Assembly: GCA_035485155.1 (NCBI GenBank)
Contig: DATHOH010000029.1
Coordinates: forward strand, 23,760 to 87,759
Length of the DNA stretch: 64,000 nt
Direction: 5' to 3'
DNA from: Solirubrobacteraceae bacterium
GTDB lineage: Bacteria > Actinomycetota > Thermoleophilia > Solirubrobacterales > Solirubrobacteraceae
The position numbers were made by a program, and so were the translations under genes. Positions 1 to 64,000 of this stretch are shown one piece after another (positions within the stretch are counted from its first letter, which is position 1; each line of letters begins with the position of its first letter). The notes under the pieces were generated by a model that saw only the letters and a list, made by a program, of their open reading frames with translations, had not been told where the DNA came from and made no database searches.

Positions 1-165
1 GAGCTGCACGACGACGTCGGCGAGATCCAGCAGCTGACGCCCACGATCGACGCACTGTACGTGCCCAGCATCGACGACTCGCTCGACGAGCAGGACGCAA
101 AGCGCGCGTTCTGGGCGGCGTTTCGCGCGCTCGGCGATTGGTACGCGGCCCAGCCGCCGTACTGA
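1..165 (+). CDS. 3' end of a hypothetical protein (truncated by window edge)
   Basis: Open frame from base 1 (ELHDDVGEIQQ...WYAAQPPY) to TGA 163-165 with GC-rich third positions. Confidence 0.55.
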   Translation, partial: ELHDDVGEIQQLTPTIDALYVPSIDDSLDEQDAKRAFWAAFRALGDWYAAQPPY

Positions 166-195
166 GAGCCGGCGCAGCCGGGCGGTCCTGCGGAG

Positions 196-1134
196 CTACA
201 TCGTCAGCACGACCTTGCCGAGCTTGCCCCCTGCGGCGAAACGCTCGTAGGCCGCTGCGGCCTGCTCGAGCGGGAAGGTCGCGGCGATCGGAACGTCCAG
301 CGCGCCAGCGCCGAACAGTGGCAGTACCTCGTGTTCGAGACGTCGCGCGGCGAGCGCTTTCTGCTCGAGCGGACGGGCACGCAGGGTCGATCCGTGAATG
401 CGCGCCCGCTTGCCCATCAGCGCGAGCAGGTTCAGCTCGCTCTTGACGCCGCCGGCGACGCCAATGACGGTGATGCGTCCTTCGGTCGCGAGCGCCTCGA
501 GGTTCTCCGTCATGTTCGGCGCACCGACGAGCTCGAGGATCACGTCGAACGGGCCGTGCTCGACAAAGGCCTCGCACGGGATCACGTCGGCGCCGAGCTC
601 TTCAACCTGCAGTCGCAGCTCCTCATTACGCACGCTCGCGGTCACGCGCGCGCCGGCGGCGCGCCCCAGCTGGATCGCCGCCGTGCCGACGCCGCCTGCG
701 CCGCCGTGGACGAGCAGGCGCTCGCCGGAGCGGAGCTCGGCCTGCACGAGCAGCGCGTCGTGCGCGGTGACGAACACCTCCGGCAGCCCGCCCGCGGCCG
801 GCCAGTCCAAGCTGTCTGGGACCGGCATCAGCTGGCGCTCGTGCACCGTCGCGAGCTCCGCCTGGCCGCCGCCGCCGACGACCGCCATCACGCGCTCGCC
901 CACCTCGAACCGTTCGGCCTTCGGCCCCAGCGCCGCGACCTCGCCCGCGAGCTCCATGCCGGGGATGTCCTGCGGTGAGCCGGGCGGGGCCGGATACAGG
1001 CCACGTCGCTGCATCATGTCGCCCCCGTTCAAACCCGCCGCGTGGACCCGAACGAGCACTTCTTCGCCCTGCGCGACCGGATCGGCGTGCTCCTCGATCA
1101 TGACCTCCTGCTCACGGATGGTGGCGGCGCGCAT
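196..1134 (-). CDS. NAD(P)H:quinone oxidoreductase (zeta-crystallin/PIG3-like MDR family)
   Basis: GLNGGD...PGMELAGEV, VHGGAGGVGTAAIQL nucleotide-binding motif, GKVVL C-terminus. Confidence 0.9.
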   Translation of the reverse strand: MRAATIREQEVMIEEHADPVAQGEEVLVRVHAAGLNGGDMMQRRGLYPAPPGSPQDIPGMELAGEVAALGPKAERFEVGERVMAVVGGGGQAELATVHERQLMPVPDSLDWPAAGGLPEVFVTAHDALLVQAELRSGERLLVHGGAGGVGTAAIQLGRAAGARVTASVRNEELRLQVEELGADVIPCEAFVEHGPFDVILELVGAPNMTENLEALATEGRITVIGVAGGVKSELNLLALMGKRARIHGSTLRARPLEQKALAARRLEHEVLPLFGAGALDVPIAATFPLEQAAAAYERFAAGGKLGKVVLTM

Positions 1135-1149
1135 CAGCGAAGCCTACGT

Positions 1150-1560
1150 TCAAACGACGGCTTCCTGCGGCGAGGTGCAGAAGGCACATCGGCGCGCCTC
1201 GCGGGGGATCTCGCTCAGGCACTCGCTGCACGGCCGCGTTTCGGACTCCGTGTCCAAGCCCGGCTTGCGCCGCGCCATCAGCGCGTTGATCGGCCTGACC
1301 ACGAAGAAGAACACCGCGAACGCAATCGTGAAGAACGCGATCAGCGCGTTGAGGAATTCGCCGTAGTGAAAGACGCTGTTGTTGATCGTGAAGGACAGAT
1401 TCGCGAAGTCCGGTTTGCCGATGATCGCCGCCACGATCGGTGTCAGCAGGTCCTTCACCAAAGCCGTCACCACCGCTCCGAACGCCGCCCCGATGACGAT
1501 GCCGACGGCCAGGTCAACAACGTTTCCGCGAAGCAGAAATGCCTTGAAGTCCTTTGCCAT
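1150..1560 (-). CDS. mscL: Large-conductance mechanosensitive channel with C-terminal CxxC...CxxC
   Basis: MAKDFKAFLLRGNVVDLAVGIVIGAAF signature, YGEFLNALIAF; start set at ATG 1560. Confidence 0.95.
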   Translation of the reverse strand: MAKDFKAFLLRGNVVDLAVGIVIGAAFGAVVTALVKDLLTPIVAAIIGKPDFANLSFTINNSVFHYGEFLNALIAFFTIAFAVFFFVVRPINALMARRKPGLDTESETRPCSECLSEIPREARRCAFCTSPQEAVV

Positions 1561-1636
1561 CCGGTCCCCCAATCTCGAAGTCAGCACCGGCTCGCGTAGA
1601 GCCAGACGGATCTTCGCAGCCGGCTACGACGGGCTT

Positions 1637-3100
1637 CTAAGAACGCTCGAGCAGTGCGACACACTCGATGTGGTGCGTCTGCGGAAACATGTCCACGGGT
1701 GTGACCTCACGCAGCACCCAGCCGGCGTCGACGAGTTCGGCGGCGTTCGGCGCGAGCGTGGTGGGATTGCACGAGACGTAAACGATGCGTTTTGGCGAGG
1801 CATCGATGATCCGGTGCACGACCTTCTTCGACAGTCCCGCGCGCGGCGGGTCGACGACGAGCACGTCCGGACGCCCGGCCCGCTCGAGCAGCTCCGGCAG
1901 CGCCGTGCGCGTGTCGCCGGCGAAGAAGTGAGCGTTGGTGACCTCGTTGCGGTGCGCGCCCGCGATCGCGTCCGCGACCGCCGGCTCCACCAGCTCGATG
2001 CCCCACAGCTCCCCCGCACGCGGCGCCAGCGTCAGCGCGATCGTGCCGATCCCCGAGTACAGGTCATACACGCGCTCCCAACCCTCCAGCGCCGCGTACT
2101 GGCTCACGATTCCGTACAGCAGCTCCGCCATCTCGGTGTTCGTCTGGAAGAACGCCTCCGCGGAGATGCGCAGGTCGAGCTGACCCAGCCGCTCCGGCAG
2201 CTCGCTCTCACCCCACACGAGCTCGGTCTCGCCGCCTGCGGTCGTCTCGGCCAGGCTGCGTGAACGCGTCCACAGCACACCCGACAGGCTCTCGCCCAGT
2301 GCCGCGCTGAGCGCCGCCGCGAACTCGCCCGCCTCCAGCTCGCCGTCGGTGGTTACGAGGCGCACCTGCAACTTGCCCGTGTGCCGGCCTTCGCGCACCA
2401 CCAGGTTGCGCAGGCGCGCGCGCCCGTCGGGCGCCGCCGCCACCCGCTCGTCGCGCCCGCGACGCGCGCCCGGCTCCACGCGCTCCCCGCGCGCGCCGCG
2501 ACTGCGCTCCCACGCACCGAGGCCCTCGGCACGGCACCAGTTCAGCGCCGCGACGCGAGCGAGGTTTCCGCGCTCGGATGCCAGCAGGCAGTCCTCGATC
2601 GGCGTCACCTGGTTGCCGCCCGCGGGCGCGTGAAAGCCGCACACCAGCTCGCCGCCACCCGCGCCATCACCGCCGCCGAACGAGTACTCGAGCTTGTTGC
2701 GGTAGCGCCACTGCTGGAGCGCCGGCACGATCTCACGCAGCTCGAAGCCGTCGAGCCGGCCGATCCGCCGCAACGCCTCATCGACCTGAGCCCGCTTGAT
2801 CTCGAGCTGGCGATCGTAGGGAATCACCTGCCACGGCACGCCTGGATGCGCGGCCACCGGCGCGATCCGCTCGGGGCCCGGCTCGAGCACCTCCAGCGTG
2901 CGCGCGTGCGCGTAGCTGCGCTTGCGCTTGTGTACGACCGCGCGGACGCGATCGCCGGGGATCGCGCCGGCCACGAACACGACGTAGCCGCCATCACCCA
3001 GACGCGCCACGCCCTCGCCGCCGAACGCCAGCGACTCAATCGTCAGCTCCAGCTCGTCGCCGCGTTGCGGACGGGGGGTCGCAGCCGCCTCGACGGTCAC
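1637..3100 (-). CDS. rlmD: 23S rRNA (uracil-5)-methyltransferase, TRAM domain
   Basis: TRAM N-terminus, YRNKLEYSF, AFFQTN, DLYSGIGT, VDPPRAG, YVSCNPTTLA, DMFPQTHHIE. Confidence 0.92.
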   Translation of the reverse strand: MTVEAAATPRPQRGDELELTIESLAFGGEGVARLGDGGYVVFVAGAIPGDRVRAVVHKRKRSYAHARTLEVLEPGPERIAPVAAHPGVPWQVIPYDRQLEIKRAQVDEALRRIGRLDGFELREIVPALQQWRYRNKLEYSFGGGDGAGGGELVCGFHAPAGGNQVTPIEDCLLASERGNLARVAALNWCRAEGLGAWERSRGARGERVEPGARRGRDERVAAAPDGRARLRNLVVREGRHTGKLQVRLVTTDGELEAGEFAAALSAALGESLSGVLWTRSRSLAETTAGGETELVWGESELPERLGQLDLRISAEAFFQTNTEMAELLYGIVSQYAALEGWERVYDLYSGIGTIALTLAPRAGELWGIELVEPAVADAIAGAHRNEVTNAHFFAGDTRTALPELLERAGRPDVLVVDPPRAGLSKKVVHRIIDASPKRIVYVSCNPTTLAPNAAELVDAGWVLREVTPVDMFPQTHHIECVALLERS

Positions 3101-3999
3101 GGCGTCACCAACATCTCCAGCAGCGCCTTCTGCGCGTGCCTGCGATTCTCGGCCTGGTCCCAGATGTGCTGGCGCGAGCCGTAGAGCACCTCCGCGGAGA
3201 TCTCCTCGCCGGAGTGCGCGGGCAGGTCGTGCATCGCGAACGCGCCCGCCGCGGCGGCGTCCAGCAGCGCGTCATCGACGCGGTAGTCGGCGAGGTCGCG
3301 GCGGCGATCCGCTGCGCTGTCCTCATCGCCCATGCTCACCCACACATCGGTATAGACCGCAGCCGCGCCCTGCACCGCCTCGCGCGGGTCCGTGTGGTGC
3401 GTGACCGTGCCGCGCGCGCCGACGGGCAACTCGAGGTCCTGCTCCAGCGTGTAGCCCGGCGGTGAAGCCAGCGCGACGTGCAGTCCCGCAAGCGCTCCCA
3501 GCACCGCGAGCGAGCGAGCGACGTTGTTGCCGTCGCCCACGTACGCGACGCGCAGCCCGTCGAGCTGCCCGCAGGCCTCTCGCAGCGTCAGCAGGTCGGC
3601 GAGCACCTGGCAGGGGTGGTGGCGCGCGCTCAGCATGTTCACGATCGGCACGTCGCTGAACGCGGCCAGCTCTTCGAGGACCGCCTCGGCGCCCGTGCGC
3701 ATCCCGACCGCCGCCACGTGCCGTGACAGCACCAGCGCCGTGTCGCGCGGCGCCTCCCCGCGCGAGAGCTGCAGCTCATCCCGCCGCAGCACCACCGCGT
3801 GGCCGCCGAGCTCGTCGATGCCCACCTCGAACGACACGCGCGTCCGCGTCGAGGGCTTCTCGAAGATCAACGCCACGCTGCGCCCGGCCAGCACCTGCGA
3901 GGAGAGCGGCGCGCGCTTGAGCTCGAGCGCGCGCTCCAGCAGCGCGTCCAGCTCCGGCGCTGTCAGCTCGGCACCGGTGATGAAATGGCGCGGGGACAT
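3097..3999 (-). CDS. argF: Ornithine carbamoyltransferase
   Basis: FEKPSTRTRVSF, HPCQVLADL, YTDVWVSMG, HDLP, QAENR motifs. Confidence 0.95.
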   Translation of the reverse strand: MSPRHFITGAELTAPELDALLERALELKRAPLSSQVLAGRSVALIFEKPSTRTRVSFEVGIDELGGHAVVLRRDELQLSRGEAPRDTALVLSRHVAAVGMRTGAEAVLEELAAFSDVPIVNMLSARHHPCQVLADLLTLREACGQLDGLRVAYVGDGNNVARSLAVLGALAGLHVALASPPGYTLEQDLELPVGARGTVTHHTDPREAVQGAAAVYTDVWVSMGDEDSAADRRRDLADYRVDDALLDAAAAGAFAMHDLPAHSGEEISAEVLYGSRQHIWDQAENRRHAQKALLEMLVTP

Positions 4000-4112
4000 G
4001 GAGTCGGCCAGTGTAGGCGCTGGTGAGACCAGTCAGGGACGACCGGTGACCGTGAGCGCGCGTGTGTGCGATCGTCCAACTGCATGAACTCGCAAAGAAA
4101 GGACCGCCGAGG

Positions 4113-5605
<1,493 letters not shown>

Positions 5606-5609
<4 letters not shown>

Positions 5610-6775
5610 GACGCGACCGCCAACGTATCGACCGCGAAGCGCTCGGGCGCGCACGCCGGCAGGAGCGCGTCGAGCTCGTGCCCGCCCTCGATCACGCCGA
5701 GGACCAGCTCCGCTGTCAGCGGGGCCAGCAGAATGCCGTTGCGGTAATGCCCGGTCGCCCAGATCAGGCCGTCCACCGCGGCGGCCCCGATCGCCGGTGC
5801 GTTGTCAGGCGTGCCGGGGCGCAGCCCCACCGACAGCTCCTCGATCTCCAGCTCGCTGATGCCCGGCACCAGCTCGTGGGCATCGCGCAACAGCTCGTAC
5901 ACGCCGCCGGCCGTCGCCGACAGCTCGAAGCCACGCTCCTCGACGGTCGCGCCGAGCACATAGCGGCCGTCCGCGCGGGGTACCAGGTAGCCACCGCGAA
6001 AACGCACAACCGTGCGCAGCATGCCCGGTCCCGCCGGGTCACGCAGCCGCAGGATCTGACCCTTGACGGGACGCACCGGCACACGTGCCGCGGACGGCAC
6101 ACCGTCGATCTGCCCGCTCCACGGCCCGGCGGCGAGCACCACGTGCGCGGCGCGTACCTGCTCGCCGCCCTCGAGCACGACGCCGCCGACGCGCTTGCCG
6201 GAGACGTCAAGCTGGATGCTCGCCACCGGCGTATGCGCGCGTACGTCCACTCCGGCCGTCTCACACGCATGGCCGAGCGCGTCGAGGACCAAGCGCGGAT
6301 CGACAGAGTGATCATCGCCCGCGTCCAACGCCAGCCGCACCGTCGGCGCCAACGCCGGCTCGCGCTCGCGCGCCTGGCTGGGACGCAGCCGCGTCACAGC
6401 CAGCCCGAGCGAGCGGCGGAAGTCGAGCTGGCGCTCGAGCTCGCGTGCGTCATCCGCGTCGCGCGCGAGCAGCAGCGTGCCCGTGCGCATCAGACCCACG
6501 CTGCGGCCGCACGATGCCTCCAGCTCGGACGCGAATGCCGGCCACAGATGCGCGGAGCGCAACCCCAGCTCGAGCATGCGACGTCCCGCGTCCCCGAACT
6601 CGACCTCGACCACCGGCGCGAGCATGCCCGCAGCGACGCGCGAGGTTCCCCGCCCGAGGACGTCGCGCTCCAGCACGGTCACCGACATTCCCCGCTGGCG
6701 GGCACGCCACGCGATCGCCATTCCGATGATGCCACCGCCGACAATCGCCACATCGACTTGCCTGATGTCGGACAT
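5606..6775 (-). CDS. thiO: Glycine oxidase
   Basis: IVGGGIIG FAD motif, AAGMLAP, PVKGQILRL, GLRPGTPDN, GHYRNGILLAP; in operon with thiS/thiG. Confidence 0.94.
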
Positions 6776-6843
6776 GCCGATGATGCTAGCCCGCGCTTCC
6801 AGCGACGGTTCTGCGGCAGGTACTCGCATGCCAGACTGCCTCC

Positions 6844-7527
6844 ATGCAAACCGACGCTGACGCTGCACAGCCGCCGAGCTCCGACCGTCGCGAGCGCCTC
6901 TCCGCCGCGCGCCTGTACATGGTCTGTGGCGCCGACCCCGACGGCAGCGAGCTGCCGACGCTGTTGCGGGGCGCGAGCGCCGGAGGCGTCGAGATCGTGC
7001 AGCTGCGCGAGAAGCACCTTCCCGACGAGGAGCTCGCATCGGTCGCGATCGCCACGCGAATCCTGTGCGAGCAGCTGGGGACGCTGCTGATCGTCAACGA
7101 CCGACCGTGGGTCGCGCGCGAGGCCGAAGCCGACGGGGTGCACGTCGGCCAGGACGACATCCCCGTGTCCGAGCTGCGCGAGCTGGTCGGTCCCGACATG
7201 CTGATCGGGCTGTCCACCCATACGCCTGAGCAGATCGACGCGGTCGACGCGAGCGTCGTCGACTACATCGGCGTCGGTCCGATCCACCAGACGCCCACCA
7301 AGCCCGGCCGGCCGGCCGTCGGCGTCGAGCTGATTCGCTACGCCGCAGCCCACGCGCCGGTGCCGTTCTTCGCTATCGGCGGCCTCGACGCGAGCAATCT
7401 CGCACAGGCGCTCGACGCGGGCGCCACGCGCGTTTGCGTGCTGCGCGCGATCGCCGCCGCCGCGGACCCGCAGCGAGCTGCTCGGGCGCTGCGCGAGCAG
7501 CTGGACGCGCGCCTAGTCGGACCATGA
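6844..7527 (+). CDS. thiE: Thiamine-phosphate synthase
   Basis: VQLREK, IVNDR, GVHVGQDD, IGLSTH, GPIHQTPTK, FAIGG. Confidence 0.95.
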   Translation: MQTDADAAQPPSSDRRERLSAARLYMVCGADPDGSELPTLLRGASAGGVEIVQLREKHLPDEELASVAIATRILCEQLGTLLIVNDRPWVAREAEADGVHVGQDDIPVSELRELVGPDMLIGLSTHTPEQIDAVDASVVDYIGVGPIHQTPTKPGRPAVGVELIRYAAAHAPVPFFAIGGLDASNLAQALDAGATRVCVLRAIAAAADPQRAARALREQLDARLVGP

Positions 7528-7949
7528 GCAGCGCGCGCGACGAGCGGGCGCGCGCCGCGCTCGAGCCGCTCGGGCCGGACGAGCGCCCGCCGGCGCTCCT
7601 GATCGCGGTCGGCCTCGCCGGACTGCTGGCGGTCGCGGTGCTCGTCGGCGGCCTCACCATCCACGATCTCTCAAGCCGCGGCGGCTCGCTGCCGGGCGCG
7701 ATCTTCCTGTCGGCGATCCTCGCCGCGCTCGCCCTCGGCATGTACCGCCGGCGCTATCTCGCGGTGCTCGGCTTCGAGGCGCTGCTCGCCCTGCAGATCA
7801 TCCTCAGCTCGCTCGCGCTGATCATCGCCGCATCACTGCTCGCAGCCGGCGAGTACGTGGTCGCGCTCGGCCTCGGCGGCTGGCTGTTCTGGAAGCTCGT
7901 TCGGGTAATGGGCCGCATCCAGGCCGGCGAACACCAGGGGGGTCGATAG
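7524..7949 (+). CDS. Hypothetical membrane protein (about 4 TM segments)
   Basis: Hydrophobic segments; ATGA overlap with thiE stop. Confidence 0.7.
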   Translation: MSSARDERARAALEPLGPDERPPALLIAVGLAGLLAVAVLVGGLTIHDLSSRGGSLPGAIFLSAILAALALGMYRRRYLAVLGFEALLALQIILSSLALIIAASLLAAGEYVVALGLGGWLFWKLVRVMGRIQAGEHQGGR

Positions 7950-8074
7950 CACTTCGCGCTGCGGCGTCCTCGGTCGCTCGCGTGCCTCTAGCACGCCACG
8001 CTCCCTGCGTCCTTGCAGCACTCGACTCTCGACCCCCCTGGTCGACTGGTCACCTTCGATAGGCTCACCCCGCG

Positions 8075-9460
8075 ATGGCCGAGAGTTCCTACGACTGCAT
8101 CGTCATCGGATCGGGGCCGGGAGGGTATGTGGCCGCGATCCGCGCGACGCAGCTCGGCCTGAAGACCGCTGTGGTCGAGCGCGACAAGCTCGGCGGACGC
8201 TGCCTGAACTACGCGTGCATCCCCGCCAAGGCGGTGCTGCGCTCGGCGGACCTGCTGTCGGACATACGCGAGTCCGAGGAGTTCGGCCTGAAGGTGAGCG
8301 GCGTCGAGGTCGACTACGCAGCGGTGCAGGCGCGCCGCGAGAAGGTCGTCACGACCCTCACCTCAGGTGTGGGTGGTCTGTTCAAGAAAGACGGCATCGA
8401 CGTGATCGCAGGCATCGGGCGGCTGACGGCCGACGGCGACGTGCTGGTCGAGGTGCTCGACTCCGAGCCGGTGGAGATCGCCGCGGGCGGCGTGGTGCTC
8501 GCGACGGGCTCGACGCCGCGGCCGATCCCAGGAGTGGACTATGGCGGCCGCGTGATCGGCACCGAGGAGGCGTGGGCCCTGCCAGAGCTGCCGGCGCGCC
8601 TGGCGGTGGTCGGCGCGGGCGCGTCCGGCGCGGAGATCGCCTCGGCGTTCGCGCGGCTGGGCAGCGACGTACTGTTGCTGGAGGCGCTCGAGCGCCTGCT
8701 GCCGACCGAGGACGCCGACATCTCGCGCCTGGTCGAGCGTGGCCTCAAGCGCCAGGGAATCGGCGTGCACACGAGCACTCCCGTCGCCGATGTGACCGGG
8801 GGTGAGAGCGGCGTGAGCTTCTCCTACGGCGCGGAGTCCACCGAGGTCGACTATCTCGTGATCTGCGCCGGTCGCGCCGCCGATGTCGACGGGCTGGGTC
8901 TCGCGGAGGCCGGTGTCGAGCTCGACGCGCGCGGCCTCGTACAGGTGGACGGCGCGATGCGCACCACCCGCGCGGGCGTGTTCGCGATCGGTGACCTCGT
9001 GCACGGACCAGCGCTCGCGCACAAGGCCTCCGACGAGGGCATCATCGCCGTCGAAACGCTCGCCGGCCGCGACACGCACCCGATCGCCTATAACGACATT
9101 CCGCGCGCGACCTTCTGCACGCCCAACGTCGGCTCCTTCGGCCTCACCGAGGAGCAGGCGCGCGAGCAGGGCTACGACGTGGTCGTCGGCAAGGTGCCCT
9201 ACGGCGCGGTCGGCGGCGGCACCGTCTACGGCGACCGCACCGGCCTCGTCAAGGTGGTCGGCGAGAGCAAGTACGGCGAGCTGCTCGGCGGGCACATCGT
9301 CGGCGCCCGCGCCACCGAGCTGATCCAGGAGCTCGTCAACGTGCGCGCGCTCGAGGGCGGCTTCCCCGAGCTCGCGCGCATCATCCACGGTCACCCGACG
9401 CTGTCGGAGGCCGTGATGGAAGCAGGCCGCGCCGCAGACGGCTGGCTGATCCACGGCTGA
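8075..9460 (+). CDS. lpdA: Dihydrolipoyl dehydrogenase (E3)
   Basis: GSGPGGYVAA, GGRCLNYACIP redox disulfide, HPTLSE. Confidence 0.96.
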   Translation: MAESSYDCIVIGSGPGGYVAAIRATQLGLKTAVVERDKLGGRCLNYACIPAKAVLRSADLLSDIRESEEFGLKVSGVEVDYAAVQARREKVVTTLTSGVGGLFKKDGIDVIAGIGRLTADGDVLVEVLDSEPVEIAAGGVVLATGSTPRPIPGVDYGGRVIGTEEAWALPELPARLAVVGAGASGAEIASAFARLGSDVLLLEALERLLPTEDADISRLVERGLKRQGIGVHTSTPVADVTGGESGVSFSYGAESTEVDYLVICAGRAADVDGLGLAEAGVELDARGLVQVDGAMRTTRAGVFAIGDLVHGPALAHKASDEGIIAVETLAGRDTHPIAYNDIPRATFCTPNVGSFGLTEEQAREQGYDVVVGKVPYGAVGGGTVYGDRTGLVKVVGESKYGELLGGHIVGARATELIQELVNVRALEGGFPELARIIHGHPTLSEAVMEAGRAADGWLIHG

Positions 9461-9597
9461 GGCGGCCGGCCAGCGGCGTCAGACGCCACCCACCGTGCTC
9501 GACTGGGGTGGGTGGGCAATCATTCAAGCTCCGCAGGCGTGCGTCGTCTGCCATCCACTGGTCGGCCGCCTCTGGCTTGCCCACTAATCTCGGCAAA

Positions 9598-10188
9598 GTG
9601 ACCACCCCCGCGGCCTTCTACTTCGACCTCGCGAGCCCGCACGCGTACCTCGCGGCCGAGCGCATCCTGCACGTGCTGCCCGCCCCGGCGGAGTGGCGGC
9701 CGATCATCGCGGGCGCGCAGCAGGACGTCACGCGCGCGCAGATCGAGGGCCGCGCGCAGGAGCTCGGCCTGCAGCCCGTGCGCTGGCCCGAGCCGTTTCC
9801 GTTCGACAGCTCGCTGGCGATGCGCGTGGCGACGTACGCGGCGTCGATCGGGCGCACGGTGCCGTTCGCGCAGGCGGCGTTCCGCCAGGCGTTCGCCGGC
9901 GGACACTCGCTGGCGGACCCCGACTTCGTGCTGATCGCGGCGGCCGCGTGCGAGATGCACCCGACGGCGGTGTTGCGCGCAGCGGAGCTGCGCTCGACCG
10001 CCGAGCGCCTGGCGGCCACTGGCGCCGAGGCTGCAGACGCGGGCGTCACCCGTGTGCCGGCGGTGGTCGTCGGCGAGCGTCAGTTCGTCGGCGAAGATGC
10101 GCTGGAACGGGCGGCGGAGCACATGCGCGGCGAGCACGAGCACACCGAGGCCGGCGCGGCGTCCGAGACGCAGGGTGGACCGGCGTGA
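9598..10188 (+). CDS. DsbA-like/kappa-class GST (2-hydroxychromene-2-carboxylate isomerase family)
   Basis: FYFDLASPHAYL, GVTRVPAVVVG...FVGEDALE; GTG start 7 nt after TAATCT. Confidence 0.8.
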   Translation: MTTPAAFYFDLASPHAYLAAERILHVLPAPAEWRPIIAGAQQDVTRAQIEGRAQELGLQPVRWPEPFPFDSSLAMRVATYAASIGRTVPFAQAAFRQAFAGGHSLADPDFVLIAAAACEMHPTAVLRAAELRSTAERLAATGAEAADAGVTRVPAVVVGERQFVGEDALERAAEHMRGEHEHTEAGAASETQGGPA

Positions 10189-10424
10189 AGGCCAACCACG
10201 CGTATCGCCTGATCGTGACGCGCGGCGGGCTGACGCCGGCGCCACTGGCGGACCCCGCGCGCGTGGACCACATCGAGGTGGTCGAGGTCGACAGCGGCGA
10301 AGTGGTGCTGTTCTGGGATCGCCCGCCGCAGTCCGCGTCGAAACTCGCTCGCGCGCTGCGCGCAGACCTCGCGCAGCTGCAGGCGGACGAGTTCATGGCG
10401 CGCTGGAGTACCGTGGAGCACTGA
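10185..10424 (+). CDS. 79-aa hypothetical protein coupled to pdhA
   Basis: GTGA overlap upstream, TGATG overlap with pdhA; VDHIEVVEVDSGEVVLFWD. Confidence 0.7.
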   Translation: MKANHAYRLIVTRGGLTPAPLADPARVDHIEVVEVDSGEVVLFWDRPPQSASKLARALRADLAQLQADEFMARWSTVEH

Positions 10425-11629
10425 TGCCGAGTCCGTCGCCCGAGCCGCCCGCGCAGAGCCTGCCCGAGCCCGAGCGCGCACGTGAGTGGCTCGAGACGAT
10501 GACGCTGATCCGGCGCTTCGAGGAACGCGCCGGCGAGATGTACGCGCGGGCGAAGGTCGGCGGCTTTCTGCACCTGTCGATCGGCGAGGAGGCGACGATC
10601 GTGGGCAGCGCGCGCGCGCTGCGCGACGACGACTACCTGATCTCGACGTACCGCTCGCACGGCCACGCGCTCGTGCGCGGCACGCCGCCCGAGAACGTGA
10701 TGGCGGAGCTGTTCGGACGCGTCGACGGCTGCTCGGGCGGGCGCGGCGGCTCGATGCACATGTTCGACCTGGCGCGGCGGTTCATGGGCGGCTACGGGAT
10801 CGTCGGGGGCAACCTGCCGATCGCGGCAGGGATCGCGCTGGCGAGCGACTACAAGGACAGCGACGAGGTGACGCTGTGCACGTTCGGAGACGGCGCCTCC
10901 AATCAGGGGACGTTCGGCGAGACGCTCAACATCGCCGCGCTGTGGAAGCTGCCCGTCGTGTTCATGGTCACCAACAACCAGTTCGGCATGGGCACCGCGC
11001 TGCGTCGCCACTCCGCGGTGACGGACCTGCAGCGCAAGGGCGAGAGCCTGGGGGTTCCGGGCATGCGCTGCGACGGCATGGACGTGCTCGACACGCACGC
11101 GGTCCTCGCGGAGGCGGTTCGACACGTGCGTGAGGAGCGCCAGCCGGTGCTCGTCGAGGCGATCACATACCGCTTCCGTGGACACTCGATGGCAGACCCG
11201 GAGCAGTACCGCACGAAGGAGGAGGTGGCGAGCTGGCGCGAGCGCGACCCGCTGCCGGCGTTCGCCGAGCTGCTGGTGCGCGAGGGCGTGATCGAGGAGT
11301 CCGAGCGTGAGCGCATCGACGAGCAGGCGATCGCGCGGGTCGACGCGGCGGTGGAGTTCGCCGACGCCTCGCCGTTCCCGTCACCGGAGTCGCTGTATGA
11401 CGACGTGTACGTGCTCGACCGCGAGGTGCAGGGCTGGTACTCCGTGGCGACGACCGACGGTGCCGCGGATGAATCGTCGGGTGCAGCGCGTGACGGCGCG
11501 CAGCGGGCTGTCAACGATGAGATCCCGCAGCAGCTGACCGATGCACTGGCCGCCGGCGAAGAAGGCCGCGAAACGCCGGGCCTCGACCGCCCAGATACAG
11601 CGGCAAACGCCGGCGGCGCGGACCGATGA
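10424..11629 (+). CDS. pdhA: Pyruvate dehydrogenase E1 alpha
   Basis: GGFLHLSIGEEA, YRSHGH, GRGGSMH, GDGASNQG...NN TPP motif, YRFRGHSMADP. Confidence 0.95.
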   Translation: MPSPSPEPPAQSLPEPERAREWLETMTLIRRFEERAGEMYARAKVGGFLHLSIGEEATIVGSARALRDDDYLISTYRSHGHALVRGTPPENVMAELFGRVDGCSGGRGGSMHMFDLARRFMGGYGIVGGNLPIAAGIALASDYKDSDEVTLCTFGDGASNQGTFGETLNIAALWKLPVVFMVTNNQFGMGTALRRHSAVTDLQRKGESLGVPGMRCDGMDVLDTHAVLAEAVRHVREERQPVLVEAITYRFRGHSMADPEQYRTKEEVASWRERDPLPAFAELLVREGVIEESERERIDEQAIARVDAAVEFADASPFPSPESLYDDVYVLDREVQGWYSVATTDGAADESSGAARDGAQRAVNDEIPQQLTDALAAGEEGRETPGLDRPDTAANAGGADR

Positions 11630-12642
11630 CACAGATGCGCTACCGAGAGGCGCTGAACGCGGCGCTGCGCGAGGAGCTCGCACGCGACGAGCGCGTGGTG
11701 CTGATGGGCGAGGACATCGGCGTGTTCGGCGGCGCGTTCAAGGTCACGGACGGCCTGCTCGAGGAGTTCGGCGAGCGCCGTGTGCGCGACACGCCGATCT
11801 CGGAGAACACGATCGTGGGTGTCGGGGTCGGCGCAGCGATGACGGGCCTGCGCCCCGTGGTGGAGCTGATGACGATCAACTTCGCGCTGCTGGCGTTCGA
11901 CCAGATCGTCAACCACGCGGCGCACATCCACTACATGTTCGGCGGGCAGGCGCGGGTGCCGCTGGTTGTGCGGATGCCGCAGGGCGCCGGCCACCAGCTC
12001 GGGCCGACGCACTCGCACTGCCTGGAGGCGCTGTTCCTGCACGTTCCCGGCCTGCTGGTGGCGGTCCCGGCGACCGCCGCCGACGCGAAGGGCCTCTTGA
12101 AGAGCGCGATCCGCGACGAGAACCCGGTGATCTTCATCGAGCACGAGTCGCTGTACGGCGTGCGCGGCGAGGTGCCGGACGACGACGAGTACCTCGTGGG
12201 CTTCGGGCAGGCACGCGTCGCGCGCGAGGGCTCGGACGTGACGCTCGTGGGTATCTCGCGCATGGCGCTGACGGCGGAACGCGCCGCGGAGACGCTCGCC
12301 GCCGAGCACGGCGTGCAGGCGGAGGTGATCGACCCGCGCACGCTGCGCCCGCTCGACCTCGACACGATCCTCGCGTCGGTGCGCAAGACCAATCACTGCG
12401 TGATCGTCGAGGAGGGCTGGCCGCACGGCGGTGTCGGCGCGAATCTGGCGGCGCTGATCGGCGAACAGGCCTTCGACCACCTCGACGCGCCGGTCCAGCG
12501 GGTGACCGGGGCGGACGTGCCGATGCCGTACTCCAAGCCACTCGAGGATCTTGCGTACCCGCACGCGCCGCAGATCGTGGCGGCGGTGCTGGCGACGCTG
12601 AACCGCAGCTCGACGTCGGCGGCCACGGCGGGAGGCGCCTAG
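11626..12642 (+). CDS. pdhB: Pyruvate dehydrogenase E1 beta
   Basis: GEDIG, DTPISE, GPTHS, EVIDPRTLRPLD. Confidence 0.95.
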   Translation: MTQMRYREALNAALREELARDERVVLMGEDIGVFGGAFKVTDGLLEEFGERRVRDTPISENTIVGVGVGAAMTGLRPVVELMTINFALLAFDQIVNHAAHIHYMFGGQARVPLVVRMPQGAGHQLGPTHSHCLEALFLHVPGLLVAVPATAADAKGLLKSAIRDENPVIFIEHESLYGVRGEVPDDDEYLVGFGQARVAREGSDVTLVGISRMALTAERAAETLAAEHGVQAEVIDPRTLRPLDLDTILASVRKTNHCVIVEEGWPHGGVGANLAALIGEQAFDHLDAPVQRVTGADVPMPYSKPLEDLAYPHAPQIVAAVLATLNRSSTSAATAGGA

Positions 12643-13949
12643 TGGGCGAGATCGTGATGCCGCGACTGTCGGACACGATGGAGGAGGGCACGATCCTGCG
12701 CTGGCTGAAGGCCGACGGCGAGCAGGTGGCGCGCGGCGAGGAGCTCATCGAGATCGAGACCGACAAGGCGACGATGATCTACGAGTCCGATCAGGCAGGC
12801 GCTCTGCAGATCGTCGCCGACGCCGGCGCCACCCTGGCGGTGGGCGAGGTGATCGCGCGGGTCGGCGTGACCGCGGGCGACAGCGATGAAGGGCCGGCCT
12901 CCGGCGGGCCGGCGAGCGAGCGAGCCCGCGCGCAGACGCCTGTGGCAAGCTCCACGCTGGAGCGCGTGGCGGCGTCGCAGGAGCAACCCAACGGCGCCGA
13001 CGCCGCCGCAGGCGAGCGGATCAAGGCCTCGCCGCTGGCGCGGCGAATCGCCGGGGAGAGCGGCATCGATCTGCGGGGACTCACGGGCAGCGGCCCCGGC
13101 GGGCGGATCGTCAAGGCGGACGTGCTCGCGCCCGCCGCCGATTCGCCGTCAGCCGCCGCGCCGGGCGCGGCGCGCGCGGAGGCGGCTGCTGCGCCCGCTC
13201 GCGCGGGCGCCGCCCCACAGCCCGGCACGGATGCGCAGAGCGCGACCACTGCCAAGGGCGAGACGACGACGGTCGAGCTGTCGCGCACACAGCAGACGAT
13301 CGCGCGCAGGATGGCCGAGTCGAAGGCGACGATCCCAGAGTTCACGCTGCTGATCGACGTCGACATGGAGGAGTGCGTGAGGCTGCGTGTGGAGCTGAAG
13401 CAGATCTCACGCAGCGACACGGACAAGGCGCCGACGTACAACGACATGGTGGTCAAGGCTGCGGCGCTCGCGCTGCGCGAGCACCCGACCGCCAACGGCA
13501 GCTATCGCGACGGGCGGCTGCAGCTGCACTCACGCGTCAACGTGGGAGTCGCGGTGGCGGCCGAAAACGCGCTGGTCGTGCCAACGGTATTCGACGCCGA
13601 CGAGAAGTCACTCGGAGAGATCGCGCGTGAGACACACACGCTCGCCGATCGCGTGCGTGCGGGGACGATCACGCCACCGGAGCTCGGCGGCGGCACCTTC
13701 ACGGTGTCCAACCTCGGGATGTACGGCGTGCGCAGCTTCACCGCGATCATCAACCCGCCGCAGGCGGGAATCCTGTCGGTCGGTGCGTTGAGCCCGCGCG
13801 CGGTCGTGCGTGAGGGCCAGGTGGCCGCACGCAATACGCTCACCCTGACGCTCGCGTGCGACCACCGCATTCTCTACGGCGCCGAAGCCGCCGAGTTCCT
13901 CGCTCGCATTCGCGAGCTGCTGGAGCGCCCGTCGGCGCTCACGTTGTAA
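12642..13949 (+). CDS. pdhC: Dihydrolipoamide acetyltransferase (E2), one lipoyl domain
   Basis: MPRLSDTMEEG, EIETDKAT lipoyl Lys, ASPLARRIA E3-binding domain, DHRILYGA; GTG overlaps pdhB TAG. Confidence 0.94.
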   Translation: MGEIVMPRLSDTMEEGTILRWLKADGEQVARGEELIEIETDKATMIYESDQAGALQIVADAGATLAVGEVIARVGVTAGDSDEGPASGGPASERARAQTPVASSTLERVAASQEQPNGADAAAGERIKASPLARRIAGESGIDLRGLTGSGPGGRIVKADVLAPAADSPSAAAPGAARAEAAAAPARAGAAPQPGTDAQSATTAKGETTTVELSRTQQTIARRMAESKATIPEFTLLIDVDMEECVRLRVELKQISRSDTDKAPTYNDMVVKAAALALREHPTANGSYRDGRLQLHSRVNVGVAVAAENALVVPTVFDADEKSLGEIARETHTLADRVRAGTITPPELGGGTFTVSNLGMYGVRSFTAIINPPQAGILSVGALSPRAVVREGQVAARNTLTLTLACDHRILYGAEAAEFLARIRELLERPSALTL

Positions 13950-13955
13950 CAGGGT

Positions 13956-14432
13956 CTATCTCATCAGCAGTTTCAGGCCCTCCGTCAGATCGGCGCGGCC
14001 TTTCTTGACCGCAGTGTCTGCCTTTTCTGCATCTTCCTTGGCCGCCGACGGGCTGGCGGCTTTCTCACTGAACGCGCTCTTCAAATGTTCATATGCGACG
14101 ATCACCGCCTGCAAGCCTCTCTCGAGGTCGGCCTTGCCTTTCTTGACGCGGGCGGCTGTTGCCGACTGTTTGGCGATCTTGGACTTCAGCGATCGCAAGA
14201 CGCCGATCGCATTGTCAAGCGCGGTTAGGACCGGTGCGGCGTCGTGCGTGCTCTTGTACTCGCCGATCGCCGTCAACAGCTTGCCTTCGGAGGTGATGAT
14301 TTTTCCGTTGTAGCTACTGACGAGCGATTTGATGCTGCCCGCACTCGCCGGCGCGCTCGCTACAACCACCAGCATTGCCGCAGTGAGCGCCACAATGCAC
14401 GCAAGCACCCGTACCGGCGTCCTTCGATTCAT
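13956..14432 (-). CDS. Secreted hypothetical protein, Lys/Ala-rich, probably helical
   Basis: Signal peptide MNRRTPVRVLACIVALTAAMLVVVASAPASA; SD GAAAGGA. Confidence 0.75.
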   Translation of the reverse strand: MNRRTPVRVLACIVALTAAMLVVVASAPASAGSIKSLVSSYNGKIITSEGKLLTAIGEYKSTHDAAPVLTALDNAIGVLRSLKSKIAKQSATAARVKKGKADLERGLQAVIVAYEHLKSAFSEKAASPSAAKEDAEKADTAVKKGRADLTEGLKLLMR

Positions 14433-14930
14433 ATCGTCCTTTCCATTGCTCGGCGTCCAACGGCCTGGACCCCCGCACGCAAGGCGTCTCGAGCTCTGGC
14501 TTGTCCCTCGGCCCGTAGTTATCCGAATCCTGGACTTTCAAACGGTGTCGAGTGAGTAGGCGCGTGCTCGTTGTGCTCGTGAGGCACCTCCTACAGAGGC
14601 TTTACGCGTCACTCATACAGAGGCGCGATGCTGATCGGTGGAGAGGCACCCGACATCAAACGATGGAGACGACCATGCCTCACAACACGCCGATATACAC
14701 ATCACCTCAGCCACCAGCCGTCGGGACCGGAGGCGGCAGACGCGCTCGCATAGACAGTGACGCGCGTGCGAGGAATTTCACAACTCGTCGCGACGGCGAC
14801 AGTCTGATCGAGCGGATCGTGTTTGAGCACGCGCGCAGCCTGCGGCCGAGCCGGCGTTCTGGAACGCATGCGCGTGTCGCGCACCCGCGGATGCTCGACA
14901 ACTCTCCGCACCGCTGCTAGGTTTCCGCCG

Positions 14931-15809
14931 ATGGGGCGACGTGCGGCCATCCGGCCAGTCCTCAGGCGCTACGCCCCGCGGTCGTTGCGTTCGGAGGGCT
15001 ATCAGCTGCGGCGTCTTGGTCCGCGCGGCTACCTCCGACGCGCGTGGCGCAGCCGTGTGATGCAGCACGCGCCCGAGCCCGAGGCCAACGCGCCGTTCGA
15101 CATCGGCGCACCGGTGCCGATCATCCTCCACGCATCGACGTTGAACGGGGTCAAGTCGCATTGGCTCGACCGCGGCGGTGGGACAGCTGAGCTGGACGCG
15201 TTCAAGAGGCTGGCTCCCGGGCACAGCACATTCCTCGACATCGGAGCCGCCGGTGGCATCTTCGCAGCGGCCTTCTGCGCGTTCACCGGCGGACGTGCCT
15301 ATGCATTTGAGCCATCTCCTGGGATGTATGCGCGGCTCACCGCATTGCGGGACACGAACCCGAGCTTCGCTATCGAGCCGTTTCAGATCGCGCTCGGCGC
15401 AGTCTCCGGGCCGCAACCGATGCTCGCCCACGGTCCCCAATTTCGCGGCGTCGCCGACGCAGCGGCAGGGAGCATGACGATCAGCGTTCAGACGCTGGAT
15501 GACTTCGCGGCGGCGCACGAGCTGAAACCTGACTTCGCGAAGATCGATGTCGAGGGCATGGAGCTCGAGGTGCTGAGGGGTGGAGCGAGCACGTTCAGCT
15601 CGGTCGACGCGATCATGCTCGAGGTGCACCCGAGGATGCTCGCCGGCGAGCACGCGATCTCAGAGATGGAGGCCCTCCTCCTCGATCTTGGCTTCGCGCT
15701 GTTCACGCTCGAGTTCGAGCCGATCACCGACCTCGCCGAACGGGTGCGAGGACCTCGCGGGATGCCCTCGCGCGCGATCAACATCGTCTGCCGACGGACG
15801 CCCGCTTGA
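14931..15809 (+). CDS. FkbM-family SAM-dependent methyltransferase
   Basis: FLDIGAAGG, AFEPSP, QTLDD, KIDVEGMELEVLRG; start chosen 7 nt after TAGGTT. Confidence 0.88.
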   Translation: MGRRAAIRPVLRRYAPRSLRSEGYQLRRLGPRGYLRRAWRSRVMQHAPEPEANAPFDIGAPVPIILHASTLNGVKSHWLDRGGGTAELDAFKRLAPGHSTFLDIGAAGGIFAAAFCAFTGGRAYAFEPSPGMYARLTALRDTNPSFAIEPFQIALGAVSGPQPMLAHGPQFRGVADAAAGSMTISVQTLDDFAAAHELKPDFAKIDVEGMELEVLRGGASTFSSVDAIMLEVHPRMLAGEHAISEMEALLLDLGFALFTLEFEPITDLAERVRGPRGMPSRAINIVCRRTPA

Positions 15810-15907
15810 TAGATGCCCGCATGCACGACCGCCGCCCGCCGCCCGCCGGCGGCCGACCGCCGCCCGCTGCGAGCAAACCAGTGCGTCGCTAGGCTGGTGG
15901 GGGACCG

Positions 15908-16684
15908 ATGAGAACAGTGAATGGATCGCGCGATGAGCTCTGGGTGTGCCACCTGGGGGTTGTTCGCTACCGCGACGCGCTGGCGGTCCAGCAGCAGCTC
16001 TGCGCACGGCGCCAGGCCGACGAGCTGCCCGACACGCTGCTGCTGCTCGAGCATCCGCCTGTCTACACGCGCGGTCGCCGCTCCGAGGCCGAGGACCTGC
16101 CGCTCGGCGAGGACTTCTATCGCGCCAAAGGCATCGACGTCGAAGCCAGCGATCGCGGCGGCAGGCTCACCTACCACGGTCCCGGCCAGCTCGTCGGCTA
16201 TCCGATCATGCGTATCGACGACGTTCACCGCTACCTGCGCAGCATGGAAGACGCGATCATCGTCGCGCTCGCCGGCGCCGGCGTGAACGCGCGCTCCCGC
16301 CACGACGAGGGCATCGACTACACCGGCGTGTGGGTGCAGGAGCGCAAGATCGCCTCGATCGGCGTGCACGTCTCGCGCGGCGTCACCACGCACGGCTTCG
16401 CCGTCAACGTCGACAACGACCTCGACCCGTTCACCTGGGTCGTCGCATGCGGACTTCCCGATGTCGCGATGACATCCATCGCTCAGGAGACCGCCGGCGC
16501 CGGTGAAGGACTCGCGTGCTTTCGCAAGCGCGTCGCCTTCAGCTTCGCTGAAGCGCACGGCAGGCGCCAGCGGCTGGTCTCGCCGACGCGTCTCGGCATC
16601 GACACCGCGCACGCCGACAGGCGAGCGGAGCGAGCCCCCATAAAAACAATCTCAGCACCCCTGGTCGAGCCGGTGCCGGCGTGA
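15908..16684 (+). CDS. lipB: Lipoyl(octanoyl) transferase
   Basis: LLLEHPPVYTRG, DRGGRLTYHGPGQLVGYP, KIASIGV, HGFAVN. Confidence 0.96.
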   Translation: MRTVNGSRDELWVCHLGVVRYRDALAVQQQLCARRQADELPDTLLLLEHPPVYTRGRRSEAEDLPLGEDFYRAKGIDVEASDRGGRLTYHGPGQLVGYPIMRIDDVHRYLRSMEDAIIVALAGAGVNARSRHDEGIDYTGVWVQERKIASIGVHVSRGVTTHGFAVNVDNDLDPFTWVVACGLPDVAMTSIAQETAGAGEGLACFRKRVAFSFAEAHGRRQRLVSPTRLGIDTAHADRRAERAPIKTISAPLVEPVPA

Positions 16685-17646
16685 GCGCAACGAGATCCCG
16701 CTCCAATCCCGGCGGCATGGACGTGCTCGAGGTGCTCGGGTCCGACGTGCGGCCGTTGCGAGGGCGCAAGCCACCGTGGTTCAAGGTGCCGCCACCCGGC
16801 GGGCAGCGCTACCGCGAGCTGACCGAGCTGATCCGCTCGGAGAACCTGCACACGGTCTGCCAGGAGGCCGCCTGCCCGAACGTCGGCGAGTGCTGGGAGC
16901 GCGGCACCGCCACGTTCATGATCCTCGGCGACACCTGCACCCGGCGCTGCGGCTTCTGCAACGTCAAGACCGGCAAGCCGACCTGGAACGACCCGCTCGA
17001 GCCGGCGCGCGTCGCGCGCTCGATCGCGCGCATGGGCCTGCGCCACGCCGTGATCACGTCGGTCGACCGCGACGACCTGCCCGACAAGGGCGCCTCTGCG
17101 TTCGTCGGCGTCATCCGTCAGGTCCGCCGTCAGGCCCCCGGCTGCCAGATCGAGGTGCTCACGCCCGACTTCCAAGGCCAGGAGATGCCGCTCGCGAAGG
17201 TCATCGCAGAGCGCCCCGACGTGTTCAACCACAACGTCGAGGTCGTCCCGCGCCTGTACCCCGTCGCCCGTCGCGGCTCCCAGTTCGCGCGCTCGTGCCG
17301 CGTGCTGCGCCTCGCGCACGAGCTCGGCGAGGGCGACGTCGTGACCAAGTCGGGGCTGATGGTCGGTCTCGGCGAGACACACGACGAGCTCCTCGAGGCG
17401 TTCGCCGCGCTGCGCGAGCATCGCGTGCAGGTGCTCACCGTCGGGCAGTACCTGCGGCCCTCCGAGCGCCACCTGCCAGTCGTGCGCTACTGGCACCCCG
17501 ACGAGTTCGCTGCGCTCGAGGCGGCCGCATACGAGCTCGGCTTCGATCACGTCGCCGCCGGTCCGCTCGTGCGCTCCTCATACCACGCCGACCAGCACGT
17601 GCCGCAAGGGCTCGCCGGTGTGGGGCCGGTGGCAGCGCAGGCGTAG
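16681..17646 (+). CDS. lipA: Lipoyl synthase
   Basis: CQEAACPNVGEC, CTRRCGFC radical SAM motif, RSSYHA. Confidence 0.97.
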   Translation: MSATRSRSNPGGMDVLEVLGSDVRPLRGRKPPWFKVPPPGGQRYRELTELIRSENLHTVCQEAACPNVGECWERGTATFMILGDTCTRRCGFCNVKTGKPTWNDPLEPARVARSIARMGLRHAVITSVDRDDLPDKGASAFVGVIRQVRRQAPGCQIEVLTPDFQGQEMPLAKVIAERPDVFNHNVEVVPRLYPVARRGSQFARSCRVLRLAHELGEGDVVTKSGLMVGLGETHDELLEAFAALREHRVQVLTVGQYLRPSERHLPVVRYWHPDEFAALEAAAYELGFDHVAAGPLVRSSYHADQHVPQGLAGVGPVAAQA

Positions 17647-17709
17647 CCGCGCCGCCGTCGCTGCCGGTGTACTAGCAGCGATGTCGCCGCCAACGAGACG
17701 ACGCTGCGC

Positions 17710-17898
17710 ATGACCCGTCTCGTCGTGTTCGGCGCGCTGCTGTTCTTCATCGCCGGCCTCGCCTTCCTGACGGTCGTCGCGATCATCGAGGAGGGCATCA
17801 ACGTCTTGACCGTTGCCTCCGTGCTCGTCGTCTCGCTGCTCTCGATCGGCATCGTCGGCGCGGTCGTCGGCGCGCTGCGCAATCCTCCTCGGCAATGA
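17710..17898 (+). CDS. Small two-TM membrane protein
   Basis: 62 aa, two hydrophobic helices; ATGA overlap with next gene. Confidence 0.65.
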   Translation: MTRLVVFGALLFFIAGLAFLTVVAIIEEGINVLTVASVLVVSLLSIGIVGAVVGALRNPPRQ

Positions 17899-18989
17899 GC
17901 ATCTCGCCGTTCCTCACGCCCGGGCACAGCCGCAACCGCCGCGCGCACGCCGCAAGGCGCCGGCGCAGACGCCGGATCGCGCTCGGCGTGCTGGCGCTGG
18001 CGGTGCTCGGCGGGCTGCTCGTGAAGATGGACTTCGCCAGCGGTTCAGGCGGGCGCACCCACCCGCGCGCGCATGCGAGCGCCCGCGTGCACCCGACGTC
18101 GCACCCTGCGCCCCCCGCCGGGCCGCTGTCGCCCGCCGGCCTGCCGCTCGCCAGACCCGCGCTCGCGCTCAGTGGGATCTCCTCACCGCAGCTGGACCCC
18201 GTCCATGTCACCTTCGCGAACCCGCCACGCGCCGCGCTGCTGTTCAACCTCTCCAGCGGCCGCGTCCTCTGGCAGCGCAACGCCTATGCGCGCGTGCCGA
18301 TCGCCAGCCTCACGAAGATGATGACCGCGCTGCTGACCGTGGAGTCAGCCCCACCGGACGCGCCGGTGCGGATCACTCGCCAGGCAGTCGACATGCCCGG
18401 CTCGAAGCTCGGCGTGCTGCCGCTCGGGCACCACGTGCGCCTCGAGAGCCTGCTCTACGGGCTGCTGCTGCCGTCCGGCAACGACGCCGCGGTCGCGCTG
18501 GCCCAGCACGTCGCCGGCAGCCTCAAGAGCTTCGTCGCACGCATGAATCTGCAAGCCGCCCGGCTCGGACTCGGCTGCACGCGCTTCTCATCCCCGTCCG
18601 GCTACTACAACGCCCACAACTTCTCCTGCGCCGCCGACCTCGCCGTGCTCGCGCACGTCGACATGCAGCAGCCGCGCATCGCGAGCGTCGTCAAGACCTA
18701 CTCCGCCGTGCTCCCGTTCCCAATCAAGGGCGGCAAGCTCTACCTCTACAACAACAACCCGCTGCTCATCTACAGGTACCCCGGCGTCACCGGCATGAAG
18801 ACGGGCCAGACGGAAGCCGCCGGGCGCTGCCTCGTCGCGACGGCCGAGCGCCACGGCGTGCGTCTCGGCGTGATCGTGCTCAACTCCAACGCTCCCGGCA
18901 CGCAGGCTCGCCAGCTGCTCGACCTCGGCTTCGAGAACGTCTACCACCAGCCGATCGTGCCCGAGCCACCGTTTCCGCCCGGGGCCTGA
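17895..18989 (+). CDS. D-alanyl-D-alanine carboxypeptidase (peptidase S11)
   Basis: ASLTK (SxxK), SGN (SxN), KTG; N-terminal TM anchor. Confidence 0.92.
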   Translation: MSISPFLTPGHSRNRRAHAARRRRRRRIALGVLALAVLGGLLVKMDFASGSGGRTHPRAHASARVHPTSHPAPPAGPLSPAGLPLARPALALSGISSPQLDPVHVTFANPPRAALLFNLSSGRVLWQRNAYARVPIASLTKMMTALLTVESAPPDAPVRITRQAVDMPGSKLGVLPLGHHVRLESLLYGLLLPSGNDAAVALAQHVAGSLKSFVARMNLQAARLGLGCTRFSSPSGYYNAHNFSCAADLAVLAHVDMQQPRIASVVKTYSAVLPFPIKGGKLYLYNNNPLLIYRYPGVTGMKTGQTEAAGRCLVATAERHGVRLGVIVLNSNAPGTQARQLLDLGFENVYHQPIVPEPPFPPGA

Positions 18990-19069
18990 GCCTCGCCGCG
19001 ATAGCCATGGTTATACAGCGGTTGCGATTGGACACCGGCAACCCCGGAGGTGTACCGTTCCAGGTCCGC

Positions 19070-19088
19070 TAGATTGACTGGTCAGTCA
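19070..19088 (+). promoter_or_regulatory. -10 box TAGATT overlapped by palindrome TGACTG-GT-CAGTCA (candidate repressor operator)
   Basis: Perfect 6-bp arms at 19075-19080 and 19083-19088, just upstream of SD AAAGGAGG. Confidence 0.6.
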
Positions 19089-19103
19089 GCCAAAGGAGGC
19101 GCT

Positions 19104-20321
19104 GTGGATCTCGACGACACACCCGAGCAGGCCGCATACCGTGCGCAGGTGCACAGCTGGCTCGACGAGCACAGGGGCGAAGCGCCCATCTTGCATGGCC
19201 CCGGAGCGCTCGAGGACGAGGGCGAGATCGTCGCCGCACGGCGTGTCTGGCAGGGCAAGCTCGCGGAGGGCGGGCTCGCGGGCGTCACCTGGCCGAAGGA
19301 GTACGGCGGCCAGGGGCTCGGGCCGATCGAGCAGGTCATCTGCAACCAGGAGATCGCGCGCGCAAAAGTGCCGGGCATCCTCGACGCGATCGGCGTCGGC
19401 ATGCTCGGGCCGACGATCATCGCCCACGGCTCCGAGGAGCAGAAGTCGCGCTATCTCGGGCCGATGCTCCACGGGGACGAGGTGTGGTGCCAGCTGTTCT
19501 CCGAGCCCGCCGCCGGCTCCGACCTCGCCGCCGTGCAGACACGCGCGCGCCAGCAGGATGACGGCACGTGGCGCCTGTCCGGACAGAAGGTGTGGACGAC
19601 CAACGCGCAGTTCGCCTCCTACGGTCTGCTGCTCGCGCGCACCGACGCCGACGTCCCCAAGCACAAGGGCCTGACGATGTTCGTCGTGCCGATGGACGCC
19701 GCGGGCGTCACCGTGCGCGGCCTGCGCCAGATCTCGGGCGAGGCCGAGTTCAACGAGGTGTTCTTCGACGACGTCGCGCTCGAGGAGGGCGCCGTCGTGG
19801 GCGGCGTCGGCAATGGCTGGGGCACGGGCCTGACGACGCTGATGTTCGAGCGCGTCACGATCGGCCTCGGCAGCGAGGGCATGGGCTACAGCTCCACCCG
19901 CTTCGCCGGCGCCATCGCCGCCGATGAGCACGCGCGGCGCGACCCCGAGGTGCGCCACCGCCTCGGCGAGATCGCAAGCGAACTGCTCGCCGTCAGGTTC
20001 ACCGGCTACCGCACGCTCACCGCGCTGCAGAAAGGCCAGATCCCCGGTCCTGAGGCAGGGCTCGCAAAGGTCACGATCGTCAGCGGCGCAATCAAGGCGG
20101 GGGATCTGATCGCCGACGTGATCGGCCCCGACGCGCTGTCCGAGGACAGCGAGTGGGCGTACATGATCTCGTTCCTGCCAGGCCTGAAGTCAGCGGGCGG
20201 CACCGAAGAGATCCTCAAGAACACCGTCGGCGAGCGCGTCCTCGGGCTGCCGCCCGAGCCACGTCTCGACAAGGGCATCCCATTCTCGGAGCTGCGCTCC
20301 AAGGAAGGAGCAGCGGCATGA
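19104..20321 (+). CDS. Acyl-CoA dehydrogenase, catalytic-type subunit
   Basis: WCQLFSEPAAGSDLA, GQKVWTT, EFNEVFFDDV, GGTEEI. Confidence 0.92.
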   Translation: MDLDDTPEQAAYRAQVHSWLDEHRGEAPILHGPGALEDEGEIVAARRVWQGKLAEGGLAGVTWPKEYGGQGLGPIEQVICNQEIARAKVPGILDAIGVGMLGPTIIAHGSEEQKSRYLGPMLHGDEVWCQLFSEPAAGSDLAAVQTRARQQDDGTWRLSGQKVWTTNAQFASYGLLLARTDADVPKHKGLTMFVVPMDAAGVTVRGLRQISGEAEFNEVFFDDVALEEGAVVGGVGNGWGTGLTTLMFERVTIGLGSEGMGYSSTRFAGAIAADEHARRDPEVRHRLGEIASELLAVRFTGYRTLTALQKGQIPGPEAGLAKVTIVSGAIKAGDLIADVIGPDALSEDSEWAYMISFLPGLKSAGGTEEILKNTVGERVLGLPPEPRLDKGIPFSELRSKEGAAA

Positions 20322-21457
20322 ACCTCGCACTCTCAGACGAGCAGGTGTTCCTGCGCGAGGCCGCCCGCGGCGCGCTCTCGCGCTTCAAGACGCTGCAGGC
20401 CGCACGCGAGGCGCTCGACGGCAACGAGAACGCGCTGCCCGACCTGTGGCCCACCGCCAGAGAGGCCGGCTGGCCCGGTCTGCTGATCGACGAAGCAAAC
20501 GGCGGCGCCGGGCTCGACGCGTTCGACGCGATGCTCGTGCTCGGCGAGTGCGGGCGCGTGCTCGCCGGCATCCCGCTGCTCGGGCACCTGCCCGCGACCG
20601 CGATCCTCGGCGACGCCCCCAACGCAGTCGAGATGTTGGGAGACCTCGCCACGGGTGAGCGCCGGGCTGCGTATCTGCCCGCGCAGCCTCCCAGCGAGCT
20701 CGAACAGCGCTGGAGTGCCGACCCCGCGAGCGGGGCCGCGCGCGTGCCGCTGGCGAGCGTCGGCGCGCCCGGCCAGGATGGCCGCGCGACCGTCACCGGC
20801 AACTTTGCGTTCGTGCCCGACGCCCCCGGCGCCGACACGCTCGTCGGCGTCGCGCTGCGCGAGGGGCAGCCAGTCGGCGTCGCGATCGAGGCCGACGCGC
20901 CCGGCGTCAGCATCGAGCCGACGCGCCGCTACGACGCGACCCGCTCGCTCGGGCACGTCACGCTCGAGAACGCTCCGGCACTGGTACTCGACGCTCCCGA
21001 AGAGTCGCTCGTCGCCGCCTGGTATCTCGCGCAGGCGCTGATCGCCGCAGAGTCGCTCGGCAGCGTCGAAACCGCGCTCGACGTGTCCGTCGCATACGCC
21101 AAGGAGCGCTTCACCTTCGGTCGCGCGATCGGCTCCTACCAGGCCGTCAAGCACGCGCTCACCGAGGTTCTGCGTCAGCTCGAGAACGGCCGCTCGCTGC
21201 TCTACTACGCCGGCTGGGCGCGCAACGGCGGGCCCGGGGAGTTCGCGCTCGCCGCCAGCGCCGCGCGCTCGGTCGGCGGTCGCGCGCTCGACGAGGCCGC
21301 CCGCACGATGATCTCGGTCCACGGTGGCATCGGCGCCACCTGGGAGCACGACGCGCCGCTCTACTTCCGCCGCGCGCAGCTCTCGCGACGGCTGCTCGGT
21401 GGCACCGGCCAGGCGACCGACAGGGTCGCCGGCGAGCTGATCGCGCAGGCCGCCTGA
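20318..21457 (+). CDS. Acyl-CoA dehydrogenase, partner subunit (probably lacks catalytic Glu)
   Basis: YAKERFTFGRAIGSYQAVKH, VHGGIGATWEHD; ATGA coupling. Confidence 0.88.
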   Translation: MNLALSDEQVFLREAARGALSRFKTLQAAREALDGNENALPDLWPTAREAGWPGLLIDEANGGAGLDAFDAMLVLGECGRVLAGIPLLGHLPATAILGDAPNAVEMLGDLATGERRAAYLPAQPPSELEQRWSADPASGAARVPLASVGAPGQDGRATVTGNFAFVPDAPGADTLVGVALREGQPVGVAIEADAPGVSIEPTRRYDATRSLGHVTLENAPALVLDAPEESLVAAWYLAQALIAAESLGSVETALDVSVAYAKERFTFGRAIGSYQAVKHALTEVLRQLENGRSLLYYAGWARNGGPGEFALAASAARSVGGRALDEAARTMISVHGGIGATWEHDAPLYFRRAQLSRRLLGGTGQATDRVAGELIAQAA

Positions 21458-21474
21458 GCGGGCGGGCGGGGCGA

Positions 21475-22410
21475 TTACTCCCTTCGGCGCCCGGCAGCCT
21501 CCGCTTTCGGAGGCTTGTGGACGGCTTTGGCGGCGCCGGCTTCGCTTGCTTCCAGCGCGGCCAGCACCGGCGCGCCATATGCTGCGTAAACCGCTCGCAC
21601 CATCCCGGATTCGACCCCGCAGTTGATACAGAAGCCGTGCTGGGACCAGCCGATCGCCCGCGCGAGCACCTCATCCGCGTAGCTGACACCGGTGGCGTCG
21701 TGACCGTAGTAGTCATACGCGGCATCCCACGCTGATTCATCCAACGCATACGCGGCGCCGTCGGCGGAGAGCAGGTGCGCAGCGGCCATGATCGAGTCGA
21801 AGTCGTCGTAGATCGACGGGTGCGTGGGGGTCATGTGGTCGTAGCGCGCGGGGCGTTTCCCGTACTGGTAGGAGTCGCTGACGAGGTCCCACGTGGTCAC
21901 GCGACCGTTAGTGACGTTGAACTGCATCGGGCCGCCGCAGCAGTGCGCGAAGTTCAGGCCGTGATAGATGCCGGGCGCGGTCGAGAACGCGCTCTCCTGC
22001 CTGTGGATCGAGGCCAGCAGCAGCCAGTTGACGCCGAAGGTGCTCTGCGCCGTCGCGTAGATCGGATAGAAGCCTTCCATCCAGCGCTTGGAGATGTGAA
22101 CCTGCGGCGCGTCGAGCAGGTTGCGCGCGGCACTGTGCTGTTGCGCGACCGACGGGTGCGCGACGATTGGCGCATGGACGCCGGTGCTCTTGGCTGCGGC
22201 CGGGGCGGCCGCAGCCGCGGCGCTCGCCGGCGTCGGCGTCGCCGCCGAGACGAGCACGGGCGGAGGCGCAACTGAGCTCGTGCCGCCGAGCACTCCGGTG
22301 AGGACCAGCACCAGCACCAGCACCCCGAGCACGGCGAGCGTGCACGCGAGCAGCCACGCGCGCCGTTCCGACGGCGGCGCCGGCGGAGCGGCGAATCCAT
22401 GCCCGGGCAC
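21475..22410 (-). CDS. Membrane-anchored lytic transglycosylase/lysozyme-like protein
   Basis: FGVNWLLLASIHRQESAF, GGPMQF, DSIMAAAHLL; N-terminal TM and Ala/Pro linker. Confidence 0.75.
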   Translation of the reverse strand: MPGHGFAAPPAPPSERRAWLLACTLAVLGVLVLVLVLTGVLGGTSSVAPPPVLVSAATPTPASAAAAAAPAAAKSTGVHAPIVAHPSVAQQHSAARNLLDAPQVHISKRWMEGFYPIYATAQSTFGVNWLLLASIHRQESAFSTAPGIYHGLNFAHCCGGPMQFNVTNGRVTTWDLVSDSYQYGKRPARYDHMTPTHPSIYDDFDSIMAAAHLLSADGAAYALDESAWDAAYDYYGHDATGVSYADEVLARAIGWSQHGFCINCGVESGMVRAVYAAYGAPVLAALEASEAGAAKAVHKPPKAEAAGRRRE

Positions 22411-22468
22411 AGCCCCTCATCCTAGCCAGGCGCCGCGCCGATCATGCAGGTAGCGGGTTAGCACTCAC

Positions 22469-23632
22469 ATGCGCATGCCAACGCTCTGTCCAGCCGCATT
22501 CGCGGTCGCCGCCTGCCTCGCCGCGCAAATGGCGCCAGCGGCACTGGCGTCCCCGGCCGCGAACGCGCCCGTGCCCACGCCGGCGCTGAGCGCCCCTCAG
22601 CAGGCCGCGCTCGCCCTGGCGCAGACCGGGGTCGCGGCAGCCAGGCGGCACTGGTGGGATCCAAGGCGCGGCTGGTATGACTCGCGGCTGGACGACCACG
22701 AACGCTATCCGCTCGCCACCATCTGGGACAGCGTGCCGCTGTTCGAGGCACTCGACGCGATCGCGATCGCGCAGCCGACTGCCGCCAACCGGCACGCCGT
22801 CGCGAGCTTCGCCGCGGGAGCAGAGCGCTACCTCAACCGCGGCCTGCGACCCGTTCCCGGCTACTCCCCCTACCCCGGCGACCGTGAAGCCGACACCGAG
22901 ACGTGGTTCGACGACAACGGCTGGTGGGGCGTGGCGTTCGTGAACGCCTACCGCGCGACCGGCGCCCGCCGCTACCTCACGGACGCCGAACGGGCGCTCC
23001 GCTATGTCGCCGCCGCCGGCTGGGCTCGCGCCGGGGGCAGCATCTGGTGGAACACCGAGCACCCGTTCAAGTCCGGTCCCGCGCTGGCCGCTGACAGCCT
23101 GCTCGCGACGCTCGTCTACCAGAGCGACCGCTCGGCGTTCGCCCTCGCACAGGCGCGCAAGTTCATCGCGTGGGCCAACACGGGTGGCTTCAGCAGCGCC
23201 GAAGGTCTGTACGTGGACAGCAGCGTCAGCACGACGCCGGTCGACTACATCGAGGCGCCGCTGATCTACGCGCAGGCGCTGCTCTGCCATCTCACCGGCA
23301 CAGCCGCCGAATGTGAACGCGCCAGGCAGCTGCAGATCGCCGCGCTGCAGCGCTTCGGCTACCTGCTCGACTTCTCACCTCAGTACGACGCGATCTACCT
23401 GCAGTGGATGCTCGCGCTGTACTCGCTCGAAGGCAACAAGACGCTGTATCTGCTCGCGGCCGACAACGCGCGCGACGCGCAGACGCGCGCAGCCAACGGC
23501 CAGGGCCTGTACCTGCTCTCCTGGAACGGCGAAACGCTGCCGGCCTCCGACGCACAGCCGGGCATGCTGCAGACGCACGCCGCCACCACCAGCCTGTTCG
23601 CCTGGCTGGCGGTCTATCCGCCGCCGGCATGA
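22469..23632 (+). CDS. Secreted glycoside hydrolase family 76 (alpha-1,6-mannanase-like)
   Basis: Signal peptide; WFDDNGWWG catalytic DD motif; GGSIWW. Confidence 0.8.
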   Translation: MRMPTLCPAAFAVAACLAAQMAPAALASPAANAPVPTPALSAPQQAALALAQTGVAAARRHWWDPRRGWYDSRLDDHERYPLATIWDSVPLFEALDAIAIAQPTAANRHAVASFAAGAERYLNRGLRPVPGYSPYPGDREADTETWFDDNGWWGVAFVNAYRATGARRYLTDAERALRYVAAAGWARAGGSIWWNTEHPFKSGPALAADSLLATLVYQSDRSAFALAQARKFIAWANTGGFSSAEGLYVDSSVSTTPVDYIEAPLIYAQALLCHLTGTAAECERARQLQIAALQRFGYLLDFSPQYDAIYLQWMLALYSLEGNKTLYLLAADNARDAQTRAANGQGLYLLSWNGETLPASDAQPGMLQTHAATTSLFAWLAVYPPPA

Positions 23633-23711
23633 GCCACGCTCACACGCCGAGCTGAGACTTCAGGCGTGAGCAGACCCACCCCGCGATCAGCGGGCACTTA
23701 GGATGGGCACG

Positions 23712-25055
23712 ATGCTTTCCCCGCTGAAAATGTGCGCGCTTGCAGGGAGCTCGTCGCTCGTGCGCGTGATGAGCGGCGTCGCATCGCTGGCCGTGCTCGC
23801 CGTCTCGGTCGCTCTCACGGGCTGCGGCACGACGCACGCTGACACACCGACCGCCGTGCTCGCCGACGCGCAGCCGCGCAGCTCGAGCGAACCCAAGAGC
23901 TGCCCCGCGGCGGTGCTCGCCACTCGCGCCAGCGTTGTCGAACGCGTGTATCACGAGGGCGTCCACAGCGAACGCGTCGACAGCGCCGAGTACCTCATCG
24001 AGCACTCGGCGGGGCTGCGCGCAGCCGTGGAAGGCGCGAACAGGCCCGCCGCGCGCGCCGCCATCCAGGCGCTTCTGGCAACCGGGCACCTGACCGATCT
24101 CGCCATCACGCGCGCCGGTAAGCCGTTCATCGCCGTCGGGACTCCCGCGCTGGCGCCCGTGCAGGGAACGCTCACGGGCGCACGCGGAACCGCCATCGCG
24201 AGCTACGTCACGAGCGTCTGGGCGGACAACGGCTTCCTGTCCGAGTCGCGCGGGATCAGCCAGGGCGTCATCGTGCTGCGAACCGCCAAGGGAACCAGCG
24301 TCGGCGGCTCTCCCTCGCTCGGCTCCCATTCGCTGCCGAATGAAGGCACCCTGATGCTGAAAGGCGTCGCGTACAGCTACACGTCGTTCCCGGCGCAGGC
24401 GTATCCGTCGGGTGCGCTGCGGGTGTATCTGCTGATCCCGACGAGCGCGACCTCCCCGCTCTGCGGACGTACAACGCAGGACACCACCGTCAACACGCTG
24501 CGACGCGTCGCCGAGCTGATCTACTCGGGCGAGACCGCCGGGCGTGCCACCCGCGCGCAGGTGCGCCGGGTGCAGAGCAGCCGGCCACTGCTGGAAGCGG
24601 TCGCCCGCCGCGAACCTGCTGGCACCGAACGCGCAATCCACGCCCTGCTCAACCACCACATCGTGCGGTTGCGGGTCAGCGCCGGCGGGCAGCTCCTGTC
24701 CGACGTCGGCGGCCCCTACGTGCTCGGCCCGGTGAGCGCGCCGCTACGGTTCGGCGGGCACACGATCGGCAGCTTCGTGCTCTCGATCCAGGACGACGAA
24801 GGCTATCTGCGCCTGACCAGACGCCTGGCCGGGCTCGATGTGTTGATGTACATGAACCTCGGCTCCGGCCCGCCGCAGCTCGTCAAGGACAGCCTCGGGC
24901 CGATGCCGGGACCGGCGCTCGCAAGCGTGCCCGCCAGCGGCGCCTACCGCTACCGGGGGCGCAGCTTCCGCGTGTTCACCGTGCACGCCGCGGCCTTCCC
25001 ATCGGGGCCGCTGACGATCCGGGTGCTCGTACCGATTCCCTATCCCGGCGCCTGA
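23712..25055 (+). CDS. Lipoprotein of two repeated Cache-like sensor modules with no output domain
   Basis: Lipobox LTGC; two internal repeats ending AYPSGALRVYLLIP and AFPSGPLTIRVLVP; start 7 nt after TAGGAT. Confidence 0.6.
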   Translation: MLSPLKMCALAGSSSLVRVMSGVASLAVLAVSVALTGCGTTHADTPTAVLADAQPRSSSEPKSCPAAVLATRASVVERVYHEGVHSERVDSAEYLIEHSAGLRAAVEGANRPAARAAIQALLATGHLTDLAITRAGKPFIAVGTPALAPVQGTLTGARGTAIASYVTSVWADNGFLSESRGISQGVIVLRTAKGTSVGGSPSLGSHSLPNEGTLMLKGVAYSYTSFPAQAYPSGALRVYLLIPTSATSPLCGRTTQDTTVNTLRRVAELIYSGETAGRATRAQVRRVQSSRPLLEAVARREPAGTERAIHALLNHHIVRLRVSAGGQLLSDVGGPYVLGPVSAPLRFGGHTIGSFVLSIQDDEGYLRLTRRLAGLDVLMYMNLGSGPPQLVKDSLGPMPGPALASVPASGAYRYRGRSFRVFTVHAAAFPSGPLTIRVLVPIPYPGA

Positions 25056-25064
25056 ATCAGGACG

Positions 25065-26192
25065 CTAGGCCAGCGCGAGCGTCTGCTGCTTCTCGCGCAG
25101 CGACTGCATCAGCTGCTCGAACGCCTCGGCGAATTTCTCGACTCCCTCACGCTCGAGCGTATCGGTGACGTCGTCGTAGTCGACGCCCACGCGCGCGAGC
25201 CTCTCGAGCAGCGCCTTCGCGTCGTCCAGCTCTCTCTGCAGCCGAGGCTGGGGCTCGCCGTGGTCCTGATAGGCCAAGATCGTCTCCTCGGGCATTGTGT
25301 TGACGGTGTCCGAGCCGATCAGCTCCTCGACGTACAACGTGTCGGGATAGGCGGGGTTCTTGACCGAGGTCGAAGCCCACAGCACGCGTTGGGGGGTCGC
25401 GCCCTTGCCCACCAGGTATTCCCAGCGCGGGCCGCTGAAGGCGTCGAGGTAGTGCGCGTAGGCGAGCTTTGCGTTGGCGACGGCAAGCTTGCCCTGGAGC
25501 TCTTTGGGTGCGCCGACGTCTTCCAGGCGCCGGTCCGCCTCGGTGTCGATCCGCGAGACGAAGAAGCTCGCCACCGAGGCGACCTTGCGAGGGTCTCCGC
25601 CCTCGGCGACGAGCCGCTCGATGCCGCGTATGTAGGACTCTGCCACCTCGGCGTAGCGGCGCAGCGAGAAGATCAGCGTGACGTTGATCGAGCGGCCCTT
25701 GGACACGACGTCCTCGATCGCGGCCAGGCCGGGCTTCGTCGCGGGGATCTTCACCATCAGGTTGGGCCGCTCGACGCTTTCGTGGATGCGCATCGCCTCG
25801 CGGAAGGTTTGCAGCGTGTCGTAGGCCAGTCGCGGATCGACCTCGAGGGAGACGTAACCGTCGCGGCCGCTGCCGCCATCCCAGACCGGCCGGAACACGT
25901 CGCACGCGTCGCGGATGTCCTGTTCGGCCAGGGCCCAGAAGATCGCCTCCACATCTGCCGGCCGCGTGGGGTCCTGATCGATCAGCTCGTGGATCTGCTC
26001 GTCGTAGGCGCTGCCCGAGCCCATCGCCTTCTCGAAGATCGACGGGTTCGAGGTGGCGCCGACGACGGAGTCCTCGTCGATCAGCTGCTGCAGATGACCG
26101 CCGCGGATCGAGTCACGCGAGAGGAAGTCCACCCACACGCTCTGGCCGAGAGCTGAGAGATGCTCGAGGGGCGTAGATGTGTCGGAGGGCAT
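25065..26192 (-). CDS. tal: Transaldolase (actinobacterial type)
   Basis: GATSNPSIF, VSLEVDP, VKIPAT, INVTLIFS, LWASTSVKNP. Confidence 0.96.
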   Translation of the reverse strand: MPSDTSTPLEHLSALGQSVWVDFLSRDSIRGGHLQQLIDEDSVVGATSNPSIFEKAMGSGSAYDEQIHELIDQDPTRPADVEAIFWALAEQDIRDACDVFRPVWDGGSGRDGYVSLEVDPRLAYDTLQTFREAMRIHESVERPNLMVKIPATKPGLAAIEDVVSKGRSINVTLIFSLRRYAEVAESYIRGIERLVAEGGDPRKVASVASFFVSRIDTEADRRLEDVGAPKELQGKLAVANAKLAYAHYLDAFSGPRWEYLVGKGATPQRVLWASTSVKNPAYPDTLYVEELIGSDTVNTMPEETILAYQDHGEPQPRLQRELDDAKALLERLARVGVDYDDVTDTLEREGVEKFAEAFEQLMQSLREKQQTLALA

Positions 26193-26215
26193 CGTGTCTC
26201 CTTATCGGTTGCGCG

Positions 26216-28297
26216 TCAGTGTTTCGATTCAAGCAGAGCGCTCGCGCGCGCGAGGATGTTCTCGAAGCTGAACCCCAGCTCCTCGAGCACCCTGGCGCCC
26301 GGCGCGGATGCGCCGAAGCGGTCGAGGCCGAGGACCTCGCCGTCGAGCCCCACCCACTTCCACCAGCTGATGCTCGCTCCCGGCTCCACCGCGAGGCGCG
26401 TCCTGACCGACGGCGGCAGCACCTGGTCACGGTAGGCCTGCGTCTGCGCTTCGAACAGCTCGATGCACGGCATCGACACGACGCGAACGTCTCGCCCCTG
26501 CTGCGCCAGCGCCTGCCCCGCCTGCAGCGTCGGCGCCACCTCGGACCCGGTCGCGATCAGCACGATCTCCGGGAGGGTGTCGGCGCCGTTGGCGGCCATC
26601 GCCGCGGCTGAGTCCCACAGCACGTAGCCGCCGTGCTCGAGCCCCTCTGCCGGGGCCACCTCGGTGCGGTCCAGCACCGGCATGTTCTGCCGCGAGAGCA
26701 GCAGCGCGATCGGCCCGTCATCGCGTTCGAGTGCCACGCGCCACGCGACGCTCGTCTCGTTCGGGTCGCCAGGGCGAATCACCCACAGGTGCGGGATCGC
26801 ACGCAGCGCCGCGTAGTGCTCGACCGGCTGGTGCGTCGGGCCGTCCTCGCCGAGACCGATCGAGTCGTGCGTCCACACCCACACAACCGGCAGTCCCATC
26901 ACCGCCGACAGCCGCACGGCGCCGCGCATGTAGTCGGAGAACGTCAGGAACGTCGAGCCGTACGGTTTGACGATCCCTCCGTGCGCGCACGCGCCGTTGA
27001 CGATCGCGCCCATCGCGTGCTCGCGGATCCCGAACGGCACGTTGCGTCCGGCGTGCACCTTCGAGAACTCGCCCGCACCCTCGAACACGGTCTTGGTCGA
27101 CTCCACCAGGTCGGCCGCGCCGCCGATCATCGTCGGCGCGAATTCCGAGAACGCCGCCATCGCCTTCTGGCCGGCCGAGCGCGTCGCCAGTTCCGTGCCC
27201 GCCTCGAACTCGGGCAGCGCCTCGCGCCAGCCCTCGCGCATGCGCCCGGCCCACGCTTCGTCCCACTCCGCCGCCATCTCGGGGAAGTCCTCGCGCCACT
27301 CCTGGAAGCGCCCCGTCCACGCCCCCTGCGCGGCGGCGCCGCGCTCGCGCAGTGACATGTGCTCATACACACGCTCGTCGACCCAGAACGAGCGATCCGG
27401 ATCGAAACCCATGACTTCCTTGGTGGCGCGCACTTCGGCTTCCCCGAGCGGAGCGCCGTGCGCCTTCGCCGTGTCGACGGCGTGCGGCGCGGGGTAGGCG
27501 ATGTGCGAGCGGATCGCGATGAACGACGGGCGCTCGAGTTCGTCGCGCGCCGTCGCGAGTGCCGCTTCGAGCGCGTCGAGGTCCTCTGAGTCCTCGACGC
27601 GCTGAACGTGCCAGCCCTCGGCCTCCATGCGCCGCGTGTGGTTCTCACCGTCGAACGACAGCGCCGTCGTGCCGTCGATCGTGATGTGGTTGTCGTCGTA
27701 GCAGACGACCAGCTTGCCAAGGTCGAAGTTCCCCGCGAGGGAAGCGGTTTCCTGGCTGATGCCCTCCATCATGTCGCCGTCCGAGCAGATCGCGTACACG
27801 TGGTGATCGACCGGCTCGTGTCCGGGCCGGTTGAAGCGGTCCGCCAGGAAGCGCTCCGCGATCGCCATCCCGACCGCGTTGGCGATGCCCTGTCCCAGCG
27901 GCCCCGTCGTGATCTCGATCCCCGGCGTGTGACCGCGCTCGGGGTGCCCCGGCGTACGCGAGCCCCACTGACGAAACCGTTCCAGGTCCTCGAGACCGAG
28001 GTCATAGCCGCTCAGATGCAGCAGCGAGTACTGCAGCACACACGCGTGTCCGGCGCTCAGCACGAAGCGGTCGCGGTCTGGCCACTCGGTGTCCCGCGGG
28101 TTGACGTGCAGGAAGTGCTGATAGATCGTGTACCCGAGCGGCGCCAGCGCCATCGCCGTGCCTGGATGCCCGGCGTTCGCCTTCTGCACGGCGTCCATCG
28201 ACAGCGCCCGGATCGTGTCGATCGACAGCCTGCGGATCTCAGCGTCCTCGTGCGCTGCGGCGCCCGGAGAAGTGCTCGCTTGGCTTGACGTCGCCAT
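26216..28297 (-). CDS. tkt: Transketolase
   Basis: SMDAVQKANAGHPG, DRDRFVLSAGH, TTGPLGQG, SDGDMMEG, GEDGPTHQP; start MATSSQ 8 nt after TAGGAT. Confidence 0.96.
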   Translation of the reverse strand: MATSSQASTSPGAAAHEDAEIRRLSIDTIRALSMDAVQKANAGHPGTAMALAPLGYTIYQHFLHVNPRDTEWPDRDRFVLSAGHACVLQYSLLHLSGYDLGLEDLERFRQWGSRTPGHPERGHTPGIEITTGPLGQGIANAVGMAIAERFLADRFNRPGHEPVDHHVYAICSDGDMMEGISQETASLAGNFDLGKLVVCYDDNHITIDGTTALSFDGENHTRRMEAEGWHVQRVEDSEDLDALEAALATARDELERPSFIAIRSHIAYPAPHAVDTAKAHGAPLGEAEVRATKEVMGFDPDRSFWVDERVYEHMSLRERGAAAQGAWTGRFQEWREDFPEMAAEWDEAWAGRMREGWREALPEFEAGTELATRSAGQKAMAAFSEFAPTMIGGAADLVESTKTVFEGAGEFSKVHAGRNVPFGIREHAMGAIVNGACAHGGIVKPYGSTFLTFSDYMRGAVRLSAVMGLPVVWVWTHDSIGLGEDGPTHQPVEHYAALRAIPHLWVIRPGDPNETSVAWRVALERDDGPIALLLSRQNMPVLDRTEVAPAEGLEHGGYVLWDSAAAMAANGADTLPEIVLIATGSEVAPTLQAGQALAQQGRDVRVVSMPCIELFEAQTQAYRDQVLPPSVRTRLAVEPGASISWWKWVGLDGEVLGLDRFGASAPGARVLEELGFSFENILARASALLESKH

Positions 28298-28342
28298 CGC
28301 AGTCGATCCTACCCCGATCCGGCTCGGTAGAGTCGCAAGATC

Positions 28343-29284
28343 GTGAACGAGCAATTCTGCGACGTCGGCCGTGGCATAACCCTGAGCTATGAGAGCTTCG
28401 GCTCGCCGTCGGATCCGACCGCGCTGCTGATCATGGGCCTCGGCACGCAGATGGTCGCGTGGCCGGAGGACTTCTGCAACGAGCTCGCAGCGCGCGGGTT
28501 GCACGTGGTGCGCTTCGACAACCGCGACATCGGGCGCTCGACCCACTTGAGCGGTCGCCCGCCGAGCACCGCCGAGCTGCTGCGGCGCTCCGGCCGCGCC
28601 GCCCAGTACACCCTCGCCGACATGGCCGACGACAGCGCCGGGCTGCTGCGCGCGCTCGAGCTGGCGCCGGCACACGTCATCGGCGCCTCGATGGGCGGCA
28701 TGATCGCGCAGACGCTCGCGGCGCGCCACCCCACGCTCGTGCGCTCGCTCGTCTCGATCATGTCCAACACCGGCAGCCGGCGCAGCGGGCAGCCCTCGCT
28801 GCGCGTCTATCCGATCTTCCTACGCCGCCCGCCCAGCGGCCGCGAGGCGCTGATCGCCCACACCGAGCGCCTGTTCTCGGTGATCGGCTCCTCCGGCCTG
28901 CCGCGTGATGACGAGGACATCCGCGCGCTCGCCGAAACCAGCTACGACCGCGACCACGATCCCGAAGGCTCGGGGCGTCAGCTCGCCGCGATCATCGCTT
29001 CCGGCAACCGCACCGCCGAACTGGCACGTATAAGCGCCCCGACGCTCGTGATCCACGGCAGCGCCGACCCGCTGGTGGCTCCCTCAGGCGGCCGCGCGAC
29101 CGCACGCGCGATCGCGGGAGCCGAGCTGATGATGATCAAGGGCATGGGCCACGACCTGCCGCGCGCCGCCTGGCCCCAGATCATCGACGGGATCGCGACC
29201 CACGCACTGCGCGCCGACGGCGCCGCCGCCGCCGACGGCAGTGAACCTGCCCCTACCGGCCCGTCCCCCGTGGCGGGCCGGTAG
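28343..29284 (+). CDS. Alpha/beta hydrolase
   Basis: LIMGLG, FDNRDIGRS, GASMGG nucleophile elbow, HGSADP, GMGHDLP. Confidence 0.92.
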   Translation: MNEQFCDVGRGITLSYESFGSPSDPTALLIMGLGTQMVAWPEDFCNELAARGLHVVRFDNRDIGRSTHLSGRPPSTAELLRRSGRAAQYTLADMADDSAGLLRALELAPAHVIGASMGGMIAQTLAARHPTLVRSLVSIMSNTGSRRSGQPSLRVYPIFLRRPPSGREALIAHTERLFSVIGSSGLPRDDEDIRALAETSYDRDHDPEGSGRQLAAIIASGNRTAELARISAPTLVIHGSADPLVAPSGGRATARAIAGAELMMIKGMGHDLPRAAWPQIIDGIATHALRADGAAAADGSEPAPTGPSPVAGR

Positions 29285-29320
29285 GTAGGGACAGGCACCG
29301 CCCCGGCCCCTGCTGATCCC

Positions 29321-29521
29321 TCAGCTCCCCTGTGGCCTGCGGCTGCACGCGCGCAGCCCGAGCACCGAGTGCGCTCGCGCGCTCGCGCACCAGCACCCCT
29401 CGGACTGGACGCGCACCAGCCAGTGGAGATCGTGGCGACAGTGCGACCGCCTGTACGGCCAGCGTCCGTGCAGCGCTCGAAGCATCCGTTGCTCGTGACA
29501 CGAGAACACACGCATCTCCAT
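29321..29521 (-). CDS. Candidate 66-aa Cys/His-rich small protein
   Basis: SD GGAGGG 5 nt before ATG 29521; most third codon positions G/C; no recognised family. Confidence 0.4.
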   Translation of the reverse strand: MEMRVFSCHEQRMLRALHGRWPYRRSHCRHDLHWLVRVQSEGCWCASARAHSVLGLRACSRRPQGS

Positions 29522-29643
29522 CAGAGCCCTCCGTCCTGCGGCTGGTCTCGCCTCGTGCTTGACCCAGATCCCATCGTCCCGATCCCTTCCATCGACTGGC
29601 GGGTGCCCCTGCTTCCCAGACATATAAATCAGGTTTTACGCAG

Positions 29644-29698
29644 GTTGTCAACTTGAGTCTCGAGATTGACAACTGGACGGATAACCGGACGTATAACC
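29644..29698. repeat. Inverted repeat GTTGTCAA-N14-TTGACAAC plus tandem GGACG(G/T)ATAACC x2
   Basis: Arms 29644-29651 and 29666-29673; direct repeats 29675-29686 and 29687-29698. Confidence 0.8.
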
Positions 29699-29841
29699 GC
29701 CGGCATTGCAGTCGTACGTTTCGTCGCTGACAGTGCGAGTAGGGCCTGGCTGTGTTTGCCAAGCCAGCCGCAAGGGGGCGCAGTAAGCGTCCGCCGAGCG
29801 ATCGGTGCGGCGGCTGCGCGGGCTGCTGGGAGAAGCGAGAG

Positions 29842-29937
29842 TGCGCCCGGAGGGAATCGAACCCTCGGCCTGCGGCTTGAAAGACCGCTGCTCTTTGGCT
29901 CCCCGAAGAGAACCGTTGACCACTGAGCTACGGGCGC
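29842..29937 (-). tRNA. tRNA with UUC (Glu) anticodon, atypical body and hairpin inserted in D-loop
   Basis: Acceptor GCGCCCG/CGGGCGC+A73, D stem GCTC/GAGC, anticodon arm GCGGT-CTTTCAA-GCCGC, variable AGGCC, T arm GAGGG-TTCGATT-CCCTC; CCA not encoded. Confidence 0.88.
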
Positions 29938-29971
29938 GCGTTATGGATGTCTATCGGACGACGAGCACCAT

Positions 29972-29977
29972 ATTCTA
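29972..29977 (-). promoter_or_regulatory. Probable -10 box (TAGAAT) of the tRNA gene
   Basis: Near-consensus hexamer about 35 nt upstream of the tRNA 5' end. Confidence 0.55.
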
Positions 29978-30021
29978 AAGCAGCACTCGCGGTACGCGTT
30001 CGACGATCGCGCCGATCAGGG

Positions 30022-31056
30022 CTACGGCGTGAGCACGATCTTCAGCGCTTCGCGCCGGTCATACACGGCATAGGCCTCGGGCGCCTCGTCGAGCTTCATG
30101 TGGCGCGTGACGAGCGCCGTGGGGTCGAGCACGCCCGCCGCCAGCAGCGACAGCACGCGGTCGACGTGCCCGAGCACGTTCGCCTGGCCGCCGCGAAGCG
30201 TCAGCGACTTCAGCCACAAAAGCCCCATGTGGACCTCTGTGCGCTCCGCGTAGACGCCGACGCACTGGATGTTTCCGCACGCGCGCGTGAGCCGGATCGC
30301 GCTGTCGAGCACCTTCGCGTCGCCGACCGCGTCCACGCAGACATCCACGCCACGACCTTCGGTGGCGCCGCGCACGAGCGCGCGGACGTCCTGCTCGCCC
30401 AGGTGCACCGCCTCGGCGCCGAAGGACGCGGCCACGCCGAGGCGCTCGGGCACGGAGTCGACCGCGAACACGTGCGCCGCGCCGAGCGCCTTCGCGGCCT
30501 GCACCGCGCACAGGCCGACCGGGCCGAGCCCGAGCACCGCGACGACGTCGCCCGGCCGGAAGCCGCTTTCGACGATCGCGTGGAAGCCGGTGCCCATCAC
30601 GTCGCCGGCGAACAGCGCGACGTCGCTGCTCATGCCCTCCGGCACGCGGCGCAGCACGAGGTTGGCGTGCGGCACGAGCGCTTCATCGGCCTGCGTGCCC
30701 TGCAGCCCGCCGAGCCCCGCGCCGTGCCCGAACGTGCGCGACTGCACGCAGCGGTGGTACTCCCCGCGCCGACAGAAGAAGCACACTCCACACGCCGTCT
30801 GGAAGCAGCCGAGCACACGGTCGCCGACGGCCACGCGCGTGACCGCGTCGCCGGTCGCGAGGACCGTGCCGACGTACTCGTGGCCGATCGTGAAGCCGGG
30901 CTCGATCTGCACGCGACCGTGGTAGATGTGCAGATCCGATCCGCACACGCCGGTGGCCTCGATCCCCACGATCGCGTCTTCGCCATCGATCAGCTCCGGT
31001 GAAGGGCGCTCCTCGACGCTGACGACGCCGGGGGCCTGGAAGGTGACGGCTCGCAT
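30022..31056 (-). CDS. Zn-dependent alcohol/aldehyde dehydrogenase (MDR)
   Basis: CGSDLH, GHEYVG, CGVCFFCRRGEYHRC structural Zn, GLGPVG. Confidence 0.92.
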   Translation of the reverse strand: MRAVTFQAPGVVSVEERPSPELIDGEDAIVGIEATGVCGSDLHIYHGRVQIEPGFTIGHEYVGTVLATGDAVTRVAVGDRVLGCFQTACGVCFFCRRGEYHRCVQSRTFGHGAGLGGLQGTQADEALVPHANLVLRRVPEGMSSDVALFAGDVMGTGFHAIVESGFRPGDVVAVLGLGPVGLCAVQAAKALGAAHVFAVDSVPERLGVAASFGAEAVHLGEQDVRALVRGATEGRGVDVCVDAVGDAKVLDSAIRLTRACGNIQCVGVYAERTEVHMGLLWLKSLTLRGGQANVLGHVDRVLSLLAAGVLDPTALVTRHMKLDEAPEAYAVYDRREALKIVLTP

Positions 31057-31070
31057 TCGCGGACGCCAGC

Positions 31071-31592
31071 CTACCGATATGTCTCGGCGCTCTCGGCGCC
31101 AGCGGAACGCACCTCGCGCAGCGCCCCCGTCTCCGGGTCGAAGACGAACCCCCTGATGTGCTCGCGCGCCGGCAACTCGGGGCTGGCGCGCAGGCGCGCG
31201 AGGCTGTTGCGAAGCGTGTCCTCGACGTCCTCGAAGGCGCCCAAGCGCCAGGTCGGCAGCGCGCCGTCGGCAGCGAGCGCCTGGGCGAAGTCGTCCTCGG
31301 AGGCTCCGTGCAGGCCGCAGCCGTCGTGCATCACCACGACGATCTCCTCCGTCCCGAGCAGGCGCTGCGATGCGCTGAGCGAGCGGATCGCGTCGTCGGT
31401 GACGAGGCCGCCGGCGTTGCGGATGATGTGCGCGTCGCCGCGTCGCAGGCCGAGCATCGGGAACAGGTCGATGCGCGTATCCATGCACGCGAGCACGGCC
31501 ACCTTGCGACGCGGGCGGGGGCTGAGGCCCGGCGCGGCGAGCTCGTCGGCACGCGCCGCCGCGACGTTGAGCATCTCGTCGGCGTTCGGCAT
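31071..31592 (-). CDS. Beta-class carbonic anhydrase
   Basis: ACMDTRID, IIRNAGG, HDGCG, IRGFVFD..TG.L. Confidence 0.9.
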   Translation of the reverse strand: MPNADEMLNVAAARADELAAPGLSPRPRRKVAVLACMDTRIDLFPMLGLRRGDAHIIRNAGGLVTDDAIRSLSASQRLLGTEEIVVVMHDGCGLHGASEDDFAQALAADGALPTWRLGAFEDVEDTLRNSLARLRASPELPAREHIRGFVFDPETGALREVRSAGAESAETYR

Positions 31593-31651
31593 CAGGCTGT
31601 GATCGTATGAGAGCGGGCGCAAGCGATGCGATGCGCAGGCGTGCCCGTCGC

Positions 31652-33088
31652 CTATCCGGCGAGGCGCACGGGCGGCTTGCGACGCGTTCGCCGGGCCGGT
31701 GCCGGCGCCGGCTCCGACTCGGGCACGAGCGCCAGCAGACCGTCGATGCCGCGGCCGATGCCGGCCGTCAGCACGTCGATGTCCGGCGCGCCGTCGTAGT
31801 CGCCGGTGACGCCGAAGTAGAGGCCGCCGTCGTAGGAGAAGATCGCGACGACGATCCGGATCGAGCCGACGACCGGGACGAACGGATAGGACTCGAGCAT
31901 GCGCCGCCCGAGCGTCTGCACGGGCTGCTGGGGGCCCGGCACGTTCGTCGTCGCCGTGTGCATGTTCAGGCGCGGCGACAGCGTCACCAGGCGGCTTCCG
32001 AGCGCGAGCAGCAACGGCGGCGCGAAGCCCGACATCGACGTCAGCACGTCGCCGGCGACCGCCTGCTTGGACTCCTTGATCCCGTCCATCTCCGCGCGGA
32101 TCCGCTCCAGTCGCCGCGCGGGCTCCGTGAGCCCGACCGGCAGCCCGGCGAACACCGCCGAGACACGGTTGTTGTACACGCCACGCTCGCCCTTGCTGCG
32201 CACCGACACCGGCACCATCGTGCGGATCACCTGGTCCGCGGGCACGTCCTCGCCGCGGGACAACAGCAGCTCGCGGAACCCGTTGGTGATCAGCGTCAGC
32301 ACGACGTCGTTGACCGTGCCGCCGAGCGCGGTGCGAACGCGCTTGACGTCGGACAGGCGCACCTGCGCCCAGCTCCAGCGGCGGTGCGGGCCGATCGCGC
32401 CCGTCAGCGAGGAGGCGCCGACGGGGCGCATGCTCGACGACGCCGCCGCGGCCGCGCGCACGGTCTCTGCGAGCGAACGCAGCGTGTCGCGCGGCGCGCC
32501 GAGCACCCGGCGCAGCGTCTGCAGCTGCCCGTCCGGGCTGGCGCGGTAGGCGAGCGTGCGCACAAACAGCTCGATGGCGGAGGGCTCGGGCGCGGGCGCC
32601 CACTCACGCGTTGCAGCGCCGGGGGTGGTGTCCGAGAACATGACCGACATCAGGTCGGTCGCGGCGACGCCGTCGACCATGCAGTGGTGCACCTTCGACA
32701 GCAGCGCCCAGCGGCCGCCCTCCAGCCGCTCGACGACCCACAGCTCCCACAGCGGCTTGTCGCGGTCGAGGTGCTGCGAGAAGACGCGGCTGGCCATCTC
32801 CCGTAGCTGCTGCTCGCTTCCCGGCGCCGGCACCGCCGTGTGACGGAGGTGGTAGTCGAGGCTGAAGTGGGGATCGTCGATCCACGCCGGCGAGCTGATC
32901 GCCAGGGGCACAAACCGAACCTTCTGTCGATAGCGCGGCACCAGCTCGAGCTTGCCTGCGACCATCGCGCGCAGGTCCTCAAACGGCGGCGGCGGCCCCT
33001 CGAAGATGCTGACGGCGCCGATGTGCATCGGCGTGGTGGCGTTCTCCACGTGCAAGAAGGACGAGTCGATCGGACTCATCCACTCCAT
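31652..33088 (-). CDS. Wax ester synthase/diacylglycerol acyltransferase
   Basis: MSPIDSSFLHVE, DRDKPLWE, HHCMVDG, GGTVNDVVL, TNVPGP. Confidence 0.93.
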   Translation of the reverse strand: MEWMSPIDSSFLHVENATTPMHIGAVSIFEGPPPPFEDLRAMVAGKLELVPRYRQKVRFVPLAISSPAWIDDPHFSLDYHLRHTAVPAPGSEQQLREMASRVFSQHLDRDKPLWELWVVERLEGGRWALLSKVHHCMVDGVAATDLMSVMFSDTTPGAATREWAPAPEPSAIELFVRTLAYRASPDGQLQTLRRVLGAPRDTLRSLAETVRAAAAASSSMRPVGASSLTGAIGPHRRWSWAQVRLSDVKRVRTALGGTVNDVVLTLITNGFRELLLSRGEDVPADQVIRTMVPVSVRSKGERGVYNNRVSAVFAGLPVGLTEPARRLERIRAEMDGIKESKQAVAGDVLTSMSGFAPPLLLALGSRLVTLSPRLNMHTATTNVPGPQQPVQTLGRRMLESYPFVPVVGSIRIVVAIFSYDGGLYFGVTGDYDGAPDIDVLTAGIGRGIDGLLALVPESEPAPAPARRTRRKPPVRLAG

Positions 33089-33837
33089 GCAACCTCCGTG
33101 GCGCCGTCGAGCACCTGCTCGAGCACGCGGTAGACCTGCGGGTGAACCGACATGCCGCAGTGGCTCGAGTCGACCTCGGCCAACTCCGCGTGCGGATCCA
33201 GGCACGCGCGCCAGTCGACAATGCCGTCGCTGCGCGAGTACACCGCAACGGCCTCGATCCCGTCCTCGAGCGGAGCGGCGAGGTCCGCTTCGAAGCCTGC
33301 GCAGCACTCGCCTTCCTTGCAGCTGGTGGAGAACACCCCCGGCACCCCGAGATCGCCCAGTCGTGCCACCAGCCGCACGGTGCGCAGCACCTGCGGCGAG
33401 ACGGCCAGGCCGTCGCACACCGGCGAACCGAGCATCACCAGCCCGCACACCAGCTCCGGATGGCGCACAGCGAGCGCACGCGCGAGCGCGCCGCCGCGAC
33501 TCTGGCCGATCAGCACAACCCGCTCACCGCAAGCTCCCGCGAACTCCTCCAGCTGCACCTCCAGGCGCTGGACGATCTCCTCGGCGCAGCCGACGTTGAC
33601 GCGCATGCCGCTCATCGCGACGCGATGGCCGCGCCGCTGCAGCCAGCTGCGCATCACGCGCAGCGAGCTGTCACCGGCCATGAAGCCAGGGGTCAGCATC
33701 ACCGGCCGGGCGTCCTCGCGACGGCTGGGGGCGCGCAGACGCGGATCGGTGAGCAGCCGCGCGAGCTCGCCGCCGTAGCGCAGCTCTCCCCACACAGGCG
33801 CTTCCGGCGCCCCGGCCTCCCTCGCCTCCGTGAACAT
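33076..33837 (-). CDS. Lipase/esterase-type alpha/beta hydrolase
   Basis: PGFMAGD, GQSRGG, YSRSDGIVDW, SSHCGM. Confidence 0.85.
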   Translation of the reverse strand: MFTEAREAGAPEAPVWGELRYGGELARLLTDPRLRAPSRREDARPVMLTPGFMAGDSSLRVMRSWLQRRGHRVAMSGMRVNVGCAEEIVQRLEVQLEEFAGACGERVVLIGQSRGGALARALAVRHPELVCGLVMLGSPVCDGLAVSPQVLRTVRLVARLGDLGVPGVFSTSCKEGECCAGFEADLAAPLEDGIEAVAVYSRSDGIVDWRACLDPHAELAEVDSSHCGMSVHPQVYRVLEQVLDGATEVAWSG

Positions 33838-33858
33838 CGTTCCCATAGAGTACGCCCA

Positions 33859-34659
33859 ATGGAGCTCGCCGACCGTCATATCGTCGTCACGGGCGCCGCC
33901 GGCGGCATCGGCAGCGCCCTCGTGCGCAGCTTCGTCGAGGAGGGCGCGCGGGCGGTCGTGGTCGCCGACCGCGACGTGCAGGGCGCTCAGGCGATCGCCG
34001 AGGAGCTGGGATCCCGTGCGCTCGCGGTCGGGTTCGACGCCGGCGAGGAGAACAGCGTGCGCGAGCTGATCGCGATCGCCTCGGAGGCCAACGGCTCGAT
34101 CGACATCTTCATCTCGAACGCAGGTGTCGGGGGCATGGGCGGCGGCCCCGAGGCGAGCGATGCGGCCTGGGACGAAGCGTGGCGCGTCAACGTGATGGCG
34201 CACGTGTGGGCTTCACGGGCATTGCTGGGAGAGATGCTCGAGCGCGGCGAGGGCTATCTGATCAACACCGCCTCGGCCGCCGGTCTGCTGACCCAGGTCT
34301 CCTCGCTGATCTACAGCGTCACCAAGCACGCCGCCGTGTCACTGGCGGAGTGGATGTCGATCGAATACCTCGACCGGGGTGTGCGCGTGTCGTGCATCTG
34401 CCCGCAGGGGGTGCGTACGCCGATGCTCGAACGCGGAATGGAGGAGGCCGCAGCGGCGGCGGCGCTGTCGTCGGGCGGCCTGATCGAGCCCGAGCAGGTC
34501 GCCGACGCTGTCGTCGCCGGAATCCGCGAGGAGCGCTTCCTGATCCTCCCGCACGAGAACGTCGCTGAGTTCATGGCGCGCAAGGGCACCGACCCGGAAC
34601 GCTGGATGCGGGGCATGCGCCGGCTGGTGGCGGCGGCGCGCGAGGCCCCGGAGGCCTGA
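33859..34659 (+). CDS. Short-chain dehydrogenase/reductase
   Basis: TGAAGGIG, NAG, YSVTK. Confidence 0.92.
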   Translation: MELADRHIVVTGAAGGIGSALVRSFVEEGARAVVVADRDVQGAQAIAEELGSRALAVGFDAGEENSVRELIAIASEANGSIDIFISNAGVGGMGGGPEASDAAWDEAWRVNVMAHVWASRALLGEMLERGEGYLINTASAAGLLTQVSSLIYSVTKHAAVSLAEWMSIEYLDRGVRVSCICPQGVRTPMLERGMEEAAAAAALSSGGLIEPEQVADAVVAGIREERFLILPHENVAEFMARKGTDPERWMRGMRRLVAAAREAPEA

Positions 34660-34677
34660 CGCGCCCGGCAGGCGCGG

Positions 34678-36312
34678 CTAAGCCGACGCCGGCTGGGGCA
34701 CGACGCCGTTGGTCGCAGCGATCGCGCCGACCTCGGCGGGCGCGCCCGGCAGGGACAGCGCGCGGCCGCGAATCAGGTCGGCGGCGCGCTCGGCCACGGC
34801 GATCGTCGGAGCGTTGGTGTTCCCGCGCGGGACCATCGGCATCACGGACGCATCGACCACGCGCAGGCCCTCGAGTCCGTTGACGCGCAGCTGCGCGTCA
34901 ACGACGGCGGCGGCGTCCTCGCCCGTCCGGCAGGTGCCGACAGGGTGGTAGATCGAGAACGTCGTGCGTGCGATGTGCTCGCGCAGATGCTCGTCGCTGT
35001 CACCCTCGGGGAAGATGCACGGCTCGACGGCGTACGGCGCGAGCGCCGGTTGCGCGCAGATCTCGAGCATCTGGCGGAAGCCCGCGATCATCCGCTGCAT
35101 GTCGTCACCGGCGGTGTAGTAGGAGTGGTGGACGATCGGCTTGGCGCTCGGGTCGTTGGAGGCCAGGCGCACGTTGCCGCGACTGTTCGGGGTCAACAGG
35201 CAAGGCGTTGCCAGGAATCCGTGGGCATCAGGGTCGCTCATGCCCTCGTCGATGATCTGCACCGGGATGAAGTGGAACTGGATGTCGGGCGCGGGCGCGT
35301 CGGCGCCGACGCGCACGAAGCCGCCGGCCTCCGCGAAGTTCGAGGCGAGCGGGCCGGTCTGCGTGGCTTCGTACTCCTGCAGCGCCTCGGGCTCGAGCGA
35401 CAGCAGCAGGCTGACTTCCTCCGGGGTCGTCCACACCGAATAGGCGGCTGCGTGGTCTGAGAGGTTCTCGCCGACGGCAGGCTGGTCGAGCAGCACCTCG
35501 ATTTCGCGCATCGTCAGGTGCTCGGCGGGGCCGACGCCGGAGAGCATCAGCAGCTGCGGCGAGTTGTATGCGCCGCCGCACAGAATCACCTCGCGCTCGG
35601 CGCGCAGCTCCTGGATCTGGCCGAGCTGGCTCGCCTGCACGCCGACCGCGCGATTGCCCTCGAACAGCACGCGCTGCACCAGCATGTAGGGCATCACAGT
35701 CAGGTTTGTGCGTTCGCTCACCGGATGCAGATACGCGACAGCGGTGCTCGCGCGCATGCCGCCGCGGTGGGTCACCTGGTAGAGGCCGACGCCGTCCTGC
35801 TGATCGCCGTTGAAGTCGTCGTTACGGGGCAGCCCGGCCTGCACACCGGCCTCCACGAACGCGCTCGACATCGGGTTGTTGGAGCGGCCCTCGCTCACCG
35901 GCAGCGGGCCGCCTGCGCCGTGCCAGCGAGACGCACCGCGCTCGTTGTCCTCGGCCTTCAGGAAGTACGGCATCAGCTCCGCGGCCGACCAACCGGGCAC
36001 GCCCCATTCGTCATAGTCGAGCCGGTTGCCGCGGATGTAGATCATCGCGTTGATCGAGGAGGACCCGCCGAGCACCCTGCCGCGGGGCAGGGGGATGCGA
36101 CGGTTGCGGCACTCGGGCTCGGGCGCGGTGGAGTAGTCCCAGTCGACCTCCGTGCGCGGCAGCTGCAGGTAGCCGAGCGGCACGTGGATGTTCTGGTTGA
36201 CGTCGGGCGGCCCGGCCTCCAGCAGCAGCACCCGCACGTCAGGATCCTCGCTCAACCGGTTTGCCAGCACGCAGCCAGCCGACCCCGCTCCCACGATCAC
36301 GTAGTCGTACAT
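34678..36312 (-). CDS. GMC oxidoreductase (choline dehydrogenase-like)
   Basis: IVGAGSAG, GGSSSINAM, GENLSDH, YHPVGTC, GNTNAP. Confidence 0.93.
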   Translation of the reverse strand: MYDYVIVGAGSAGCVLANRLSEDPDVRVLLLEAGPPDVNQNIHVPLGYLQLPRTEVDWDYSTAPEPECRNRRIPLPRGRVLGGSSSINAMIYIRGNRLDYDEWGVPGWSAAELMPYFLKAEDNERGASRWHGAGGPLPVSEGRSNNPMSSAFVEAGVQAGLPRNDDFNGDQQDGVGLYQVTHRGGMRASTAVAYLHPVSERTNLTVMPYMLVQRVLFEGNRAVGVQASQLGQIQELRAEREVILCGGAYNSPQLLMLSGVGPAEHLTMREIEVLLDQPAVGENLSDHAAAYSVWTTPEEVSLLLSLEPEALQEYEATQTGPLASNFAEAGGFVRVGADAPAPDIQFHFIPVQIIDEGMSDPDAHGFLATPCLLTPNSRGNVRLASNDPSAKPIVHHSYYTAGDDMQRMIAGFRQMLEICAQPALAPYAVEPCIFPEGDSDEHLREHIARTTFSIYHPVGTCRTGEDAAAVVDAQLRVNGLEGLRVVDASVMPMVPRGNTNAPTIAVAERAADLIRGRALSLPGAPAEVGAIAATNGVVPQPASA

Positions 36313-36428
36313 ATCCCGAACCTCTCCTTCGCCGCTTGCTCTCTCCTTGGTCGGGACGATACTCCTCGCGCGCCATGGCACCGCCCGGTCCGGACGCCAG
36401 TACGAGCGCGCAGGAGCAGTCAGCCGTG

Positions 36429-37424
36429 TCAGCCGCTGACGGTCTTCGCGAGCTGACGCTCGGGCGGGATGCGAATCACGTCCCACACGAGGCCCACGCG
36501 CGCCATGCCGGCGATCACCCAAGCCGACGGGTCGAGCTGCCACCAGCGCAGGCCATGACGGGCGGAAGTCGGGAACGCGTGGTGGTTGTTGTGCCACGCC
36601 TCGCCGAGCGTCGGCAGTGCCAGCCACAGCAGGTTGCGCGATTCATCGCCCGTGTCGAAGCTGCGCCGGCCAAAGAAGTGACACAGCGAGTTGATCGAGA
36701 ACGTGGCGTGGTGCAGGCAGAACATCCGCACCGCGCCGCCCCACAGCAGGCCTGTCAGTCCTCCCACAAGCGTGCCGGTGAGCGCGACACCGAGGGCGAA
36801 CGGGACCGCCAGCCCGAGCGCGACCCACAGCAGGAACGTGCGATCGACGAAGCGCACGACCGGATCGGCGAGCAGGTCCTTGGCGTAGCGGTGCTCGTCG
36901 GCCATCGCGTCGCCACCCAGGATCCAACCCACGTGCGCGTGAAACAGCCCAGCTAGCGCCCCGCGCCAGCCGCCGCTGTGATCGACGTGAGGGCTGTGCG
37001 GGTCGCCGGGCACATCGGAGAACTGGTGGTGCTTGCGGTGGTTGGCAACCCACTCGATCACCGGCCCCTCGACCGCGGCCGAGCCCAGCGCGGCGAACAC
37101 GCCGCGCATGGCGGGACTGGTCTTGAAGCTGCGGTGGGTCAGCAGGCGGTGAAAGCCGACCGTGATGCCCGCGCCGGTCAGCAGATAGGTGAGCGCCATC
37201 ACGATCAGGTCCGGCCACTGCAGGGCGCCGCCCCAGGCGAGGTATGCGGCGAACCCCACGAGCGCGAGCGGCACGATCATCACCACAAGGTTCGCAATGC
37301 GATCGATCGTCTCGTTCTCGACCGGGGCGGCGGGAACCATCGAGCGCTCGGGGACAGGCTCGCCTCGATCGGCACCAACATGGCCCTCCGGGGCCACCGC
37401 ACCGTCAGCTCGATCAAATGTCAT
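36429..37424 (-). CDS. Membrane fatty-acyl desaturase (delta-9 type)
   Basis: His boxes HRLLTH, HRKHH, HNNHH; start uncertain. Confidence 0.92.
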
Positions 37425-37552
37425 CCACGCACCAGGCACCGACGATACTCCCAGCGGCCGGGGAAGCCGCCAGACGTCGGTGTGTAACGCATCGGTCCGC
37501 CGGTCGGACTGAACGTTGCATGCCCACTCCCCAACCCCTAGGAGACTCAGCA

Positions 37553-38677
37553 ATGAAAGCGACAATTCGCCTCGGTGCCGCCGTGGTCGCGGCCACGGCC
37601 GCGCTGGCAGCGCTCGGCGTGCTCGGCGCGCCGGCCTTCGCGACCGGCATCAACCACGCGGTCTTCGTACAGACGGACAACATCAAAGGCAACCAGATCG
37701 TGGTCTATGACCGTTCAGCCGAAGGCAAGCTCGCGCAGGCCGGCGTGTACAACACCGGCGGCCTCGGCGGAGCACTCGAAGGCTCGGAAGTCGATCACCT
37801 CGCCTCGCAGGGCTCGCTCGCCTTGGACCGGCAGAATGGCCTGCTGTACGCGGTCAACGCCGGCAGCAACAGCGTCTCGGTGTTTGCCGTGTTCGGAGAC
37901 AAGCTCGCGCTGCGCCAGGTGATCAGCTCAGGCGGCACCTTCCCGGTGAGCGTCGCTGTGCACAACGGCATCGTGTACGTGCTCAACGGGCTGGAAGGCG
38001 GATCGGTGCAGGGCTTCGCCGTCTCGGGCGGACGCCTGGTTGCGATCCCCGGATCGAATCGCGCGCTCGGCCTCGGCTCGGAAACCCCGCAGTTCACGCA
38101 TTCGCCGGGCACTGTCGTGTTCTCTCCGGAAGGCACCCAGCTGATCGTCACGACCAAGGCCAACGGCAACGACGTGGATGTCTTCAGCGTCGCGCCCGGC
38201 GGAACGCTGTCGGCCACTCCGGTCGTGAACCCGCTGCCGGGCACCGTCCCGTTCGCCGTGACCTTCGATCGGCAGGGACACCTGGTCCTCGCTGAGAGCG
38301 CGGGCGCGCTCGCGGTCTTCCAGCTGCGCGAAGATGGCAACATCGAGCAGCTCGACGTCGTCGCTTCCGAACAGATCGCCACCTGCTGGGTGGTGGAAGC
38401 TCGCGGGCAGTTCTACACGTCGAACCCCGGGAGCGCTTCGCTGAGCGCGTTTGGATCGAGTCACGGCGGGCAGTTGCTGACGCTGCTCGGCGACACCAAA
38501 ACCGACGGTGGCACCGTGGACGCGACGGCCACCAACGACGGGCAGTTCCTGTACGTGCAGACCGGCGCGGAAGGCATCGTCGACGAGTTCTCCGTAGCGC
38601 CCAAGGGCGAACTGACGGAGATCGGCTCGATCGCGGTCCCAGGTGCGCAGGGCGGCGAGGGAATCGTCGCCGGCTAG
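37553..38677 (+). CDS. Secreted lactonase-family beta-propeller protein
   Basis: Signal peptide; repeated blades ([28 protein letters not shown]); SD GGAG. Confidence 0.82.
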
Positions 38678-38790
38678 CCAAGCCACGCCCTACAGGTTGC
38701 GGCGCCCTTGGGGGCGCCGTAGCCTGCAGCGCGGCCTACGAACGGCATGGACTGTGCTCTTCACCACCTACCCGACCCCCCGGCGCGCGC

Positions 38791-39453
38791 ATGGGGTTGA
38801 TCGCGGCAATCGCCGTTGTCGGCCTTGGCCTGCCGCGCCGGCGCACCCAGGCCCCGGTGCTCCTCGACGAGGACGCCGAGCTCGTCGCGCGATTGCGCGC
38901 CGGCGAGGAGCAGGCGTTCGTGGCGCTCGTCTCGCGTCACCACGCCGCGATGGTCCGCCTCGCCGGCTCGTACGTGGCCAGCCAGGCGATCGCCGAGGAG
39001 GTCGTCCAGGACACGTGGATGGGCGTGCTGCGCGGGATCGACGGCTTCGCCGGGCGCTCGTCGTTTCGCACGTGGCTGCTGCGGATCCTTGTCAACCGCG
39101 CTACGAGCACCGGCGTGCGTGAGCGTCGAAGCATCGCTGTCGGTGACGCTGGACCGGTCGTGGACAGCTCGAGATTCGACGCGTCGGGCGCCTGGATGTC
39201 GCCTCCGCAGCATTGGGTCGAGGAAAGCGAGGACCGGCTTCTCGCGCAGGGCCTGTCGGGAGATATCCAGGCGGCACTCGAGGCGCTGCCAGTGCGCCAG
39301 CGCGAGGTCGTGCTGCTGCGCGACGTCGACGGGCTGAGCGGCCACGAGGTGTGTGACGTGCTCGAGATCAGCGAGGCCAACCAGCGGGTGCTGTTGCACC
39401 GCGGGCGCAGTCACCTGCGTCAGGCTCTGGAAACGGCGTTGGGGGGCGCGTGA
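38791..39453 (+). CDS. ECF sigma-70 factor
   Basis: AEEVVQDTW, SFRTWLLRILVN, LPVRQREVVLLRDVDG...RVLLHRGR; start uncertain. Confidence 0.92.
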   Translation: MGLIAAIAVVGLGLPRRRTQAPVLLDEDAELVARLRAGEEQAFVALVSRHHAAMVRLAGSYVASQAIAEEVVQDTWMGVLRGIDGFAGRSSFRTWLLRILVNRATSTGVRERRSIAVGDAGPVVDSSRFDASGAWMSPPQHWVEESEDRLLAQGLSGDIQAALEALPVRQREVVLLRDVDGLSGHEVCDVLEISEANQRVLLHRGRSHLRQALETALGGA

Positions 39454-39713
39454 GCATGTTCTGGTCCAAGAGCGGACTCGTGTGCCAGGAGATGGTCGAG
39501 CTGATCACCGACTACCTGGAAGACGCGCTGCCGCGCTCACAACGCCGGCGCTTCGAGGCGCACATCGCCGGTTGCGAGCACTGCACCGAGTACCTCGAGC
39601 AGATGCGCGTCACGATCACGCTCACCGGACGGCTGCGCGCGGAGGACCTCACGCCGGCGATGCGCGAGGAGTTCACGGACCTCTACCGGCGCTGGCGCTC
39701 GCAGAGTGGCTGA
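39450..39713 (+). CDS. zf-HC2 anti-sigma factor (soluble)
   Basis: CQEMVELITDYLE...HIAGCEHC (HxxxCxxC); GTGA coupling. Confidence 0.9.
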   Translation: MSMFWSKSGLVCQEMVELITDYLEDALPRSQRRRFEAHIAGCEHCTEYLEQMRVTITLTGRLRAEDLTPAMREEFTDLYRRWRSQSG

Positions 39714-39717
39714 GCGC

Positions 39718-40770
39718 TCACGCGTCGCTCGAGGACGCCCACACGTTGATCCCGCCGTCGACGGCGTAGCGATCGATCTCGGTGAGTTCCTCGGGCGTGA
39801 AGTCCAGTTTCGCGAGCGCCCCGATGTTGTCTTCCAGCTGCGTGACGCTGCTCGCACCGATCAGCGCGGAGCTGACGCGGGCGTCTCGCAGGGCCCACGC
39901 GATGGCGAGCTGGGCGAGCGACTGGCCGCGTCGCTTTGCGATCTCGTTGAGCGCGCGGACGCGATCGAGGTTCTCGTCGCTGAGCAGGCGTTCGTCGAAT
40001 GCCTCGCCGCGGCGTACGCGTGAATCCTCGGGGATGCCATGCAGGTAGTGGTCGGTGAGCAGGCCCTGCGCGAGCGGCGAGAACACGATCGCGCCGACGC
40101 CGTTGCGCGCGAGCACGTCGAGCAGTTCCTGCTCGATCCAGCGGTTGAACATCGAGTAGGAGGGTTGGTGGATGAACAGCGGCGTGCCGAGGCCGTTCAG
40201 AATCTCGATCGTCTCGGCGGTGCGCTGTGGCGAGTAGGAGCTGATGCCGACGTACAGGGCCTTGCCCTGGCGCACCGCGGTGTCGAGTGCGCCCATCGTC
40301 TCCCGCAGCGGCGTCTGCGGGTCGAAACGGTGCGAGTAGAAGATGTCGACGTAGTCGAGCCCCATTCGCGCGAGGCTCTGGTCGAGGCTCGTCAGCAGGT
40401 ACTTGCGCGACCCCCACTCGCCGTACGGTCCCGGCCACTGGTCATAGCCGGCCTTGGTCGAGATGATCAGCTCGTCCCTGTACGGACGGAAGTCCTCCGC
40501 GAAGATGCGGCCGAAGTTGGTCTCGGCGGCGCCGTATGGCGGTCCGTAGTTGTTGGCGAGGTCGAAGTGCGTGATGCCGAGGTCGAAGGCGCGGCGCAGG
40601 ACCGCGCGGCTGTTCTGCAGCGGGCGATCGTCACCGAAGTTCTGCCACAGCCCGAGCGAGATCGCGGGGAGCTGGATGCCGCTGGCGCCGACGCGGCGAT
40701 AGGGCATCCGCTCGTAGCGGGCCGGGTCGGCCGCGAACAGGGGAACAGCGCGCCCCGGATCGAATGGCAT
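39718..40770 (-). CDS. mgrA: Aldo-keto reductase, L-glyceraldehyde-3-phosphate reductase type
   Basis: ISLGLWQNFG, DLANNYGPPYG, STKAGY, GKALYVGISSY. Confidence 0.9.
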   Translation of the reverse strand: MPFDPGRAVPLFAADPARYERMPYRRVGASGIQLPAISLGLWQNFGDDRPLQNSRAVLRRAFDLGITHFDLANNYGPPYGAAETNFGRIFAEDFRPYRDELIISTKAGYDQWPGPYGEWGSRKYLLTSLDQSLARMGLDYVDIFYSHRFDPQTPLRETMGALDTAVRQGKALYVGISSYSPQRTAETIEILNGLGTPLFIHQPSYSMFNRWIEQELLDVLARNGVGAIVFSPLAQGLLTDHYLHGIPEDSRVRRGEAFDERLLSDENLDRVRALNEIAKRRGQSLAQLAIAWALRDARVSSALIGASSVTQLEDNIGALAKLDFTPEELTEIDRYAVDGGINVWASSSDA

Positions 40771-40796
40771 CGGCACGAGTATTGCACTGTGAGAGC

Positions 40797-41750
40797 ATGG
40801 CCTTTGAGATGAGCTACACGCAGGGGCTGGACGAGGTCGGCGATGGCCTCTTCGCATATCTACAGCCCGACGGCGGCTGGGGCTGGAGCAACGCCGGCCT
40901 GGTGGTCGACGGCGAGAGCACGCTGCTCGTCGACACGCTGTACGACCTCCCCTTGACCCGGCAGATGCTGCACACGATGCGCCGCGCGGTGCCGGCTGCC
41001 GCGCGCATCGACACGCTCGTCAACACCCACGCCAACGGCGATCACTGCTACGGCAACCAGCTCGTCGACGGCGCGCGGATCGTCGCCTCCGAGCGGACCG
41101 CCGCGGAGATGTCCGAGCTGCCGCCGGCGGCGATGGCGGCACTGCTCGAGCAGGCGCCGGCGATGGGCGAGACCGGCGCGTTCTTCCTCGAGTGCTTCGG
41201 CGCGTTCGACTTCAACGGGATCGGGCTCGCGCTGCCCGAGGAGACGTTCGCCGGCGAGCTGACGCTGCGGGTCGGCGACCGCGAGCTGCGGCTGATCGAG
41301 GTCGGGCCCGCCCACACGCGCGGAGACACGCTCGTGCTCGCGCCCGCCGAGCGCGTGCTGTTCTCGGGCGACATCCTCTTCTCCGAGGCCCACCCGATCG
41401 CGTGGGCTGGTCCCGTGTCCAACTGGATCGCCGCGTGCGATCGCATCCTCGCGATGGACGTAGCGGTGATCGTGCCCGGACACGGTCCGCTGGCGAGCCT
41501 CGACGCGGTGCGCGAGCTGCGTGCGTACTTCGAGTACCTCTACGAGCAGGCGCGCGAGTGCCGTGCGCTGGGGATGAGCGCGCTGCAGGCGGCGCGCGCG
41601 ATCTCGCTGCAACGGTGGGCGGACTGGGGCGAGAGCGAGCGGCTGGTCGTCAACATCGCCAACATCTACAACGAGCTGTCGGACACTCGAGAGCCGATCA
41701 ACCCGCTGTCGGCGTTCGAGCAGATGGCGGAGCTGGCGCGTTCGCGCTGA
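40797..41750 (+). CDS. Metallo-beta-lactamase-fold hydrolase (cyclase-like)
   Basis: NTHANGDHCYGN, AHTRGD, SGD, VPGHG. Confidence 0.88.
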   Translation: MAFEMSYTQGLDEVGDGLFAYLQPDGGWGWSNAGLVVDGESTLLVDTLYDLPLTRQMLHTMRRAVPAAARIDTLVNTHANGDHCYGNQLVDGARIVASERTAAEMSELPPAAMAALLEQAPAMGETGAFFLECFGAFDFNGIGLALPEETFAGELTLRVGDRELRLIEVGPAHTRGDTLVLAPAERVLFSGDILFSEAHPIAWAGPVSNWIAACDRILAMDVAVIVPGHGPLASLDAVRELRAYFEYLYEQARECRALGMSALQAARAISLQRWADWGESERLVVNIANIYNELSDTREPINPLSAFEQMAELARSR

Positions 41751-41782
41751 GCGATCGCGTGATGCTCGCGATGATCGACTCC

Positions 41783-43780
41783 ATGCTTCGCCGCCGCGGG
41801 TCAACGGCCCGCGTGCTCGGCGCGCTCGCCGTGAGCCTCGTGGCGATCGGTGCCAACGCCGGCCAGGCGGCCGCGGCGGGCGCGACCTTCATCCGCGTCA
41901 ACCAGGTCGGCTATCCGCTCGCAGCACCCAAGCGCGCCTACCTGATGTCGCACTCCGCGGAGACCGGTGCGACGTTCACCGTGCGCTCCGCGGAAGGGGG
42001 AGTCGCCCTCACCGGCACCGTCGGTGCGTCGGTGGGCTCGTGGAGCGCACGTTTCCCGCACGTCTACCCGCTCGACTTCGACGCAGTGCAAACGCCGGGT
42101 ACGTACTCGTTGTCAGTCGCCGGTCGGGCGCCGGCGTCCTCGCCGCCGTTTGCGATCACCTCGGCGCAGGCCCTTTACGAAGTGCCGCTCGCGAACGCTC
42201 TGTCGTTCTACGAGAACGAGCGCGACGGCCCGGAATTCATACCCTCGCCGCTGCGGACGGCGCCGGCCCATCTCAACGACGAACACGCGGTCGCCTACCT
42301 GACCCCGAAGGTGAACGCCGAAGGCGAATTCAAGGGCGAACTGACGAGCCTCGGCGAAACGCTCAATGCGTCGGGCGGCTGGTGGGACGCCGGCGACTAC
42401 CTGAAGTTCGTGCAGACGACGAGCTACGCCGCCGCGCTGCAGCTGATCGGCGTGCGCGACTTCCCCTCGCAGATGGGAGTCGGCGCGCCCGACTCGAACT
42501 TCACCGAAGAGGCACGTTTCGGCGTCGAATGGCTGCTGCGGATGTGGAACGACCAGACGCGCACGCTCTACTACCAGGTGGGTATCGGCGCGGGCAACGC
42601 CAACACGGTCAGCGACCACGACATCTGGCGTCTGCCCCAGGAAGACGACACCTACGGCGGGAGCGACCCGCGCTACCGCTTCATCCGCAACCGCCCGGTC
42701 TTCCGCGCCGGTCCTCCGGGGTCGCCGGTGAGCCCAAACCTCGCGGGGCGCGACGCGGCCGCGTTCGCGCTGTGCTTCCAGGTGTTCGCCCAAACCCGCC
42801 CTGCGCTCGCCTCGCGCTGCCTGCTCGCCGGCGAGCACATCTTCGAACTGGCGAACACCCAACCTCGGGGCAACCTGCTGACCGCGATCCCGTTCGGCTT
42901 CTACCCGGAGACCGAATGGCGCGACGATCTCGAGCTCGGCGCGAGCGAGCTCGCGATCGCACTCGCCTCCGGCGCGCAGCTGCCGGGCGGCCTGCCTCAC
43001 ACCCAGTCGCGCTACTACCTCGAACAGGCCGCACAGTGGGCCAGCGCGTACATCTCGCGCAACCACGGCGAAGGCGAAGGGCTGAACCTCTATGACGTCA
43101 GCGGCCTGGCGCACTTCGAGCTGGTGCGAGCACTGCGCCAGGCCGGCGACCCGGCAGGACTGGCGGTCACCGAAGCACAGCTGATCGCAAACCTCGGCGA
43201 GGAGCTCGAAGCGGCGGTCGCACAGTCACAGCGCGACCCCTTCGGCTTCGGATTCCCGTGGGACAGCGCCGACACCGCTTCGCACGGCGACGGGTTGTCG
43301 GTGATGGCCTCCGAGTACGACGATCTCACCGGCCAGGAAACCTACCGTGGGTACTCCCAGCGGTGGCTGGGGAACGTGCTCGGCGCCAACGCTTGGGGCT
43401 CCTCGTTCGTCATCGGCGACGGCAGCACGTTCCCCGACTGCCCGCAGCATCAGGTCGCAAACCTCGGCGGCTCGCTGGACGGATCGTCGCCGGTGCTCGC
43501 GGGCGCGGTCGTCGAGGGTCCGAGCGATGAAACCAGCAAGGGGCGGCTGCCCGGCATGCGCGCGTGCCCTCCGGCTGGCGGCAAGGCGTTCGCCCGCTTT
43601 AACAACGCGGCCGTATATGCGGACAACGTGCAGTCCTTCACCACGACCGAGCCCGCGATCGACCTCACCGCCTCCTCGATGCTGGCGTTCTCGTGGCAGA
43701 TCAGCTCCGCCCGCCCACTAGGCGAAGCGGGACTCGCAAGCACGCCGGCGCCCCCGCTCGGCGGCGCGCCCGTGCCCTAG
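41783..43780 (+). CDS. Secreted glycoside hydrolase family 9 with N-terminal Ig-like domain
   Basis: RVNQVGY, GGWWDAGDYLK, CPQHQ, YADNVQSFTTTEPAID; start among 41762/41771/41783. Confidence 0.9.
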   Translation: MLRRRGSTARVLGALAVSLVAIGANAGQAAAAGATFIRVNQVGYPLAAPKRAYLMSHSAETGATFTVRSAEGGVALTGTVGASVGSWSARFPHVYPLDFDAVQTPGTYSLSVAGRAPASSPPFAITSAQALYEVPLANALSFYENERDGPEFIPSPLRTAPAHLNDEHAVAYLTPKVNAEGEFKGELTSLGETLNASGGWWDAGDYLKFVQTTSYAAALQLIGVRDFPSQMGVGAPDSNFTEEARFGVEWLLRMWNDQTRTLYYQVGIGAGNANTVSDHDIWRLPQEDDTYGGSDPRYRFIRNRPVFRAGPPGSPVSPNLAGRDAAAFALCFQVFAQTRPALASRCLLAGEHIFELANTQPRGNLLTAIPFGFYPETEWRDDLELGASELAIALASGAQLPGGLPHTQSRYYLEQAAQWASAYISRNHGEGEGLNLYDVSGLAHFELVRALRQAGDPAGLAVTEAQLIANLGEELEAAVAQSQRDPFGFGFPWDSADTASHGDGLSVMASEYDDLTGQETYRGYSQRWLGNVLGANAWGSSFVIGDGSTFPDCPQHQVANLGGSLDGSSPVLAGAVVEGPSDETSKGRLPGMRACPPAGGKAFARFNNAAVYADNVQSFTTTEPAIDLTASSMLAFSWQISSARPLGEAGLASTPAPPLGGAPVP

Positions 43781-43798
43781 CGAGCGCGACCGCCGCGC

Positions 43799-44740
43799 TC
43801 AGCCGCGCGAGAACGGCCGGTGATGGGCAGCGCCGAGACGATCGAGCACTGCCGTCAGGACCGCCGTCACTTCCGCTGCGCTCACTTCATCAGCCGTCAC
43901 GTCCTCGGCCGCCATCAGCTCGGCCGCGATGTCGCTACTCGGCTCGCCATCCGGCGGTCGCAGCGCCTGAGGCTCGCGCTCCTCGCCGGCCGCGGGCGCG
44001 CTCTGCGTCGCCGCCGGCGCGGCGCCGGCAGCCGCCTGAGCTGCGAACGGGTGGGTCGCGGCGAACGTCTCGGGGGCCAGGACCTGCCGGACCGCCGCGA
44101 ACGCGTCGGGCCGCTCAGGGGACGGCTCCACCGCAAGCGTCTGCGTCTGCGTCGAACCGGACTCCGCGATAGCAGGCGCCGGCGCATCGAGCTCTGGCGG
44201 CCCCGTGTCCTGCGCCGCTTCCTCGGGCGCGAACCGAGTCCTGCTGCGGCGACGGAACAGCCGCGCGAAGATACCGCGACGTGGCTCCGGCTCGCGCGGC
44301 TGCTGCAGGCTCACCGGTGCGATGTCCGGCGCTGCAGCGGCAACTTCAACGTCGGCGGCCGCCTCAGGCTCCGTGGCCGACTTCGGCGCCGTGGCTGGCT
44401 CCGGGTTCGCGTCGGGCTCCGGGTCCGCGGTCGTATCCGGCTGGGCGGCCGCGTCGCTTGCGTCGGGCTCGTCGCGAGTCGCACCGGCAGCCTCGGGCTC
44501 GGCGGCCCGCTCGCGCGTGGCGCTGAGCGTCACCCTTGTTCCCCACCCGGATGGCTTGATCGATACGACGCCGGTAGCGTGCTCCGCTGCCCACTCGACG
44601 ACGCGTTCGGGCTCCGTGCGCACGATGCGGATCTCACCGAGCTCACCGAGATGACGGGCGAGCGCGGCTGGATCGCTCAGCTCCGCCCACAGCTCGGGTG
44701 GCGACTTGACCAGAGTTCGCTGCACCTCCGAAGAGATCAT
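43799..44740 (-). CDS. Hypothetical protein: SRPBCC/START-like N-terminus, acidic Pro/Ala linker, C-terminal HHRPFSRG
   Basis: RTLVKSPPELWAELSD...VEW...GTRVTL. Confidence 0.65.
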   Translation of the reverse strand: MISSEVQRTLVKSPPELWAELSDPAALARHLGELGEIRIVRTEPERVVEWAAEHATGVVSIKPSGWGTRVTLSATRERAAEPEAAGATRDEPDASDAAAQPDTTADPEPDANPEPATAPKSATEPEAAADVEVAAAAPDIAPVSLQQPREPEPRRGIFARLFRRRSRTRFAPEEAAQDTGPPELDAPAPAIAESGSTQTQTLAVEPSPERPDAFAAVRQVLAPETFAATHPFAAQAAAGAAPAATQSAPAAGEEREPQALRPPDGEPSSDIAAELMAAEDVTADEVSAAEVTAVLTAVLDRLGAAHHRPFSRG

Positions 44741-44796
44741 CGCCTCGGGATTCGAGCGAACGTCGGCTACTCCTCCCCACGATCGAGCCTGCGGCG

Positions 44797-45297
44797 CTAG
44801 CCATCGCACACACTTGGGGAGCTGATCGCCGCGGGTAGCCGGCGCGCCTCGACCGGTTCGTCGTCGAACGGCAGCAGGTCGGCGATGCCCGCCTGCTCAA
44901 ACGCCCGCTGCACGAACCGCGGCCCGGGCAAGAGGGAAAAGGCGTAACCCTGCCGCTGGCACAGACCGCACCGGAACGAAATCACCGCGACCCCAACCGA
45001 GTCGATGTGCGTGAGCTGTCGCAGATCGAGTGTGATCGCAGTGACCCCTTTTGCGCAGAGATCCTCGATCTCGACTTCGAGCGCGTGAGCCGAGCGTCGC
45101 GTCAGCTCGCCCGTCAGCACCAGGGTGTGCGCCCAGACACCGGCTGCCTTGGGCGCTGGGCGTGGCTTGGCGGCCCCAGGATGTGTTCGCGTGTTCGTGT
45201 TGAGCGCGGCGCTGCTGCGACTGGCGAGGTTCCGGGTTGCGTCGACCCCGTCTCTTCTACCAATGCTCACCACCGACGTAGACAGTTGACCTTCCAT
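44797..45297 (-). CDS. STAS-domain anti-sigma-factor antagonist
   Basis: LVLTGEL, TLDLRQLTHIDSVG with phosphorylatable Ser; SD AAGGAG 9 nt before ATG 45297. Confidence 0.85.
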   Translation of the reverse strand: MEGQLSTSVVSIGRRDGVDATRNLASRSSAALNTNTRTHPGAAKPRPAPKAAGVWAHTLVLTGELTRRSAHALEVEIEDLCAKGVTAITLDLRQLTHIDSVGVAVISFRCGLCQRQGYAFSLLPGPRFVQRAFEQAGIADLLPFDDEPVEARRLPAAISSPSVCDG

Positions 45298-45304
45298 GAG
45301 ATAC

Positions 45305-45389
45305 AGCTCCTTCCGAGGAAGCTTCGGATTGATTCCCACCGCGCTGGATCAAGAGATCCAACGCCGAACCGATACGACCGGAAGGAGCT
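45305..45389 (-). promoter_or_regulatory. Anti-SD helix sequestering the STAS ribosome-binding site
   Basis: 11-bp perfect inverted repeat (45379-45389 / 45305-45315) enclosing a 10-bp hairpin at 45341-45364. Confidence 0.7.
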
Positions 45390-46506
45390 AGCCCGGGCGC
45401 TCTGGAATCAGAACGAAGAACGCAGTACGCCACGGCTGGCACGAGAGCCGCAGACGGCGCAGAGCGCGTGGAGCCGCGAGCAACAACAGGCCCGCGAGCG
45501 TGAAGAAGCCTGCCGGCGAGACTCCGGAGCCGCCGCCCGCCGATCCGCCCACCGCGCCGCTCGGCGCAGGAGCGGGCGCCGGCACGACCGGGTGGCTGCC
45601 ACCTACCGAGTCGCCGTAGCCTCCGTCGGGCGGACCCGTCCTCGAGCCGGTCGGGGCACGAAAACCCACTGCCTGCACCGAGAGTGAGACCTGAGCACCC
45701 AACCAGCTCGCCCCGCAGTCGTCGTTGGCGGTCCCCGCCATGCCAGAGAGCTGGCAGCTCAGCTCGGCCGCGCGTTGCGCGGCGCTCAGGCCTGCGACCG
45801 AGACGCTACCTGCGATCGCGCCGGCGCCGGGACCGCTCGGCGGCCCGGAGGAGCGTCCCGCGGATCCCACCGCGAGGCGGCCGAGCAGGACGCTCGACGC
45901 TTCCGCCGTGGCGCCGTCGGGGAGCGCTGCATTCTGTGGGGTCTCGGGCGGTGTGGAAATCAGCGCCGCTGCGATCTGCCCGGAGCTCGACGGCGCAGTC
46001 GACGCCGGGCCTTCCCCGACCGTTGCCGTAGTTGTCTGGTCGCCGTTCGGGGTCCCTTCGACCGGTTTCGAGGTGGCTTCCGCCGGCACGAGTTCCTTCA
46101 CACCCGTCGGAGGGGGATCGACTTCGGGCGCCGGTGGCGCTTCTGGCGTCAGCACAACGGGTGGCGGCGGAACTTCGACGGGCGGAATCACAACGACGGG
46201 CGGGACTTCGACGGGCGGGACCACGACGACGGGCGGAACTTCGACGGGCGGAACTTCGACGGGCGGGACTTCGACGGGCGGGGGCGTCGCTTCGGCGGTC
46301 GGAGGTTCGGGCGTCGATGACGGCGTCGTCGTCGATTCCGGCGCCGTTTCAGGCGTGGAGCCGGACGCGGCCGGGATCACGGGTTCGGCGGCGCTCGCGC
46401 TGGCGCCGGCGGCGAGCGCGAGCAGCAACGCCGCGACGAAGGTCGCCGCACAGAGGAGTCCTTTGGCGAGGGTCCTGGTCGAAAGGTTCTGGGCCGTCCC
46501 GAGCAC
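45388..46506 (-). CDS. Secreted Pro-rich protein with C-terminal TM helix and ERPG end
   Basis: Signal peptide; VEVPP repeats; AGFFTLAGLLLLAAP-RALRRLR...IPERPG-stop. Confidence 0.75.
   Translation of the reverse strand: MLGTAQNLSTRTLAKGLLCAATFVAALLLALAAGASASAAEPVIPAASGSTPETAPESTTTPSSTPEPPTAEATPPPVEVPPVEVPPVEVPPVVVVPPVEVPPVVVIPPVEVPPPPVVLTPEAPPAPEVDPPPTGVKELVPAEATSKPVEGTPNGDQTTTATVGEGPASTAPSSSGQIAAALISTPPETPQNAALPDGATAEASSVLLGRLAVGSAGRSSGPPSGPGAGAIAGSVSVAGLSAAQRAAELSCQLSGMAGTANDDCGASWLGAQVSLSVQAVGFRAPTGSRTGPPDGGYGDSVGGSHPVVPAPAPAPSGAVGGSAGGGSGVSPAGFFTLAGLLLLAAPRALRRLRLSCQPWRTAFFVLIPERPG
46158..46284 (-). repeat. 15/18-nt coding tandem repeats (VEVPP/VVVPP)
   Basis: Repeated ACTTCGACGGGCGG(A/G) units on + strand. 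Confidence 0.85.
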
Positions 46507-46550
46507 ACTTCATCCTTGCTTGCACTTTCCCGGAGCCCCCGATGATAAAC

Positions 46551-47414
46551 CTAGTGCGACTGCGGCAGCTTCACCGAGCGCGGCGCGCCGGCAGGCGCCG
46601 ACGGTGGCGGCACGACCGGTCCGATGTCGCCGTCTGGTGCGCCATCCAAGTCGACGATCACGGGCGCGTGGTCGCTCGGCCTGCTCCCCTTGCGGGCCGC
46701 CCGGTCGACCCAAGCCGCGCGGACCCTGTCAGCGACCGCGTCGCTCGCCAGCACCAGGTCGATCCGCATCCCGAGGTCCTGGTGGAACATCCCGGCGCGG
46801 TAGTCCCAGTAGGTGAAGATGCGCTCGTTCGGCCAGCGCTCGCGCACGACGTCGCGCAATCCGAGGCGCTCGAGCTCCGCCAGCGCGGCACGCTCAGCGG
46901 GCGTCACGTGCGTGTGACCCGCGTAGGCAGCTGGGTCGAACACGTCGATGTCGGCCGGCGCGACGTTCATGTCGCCGCAAACGATCGTCTCCCGTGGAGC
47001 GGTGGCGAGCATCGTTGCCAACGCCGACAGCCACGCGAGCTTGTAGTCGTAGTGCTCGGAGCCGGGCACGCGACCGTTGGGGACGTAGACGCAGTTCACG
47101 CGAATCCCGCCGCAGGTCGCGGACAGCGCACGCGCCTCCGCCGGCCACGCTGCCGGCTCGAGCCCGACCCCCGTGGCGACATCATCCAACCCCACGCGAG
47201 ACACGATCGCGACCCCGTTCCACTGGAGTTCGCCGTGCCGGGCGAAGGCGTAGCCGCGGCTCGTGAGCTCCTTCCCGAGCAGCTCGTCGAACGCCTCATC
47301 GGTGAGCTTGGTCTCCTGCAGGCAGACGACGTCCGGCTGGCGCTCCTCGAGCCATGGCAGCAGTCGCGGCACGCGCTGCTTGATGGAGTTCACGTTCCAG
47401 GTTGCGATCCGCAC
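46551..47414 (-). CDS. xth: Exodeoxyribonuclease III
   Basis: ATWNVNS, CLQETK, GDMNVAP, GMRIDLVL, SDHAP. Confidence 0.95.
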   Translation of the reverse strand: MRIATWNVNSIKQRVPRLLPWLEERQPDVVCLQETKLTDEAFDELLGKELTSRGYAFARHGELQWNGVAIVSRVGLDDVATGVGLEPAAWPAEARALSATCGGIRVNCVYVPNGRVPGSEHYDYKLAWLSALATMLATAPRETIVCGDMNVAPADIDVFDPAAYAGHTHVTPAERAALAELERLGLRDVVRERWPNERIFTYWDYRAGMFHQDLGMRIDLVLASDAVADRVRAAWVDRAARKGSRPSDHAPVIVDLDGAPDGDIGPVVPPPSAPAGAPRSVKLPQSH

Positions 47415-47433
47415 CGCGCCTACGCTAGCGGTG

Positions 47434-48564
47434 CTAAGGGATCACGCGGCGGCCCCAGGCGAACGAGCTCCCGAGCCAGCTCCCCGTGAGCGGCAGTACG
47501 TATACACCCTGGCCGGAGGATTGGATCACCCAGTTGTCCCCGAGATAGATCCCCTCGTGGATGATGTTGCGCTCGGTGGCCTTGCTGGTGAAATGAGCGG
47601 ATCCGAAGAACAGCAGATCACCGGGCTCGAGCTGGCCGACGCGCAGCCGCTGGGACAGCGGGATTTCGCCGGCCTGTTCGGCGGCTGTGCGGCCGCGAAT
47701 CACCTGACCCCACGGCAGCCGGGAGACCTTGAACACGCGCCACGCGAAGCCCGAGCAGTCAAAGCCTCCGTGTTCGAGCCCGTCGGCGGTGTTGTCGGTC
47801 GTGCCGCCCCAGACGTACGGGTAGCCGATGCGCGAGACGGCGATCTGCAGCGCCTGGCGTTGGGCGGCGCTCATCTGCGGAAGCTCGAACGCGGACAGCG
47901 ATTCACGCGCGGCGGAGATCGCCCAGGTGCTCGTGTTCATCACGGTTGCCAGCGACCACGCGGCCTCGGCACGGGTGAGCGGATCGCTCGGAAACAGGTC
48001 GAGTCGTTGCGCACCGACGGGGTGCTCGTAGCGCAGCTCCAAGAAGCGCGCCACCACTTCGGAGCCGAAGTAGGCCGGCGGCTGCAGGCCGGCGGCGACG
48101 GTAGTCGCCTGTACATGCGCCGCAACGGCGCCCAGCCCGAGCTCTTCAATGAGCATGCGGTCGAAGCCGGCAACGGTGACGAGACTCTGCGTGGTGTGGG
48201 CGACGGCCACCGCGGGCACGACAGCCGCCGTGGGTTCTTCTCCGGTGCTCGGCGGGGCGGCGACTGCCTGCTGATTGACCTCGCGCTGGAGCCACGTCGC
48301 GAGGGCTGCCATCGCCGCGTTGGCCTGGGGCGCTGAAAGCCGGCCGCCGCCGTCGAAGGACCCGGCACCCGCTTCCATCAGCCCCGCCGCGAGCACCTGG
48401 CGCTGCTGGGCGCTGTCCCAGCTGCCGCTCGCGGGCGCGGCGCTCGCGGCGGCGGCGCCCGCCCGCGGCGGCACCGTCCCCGAGGCCGCGCACACCAACA
48501 AGAGCGCGAGCAGGCTGCGGCGCAGCGAGCGGGCACGAGCCCGCGGGAGCAGAGGGCGCGTCAC
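47434..48564 (-). CDS. NlpC/P60 (C40) peptidase with SLH-like N-terminal region
   Basis: GYPYVWGG, FDCSGF, PGDLLFF, HEGIYLG; PSDPLTRAEAA resembles an SLH motif. Confidence 0.85.
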   Translation of the reverse strand: MTRPLLPRARARSLRRSLLALLLVCAASGTVPPRAGAAAASAAPASGSWDSAQQRQVLAAGLMEAGAGSFDGGGRLSAPQANAAMAALATWLQREVNQQAVAAPPSTGEEPTAAVVPAVAVAHTTQSLVTVAGFDRMLIEELGLGAVAAHVQATTVAAGLQPPAYFGSEVVARFLELRYEHPVGAQRLDLFPSDPLTRAEAAWSLATVMNTSTWAISAARESLSAFELPQMSAAQRQALQIAVSRIGYPYVWGGTTDNTADGLEHGGFDCSGFAWRVFKVSRLPWGQVIRGRTAAEQAGEIPLSQRLRVGQLEPGDLLFFGSAHFTSKATERNIIHEGIYLGDNWVIQSSGQGVYVLPLTGSWLGSSFAWGRRVIP

Positions 48565-48623
48565 CAGCCCGCTATCGGCGCTCGTGGGCGCTGGCGTTAG
48601 CGCCCTGGCGTTAGTGTTGGCGG

Positions 48624-49487
48624 ATGGCCACGTTTGAGCTCTCGGGAAAGACAGCGCTGGTCACCGGAGCGGCGCGCGGCATCGGCTTCGCGACGGCGCG
48701 TGCGCTCGTCGGTCGCGGCGCGTCGGTGCTGATCGCAGACCTCGACGCCGAGAAGGCCGCGGCGGCGGCCGCGCAGATCCACGACACGCGCGCCGCGGGG
48801 ATCGCGGCGGACGTGACCGACAGGGGCGCGCTTCAACGAGCGGTCGCCACCGCCATCGAGCGATTCGGGTCGCTCGACGTGCTCGTGGCCAACGCCGGCA
48901 TCGCCTCGCGTCCGGCGACGCTGCGCGCGATGGCTCCCGAGACGGTCGAGCGGATTCTCGACACGAACCTGCTCGGCGTGTGGCGTAGCGTCGATGCCGC
49001 GCTCCCCGAGATCGTCGCCCGCAAGGGCCATATCGTCCTCATCTCTTCGATCTACGCGTTCATCAATGGCGTCGGCACGATCCCCTATGCGATGAGCAAG
49101 GCCGCGGTCGAGCAGCTCGGTCGCGCACTGCGTCTCGAGCTCGTCCCCCACGGCGCGAGCGTCAGCGTCGCGTACTTCGGCTTCATCGACACCGAGATGG
49201 TCCACCGCGCGATCGACCAGGACGCGCTCGCCACCGAGATGATCGGCACGTTCCCTGCGCCGCTGCGCAAGCGCGTCTCGCCTGACGTGGCCGGCGCGGC
49301 GATCGTGGCCGGCATCGAGCGCCGCAGCCCGCGCATCTTCCGCCCGCGCCGCTGGGCGGCGGTGTCGGTGCTCCGCGGGATCGTGAACCCGCTAAGCGAC
49401 ATGCAGCTGGAACGCGACGCGCGCTCACAGGCGCTGACCCGCCAGCTCGACGAGCGCGCCGGCGAGGACCAGCCGACGACGGCCTGA
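48624..49487 (+). CDS. Short-chain dehydrogenase/reductase
   Basis: TGAARGIG, NAGI, YAMSK. Confidence 0.92.
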   Translation: MATFELSGKTALVTGAARGIGFATARALVGRGASVLIADLDAEKAAAAAAQIHDTRAAGIAADVTDRGALQRAVATAIERFGSLDVLVANAGIASRPATLRAMAPETVERILDTNLLGVWRSVDAALPEIVARKGHIVLISSIYAFINGVGTIPYAMSKAAVEQLGRALRLELVPHGASVSVAYFGFIDTEMVHRAIDQDALATEMIGTFPAPLRKRVSPDVAGAAIVAGIERRSPRIFRPRRWAAVSVLRGIVNPLSDMQLERDARSQALTRQLDERAGEDQPTTA

Positions 49488-49517
49488 CGCAAGGGCGAGC
49501 CGGGCCGGCACGGGCGC

Positions 49518-50165
49518 TCAGCCGCTGGCGAGGCGGACGAGCCCGCAGAAGACTTCGGCGACGTGCGGGTCGAACTGCGATCCGGAGCACGAGTCGATCT
49601 CGGCGAGCGCCTCCTCGACGGTGATCGCGTCACTGAACGGTCGATTGCGCATCATCGCGACGAAAGCGGCGGACACGGCGATGATCCGCGCCCCGATCGG
49701 GATGTCCTTGCCCTTGAGCCCGTCGGGGTAGCCGCGACCGTCGTAGCGCTCGTGGTGGAAGCGCACGAGCCGCGCAGCCGGTGCGAGCGCCGGCGCGGCC
49801 GCGAGGATGCGCTGCCCAACTTCGGGATGCGTGCGCATGATCGTCCACTCCGCGTCGATCAGGCCTCCGGGCTTGTTCATGATCGCGTCGGGGATCGCAA
49901 TCATGCCGACGTCGTGCAGGCGCGCGGCCAGCTCGACGCGCTCGACGTCCTGCGCGTCCAGTCCCAGCTCTTCCGCCGTTGCGACCGCCAGCCGCGCGAC
50001 GCGGTTGAGGTCGTCGAGCACGCCGGGATTGCGTTCGCTCAGGATCTTCAACAGCAGGTAGAGCCCGTCTCGGCTTCCGATGGCGTCGCCGGCGTCTCGC
50101 TGCCCGTTGATCGTCTTGAACATCTCAGTTTTCGTATCGACCTCAGGCGCGCGCGCTTGAAGCAT
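49518..50165 (-). CDS. Stand-alone HD-GYP domain protein
   Basis: LHDVG, HPEVG, HHERYDGRGYPDGL. Confidence 0.88.
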   Translation of the reverse strand: MLQARAPEVDTKTEMFKTINGQRDAGDAIGSRDGLYLLLKILSERNPGVLDDLNRVARLAVATAEELGLDAQDVERVELAARLHDVGMIAIPDAIMNKPGGLIDAEWTIMRTHPEVGQRILAAAPALAPAARLVRFHHERYDGRGYPDGLKGKDIPIGARIIAVSAAFVAMMRNRPFSDAITVEEALAEIDSCSGSQFDPHVAEVFCGLVRLASG

Positions 50166-50194
50166 CGACGCGCTGTCAAACCGATGTTTATGGC

Positions 50195-50212
50195 GTCAAT
50201 GTGGGCATTGAC
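50195..50212. promoter_or_regulatory. Palindrome GTCAATG-TGGG-CATTGAC (operator or terminator stem)
   Basis: Perfect 7-bp arms between ABC permease stop and HD-GYP start. Confidence 0.45.
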
Positions 50213-50234
50213 TCGAAGCGGGCGAGCCGGCGCG

Positions 50235-50999
50235 CTACTGGCCCGCGGCGCGGCGGTAGCGCGCCACGGCCAGCGGCGCGAACACGGCGACGATCGCCAG
50301 CGACCATGCGACCGCGGCCCAGGAGTTGGTGGGCTCAGGCGCACCGAGCCACAGGTGACGGATGGCGTCGACGACGATCGTGAACGGGTTGACTTCGGCG
50401 AATTGCCGCAGTCCTTCGGGCATCGACGCGACTGGCACGAACGCCGAGGAGATGAACGTCAGCGGGAAGACCGCGATGAAGCCGACCGAGTTGACCGATT
50501 CGGGCGAGGAGACGAGCAGGCCGAGGAACGCGAGAAACCAGGAGAAGGCGTAGCCGAACAGCAGCAGCAGTGCGATGCCGGCGACGACGTGCGCGAAGCT
50601 CGCGTGGAAGCTGAAGCCGATGATCACGCCCGTGATCAGCAGGATCGTCATCGACAGCGCGTTGGTCACGACGTCGGACAGCGTGCGGCCCCCGAGCACC
50701 GCGGCGCGTGCCATCGGCAGCGATCGGAAGCGATCGATCAGGCCCTTGCGCACGTCCTCGTTGAGGCCGAGCGCGGTGGCGAAGCCGCCGAAGGCGGTGT
50801 TCTGAACGATGATCCCCGGGATCAGGAAGTCGACGTAGGTGTAGCCCGGCGTGCTGATCGCGCCGCCGAACACGTACCGGAACAGCAGCACGAACATGAT
50901 CGGCTGCACGGTGAAGCCGATCAGCAGTTCGGGAGCGCGAGGCAGCCGGATGAGGTTGCGCTCGGCGATGATCAGCGTGTCGGTGACGAGACGTCTCAC
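50235..50999 (-). CDS. ABC-2 transporter permease (DrrB-like)
   Basis: QPIMFVLLFRYVFGG, GLIDRFRSLP, FISSAFVP. Confidence 0.92.
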   Translation of the reverse strand: MRRLVTDTLIIAERNLIRLPRAPELLIGFTVQPIMFVLLFRYVFGGAISTPGYTYVDFLIPGIIVQNTAFGGFATALGLNEDVRKGLIDRFRSLPMARAAVLGGRTLSDVVTNALSMTILLITGVIIGFSFHASFAHVVAGIALLLLFGYAFSWFLAFLGLLVSSPESVNSVGFIAVFPLTFISSAFVPVASMPEGLRQFAEVNPFTIVVDAIRHLWLGAPEPTNSWAAVAWSLAIVAVFAPLAVARYRRAAGQ

Positions 51000-51985
51000 G
51001 CGGCCCGCTCCTGCTCTGGCTGCTCGTCGCCGTCCTCGGGGAGTTCGGCGGCGTGACCGGTCAACGCGAGGAAGACGTCATCGAGCGTCGGCCGGCGCAG
51101 CGTCAGGTCGTCCACTCCGACGCCCGCCTCACTGAGCAGGTGCACCGCTTCGACGATCGCGCCGGTGCGCTCGCGTACGTTGACCTTGATGATCGGTCCC
51201 GCTTCGAGGCTGGGCGGATCGTCGGACATCGGCGTGAGTGCGCGCAGCGCCACGTCGGGGTCGCCGCCGGGCTCGAGGCGGATCTCCAGGCGCTCGCCGC
51301 CGAGGCGGTCCTTGAGCACGTCAGAGGTGCCCTCAGCGATCAGACGGCCGTGGTCGATGACGGCGATCGTGTCAGCGAGGCGGTCCGCCTCGTCCAGGTA
51401 CTGGGTGGTCAGCAGCGCGGTGGTGCCTTCGGCGACGAGCGCTTCGAGCACCTCCCACAGGCTCAGGCGGCTGCGCGGGTCCAGGCCGGTCGTCGGCTCG
51501 TCCAGGAACAGCACCGGTGGCCGCGCGACGAGCGCGGCGGCGAGATCGAGACGGCGGCGCATGCCGCCCGAGTAGGTCTTGGTCGGGCGTCCGGCGGCGT
51601 CGACGAGGTCGAAGCGCTCGAGCAGCTCCACGCCGCGGGCCTTGGCGCGCTTGCGGCTGAACCCGTACAGCCGTCCGACCATCGTCAGGTTCTCGAGGCC
51701 GGTGAGGTTTTCATCGACCGCCGCATACTGGCCGGCCAGGCCGATCCGTTCGCGCACGGCCGCCGCGTCGCGCTCGACATCCAAGCCCAATACGCGTGCC
51801 GTACCGGCGTCCGCCTTCAGCAGCGTCGCGAGCACGCGCACGAGCGTCGTCTTGCCGGCGCCGTTGGGGCCGAGCAGGCCGACCATCTGCCCGTGCTCCG
51901 CGATCAGGTCGACGCCGTCGAGCGCACGCACCTCGCCGAAGCGCTTGACCAACCCCTGCACTTCGATTGCCGGACCGTCGCTCAT
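50996..51985 (-). CDS. ABC transporter ATP-binding protein (DrrA-like)
   Basis: GPNGAGKT, YSGGMRRRLDL, LFLDEPTTGLDP. Confidence 0.94.
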   Translation of the reverse strand: MSDGPAIEVQGLVKRFGEVRALDGVDLIAEHGQMVGLLGPNGAGKTTLVRVLATLLKADAGTARVLGLDVERDAAAVRERIGLAGQYAAVDENLTGLENLTMVGRLYGFSRKRAKARGVELLERFDLVDAAGRPTKTYSGGMRRRLDLAAALVARPPVLFLDEPTTGLDPRSRLSLWEVLEALVAEGTTALLTTQYLDEADRLADTIAVIDHGRLIAEGTSDVLKDRLGGERLEIRLEPGGDPDVALRALTPMSDDPPSLEAGPIIKVNVRERTGAIVEAVHLLSEAGVGVDDLTLRRPTLDDVFLALTGHAAELPEDGDEQPEQERAA

Positions 51986-51996
51986 GGTCCGCCAGC

Positions 51997-53376
51997 TTAG
52001 TGGCGGCGCGGCCTCGCTCTGACGACGTGCACGGGGTGGACCAATGGGAGCGACTCGCCGCGCGCGGGCTTTCCGATGAACCCGGCGCCGATGATCACCG
52101 ATTCGTGGCCGTGGCCGGTCGAGCTCCCGGCGAAGCGGCGGCTCGCGTTCATGTAGCGGACCTGGAATTCGTCGATCGAGGTGCAGTTGAAGAGGCCGGA
52201 GGAGACCGTCCTCACCGTTTGGCCGCGCGCGACGTCCTCGTTGAGCGACCAGCCGCTGGGGCGGGCGTTCTTGCACGTCGATCCTGCTTCGACTTCATAT
52301 TCGCTGCCCGCGCTCGTGATCGCATAGGGAGCCTTGAATTCCACCTCCGCCCGGTAGCAGGGGATCAGCAGGAAGGCAGCGCGACACTTCGCCTGCGACT
52401 GTGCCACCGCTTTCACGCGCACGGGCAGGTGCAGGCTGCGGGTCGGGGGCCCGAACGCGCTCTGCGGCGGTGGCGGCGGCGTGGGGCAGCGTTTGGCTCC
52501 CGGAGGGATGCTGCCGATCGAGCAGACCAGCGCACCGAAACGAAAGGTCACCGTCCGCACCATGTCGAACCGTTCCGGGCCGGGCTCGCCGCTGACCTCG
52601 TCTCCTGAGATGAAGCCGCCGCTGAAGCCGCCGAGCACTATCGGGGGAACGACCGGTCCGATCGGCTGGACGATCATGTAGGCGCCGGTTCCGCGGCTGA
52701 CCGGGACCGTGCGAGTGCCGGCGCCGGTGCTAGTGCGGTAGCTGACGCTCACGGCGTGCGGACCGAGCACGCCGAAGGAGATCGCGCGCAGGTCCCGAGC
52801 AGGTTTGGCCTTCCTCGGGCCCACCATCCATTCCGCGTTGCGATCCTGGGTCGGCTGGCTGCCCATCAGCGTTTCCCCGGGGAGCACACAGCTGATGTCG
52901 GCGTAGCCGCCGCCGTACTCGGGAAGGACGTCCGGCGAGAGCGGATGGAAGCGGCCGTCGTCATGGAACGCACCGTCGATACCGAGCTGGCCGATCTGGC
53001 CGTCGTGGACCCGCCCGATCTGCACGCAGAGCTCTCCGCGGGTGGTGTGCACGAGCTGTATCGCCCACGGCAGGCCGCCTTCGGGGTCGGCCGTGATCGC
53101 CGCCAGCTGCGAGCCGCCGGCGGCGACGGGGACGCCGCTGCCGGAGGTCGGGGTGGGCGTTCCCGCGGGGTCTTTGACGGGACTGCCGTTCAGCAAGCCC
53201 GTCGCCGCGACGGCTATCGCGCCGCCTCCCAGCACGAGCGCCACGGCGATAACGGCCGCGTTCAGTCGGCGAGCGAGCCACGCGCGCACGCTCCGCGGCG
53301 CGCCGTCGCCGTTGTGCCGGCGCCGGCGTGCGGCGGCGGTGAGGCTCTCGCCGAGGAAGCTGTAGGGGTCGGTCAT
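51997..53376 (-). CDS. Putative membrane anti-sigma factor with Cys-rich extracytoplasmic domain
   Basis: Short basic N-terminus, one TM helix, 8 Cys outside; ATGA-coupled to ECF sigma. Confidence 0.7.
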   Translation of the reverse strand: MTDPYSFLGESLTAAARRRRHNGDGAPRSVRAWLARRLNAAVIAVALVLGGGAIAVAATGLLNGSPVKDPAGTPTPTSGSGVPVAAGGSQLAAITADPEGGLPWAIQLVHTTRGELCVQIGRVHDGQIGQLGIDGAFHDDGRFHPLSPDVLPEYGGGYADISCVLPGETLMGSQPTQDRNAEWMVGPRKAKPARDLRAISFGVLGPHAVSVSYRTSTGAGTRTVPVSRGTGAYMIVQPIGPVVPPIVLGGFSGGFISGDEVSGEPGPERFDMVRTVTFRFGALVCSIGSIPPGAKRCPTPPPPPQSAFGPPTRSLHLPVRVKAVAQSQAKCRAAFLLIPCYRAEVEFKAPYAITSAGSEYEVEAGSTCKNARPSGWSLNEDVARGQTVRTVSSGLFNCTSIDEFQVRYMNASRRFAGSSTGHGHESVIIGAGFIGKPARGESLPLVHPVHVVRARPRRH

Positions 53377-53915
53377 GCGCTCTCCTTGATGCTTCGTCTG
53401 AGGGCCGCGAGGCCGCGCGATACGCGCTTGCGGACCACCTGCTCTGAGCGCCCGATCTGTGTCGCGATCGCTGCGTAGGGCTGCTCCTCGAGGACGCGCC
53501 CTTCGATCGCCTGGCGCTGCTCGATCGGCAGCTCGGCGAGCGCGCGCTGGAGGTCGGACTCGCTGGTGCGCTCGATCAGCTCGAGCTGGGCATCCTCGAC
53601 GAGGACGCGCTCCATCCCGAGCCGGCGCCGTGACTCGTCGGCGACGCGACCGCGGCGGGCAGCGTCGACGAGCACGTGGTGGGCGATGCCGAGCAGCCAG
53701 CTGATGGCCGAGCCCCGCTGCGGGTCGAACTGCTCGCGGCGCTCGAGGGCACGCGCGAACGTCTCGGCGACCAGGTCGAGTACGAGGTCGGGGCGCGGAC
53801 CGACGCGCCGGCGCAGGTAGCCGCGGACGAGCGGGTAGCGCCGCTGGTAGAGCAGCCCGAACCCCTGGGCACCGCCCTTGACCAGCAATTCCTCGTCGCT
53901 TTGCTCGGCCGACAT
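53373..53915 (-). CDS. ECF sigma-70 factor
   Basis: DLVAETFARA, WLLGIA, LPIEQR, VRKRVSRGL. Confidence 0.9.
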   Translation of the reverse strand: MSAEQSDEELLVKGGAQGFGLLYQRRYPLVRGYLRRRVGPRPDLVLDLVAETFARALERREQFDPQRGSAISWLLGIAHHVLVDAARRGRVADESRRRLGMERVLVEDAQLELIERTSESDLQRALAELPIEQRQAIEGRVLEEQPYAAIATQIGRSEQVVRKRVSRGLAALRRSIKESA

Positions 53916-53924
53916 CTTGGAGGT

Positions 53925-53953
53925 CTATACGAGTCGGACCATCCGTTTGTGAC
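53925..53953 (-). promoter_or_regulatory. Candidate ECF promoter GTCACA-N16-CGTATAG
   Basis: Minus strand reads GTCACA aacggatggtccgact CGTATAG acctccaag ATG. Confidence 0.5.
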
Positions 53954-53955
53954 GC

Positions 53956-54843
53956 CTACACCGACACGGCCGCGTCGACGCTCCCGCGCGACGCGCCCAC
54001 CGAGGCGATGACGACCAGCACGATCCCGAGCAGCGCGCGCGCTCCGAGCGCCTGCCCGAGGACGAAGAAGCCGGCGAGTGCAGCGACGGCCGGCTCGAGG
54101 CTCATCAGCACTCCGAACACAGGCGGCGCGATCCGGCGGAGCGCCTCGACCTCGCACGAATACGGGATCACCGACGAGAGGACTCCTACGGCCGCCCCGA
54201 GCGCAAGCAATTCTGGATCGAGAAGTTGGCTGCCCGCGTCGGCGATCCCGATGGGAAGCGCCGCGAGCGCCCCCACGCACAGCGCGAGCGTCAGACCGGT
54301 CGAGCCCTCGAAGACCCGCCCGAGCCGGGCGTTGAGGACGATGTAGGTGCCCCACAGGCCGCCGGCGATCAGCGCGAGCGCGACGCCGACGGCGTCCACT
54401 CCGTGCGCGGTGCCATGCGTCAGCGCGAGGATTCCGGCGGCGGCGAGCGCGACCCACAGCAGGTCGAGCCGACGTCGGGAGCCGGCCACGGCGACGGCGA
54501 GAGGGCCCACGAACTCGATCGCGACGGCGACCCCCAGCGGGATCCGGTCGATCGCCTCGTAGAAGCTGAGGTTCATGCCGGCGAGCACGAGCCCGAATCC
54601 ACCCGCGAGCAACAGCTGCTCGCGGGTTCGGCCGCGCAGCCGCGGACGCCAGAGCACCAGCAGGATGATCGCGGCGGAGGCAAGACGCAGGAACACCGTC
54701 CCGCCGGGGCTGAGCTGCCTGAACAGCGTCGCGGCGAGCGCCGAGCCGAACTGGACAGAGGCGATGGCGCCGACGACGAGCACGCCTGACGGGGCGCCTG
54801 CGAGCGGCCCCGCCCCGCTGGCGCGTGAGACGCTGGCGGGCAT
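53956..54843 (-). CDS. EamA/DMT-family exporter (RhtA-like)
   Basis: SVQFGSALA, RIPLGVAVAIEFVGPL, SSVIPYSCE, MSLEPAVAA. Confidence 0.92.
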   Translation of the reverse strand: MPASVSRASGAGPLAGAPSGVLVVGAIASVQFGSALAATLFRQLSPGGTVFLRLASAAIILLVLWRPRLRGRTREQLLLAGGFGLVLAGMNLSFYEAIDRIPLGVAVAIEFVGPLAVAVAGSRRRLDLLWVALAAAGILALTHGTAHGVDAVGVALALIAGGLWGTYIVLNARLGRVFEGSTGLTLALCVGALAALPIGIADAGSQLLDPELLALGAAVGVLSSVIPYSCEVEALRRIAPPVFGVLMSLEPAVAALAGFFVLGQALGARALLGIVLVVIASVGASRGSVDAAVSV

Positions 54844-54900
54844 GGCGCGATGCTAGAGGGCCTGGCCGCGCACCGCGCCTGGGCTAGGGTTCGAGCTGTT

Positions 54901-56133
54901 GTGAGCGACCGGCGCTTCGACCTGGTGTTGTTCGGGGCTACCAGCTTCGTAGGTCGCCTGACGGCGCTTTACCTGCGCGAGGCGGCTCCTGCCGGCGCCC
55001 GCATTGCGCTCGCGGGCCGCTCGCGCGAGAAGCTCGAGCAGCTGAAGCGCTCGCTAGGAGTGGAGGATTGGCCGGCGCTCGTCGCCGACTCCTTCGACGA
55101 GAGCTCGCTCGCGGAGCTCGCGAGGGACACCAGCGTGCTTGCCAGCACGGTCGGGCCCTACCGACGCTACGGAATACCCGTGGTCGCAGCGTGCGCCGAG
55201 GCGGGCACCCACTATGCGGACCTGACGGGGGAGGTCGTGTTCATGCGCGAGTCGATCGACCGCTTCGACGACCCTGCGCGTGCGTCGGGCGCGCGGATCG
55301 TGCACAGCTGCGGCTTTGACTCGATCCCGTCGGACCTGGGGGTGCTCCTCGCACACGAGGCCGCGACCGCGGACGGCGCCGGCGAGCTCGAGCAGACGAC
55401 GCTCGTCGTGCGGTCCTTCCGCGGTGGCCTCAGCGGCGGCACGTTCGCCTCGATGAAGGGCATGATCGAAGACCGCGCACGCGAGCCCGCGCTCGCACGC
55501 TTGATGGACGACCCCTACGCGCTGAGCCCCGACCGCGCCGCCGAGCCCGATCTCGGGCCGGAGCGCGACCTGACGGGCATCGAGCGCGATCAGCTCGTCG
55601 GCGGCTGGGTCGGGCCGTTCGTGATGGGGCCGCTGAACACCCGCGTCGTGCGCAGGAGCAACGCGTTGCGCGGGTGGGACTACGGACGTCGGATGCGCTA
55701 TCGCGAGGTGATGGGCTTCGGCAACGGCCCGTTGGCACCGGTGGCCGCGGCAGCGACGGTGGCCGGGCTGGGGGCGGTGCTGGCCGGACTCCAGTTTGGG
55801 CCTACCGAGGCTCTGCTCGACCGCGTGCTCCCCTCTCCCGGCGAGGGCCCGGGCGAGCGCAGCCGTGACCGCGGCCATTACCGCATCGAGACCCACGCCC
55901 GCACCTCCGGCGGTGCGCACTACGTATGCCGGATCGAGGCCGAGGGCGACCCCGGCTACAAGGCGACCTCGGTCATGTTCGGGGAGAGCGCCCTCGCGCT
56001 CGCCTTCGATCGAGACCGACTACCTGCGCGATCCGGCGTCCTGACGCCCGCCACGGCGTTCGGGTCCGCGCTGGTCGAGCGCCTGCGCAACGCGGGACAT
56101 ACCTACGAGGTGAGCGCCCGGCCCGGTGACTAG
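54901..56133 (+). CDS. Saccharopine-dehydrogenase-like trans-acting enoyl reductase family protein
   Basis: LVLFGATSFVG, STVGPY, YADLTGE, CGFDSIPSDLG, GVLTPA. Confidence 0.9.
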   Translation: MSDRRFDLVLFGATSFVGRLTALYLREAAPAGARIALAGRSREKLEQLKRSLGVEDWPALVADSFDESSLAELARDTSVLASTVGPYRRYGIPVVAACAEAGTHYADLTGEVVFMRESIDRFDDPARASGARIVHSCGFDSIPSDLGVLLAHEAATADGAGELEQTTLVVRSFRGGLSGGTFASMKGMIEDRAREPALARLMDDPYALSPDRAAEPDLGPERDLTGIERDQLVGGWVGPFVMGPLNTRVVRRSNALRGWDYGRRMRYREVMGFGNGPLAPVAAAATVAGLGAVLAGLQFGPTEALLDRVLPSPGEGPGERSRDRGHYRIETHARTSGGAHYVCRIEAEGDPGYKATSVMFGESALALAFDRDRLPARSGVLTPATAFGSALVERLRNAGHTYEVSARPGD

Positions 56134-56969
56134 GCGTTCTCGAGCACGAACCGCAGATAGGTGACGCTGCCGTCGGCGAAGGCGCGGAAGATCGTGGTGT
56201 CCTCGATCCCCCAGTACTCGTACGCGTAGCGTCGAAGCGGCTTCGGCATGCGCGGATCGACCCTCGCGCGCACTGCAGGCGTGGCGAGCGAGCGCGCGCG
56301 GAGGACCTCGGCGGTGATGTCCTGTTCCTCGACAGTCCGCAGTCCCGCTTCCCCGAGCTGCCGGCGCAGCACCTCGATGTCGCGCGGGAAGGGGTCCTCA
56401 GGCGATGGATGAGTGGGCCTGAAGTCTGCGAATAGGAACAGCCCGCCGGGTCTCAGAACGCGATGTACCTCGCCCAGGAACCGCGGCATGTCTGAATAGC
56501 AGTGCGATGACTCGACGTTGATCACGGCATCGAACGCGTCAGCCGCGAACGGCAGGCGCTGGGCATCGCCGGTTCGGAACGTCAGCCCGGGACGCCCGTG
56601 GCTTTGCCGGCAGCGCTCGATCGCCGTGCCGGCGAGATCCACCGCGGTCAACGAGCTCGGCTGGAAACGCTCAAAGACGAACGCCGAGCCCCCGCCGCGG
56701 CCGCACCCCACCTCGAGCGCCTGCTTGCCAGCGAGCTCGCCGGCCCCGGCGACGGCGGCATACAGCGCCATGCCGAGCTCATCCTCACCCTCGCCGGGCG
56801 TGGTCTCACCCGGCGCCGCGTAGCCGTAGTTGAGCAGCGTGACGCTGCTCTCGTTGCCCCTGCGGCTGGTGAGCTCGTAGAAGCTGCGCCACAACAGCGT
56901 CTCCACGGGCGCGCGCAGCGCCGGGACGGCGCGCAGAAGCGCGCGAATCCCTGCTCGTAGCGGCCGCAC
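56130..56969 (-). CDS. Class I SAM methyltransferase, phthiotriol-methyltransferase-like
   Basis: LNYGY, LEVGCGRGGG, GDAQRLPF, INVESSHCY, VLRPGG; start uncertain. Confidence 0.85.
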   Translation of the reverse strand: MRPLRAGIRALLRAVPALRAPVETLLWRSFYELTSRRGNESSVTLLNYGYAAPGETTPGEGEDELGMALYAAVAGAGELAGKQALEVGCGRGGGSAFVFERFQPSSLTAVDLAGTAIERCRQSHGRPGLTFRTGDAQRLPFAADAFDAVINVESSHCYSDMPRFLGEVHRVLRPGGLFLFADFRPTHPSPEDPFPRDIEVLRRQLGEAGLRTVEEQDITAEVLRARSLATPAVRARVDPRMPKPLRRYAYEYWGIEDTTIFRAFADGSVTYLRFVLENA

Positions 56970-57093
56970 GCGCCGCCGTGACCGGACGCCCCCTGGAGTC
57001 ACATCGCAGACGATACACCTCGATCGCACAACGGTTGCCTTGTCGCGGCCTCCCGGGCGGGCGCGCCCTCCTGGCCCCTGACATGCTTGGTGC

Positions 57094-57288
57094 ATGTCCG
57101 AGCGGGAGGGACGCGCGCCGCACCCGAAGGGGGGCGATCCGAACACGAAGTCCGTGAGCCTGTCGCTGACGGCGAGCGAGTGGCGCGAGCTGCGGCTGCG
57201 AGCGGCCAGAGACGCCACGAGCGTGCACGACATCATCGTCAGGATCGTTCGCCTCGAGCTCGAGGAGACGATCAGGCGGGAGCTGTGA
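57094..57288 (+). CDS. Small ribbon-helix-helix-like protein
   Basis: KSVSLSLT strand, then SEWRELRLRAA and SVHDIIVRIV helices. Confidence 0.5.
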   Translation: MSEREGRAPHPKGGDPNTKSVSLSLTASEWRELRLRAARDATSVHDIIVRIVRLELEETIRREL

Positions 57289-57294
57289 AACGGG

Positions 57295-57948
57295 CTACGC
57301 GACCGTCGCCCGGCCGGCGGCACGTCCGCCGGCCGCCTGGACGATCAGCTGGGCGGCGTGCTCGGGCGAGAGCTGGTCGGTGTTGATGACCAGGTCGTAG
57401 TGCGTCGGCAGCTCGGCGCTGATGCCGTAAAAGCGCTTGATGTAGTCCGCGCGTCCGGCATCGGATTGCTTGACGGTGCGCGCCGCCTCCTTCTCGTCGA
57501 TGCCGAGGGTAGCCGCAAGCCGCTGCTCGCGTACCTGCGGCGAGGCCGTGACGAGCACCCGCAGCACGTCCTCGCGCTGGCCGAGCGCGATCGACGCCGC
57601 ATGCGAGACGATCACCGCGTTGCCGGCGTCGGCGACCTCCTCGATGACCGATCGGATCAGCCCTCTGAGCTCATCGCTCGCGGGTTCTCGCTCATTGAGG
57701 AGGTTCGGGGCGGGCACGTAACCCGGTGCGAAGCCCGCCGTCGCGAAGCCTTCGAGCAGGCTCATCACGCGGGACTTGCGGCGCTCGAGATCGGCAACGA
57801 CGTCTCGCTCGATCCCAGCCTCGGCCGCCGCGCGCGTCAGGATGTCCTCGTCGACGATGCGCGAGCCGAGCGATTTCGCCGCCAGCTGCGCGACCTCCTG
57901 CGCCCGTGCACCGTCCTGCCTGGCGACACATACCACCGTGCGCTCCAC
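57295..57948 (-). CDS. Cytidylate-kinase-like family protein
   Basis: VCVARQDGA, LRVLVTAS, SDAGRADYIKRFY, YDLVINTD. Confidence 0.85.
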   Translation of the reverse strand: MERTVVCVARQDGARAQEVAQLAAKSLGSRIVDEDILTRAAAEAGIERDVVADLERRKSRVMSLLEGFATAGFAPGYVPAPNLLNEREPASDELRGLIRSVIEEVADAGNAVIVSHAASIALGQREDVLRVLVTASPQVREQRLAATLGIDEKEAARTVKQSDAGRADYIKRFYGISAELPTHYDLVINTDQLSPEHAAQLIVQAAGGRAAGRATVA

Positions 57949-58057
57949 GCCGCAAGCGTACTGCCTTGGGCGGTAGGGTGCACGTGATCGGCGCTGCGGG
58001 TGCCAGGCCGTTTTTCGTCGGTCCGTTTTCCACCGCCATCGCGAAAGTTTGGAGATC

Positions 58058-58453
58058 ATGGATCCCGATCGTCTGAAGACCATCCCGCTGTTCTCGTCGC
58101 TCTCCGACCAAGCGCTCAAAACCTTGAGCGTGTTCTCGAGCGAGACGTCTGTCTCCGCCGGCAAGCGCCTCGTGCACGAAGGCGACTACTCCTACGAGCT
58201 GATCGTGATCGAGACGGGCACCGCCGACGTGCTCAAGGGCGGCGAGGTCGTCGGGTCGCTCGGTCCGGGTGACGTCTTCGGCGAGATGGGCATGCTCTCG
58301 GGCGGCAAGCGCACTGCCGATGTCGTCGCAACTTCCCCGATGCACCTGATCACCCTCAGCAAATGGGATCTCAAGCGGATCTCCGCCGAGATCAACGACC
58401 AGCTGCGGTCGCTCGTCGAGCAGCGCCAAGCGCTCGACGAGGAGCGCGCCTAG
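58058..58453 (+). CDS. Stand-alone cyclic-nucleotide-binding domain protein
   Basis: IPLFSSL, HEGD, LGPGDVFGEMGML...RTADV. Confidence 0.9.
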   Translation: MDPDRLKTIPLFSSLSDQALKTLSVFSSETSVSAGKRLVHEGDYSYELIVIETGTADVLKGGEVVGSLGPGDVFGEMGMLSGGKRTADVVATSPMHLITLSKWDLKRISAEINDQLRSLVEQRQALDEERA

Positions 58454-58610
58454 CCTTCGTCGCTGTCGAGCGCTCGCCCCGGCGCGGATCGGGGCCTAAA
58501 TGCGACTTCGCGACGGCACGGGCGAGGCGCCGTGCTATGACAAGAAGGACGCCGCCGGGACCCCGAACCGGAGGCAGACGAGCGACCCCCCATCGCCAAG
58601 GAGCGAGATC

Positions 58611-58682
58611 GTGAACAGGCCCGTTGTGATGTTCAGAACGATGCCGCGCGGCTACGCAGCGGCATCGGACGGTGAGTGCTGA
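58611..58682 (+). CDS. Candidate 23-aa leader peptide coupled to the MFS gene
   Basis: SD AAGGAG 7 nt before GTG; TGA overlaps MFS ATG (TGATG). Confidence 0.45.
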   Translation: MNRPVVMFRTMPRGYAAASDGEC

Positions 58683-60169
58683 TGCGCCAGGGCCCGCTCG
58701 CCGGCCGATATCCAGCCGTCGCGGCGATGGTGATGTGCGCGCTGATTCCCTTCCTGGCGCTGTCAGCAGCGCTTCAGCCGCTCACGCCAATCATCGCCAA
58801 GCAGCTACATACGAGCCTGCAAACAATGAGCCTGAGCTCGGGTCTGGGCAACGCCGCCTACGCGACCGGAACGGTGCTGGCGGTCGCGTTCGCCCAGCAT
58901 CTGCCGCAGCGCAGGATGATGGTCGGCTACGCGGCGCTGCTCGTCACCGGCTCGGTGCTCGGGGCCTCAGCGCAGAACGCGGGCATGTACATCGCGGGCC
59001 ACGTGCTTCAGGGCCTCTGCACGAGCCTGCTGCTGATCGCCGCCGTGCCACCGCTGGCGATCGGCTACCCGGCCAGCAAACTGCGCATCACGGCGATGAT
59101 CATGAACATGTGCATCTTCGGGGCGGTTGCACTCGGCCCGACCCTCGGCGGGCTCCAGGCCGAGTCCAACGCCTGGCGGCCGCTGTTCTGGATCGTCGCC
59201 GCGATCTCGGCCACGGCGCTGGTGCTGGCGGTGTTGACGTTCGACGACGCCCCGCCTGGCGATCCTGACGCGCCGCGCGGTGTCGCGGCGATCGCGCTGG
59301 CGGGCGTCGGCTGCGTGTCCGCCTTCTTCGGCGCCTCCGAGCTGCTGACGCACAGCTTCACCGACCCCGTGACGATCGTGCCGCTGTTTGGGGGCCTCAC
59401 GCTGATCGTCATCCTGATCGTCTACCAGTACCGGGCGAAGCGGCCGCTGCTGACGATCCGCACGATGCTGACGAGCACGATGCCGGTCGCGGGCATCGCT
59501 GTGGCGCTCTTCGCCGCGGCGGCATCGGTCTCGGCAACGGCGCTCACCGCAGGCGCGCTCACAGGGATCTACTCGCCGCTGCATCTCGGTCTGCTGTACC
59601 TGCCCGAGGTCGCGGGGGCGGTGATCACCGCGGTCGTGCTCGGCCTCGTCCTCCAAACACGCGGGATCCACTATCTGCCGCTTATCGGGATGATGTTCCT
59701 CGCGGCCGGGATCGCGGTCTTCCGCATTCACGTGCCGTCGAGCGAAGCGGCCACGTTGATCGGCTCGGGGCTCACCGGCATCGGCCTTGGCGCGACCGTC
59801 GCACCGGCGCTGTTCGTGGCCGGCTTCTCGCTGCCCTCGGCCAGCCTGCAGCGCGTGTTCGCGATCGTCGAGTTGATGCGAGCGGTGGCGGCGTTCATGA
59901 TCGCGCCGATCTTCGTCCACTTCGCGTCGAACGCAGCCGGCGGCCTCGACGCCGGGACCGGCATCGCGCTGTGGATCGGTCTCGCGCTCGCGATCGGCGG
60001 CGCCGTGATCGGCGTCGCGATCTACGCGCTCGGCGGCGCGCGCCCGCAGACTCCCGAGCTCGAGCGCTTCATCGCGGGTGAGGCTCCCGCGTGGTACTCG
60101 CCGCCGCTGCTCGCGCGGGTCCGTTCGCGCCTGCGCGCCGCGCAACCTGCGACCGAAAGCGCCAACTGA
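58682..60169 (+). CDS. MFS transporter (DHA2-like)
   Basis: About 13-14 hydrophobic segments; VLQGLCT, GPTLGG, WRPLFW. Confidence 0.88.
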   Translation: MRQGPLAGRYPAVAAMVMCALIPFLALSAALQPLTPIIAKQLHTSLQTMSLSSGLGNAAYATGTVLAVAFAQHLPQRRMMVGYAALLVTGSVLGASAQNAGMYIAGHVLQGLCTSLLLIAAVPPLAIGYPASKLRITAMIMNMCIFGAVALGPTLGGLQAESNAWRPLFWIVAAISATALVLAVLTFDDAPPGDPDAPRGVAAIALAGVGCVSAFFGASELLTHSFTDPVTIVPLFGGLTLIVILIVYQYRAKRPLLTIRTMLTSTMPVAGIAVALFAAAASVSATALTAGALTGIYSPLHLGLLYLPEVAGAVITAVVLGLVLQTRGIHYLPLIGMMFLAAGIAVFRIHVPSSEAATLIGSGLTGIGLGATVAPALFVAGFSLPSASLQRVFAIVELMRAVAAFMIAPIFVHFASNAAGGLDAGTGIALWIGLALAIGGAVIGVAIYALGGARPQTPELERFIAGEAPAWYSPPLLARVRSRLRAAQPATESAN

Positions 60170-60170
60170 G

Positions 60171-60653
60171 ATGGCATCGAGTGGCACGGGTGGCGGCGCA
60201 ACGCCTGCCCCGCCCGTGGGTCCGGTGCTGTTCGCCTACGACGGCTCCGAGCTGGCGAAGCTCGCAATCGAGGACGCGGGCCGTCAGCTCGCGCCCGGGC
60301 GCGAGGCGCTGGTCGTCTGCGTTTGGCAGCCGGGGGATGTCGGCTTCATACCTGTAGGCGAGGGCCACTTGAACGCGGCGCAGGCCACTGAGGTGCGCCA
60401 TGCCGCCGAGGAGACCGCGGCAGCGGGGGCATCGCTGGCGGCGAGCGCGGGGTTTCGCCCACAGAGCGTCGCGGTCGAGTCGGCGCCGACGTGGAAGGGG
60501 ATCGTCAAGCTCGCCGAGGAAAGCGGCGCCGGCCTGATCGTGCTGGGGCCCCACCGCCGCAGCGGGCTCGTCGGGCATCTGCTCGGCAGCGTCGCCGCCG
60601 CCGTCGTGGCCCACTCGAGAACCTCCGTGCTGGTCGTGCCCGGGCGCTCCTGA
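60171..60653 (+). CDS. Universal stress protein
   Basis: VLFAYDGS, LIVLGPHRRSG, LLGSVAAAVV. Confidence 0.88.
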   Translation: MASSGTGGGATPAPPVGPVLFAYDGSELAKLAIEDAGRQLAPGREALVVCVWQPGDVGFIPVGEGHLNAAQATEVRHAAEETAAAGASLAASAGFRPQSVAVESAPTWKGIVKLAEESGAGLIVLGPHRRSGLVGHLLGSVAAAVVAHSRTSVLVVPGRS

Positions 60654-60655
60654 CC

Positions 60656-61288
60656 TCAGGGTCGGCCCGGCGGCATCCCCTCCGGGCTCGCGCCGGACGC
60701 CAGCAGCCCGTCGAGCAGATTGTGGATCACGGTCCGTATCTGGGCCTTCTCCCGTGCTGGATTTCGGGCGTTTGCGATGCTCATGGCGGCTTCGTCGAGC
60801 GCACCGATCAGGATCGTGGCGAGCGGGCGTGTCGGCTGCGCCGTCAACTCACCGGACTTGATCGCCGCGCTCAGGAGCTGCTCGGTTGTTCCCAGTCCGT
60901 AGCGGTGTGAGATCTCGCGGAAGCCCGCCCAGCCCAGCACGCTGGGTGCGTCGAGCAGCACGAGCTGTCGGACCTCCGGTTCGCCTGCGATCTCCAGCCA
61001 GGCGTCGGCGGCGATGTGCAGAGCAGCGGCCGGCGAGCTCGGGCGGGCGGCGGCAACGGCAGCGGTCAGCCGCTCGAGGACATCGGTCTCGACGGCCTCG
61101 AGCACGGCGAGGAACAGCGTGGTCTTGTCTGCGTACTGGTGGTACATCGCGCCCCGCGTCACGCCGGCGGCGCGAGCGATCTCGGGGGTCGAGACGGCGG
61201 CGTAGCCGCGGGCGCCCCACAGCTGCCTGGCGGCGGCCAAGAGCGTCTGCTGGGTAGCGGCGGATCGTTCTGTTTGAGTACGACGCAC
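60656..61288 (-). CDS. TetR-family transcriptional regulator
   Basis: N-terminal HTH STPEIARAAGVTRGAMYHQY. Confidence 0.93.
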   Translation of the reverse strand: MRRTQTERSAATQQTLLAAARQLWGARGYAAVSTPEIARAAGVTRGAMYHQYADKTTLFLAVLEAVETDVLERLTAAVAAARPSSPAAALHIAADAWLEIAGEPEVRQLVLLDAPSVLGWAGFREISHRYGLGTTEQLLSAAIKSGELTAQPTRPLATILIGALDEAAMSIANARNPAREKAQIRTVIHNLLDGLLASGASPEGMPPGRP

Positions 61289-61310
61289 TTACAGGCAGCT
61301 TGTTGGTATC

Positions 61311-61331
61311 TTACGTGCAACCTGCACGCAA
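61311..61331. promoter_or_regulatory. Candidate TetR operator TTACGTGCA-ACC-TGCACGCAA
   Basis: Near-perfect inverted repeat between divergent TetR and hydrolase genes. Confidence 0.55.
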
Positions 61332-61349
61332 GCAAGTATGGAGGAACTC

Positions 61350-62231
61350 ATGCCCAGTGTCACCCTCAGCAGCGGCGCGATCCATTATGAGATGTCGGGG
61401 CCGTCGGACGGACGCCCGGTTGTGTTCATACACGGCTACGCGATGGGCTCATCGCTGTGGCAGCCGTTGAGCGAGCGCCTCTCTGCGCAGGGTCTGTCGT
61501 GCCTCGCGCCGACCTGGCCGCTCGGCGCCCACAGGACGCCAATGGGAGCGGACGCGGACCTGACGATGGAGGGGATAGCCGCAATGATCGGCGAGTTTCT
61601 GGACGTGCTCGCGCTCGACGATGTGGTGCTCGTCGGCAACGACACCGGTGGCGCGCTCGCGCAGATCCTCGCGACCACCGCGCCCGGGCGACTGGGGGCG
61701 CTGGTGCTGACCAGCTGCGACGCGTTCGAGCACTTCCCGCCGCCAATCCTAAAGCCGTTCATCGCCGCCGCCAAGGCCGGGCCGGCGTTCACAGCAGCGC
61801 TGCAGCCGCTGCGGACACGGATCGGGCGTCAACGCGCCTACGGCGGCCTCGCACACTCTGATATCGATCGGCTCGTCAGCGAATGGCTCGAGGCTCCACT
61901 GAACGACAACAGAATACGAGCCGACATACGGCGCTTCACCGCCTCGCTGAACCGTGAGAGCACCGTGCGCGCGGGAGCGCGCCTGCCCGGGTTCACAAGC
62001 CCGGCGCTGATCGCGTGGTCCGCCGACGACGCGTTCTTCCCCGTGGAGGACGGCCACCGGCTCGCCGCCGCCCTGCCCGACTCGCGATTGGCGGTGATCG
62101 GAGACGCGAAGACCTTCTCGATGCTCGACCAGCCGGACGCGCTGGCAGAGCTGATCGTCGACTTCGCCAATCCGCGGGCGACGGCGTCGCGACCACCCGC
62201 GACCATCGTGCGGGCAGGCTGCCCAAGCTGA
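61350..62231 (+). CDS. Alpha/beta hydrolase
   Basis: VFIHG, VGNDTGG (Asp nucleophile, epoxide hydrolase/dehalogenase-like), DQPDALA; SD GGAGG. Confidence 0.9.
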   Translation: MPSVTLSSGAIHYEMSGPSDGRPVVFIHGYAMGSSLWQPLSERLSAQGLSCLAPTWPLGAHRTPMGADADLTMEGIAAMIGEFLDVLALDDVVLVGNDTGGALAQILATTAPGRLGALVLTSCDAFEHFPPPILKPFIAAAKAGPAFTAALQPLRTRIGRQRAYGGLAHSDIDRLVSEWLEAPLNDNRIRADIRRFTASLNRESTVRAGARLPGFTSPALIAWSADDAFFPVEDGHRLAAALPDSRLAVIGDAKTFSMLDQPDALAELIVDFANPRATASRPPATIVRAGCPS

Positions 62232-62347
62232 TCGCGGACAGTGGGTTCGCGACACCGGCTGCGGTACTACGCCTGAGAACAATCTTCGGCAGTCTCGAAG
62301 TGCTCCGCAGCCGCTCTGTGTGATCATCACGACGACGATGAGGGTTC

Positions 62348-62809
62348 GTGATGAATAAACCGGTTCTGTTCTGCTACGACGGCTCAGACGGCTCGCTGTC
62401 GGCGATGCGCGCCGCCGGCGAGCTCGTGACGCACCCCGCCGATGCCGTGGTGCTGACCGTGTGGATGTCGGCAGTGACCAGCCTGGTTCGAGCGGGCTCG
62501 TTCCTGACGACCGTGCCCAACGAGGGCGAAATAGACGAGCAAGAGGCCGCCTTCGCGATGCGGATCGCCGAGGAGGGTGCCGCTCGCGCTCGAGAGCACG
62601 GCAACAACGCGGTCGCGCGAACCGCCCAGGCCGACGTCTCAGTCGTCGCGACGATCGGCGAGGTAGCTCAAGAGATTGACGCTGGACTGATCGTCTGCGG
62701 GCAGCGCGGACGCGGCGCGATCCGCAGCACCCTGCTCGGCAGCACTTCGCATGGGCTCTCCACGCACGCGAGACGACCGGTGTTGATCGTTCCTGCCCAC
62801 GCGGGCTGA
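62348..62809 (+). CDS. Universal stress protein
   Basis: VLFCYDGS, IVCGQRGRG, LLGSTSHGL. Confidence 0.9.
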   Translation: MMNKPVLFCYDGSDGSLSAMRAAGELVTHPADAVVLTVWMSAVTSLVRAGSFLTTVPNEGEIDEQEAAFAMRIAEEGAARAREHGNNAVARTAQADVSVVATIGEVAQEIDAGLIVCGQRGRGAIRSTLLGSTSHGLSTHARRPVLIVPAHAG

Positions 62810-62869
62810 CGGTCGCTGCGCAGCCCGCTGGCGCCGAGCCGGGCCCCGTCGCCGGGCCGGCGAGCACGA

Positions 62870-64000
62870 TTATCTGGGTGCCGCAGAGTCCAGCAGCGGG
62901 TCGCCCGCGACGTGCGACGCCACACCGAAGTGACAACAGGGACCGGTGAGCAACACCGGGGTCACGGACGCCGCCGAGGTTGACGCGACCACGGGCGCCC
63001 CTGAGGTTGACGCGGTCACGGGCCCGCTCACGGGCGCATCTTGCAAGTCGGCTGCTGGCGCCGAGACGGTGCTCCTGGCTTTCGCCGGCAGCACAAGCAG
63101 CGCGAGCAGCAGGCCGAGCGCGAAGATTCCTGCGGCCCAGGCGAACGCGGTTGTGTAACCGTGGATTGACGCCGCGTTGCTGAGTCCGGGCGTCCCGGCG
63201 TGGCTCGATGCGTAGGCTGCCGTGGCGCTCGCGAAGATCGTGCTCAGCAGGGCTGTGCCGACCGAGCCGCCCACCTGCTGGGAGGTATTGACCATCGCCG
63301 AGGCGACGCCCGCCTCGGAGCCGTCGACGCCCAGCGTGGCGGTGCTGAACGCCGGTGCGAAGATGCAGCCCATTCCGACGCCCGTGATGAGCAGCGCGGG
63401 CAGGACGTGGCTTGCGTAGCCGGCGCCGGGCGCAAGGCGAGTGAGCAGGAGCATCGCGATCACTCCAAGCGCCATGCCGACGGCCACCAGAGGCTTGGCG
63501 CCTGTGCGGGCGATCACCTTGGTCTGCACCGTTGTCGAGGTGACCACGAGCACACCGGTCAGAGGTAGGAACGCCAGGCCGGTCTTCACGGGAGAGAAGC
63601 CGAGGTTCTCCTGCATGTAAAAGGTCAAGAACAGGAACACCGCGAAGACCCCGGCGCCCGCCAGCAGGATCGACAGGTAGGCGCCGCCACGGGCGCGATC
63701 GGTCACGATGTGCAGCGGGAGCAGGGGATCGGCTCTGACGTGCTCGACTGCCACGAACGCGACCAGCAGGACCACGCTCGCGCTGAGCGCGCCGATCGTG
63801 AGCGGCGCCGTCCACGAATGCGTCTCGGCGTTGGAGAACCCGTAGACGAGCGCGAACAGGCCGCCGCAGGCGAGTAGAACGCCTGGGATGTCGATCCGCG
63901 CGCGTCCCTCGGGGGGATGGTTCTGCAAGAGCCTCAGCGCGACGAGCACGGTGGGTACCGCGATCAGCACGTTCACGTACAGACACCACCGCCACGACAA
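62870..64000 (-). CDS. DHA2-family MFS efflux transporter (5' truncated by window edge)
   Basis: WRWCLYVN, DPLLPL, GVASAMVNTSQQVGGSVG. Confidence 0.9.
   Translation of the reverse strand: MSWRWCLYVNVLIAVPTVLVALRLLQNHPPEGRARIDIPGVLLACGGLFALVYGFSNAETHSWTAPLTIGALSASVVLLVAFVAVEHVRADPLLPLHIVTDRARGGAYLSILLAGAGVFAVFLFLTFYMQENLGFSPVKTGLAFLPLTGVLVVTSTTVQTKVIARTGAKPLVAVGMALGVIAMLLLTRLAPGAGYASHVLPALLITGVGMGCIFAPAFSTATLGVDGSEAGVASAMVNTSQQVGGSVGTALLSTIFASATAAYASSHAGTPGLSNAASIHGYTTAFAWAAGIFALGLLLALLVLPAKARSTVSAPAADLQDAPVSGPVTASTSGAPVVASTSAASVTPVLLTGPCCHFGVASHVAGDPLLDSAAPR

Follow-up and report, generated by a model that had tools for sequence, protein, structure and literature searches.

The gene at positions 29842-29937 (minus strand) of the 64,000-nucleotide stretch of DNA analyzed here, called the window below, raises the question of why a tRNA with four intact canonical arms carries an additional hairpin in its D-loop, and whether such an RNA can work in translation. 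An earlier inspection of this DNA (the sequence-only reading) had offered a specialised tRNA, a tRNA mimic or protein-binding RNA, and a precursor with an excised element as possible answers. Our data favor a working five-armed tRNA-Glu(UUC) that belongs to a foreign lineage associated with mobile elements and has replaced the canonical gene, and we assign a probability of roughly 0.8 to this interpretation. The term specialised tRNA understates its position, since the gene appears to be the housekeeping tRNA-Glu(UUC) of this lineage.

The 96-nt sequence was matched by the Rfam model RF00005 with 66.2 bits (gathering score 29). All model positions (1-71) were aligned and 25 nt of the D-loop were scored as insertion. 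The coordinates and the anatomy that had been read from the letters proved to be exact. On the minus strand the gene begins with the 5' strand of the acceptor stem (GCGCCCG, nucleotides 1-7, 29931-29937), which pairs with 29843-29849, and continues via UA into the 5' strand of the D-stem (GCUC, nucleotides 10-13, 29925-29928), the partner of which is GAGC at 29890-29893. The D-loop comprises 31 nt compared with the usual 7-11 nt. It consists of AGUGGUCAAC (29915-29924), which includes G18, G19 and a CAAC flank, the hairpin GGUUCUC-UUCG-GGGAGCC (29897-29914) and an AAA flank (29894-29896) leading to the 3' strand of the D-stem, the last A being A21. The 7-bp stem with its UUCG cap, which had also been recognized before, is therefore located between G19 and A21. 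[quoted passage not shown] A CCA end is not encoded. It can be seen that the cloverleaf is intact, with an acceptor stem of 7 bp, a D-stem of 4 bp, anticodon and T-stems of 5 bp each and a variable loop of 5 nt.

When the full gene was submitted to ARAGORN, it was reported as "tRNA-???" and the hairpin was forced into the anticodon position, a class II-like fold that disrupts the covarying helix described below. After deletion of the 18-nt hairpin or of 24 nt the same program called tRNA-Glu(ttc). Because ARAGORN leaves the gene unassigned, genomes of an abundant soil order seem to be devoid of tRNA-Glu(UUC). The minimum free energy fold of the single sequence involved a slightly different D-loop pairing and was set aside for the helix supported by covariation. 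Upstream of the gene, the TAGAAT motif that had been proposed as -10 box is present at 29972-29977 (minus strand) and ends 34 nt upstream of the mature 5' end, but our promoter and terminator scan around the tRNA gene yielded nothing and no full sigma-70-type promoter was scored.

The 96-nt gene was found in 22 of the 24 other species of the genus with 88-100% identity, and a pattern scan covering one genome per prokaryotic species detected the five-armed gene in at least 120 species. All carriers are uncultured and known as metagenome-assembled genomes (MAGs), and among the matches listed every one is a Solirubrobacterales/Thermoleophilia MAG. Among these listed matches, 119 clean copies collapsed into 33 distinct sequences with 23 distinct inserts, nearly all of which measured exactly 18 nt (7 bp plus a 4-nt loop), and the anticodon loop CUUUCAA was kept in 115 of the 119 copies. 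The sequence is also present in many independent metagenomes of soil, peat and rhizosphere and thus, it does not represent an assembly artefact.

Covariation was quantified in an alignment (A3) of 29 distinct 96-nt orthologues. Here, we found that 98.5% of the cells of the insert helix pair and that five of its seven pairs show compensatory changes, a covariation exceeding that of every canonical arm. In the same orthologues all four canonical stems were paired in 100% of the cells, with one compensatory pair in the acceptor stem and three in the T-arm, and the D-stem was invariant. When the partners were slid by 1-3 columns as a control, pairing of the insert dropped to 36-52%, and unconstrained RNAalifold recovered the extra helix de novo. 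The five-armed feature is far beyond chance, and the hairpin is under structural selection and not in decay, as had been proposed from its stem and cap. In contrast, the emphasis previously placed on the stable UUCG tetraloop did not hold. The cap varies freely among the orthologues (UUCG, UACG, UAAC, UCAC, GCAA, UUUG and others), but G18, G19 and the CAAC flank (A3 columns 14-23) and the AAA flank (A3 columns 42-44) are invariant. Since the loops vary, what is selected is a helix of fixed length and fixed position with invariant CAAC and AAA linkers and not the UUCG cap.

A structured insertion might be removed from the transcript. According to this explanation, 18-24 nt would be excised from a 96-nt precursor by an unknown bacterial activity and the halves ligated to a tRNA of 72-78 nt. 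Removal of 24 nt does produce a textbook D-loop (AGUGGUA), inserts at the same site range from 16 to about 130 nt among the family members, as intron lengths do, and archaeal introns occur at D-loop positions. However, the insert forms a plain 7-bp hairpin with unpaired CAAC and AAA flanks, so that no bulge-helix-bulge motif can be drawn, and it is far below the size of group I or group II ribozymes; Rfam yielded no intron match in the window. An EndA-type splicing endonuclease (PF01974) was encoded in none of the 25 genomes searched, although the control search matched four archaea and only these. All words sampled from the 96-nt form occur in at least 11 metatranscriptomes, and in eight of these RNA runs assembled contigs contain the whole tRNA in its unspliced form, hairpin included, with neither joints nor deletions. 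One RNA contig of 92 nt starts exactly at the mature 5' end. These contigs extend into species-specific flanks and may thus derive from precursors or from contaminating DNA, and assembly loses rare variants such as a minor processed or small-RNA form. The strict 7-bp length and the invariant linkers in the 119 copies among the matches listed are also better suited to a structural part of the mature molecule. Taken together, these data render excision unlikely, and the idea of a precursor with an excised element is disfavored.

To which codon the five-armed tRNA may be assigned follows from the tRNA inventory. The genome carries 43 tRNAs (assembly 94.5% complete) and none of the others has a UUC anticodon, which answers in the negative the earlier question of whether a separate normal tRNA-Glu(UUC) exists. 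Across all 24 genomes of the genus that were searched, the only UUC tRNA found was the five-armed gene, and in the closed single-contig genomes G005 and G023 it was the sole match of the UUC pattern. For this search we employed a generic anticodon-loop plus T-loop pattern, which replaced BLAST with tRNA-Glu(CUC) because the latter had missed the real canonical UUC gene of genome G039. A tRNA-like match of the pattern in another genome (G008:C4:92037) was rejected since it is not a tRNA. Three over-long ARAGORN calls in the inventory (C22 "Glu", 97 nt; C39 "???", 94 nt; C38 "Cys", 77 nt) lie in GC-rich coding DNA and are not among the Rfam matches. They appear to be false positives and hence do not constitute a family of long tRNAs. 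GAA accounts for 18% of the Glu codons (11.4 per 1000 codons), which corresponds to about 7,500 GAA codons in long open reading frames.

To place these results in the context of the order, we compared 401 genomes of 93 genera. The five-armed architecture occurs in four genera of two families and is absent from the remaining 89. The carriers are genus g1 of family f1 (21 of 22 sampled genomes) and genera g68, g76 and g88 of family f4. An ordinary tRNA-Glu(UUC) is present instead in some 30 further genera of f1, in the remainder of f4 and in the families f2, f3, f5 and f6, and the two types are mutually exclusive across the 93 genera. Each genome encodes one glutamyl-tRNA synthetase (GluRS), which in the genome analyzed here lies at G000:C43:17831-19177, and we found neither a second, dedicated GluRS nor an extra GluRS-type class I synthetase paralogue. 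The GluRS tree tracks taxonomy, with g1 inside f1, with g68, g76 and g88 inside f4 and with the non-carrier genus g13 among the latter. No convergent residues or indels of GluRS divide carriers from non-carriers, apart from a single weak M-to-L column. Co-transfer or convergent adaptation of GluRS was therefore rejected. The patchy distribution of the carriers and the agreement of GluRS with the species tree suggest at least two events in which the tRNA was gained or the canonical gene disappeared, with no import of a synthetase. Since there is a single class Ic synthetase gene, GlnRS is lacking, and we infer a non-discriminating GluRS to which dissimilar tRNA bodies are already acceptable.

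The scaffold of the five-armed tRNA is not restricted to the UUC anticodon. The same scaffold with the same insertion site was found with UUU, UGU, ACC, CCU and UGC anticodons and with inserts of 16-46 nt. The UUU (Lys) version has a 46-nt insert and an encoded CCA, and is located in three copies of a 2.8-kb repeat in genome G011 (L244:4699-7495, L246:4495-7291 and a third copy on contig C3; 99.96% identity). In this repeat the tRNA is followed by a 420-amino acid open reading frame for which no Pfam match was obtained, and the repeat looks like a mobile element with its own five-armed tRNA. The UGU version, with a 35-nt insert, lies on a lower-GC contig of genome G001, and the ACC version was found at locus L079. 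Viral contigs of IMG/VR contain the CCU version (L277, L279), the UGC version (L281) and a UUC version with a 9-bp stem (L278); two further hits of the viral scan (L282, L283) were rejected as chance matches. A phage-like contig (L280, IMGVR_UViG_3300050821_006825, 5843-9491) carries an array of 15 tRNAs, otherwise canonical, together with a tmRNA, and a hairpin-type UUC tRNA is located in this array at about 7450-7560. In genus g3 of family f3, loci L025 (1351-1553) and L024 contain a tRNA(UUC) with a conserved domain of about 130 nt at the same D-loop site and with intact acceptor, D-stem, anticodon and T arms. ARAGORN reported nothing for these two loci and Rfam produced only a weak partial match (32.9-42.6 bits) that missed the real 5' end. 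The UUC-loop pattern detected no canonical tRNA-Glu(UUC) in genomes G026 and G031.

The five-armed gene itself is linked to mobile DNA. Additional copies of its last 42-58 nt were detected within 7-30 kb of the intact gene in genome G009 (C8:116854-116895, C8:128435-128476, C3:45902-45943) and in genome G011 (C12:89448-89494). These copies of the 3' half are typical att-site duplications and indicate that the five-armed tRNA gene is an integration target for islands. Within the 64-kb window there was no att-type duplicate of the tRNA 3' end.

Such observations could be read in another way, namely that the gene encodes a tRNA-like RNA acting outside translation (as regulatory RNA, as protein-binding RNA or as integration target only) and that GAA is decoded otherwise. 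The use of the gene as attachment site of islands and the scaffold relatives in mobile elements are compatible with this idea, as is a tRNA body that is non-cognate for glutamate. However, the thousands of GAA codons would then have to be read in 24 genomes that contain no other UUC tRNA, and the C34 tRNA-Glu(CUC) is not expected to read GAA under the established wobble rules. The mutual exclusion with the canonical tRNA-Glu(UUC) and the preservation of the anticodon loop also speak against it. We therefore consider a role outside translation quite improbable, and the earlier suggestion of a tRNA mimic or protein-binding RNA is disfavored because the gene is the sole GAA decoder in the genus.

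The body of the five-armed tRNA, a feature that had escaped the sequence-only reading, does not resemble that of a glutamate tRNA. Glu identity rules, which we take to be those known for the GluRS of E. coli and T. thermophilus, involve U34, U35 and C36 together with A37, and these nucleotides are present in the loop CUUUCAA. In contrast, all identity elements outside the anticodon loop (U2-A71, U11-A24, U13-G22..A46 and the missing nucleotide 47) are absent, and the tRNA has C2-G71, C11-G24, C13-G22 and its 5-nt variable loop instead. For comparison, the tRNA-Glu(CUC) of this genome and the tRNA-Glu(UUC) of the sister families have the classic D-arm (GUCGUC/GUGGUG...AGGAC/AGCAC) and a 4-nt variable loop. 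When the insert was removed in silico, the remaining body was no nearer to Glu tRNAs than to Arg, Gly and Lys tRNAs of the same genome. With these elements lacking from the body, charging by GluRS is not guaranteed. The paralogues of the scaffold with an Ala anticodon have a G3-C70 pair and thus, not every member of this scaffold can obey the standard identity rules.

These properties raise the possibility that the tRNA is used in translation but charged with an amino acid other than glutamate, with the scaffold setting identity and with GAA being ambiguous or reassigned. The absence of the identity elements and the combination of the same acceptor stem and D-arm with at least six different anticodons would fit such mischarging. 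However, inspection of RpoC argues against it. The 194 GAA codons of the genus align in congeners with GAG (48.5%) or GAA (36.6%), together 85%, and when residues of the sister families were used as reference, GAA stood at Glu in 60% and GAG in 68% of the cases. This interchange indicates that GAA stands for Glu, and signs of a reassignment were not seen. The lack of any extra GluRS-type paralogue points in the same direction, and we regard charging with another amino acid as very unlikely. Least probable of all is a pseudogene or insertion scar, in which a small insertion disabled the tRNA gene: ARAGORN assigns no identity, but this explanation is already refuted by the conservation of the gene across at least 120 species, by the compensatory changes that affect the insert as well as all arms and by its status as sole GAA decoder, and its presence in RNA-derived contigs also speaks against it.

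The following scenario would be consistent with these data. The gene probably encodes an elongator tRNA that works in translation and decodes GAA, and probably GAG as well, as glutamate, and it is the sole tRNA of this kind in the genus. Its fixed scaffold (A73, a 5-nt variable loop, the acceptor stem GCGCCCG and the D-stem GCUC/GAGC) marks a tRNA lineage of its own, the members of which carry a structured D-loop insertion located between G19 and A21. In the chromosomal Glu version this insertion is a rigid, tetraloop-capped 7-bp helix that is held by the invariant CAAC and AAA linkers, and G18 and G19 would remain free for elbow contacts with the T-loop. Nucleotides of the beta region of the D-loop face the solvent in known tRNA structures. 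The helix presumably stays in the mature RNA as a fifth arm, pointing away from the outer corner of the L-shape. Horizontal spread on phages or integrative elements, which carry the scaffold with other anticodons, is the most likely route, and the canonical tRNA-Glu(UUC) would have been displaced at least twice, in g1 of f1 and in g68, g76 and g88 of f4. The single GluRS of the host presumably charges the tRNA, recognizing chiefly its UUC anticodon. An additional helix at the elbow has to be accommodated by EF-Tu, by RNase P and in all three ribosomal sites; it is not known to be tolerated there.

We know of no natural cytoplasmic tRNA that carries an additional helix apart from the variable arm. 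The canonical bacterial tRNA-Glu(UUC) shares with the five-armed molecule the anticodon loop, the 7/4/5/5-bp cloverleaf, G18 and G19, the T-loop UUCGAUU, a CCA end added post-transcriptionally, the presumed decoding role and the slot in the tRNA set; it differs by lacking the fifth helix and by having the identity elements of the Glu body. Class II tRNAs (Leu, Ser, bacterial Tyr) and tRNA-Sec also have an extra paired arm that is conserved in its presence but free in its stem sequence. However, their arm exceeds 10 nt and occupies positions 44-48 between the anticodon and T arms on the opposite face of the L, whereas the five-armed tRNA has its arm in the beta region of the D-loop (20a/20b). 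Some of the non-canonical introns of archaea, nucleomorphs and red algae likewise interrupt the D-loop of an otherwise perfect tRNA gene with variable length, but archaeal-type introns form a bulge-helix-bulge and are excised by EndA. The host of the five-armed tRNA is a bacterium that has neither, and its hairpin is retained in RNA contigs. Bacterial group I introns of tRNA genes are ribozymes of at least about 200 nt in the anticodon loop, in contrast to 18-24 nt in the D-loop. Thus, the earlier statement that the architecture represents neither a known extra arm nor a known intron is borne out by the short variable loop, the missing bulge-helix-bulge and the D-loop site.

Among irregular bacterial tRNAs, tRNA-ProX has been known from Streptomyces. 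The allo-tRNAs (8/4 and 9/3) of soil bacteria have an irregular architecture (PMC5389517) and a type I tRNA-Leu is known in Streptomyces (PMC6614811). Like the five-armed tRNA, these three groups occur in soil bacteria and mobile elements, and their body and anticodon depart from the textbook identity set. They differ from it by altered acceptor or T-stem lengths, anticodon loops or variable arm, and they are accessory and often suppressor-like, whereas the five-armed tRNA has an added D-loop helix and is apparently an essential housekeeping decoder of a frequent sense codon. Aptamer-tagged tRNAs also carry a small hairpin on a tRNA that must still work in translation, but they are man-made. 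In these constructs the hairpin sits on the tip of the variable arm. According to the same study, tRNAs fused to a hairpin mostly lose their activity in translation, and neither a D-loop placement nor a natural example was reported (PMC7590224). Neither full-text searches nor a review of non-canonical tRNAs (PMC7609411), PMC5389517 and PMC7590224 yielded a bacterial tRNA for which a structured insertion in the D-loop had been described.

Three further tRNAs of unusual structure were noted. Outside the window, the genome encodes a class I tRNA of 73 nt with the Leu anticodon UAA (G000:C12:28204-28276, minus strand; 70 bits with RF00005) in lower-GC surroundings, and a normal class II tRNA-Leu(UAA) is present on contig C51. 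With its short variable loop the former resembles the type I tRNA-Leu of Streptomyces coelicolor (PMC6614811). A 91-nt class II-like tRNA with the Ile anticodon GAU and a long variable arm (G000:C22:5375-5465, plus strand, also outside the window) scored 37 bits with RF00005. The upper end of its acceptor stem contains two mismatches, and the gene may be irregular or decaying. In genome G009, the orthologue of tRNA-Glu(CUC) at L057:1501-1575 was called by ARAGORN with a 4-nt anticodon ("tctc") and an 8-nt anticodon loop, unlike its congeners.

As to the role of the fifth arm, all anticodon variants of the scaffold have the insert and its stem and loop sequences are free, so that a Glu-specific identity determinant is unlikely. 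A role based on shape fits better, and the arm could act as nuclease shield, as elbow brace or as handle for a hypothetical protein. More specifically, we tentatively suggest that it makes the tRNA refractory to a tRNA-targeting nuclease or toxin of a defence system, a toxin-antitoxin system or a bacteriocin. Such a protective or selective device is possible rather than probable, and it would account for the link to phages and for the repeated sweeps. If this was true, a whole family of such "armoured" tRNAs, with several different anticodons, would travel on phages and mobile elements, and a resistant tRNA-Glu(UUC) would have swept through host lineages, supplanting the sensitive canonical gene on two or more occasions. 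The ribosome, EF-Tu, RNase P and GluRS would then all accommodate a fifth helix at 20a/20b, which would constitute a natural docking site for the engineering of tRNAs.

Independently of what the arm does, a five-armed tRNA-Glu(UUC) that works in translation would be an exception to the four-armed cloverleaf, and one that is apparently essential for reading a codon with a frequency of about 11 per 1000. The function of tRNA-Glu would be split from the identity elements of the D-arm, and this natural substrate would make the recognition rules of GluRS directly testable. A core housekeeping tRNA would have been replaced twice by a foreign scaffold linked to phages and mobile elements, and the molecule would offer a natural design for D-loop tagging of tRNAs.

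Downstream of the tRNA gene, the window contains 557 nt (29285-29841) with no recognisable gene. In this stretch we observed a dyad, GTTGTCAA-N14-TTGACAAC (about 29644-29673), and a tandem pair, GACAACTGGACG/GATAACCGGACG, at 29668-29691. The stretch could be an operator-like site or the remnant of an integrated element.

Follow-up and report, generated by a model that had tools for sequence, protein, structure and literature searches.

In the window (a 64,000-nucleotide stretch of DNA from a Solirubrobacteraceae bacterium), the junction between the gene for an ERPG-tail membrane protein and the next gene, which encodes a STAS-domain protein, is on balance best read as a conserved gate between the two cistrons, one that would couple their translation and be worked by the ribosome finishing the upstream gene, an account we hold with somewhat more belief than doubt. 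On the polycistronic mRNA, the last ~10 codons of the upstream gene (helix A) would fold back onto the SD region of the next gene, as would helix B, an anti-SD made up of the stop codon and the ~10 nt that follow it; since the SD region would be paired by both helices, the downstream start would be masked on naked mRNA. A ribosome at the final codons or stop would keep both 5′ arms in its mRNA channel, the SD would be open to a 30S subunit only while that ribosome sits there, and downstream output, here of STAS, would be proportional to completed upstream translation. The ERP(G/D) end, together with a UAG or UAA stop, may further lengthen or tune the dwell of the terminating ribosome. The host belongs to an uncultured soil lineage of the Solirubrobacterales, which is abundant and for which, to our knowledge, no RNA or peptide regulators have been described.

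Structure of the Junction

The features of the junction are collected in Table 1. The upstream protein begins with a signal-like N-terminus (a hydrophobic segment followed by ASA-AEP, as read from the translation), continues through a Pro-rich, low-complexity outer part and a conserved juxtamembrane region (about aa 239–330), and closes with a C-terminal TM helix that is followed by a tail of 26 aa; the helix and a tail ending in IPERPG had been called in the original prediction and are present. Neither the protein nor its 63-aa end matched any Pfam or NCBIfam model, even at E <= 10. Of 201 genomes of the same genus, 139 have homologues, which are also found in a second genus and are large, diverse, TM-anchored envelope proteins of 261–1168 aa. 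In all 150 representative matches listed, out of a family with ~450 representative members, the C-terminal domain forms the C-terminus of the protein, in the order TM helix, RRLRL, PW, and then ...ERP(G/D). The domain is carried by several paralogues per genome with differing outer domains, up to five in one genome (G338). Within the genome of the window itself, the RNA boxes have no second copy, and ERPG-TGA was matched twice at the nucleotide level, both times in a short frame that is non-coding.

Table 1. Coordinates of the genes, helices, and coding elements at the junction (positions within the window).
Feature	Position	Strand	Remarks
ERPG-tail membrane protein gene	45391..46506	-	372 aa ORF; stop TAG 45390-45388
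Codons of the 26-residue predicted cytoplasmic tail, RALRRLRLSCQPWRTAFFVLIPERPG	45391..45468	-	End residues ERP(G/D) near-invariant in both genera
Helix A 5′ arm, CUUCGUUCUGAUUCC	45404..45418	-	In last 10 codons of ORF
Stop codon UAG	45388..45390	-	Opens helix B 5′ arm
Helix B 5′ arm, UAGCUCCUUCCGG	45378..45390	-	Stop codon and anti-SD sequence
Inner hairpin	45341..45364	-	10 bp, UCUU loop, enclosed by helix B
Helix A 3′ arm, GGAAUCAAUCCGAAG	45322..45336	-	Conserved intergenic box
Helix B 3′ arm, UCGGAAGGAGCUG	45304..45316	-	Holds AAGGAG SD of STAS gene
STAS-domain protein gene, anti-sigma-factor antagonist type	44800..45297	-	Start ATG 45297

All of the coordinates first proposed for the junction proved exact on the minus strand. 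The predicted 11-bp helix is formed by AGCUCCUUCCG (45389–45379) and the fully complementary CGGAAGGAGCU (45315–45305), and with its G·U closing pairs it becomes the 13 bp of helix B (45390–45378 with 45316–45304; duplex −23.2 kcal/mol). The AAGGAG SD does lie inside this helix, at 45312–45307 and 9 nt before an ATG with which the STAS gene opens and which, by the N-termini of relatives, is conserved as its start. The inner hairpin likewise has the expected T:G position that pairs solely as G·U on the coding strand; it lacks a U tract and is not terminator-like. Folding of 45400–45285 gave an MFE of −48.2 kcal/mol (z = −2.6), equalled by one of 200 shuffles, and Rfam 15 returned no family match at E <= 1 for the region 44000–47000. 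The second long-range helix, A, had been overlooked in the original prediction and pairs 12 of its 15 positions. Helices A and B cross in the order A5′-B5′-A3′-B3′ and, because A3′ is followed by B3′ after only 5 nt in the window, they may not fully coexist.

Conservation of the RNA

Pairing between the end of the ORF and the SD is kept in about 90 copies from two genera. Among 61 aligned copies, the sub-helices of helix A were paired in 91% (A1) and 84% (A2) and the core of helix B in about 90%, as compared to 10–64% for controls in which the partner was slid. Cognate arms also pair better than non-cognate ones, at −16.5 vs −15.6 kcal/mol for helix B (equalled by 1 of 2000 permutations, phylogeny uncorrected) and −17.5 vs −16.1 kcal/mol for helix A (0 of 2000, again uncorrected for phylogeny).

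Individual copies show how pairing has been retained as the sequence changed. Compensation in helix B is seen in L107 and L110, two copies with UAA stops (UAACCGCUCC...GGAGCGG), in L037 (AGCCCCU...AGGGGCU, with G·U intermediates in L033 and L039), and in L016 (CUCCUCCCGG...CCGAGAGGAG). The outer segment of helix B is replaced by CGAGC/GCUCG in L018 and L094, its arm is shifted by 7 nt in L092 and L109, and compensatory cases in helix A are found in L010 and L099. Between species, the stem of the inner hairpin covaries as GGAUC/GAUCC, GGGCC/GGCCC, and GGACG/CGUCC with strand-specific G·U pairs, and the many G·U pairs point to the mRNA-sense strand as the one that folds. The expected covariation of the anti-SD behind ERPG-stop proteins was thereby borne out in individual compensatory copies among the roughly 90, but hardly as a global signal: in the main orthologue set, RNAalifold recovered only the helix B core and the hairpin, with a covariation term of only −0.45. 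Both arms are nearly invariant in that set. In three copies (L007, L053, and L065), the stop-adjacent anti-SD is missing and a local CUCC-GGAA-GGAG hairpin stands in its place.

The genus g10 has a nested three-way junction whose closing helix pairs the codons for I-E-R (AUCGAGCGG) with CCGCUCGAU, which adjoins the SD, and this helix covaries as well (GAA with GUUCGAG in L076). Going by its predicted pairing, g10 reaches the same end by a different fold, and the stop lies within a helix in both architectures. Taken at the level of sequence comparison, the helix between the stop codon region and the SD is conserved and under selection, and not a chance pairing.

Computed Energetics of the Proposed Gate

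For the copy in the window, the computed cost of opening the RBS falls from 20.1 to 9.5 kcal/mol with a ribosome on the stop. Averaged over the family, the full element costs 12.0 kcal/mol to open; a ribosome at the stop lowers this to 9.6, and shuffling the 5′ part leaves it at 11.1 kcal/mol. In equilibrium folding with a ribosome footprint, SD accessibility hardly changes, and the SD is still covered by alternative local pairings once the 5′ arms are removed. By these calculations, which consider pseudoknot-free folds, the energetic gate would be strong in the window copy and modest across the family.

The Peptide End and Its Stop Codon

The module was recovered in about 90 copies from two genera, with 91 scored for the stop. 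C-terminal ends are PERPG (54), PERPD (16), IERPG (13), and LERPG (4), with conservative exceptions, and the only substitutions within ERP are themselves conservative (E to D, and R to K via AAG). Since synonymous codons vary at R and P, selection on ERP is at the protein level. The 26-aa tail is free of indels, its conserved residues span about 23 residues, or roughly the length of the exit tunnel, and the distance from TM helix to protein end is a constant ~26 residues.

Selection extends to the stop itself, which is TAG in 87 of the 91 copies, TAA in four, and TGA in none; the last sense codon is followed by TAGC in 80. At the same loci, the next gene ends in TGA 53 times, TAG 13 times, and TAA four times (75% UGA), and TGA accounts for 60% of stops genome-wide. 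That UGA is so strictly avoided is a clear but unexplained signal. Reassignment of UAG was considered and rejected: 36% of long ORFs end in this codon, and the genome has genes for RF1 and for a second release factor. Read-through or frameshifting that would fuse the two ORFs was also rejected, as the spacers do not come in multiples of three; an in-frame TGA 12 codons past the stop further counters read-through.

Across the two genera, the ERP(G/D) end and its UAG/UAA stop are better conserved than the RNA architecture. It would appear from these comparisons that the peptide end and the stop type are under strong selection as one unit with the RNA, and a tuned, slow termination set by the invariant peptide end and stop is plausible.

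Downstream Genes

The STAS protein has a 58-aa N-terminal extension with a conserved N-terminus, M(K/E)RHLT, and matches Pfam models PF01740 (E = 6e-11; 42.5 bits, cut-off 22.6) and PF13466 (E = 3e-10; 40.5 bits, cut-off 29.2), with a score of 45 bits against TIGR00377, under the cut-off of 53.45. The downstream partner varies with the cassette, being a STAS protein, a histidine kinase, secreted repeat proteins, or a PG-binding/recombinase fusion. As unrelated downstream genes accompany the module, the peptide end, stop, and RNA behave as a unit. The suggestion that the junction ties export to an anti-anti-sigma factor is too specific for the same reason: paralogous cassettes precede histidine kinases and secreted repeat proteins, and the partner is neither export machinery nor always STAS.

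Relationship to Known Systems

Structure-mediated coupling of this general kind has known examples in the long-distance interaction between the coat and replicase genes of phage MS2 and in rpmI-rplT of E. coli, both of which work without arrest. As there, the ERPG module has its downstream SD paired to upstream coding sequence that upstream translation would unfold, and SD and upstream cistron lie on one transcript. In the ERPG module, however, only the last ~10 codons and the stop supply the partner sequence, which travels with a protein domain, whereas MS2 and rpmI-rplT have no conserved peptide end and no stop restriction. Plain coupling accounts for the RNA with no need of arrest, the helix being melted by whichever ribosome terminates there. 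The ERP(G/D)-stop-RNA unit nonetheless has the appearance that would be expected of an arrest or pause device.

A further likeness is with CutF-cutO of Rhodobacter capsulatus, where the exported CutF, a sensor whose C-terminus carries a stalling-like motif, precedes an RBS-shielding stem-loop (PMC9973294). In both systems the upstream protein has a conserved C-terminal motif, relatives precede varied downstream genes, and the next RBS is shielded by an mRNA structure that completion of the upstream protein opens or, in the ERPG module, would open. CutF also has an N-terminal signal, which the signal-like segment of the ERPG-tail protein may match. Small and Pro-rich at its end, CutF is of the DUF2946 type and has a Cu-binding motif, whereas the ERPG-tail proteins are unrelated in sequence, larger, and TM-anchored and end in ERPG plus UAG; in addition, CutF-cutO has a single stem-loop, as opposed to the two long-range helices or three-way junction of the ERPG module.

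It is conceivable that the module goes beyond coupling and that ERPG-UAG is a true nascent-peptide arrest like those of SecM, MifM, VemP, or CutF, with the stall relieved by the pulling force of insertion or export, or modulated by sensing in the outer domain, and with stall length setting downstream translation and thereby reporting envelope status to STAS and kinase regulators. We consider this unlikely, even though much of the protein is arranged as an arrest peptide would be. The signal-like N-terminus, the constant position of the TM helix, the indel-free tail of about tunnel length, and an ERP(G/D)-UAG/UAA end that outlasts changes in RNA architecture all favor arrest, as does the precedent of CutF. 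The Trp of the tail lies 12 residues before the R-P pair, a spacing equal to that between W12 and P24 of TnaC, which uses UGA/RF2; this Trp is not conserved in many paralogues, however, which counts against arrest. Moreover, the upstream proteins are large and diverse envelope proteins and not dedicated small leaders, the downstream genes do not encode Sec or YidC components, the final residue can be G or D, and UAA, which is also read by RF2, is tolerated in four copies.

Comparison with characterized arrest peptides points both ways. Like the Sec/YidC monitors (SecM-secA, MifM-yidC2, and VemP-secDF2, as well as ApcA, ApdA, and ApdP of the RQH family; PMC7897499, PMC10987492), the module combines a candidate N-terminal targeting segment and a conserved C-terminal peptide with an SD-sequestering structure that overlaps the end of the ORF and could be opened by a ribosome there. 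The published arrest core is (R/Q/H)-(A/G/D)-(P/G/S)-(P/G), with stalling when the third residue is in the P site (PMC10987492), and E-R-P-(G/D)-stop, in which R is adjacent to P, does not fit it. ERPG is also absent from the candidate tables of that work (PMC10987492), apart from an internal EutC match, in agreement with the original prediction that it is not a known arrest motif. Monitors are encoded by a small ORF ahead of a sec, yidC, or localization gene. The upstream gene here is no small uORF and what follows is not export machinery, leaving the proposed SecM-like monitoring of export unsupported.

Stop-dependent arrest peptides, such as those ending in NSP-stop, NAP-stop, and DGMK-stop (PMC10987492) or the UGA/RF2-dependent PepNL (PMC11890864), are another precedent, as they too have invariant residues just before the stop and selection on the stop itself, although ERPG fits none of the stop-type motifs listed. 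A conserved stop type would indicate the termination step and not elongation. Such peptides are, however, short leaders with demonstrated stalling, and UGA, the stop of PepNL and TnaC, is excluded in the ERPG module. A new class of termination-stage arrest or pause peptides, (F/A)(V/A)x(I/L)(P/I/L)ERP(G/D)-UAG, which would sit at the C-terminus of full-length, TM-anchored envelope proteins in place of a small leader and use an RF1-read stop, with the stalled ribosome opening a pseudoknot-like or three-way-junction SD gate, is offered as a tentative and rather doubtful proposal. What stands of the arrest-peptide system as originally put forward is the conserved, compensated anti-SD helix and the joint selection of peptide end and stop with the RNA; an ERPG outside the known arrest motifs and a modest family gate do not speak for the remainder.

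Another possibility, which strikes us as improbable, is that the tail is a protein motif (cytoplasmic docking, sorting, or anchoring) of a surface-protein family and that the RNA is passive, serving mRNA stability or a fixed low translation, or being a remnant of cassette duplication. A Gly-rich segment, TM helix, and basic cluster do resemble a sorting or anchor domain, and the presence of this domain on several paralogues per genome with differing outer domains would suit such a role, as would the small mean computed gate, the near-equal performance of shuffled 5′ parts, and the cover given to the SD by other local pairings. A passive RNA leaves unaccounted for, however, the absence of UGA stops, the position of the stop inside a helix in both architectures, and the covarying arms. 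The same junction also precedes unrelated downstream genes, some of whose products are secreted and therefore unable to dock to a cytoplasmic tail. Finally, the tail fits no curated model of C-terminal sorting signals (LPXTG, PEP-CTERM, and GlyGly-CTERM), and its eighteen conserved residues past the basic cluster are unlike the LPXTG and PEP-CTERM types.

Transcription across the Junction

One low-depth metatranscriptome contig, 45180–45402, places both gene ends and the spacer on a single RNA. A scan of the spacer found neither a sigma-70-type promoter nor an intrinsic (U-tract) terminator, and both were rejected as candidates on the absence of a consensus. The least probable account by far, that of a DNA or transcription element giving the downstream gene its own control through an alternative-sigma internal promoter (e.g., SigB/F-like GTTC-N16-GGGCTA over the stop) or a terminator/antiterminator, draws on the frequent control of STAS genes by a dedicated sigma factor, on a GTTC...GGGCTA spacing that is right by eye, and on the start of the sole RNA contig over the junction at 45402, near the site. 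Against it, the putative −10 varies (GGGCTA, GGACTA, CGGCTA, and TGGTTA) without ever showing the T of the consensus, the −35 differs at its third base, the strand-specific, G·U-dependent pairing and the covariation of the arms indicate RNA and not DNA, and the nucleotides of g10 differ with pairing retained. Because the contig includes 45402–45381, upstream of the predicted start, read-through RNA exists; with varying hexamers and an RNA that passes through the site, the SigB/F-like candidate was rejected. Given one low-depth contig, an internal promoter for another sigma factor is possible.

Biological Significance

From the pairings, the peptide end, and the stop, we infer gating by the ribosome, perhaps a pause, and a physiological input to them. 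If the gate works in this manner, the junction would be a portable module that joins protein tail, stop codon, and RNA fold, and the translation of signalling or wall proteins would be conditional on completing a membrane protein. Were the arrest reading true, membrane insertion or the state of the outer domain would be coupled to the synthesis of partner-switching (STAS) proteins, two-component regulators, and secreted wall proteins. The exclusion of UGA and the retention of ERP(G/D) over two RNA architectures pose a testable question, which is whether in full-length proteins the nascent peptide programs termination itself, down to which release factor acts. An affirmative answer would extend arrest-peptide biology past small leaders and Sec/YidC targets.

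Genes and pairing at the junction

In the window, a gene whose membrane-protein product ends in ERPG is followed by a spacer RNA and by a STAS-domain gene of the anti-sigma-factor antagonist type. [quoted passage not shown] A second long-range helix (helix A), which the prediction had overlooked, joins the last ten or so codons to an intergenic box. The 116-nt junction segment of the window folds at -48.2 kcal/mol (z = -2.6).

Third-position G+C is 0.78 in the ERPG gene and 0.77 in the STAS gene versus 0.86-0.90 in the neighbouring xthA, NlpC/P60 and GH9 genes. The following ORF, an open frame of 336 aa without a Pfam match, may begin at a GTG (44809), overlapping the STAS stop codon (TAG, 44799-44797), or at a later ATG near 44740. 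Genes for a sigma factor, an anti-sigma kinase or a PP2C phosphatase are absent within ~8 kb of the STAS gene.

Features of the ERPG junction and its surroundings (window positions)
Feature	Position	Strand	Remarks
ERPG-tail ORF, 372 aa	46506-45391	-	ends ...FFVLIPERPG-TAG
Stop codon TAG of ERPG-tail gene	45390-45388	-	
Helix A, 5' arm CUUCGUUCUGAUUCC	45418-45404	-	within last ten codons of ERPG ORF
Helix B core, 5' arm AGCUCCUUCCG	45389-45379	-	perfect complement of CGGAAGGAGCU
Inner hairpin, 10 bp	45364-45341	-	enclosed by helix B; single T:G position pairs only on - strand
Helix A, 3' arm GGAAUCAAUCCGAAG	45336-45322	-	partner of CUUCGUUCUGAUUCC
Helix B core, 3' arm CGGAAGGAGCU	45315-45305	-	includes AAGGAG SD
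STAS-domain gene start ATG	45297	-	AAGGAG SD 9 nt ahead
Neighbours: exonuclease III (Exo_endo_phos), NlpC/P60 peptidase, convergent GH9 cellulase-type gene	46554-48564 and 41843-43777		

Distribution and selection on the peptide end

The window organism is an uncultured soil member of the Solirubrobacterales (Solirubrobacteraceae) with a genome G+C of 69%. Searched with a profile built from the 59 C-terminal residues, 139 of the 201 genomes in its genus (g1) have the domain, often as two or three paralogues. It also occurs in a second genus (g10), which belongs to another family of the order and has as many as five copies in a genome; 400 further genomes from across the phylum gave no match. 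Among 1.84 billion library representatives, 455 clusters carry the domain, and in each of the 150 matches listed it reaches the last residue of the protein. The family has no match in Pfam, NCBIfam or Rfam. The conserved part runs from near residue 239 to the C-terminus, and variable repeats rich in Pro, Ala and Glu make up the outer parts.

Among 91 distinct junction copies, the final five residues are PERPG (54), PERPD (16), IERPG (13) or LERPG (4), the sole exceptions being the conservative PDRPG, ADRPG, PEKPD and VERPG. Synonymous codons occur at the Arg (CGA/CGC/CGG) and Pro (CCG/CCC/CCT) positions, and the retention of both residues despite these changes indicates selection on the protein and not on the RNA alone; a single Arg-to-Lys change, encoded by AAG, was seen. 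The 26-residue tail is free of indels. The ERPG-tail gene ends with UAG in 87 copies and with UAA in four, never with UGA; the next genes at the same loci end in TGA (53), TAG (13) or TAA (4), and long ORFs genome-wide in TGA (60%), TAG (36%) or TAA (4%). The genome encodes RF1 and a second release factor.

Conservation of the RNA pairing

Most g1 copies carry CUCC(U/C)(U/C)CC(C)GG directly after the stop codon, with the SD-bearing complement 60-130 nt 3' of it and a same-strand gene always behind. Anti-SD covariation downstream of ERPG-stop proteins, which the original prediction had proposed as a check, was found in part: pairing is kept and compensatory copies exist, but RNAalifold, which recovered the helix B core and the hairpin, gave a covariation term of only -0.45. 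Formal covariation is weak because the main orthologues hardly vary in either arm. Compensatory versions of helix B pair UAACCGCUCC with GGAGCGG in two UAA copies (L107, L110), AGCCCCU with AGGGGCU in L037 (through a G·U intermediate in L033 and L039) and CUCCUCCCGG with CCGAGAGGAG in L016; the outer UCCGG/CCGGA segment is swapped for CGAGC/GCUCG in L018 and L094, and the anti-SD is shifted 7 nt downstream in L092 and L109 (CAGUUCCUU with GAAGGAGCUG).

Cognate arms pair better than exchanged ones in both helix B (-16.5 versus -15.6 kcal/mol; 1 of 2000 permutations as good) and helix A (-17.5 versus -16.1 kcal/mol; 0 of 2000), values that are uncorrected for phylogeny. In a 61-sequence alignment, 91% and 84% of positions are paired in the helix A sub-helices and ~90% in the helix B core, versus 10-64% for partners shifted by 1-3 columns. 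Helix A explains much of why rare codons are conserved in the final stretch of the ORF (ATT and CCA each make up 3-5% of their codon families in the genome), with L010 (UGAUCCC/GGGAUCA) and L099 (CUUGAUUCCC/GGGAAUUAAG) as examples. A small subclade (L007, L053, L065) has lost the stop-adjacent anti-SD, with TAGGCxCC... instead, and keeps helix A; in place of the anti-SD, a local tetraloop hairpin (CUCC-GGAA-GGAG) sits on the SD.

In g10, the ORF-end nucleotides differ (GUC AUC GAG CGG CCU GGC UAG). The Ile-Glu-Arg codons AUCGAGCGG pair with CCGCUCGAU, which adjoins or overlaps the SD, and this helix closes a three-way junction whose first hairpin holds the Pro-Gly codons and the stop. Here too there is covariation: UAA copies have a matching partner change, and GAA copies carry GUUCGAG. 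Between the two genera, the RNA solution is thus less conserved than the peptide end and stop type. The 5' arms of both architectures lie within ~30 nt of the stop and are reachable by a ribosome decoding the final codons.

Genes behind the junction

The main g1 orthologues, including that of the window, are followed by a STAS gene whose product is extended at its N-terminus. Read from their sequences, the next genes of paralogous cassettes encode extension-less STAS proteins, NarL-type histidine kinases or secreted Ser/Asn/Gln-rich repeat proteins, and those of g10 encode secreted repeat proteins or a membrane fusion of peptidoglycan-binding and serine recombinase parts. The peptide end, the stop codon and the spacer have been reused together, as one unit, before unrelated genes; this variety rules out the tail as a docking site for a single partner.

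The g10 fusion (L056:1745-3131, L057:1744-3169) is an odd one, with four parts by eye: a signal/TM segment at the N-terminus, a repeat resembling peptidoglycan-binding ones (GPIDGLFGPLT...VDGIVGRQT), a further hydrophobic segment and, at the C-terminus, a serine-recombinase/resolvase-like domain with HTH. Secreted Ser/Asn/Gln/Gly-rich repeat proteins follow in L018 (ORF after stop 2215), L093, L094, L100, L107, L110, L076, L084 and L088; their recurring unit, ...VN(A/V)P(I/V)(S/R)(I/V)LS(Q/D)G(S/D)NNG..., recalls chaplin-type surface amyloid repeats by sequence likeness. In L060 and L099, the gene after the ERPG stop encodes a NarL/DesK-type sensor histidine kinase (...LGFDLHDGPIQDV... plus ATPase domain), so signalling proteins of two types, STAS and histidine kinase, are found behind the module.

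Unrelated downstream genes share the first codons AUG AAA CGU CAU (M-K-R-H; 45286-45297 in the window), which are unusual in a genome of 69% G+C, an indication that the module reaches into the next gene's start, either as an A/U-rich landing site without structure or as a duplicated unit.

Coupling, arrest and other readings

Structure-mediated translational coupling, plain or tuned, is the best-supported reading and somewhat favoured overall. In untranslated RNA, helix B would hold the SD region, with helix A as an extra tether. With the last sense codon in the P site, a ribosome would cover about -15 to +15 nt, taking in the 3' half of arm A and the whole of arm B, and the SD would be exposed solely during completion of the upstream protein. 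In calculations in which crossing helices A and B are not representable, removal of the RNA 5' of a stop-bound ribosome lowered the opening cost of the 30S landing site from 20.1 to 9.5 kcal/mol in the window and, on average, from 12.0 to 9.6 kcal/mol across all g1 copies (11.1 with the 5' part shuffled); equilibrium SD accessibility was little altered because alternative local pairings arise. The 3' arms of the two helices are 5 nt apart in the window, and complete helices A and B may be incompatible there.

A true arrest at ERP(G/D)-stop, sensitive to force or a ligand, is conceivable but doubtful. The peptide end and stop are strongly selected across two RNA designs and before unrelated genes, and stop-dependent arrest peptides are already known, including NSP-stop, NAP-stop and DGMK-stop (PMC10987492) and PepNL (PMC11890864); CutF, which is exported and carries a stalling-like motif at its C-terminus, opens an RBS-shielding stem (PMC9973294). 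However, ERPG lies outside the arrest core (R/Q/H)-(A/G/D)-(P/G/S)-(P/G) (PMC10987492) and is missing from published candidate lists. Moreover, many paralogues lack the Trp 13 residues before the end, a UAA stop is tolerated, and ERPG-tail genes code for large envelope proteins. The SecM-like, STAS-specific physiology first proposed found no support, since the gated genes are varied and are not export machinery; the structural part of that prediction, a helix from the stop that would mask the next SD, is supported.

Coupling alone needs neither a particular peptide nor a stop type, yet both are selected, which argues from sequence comparison that the termination step itself is tuned; slow release would benefit brief SD exposure. 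A passive protein motif beside a passive RNA is rather unlikely.

A transcription-level element is very improbable: the spacer contains no sigma-70-type promoter and no U-tract terminator, and many paired positions are G·U, which pairs only on the mRNA strand. A soil metatranscriptome contig of 223 nt (depth ~3.7) spans 45180-45402, running from the last four codons through the stop and the entire spacer into the STAS gene, of which it covers 117 nt, and further contigs lie within each of the two genes. RNA with both arm B and the SD therefore exists, its 5' ends not being locatable from the contig.

The ERPG junction is real, conserved and undescribed. As a probable coupling device, it would belong to the known kind of RBS-masking structures opened by an upstream ribosome and differs from them by the ERP(G/D)-UAG/UAA rule, which is its unexplained and testable twist.
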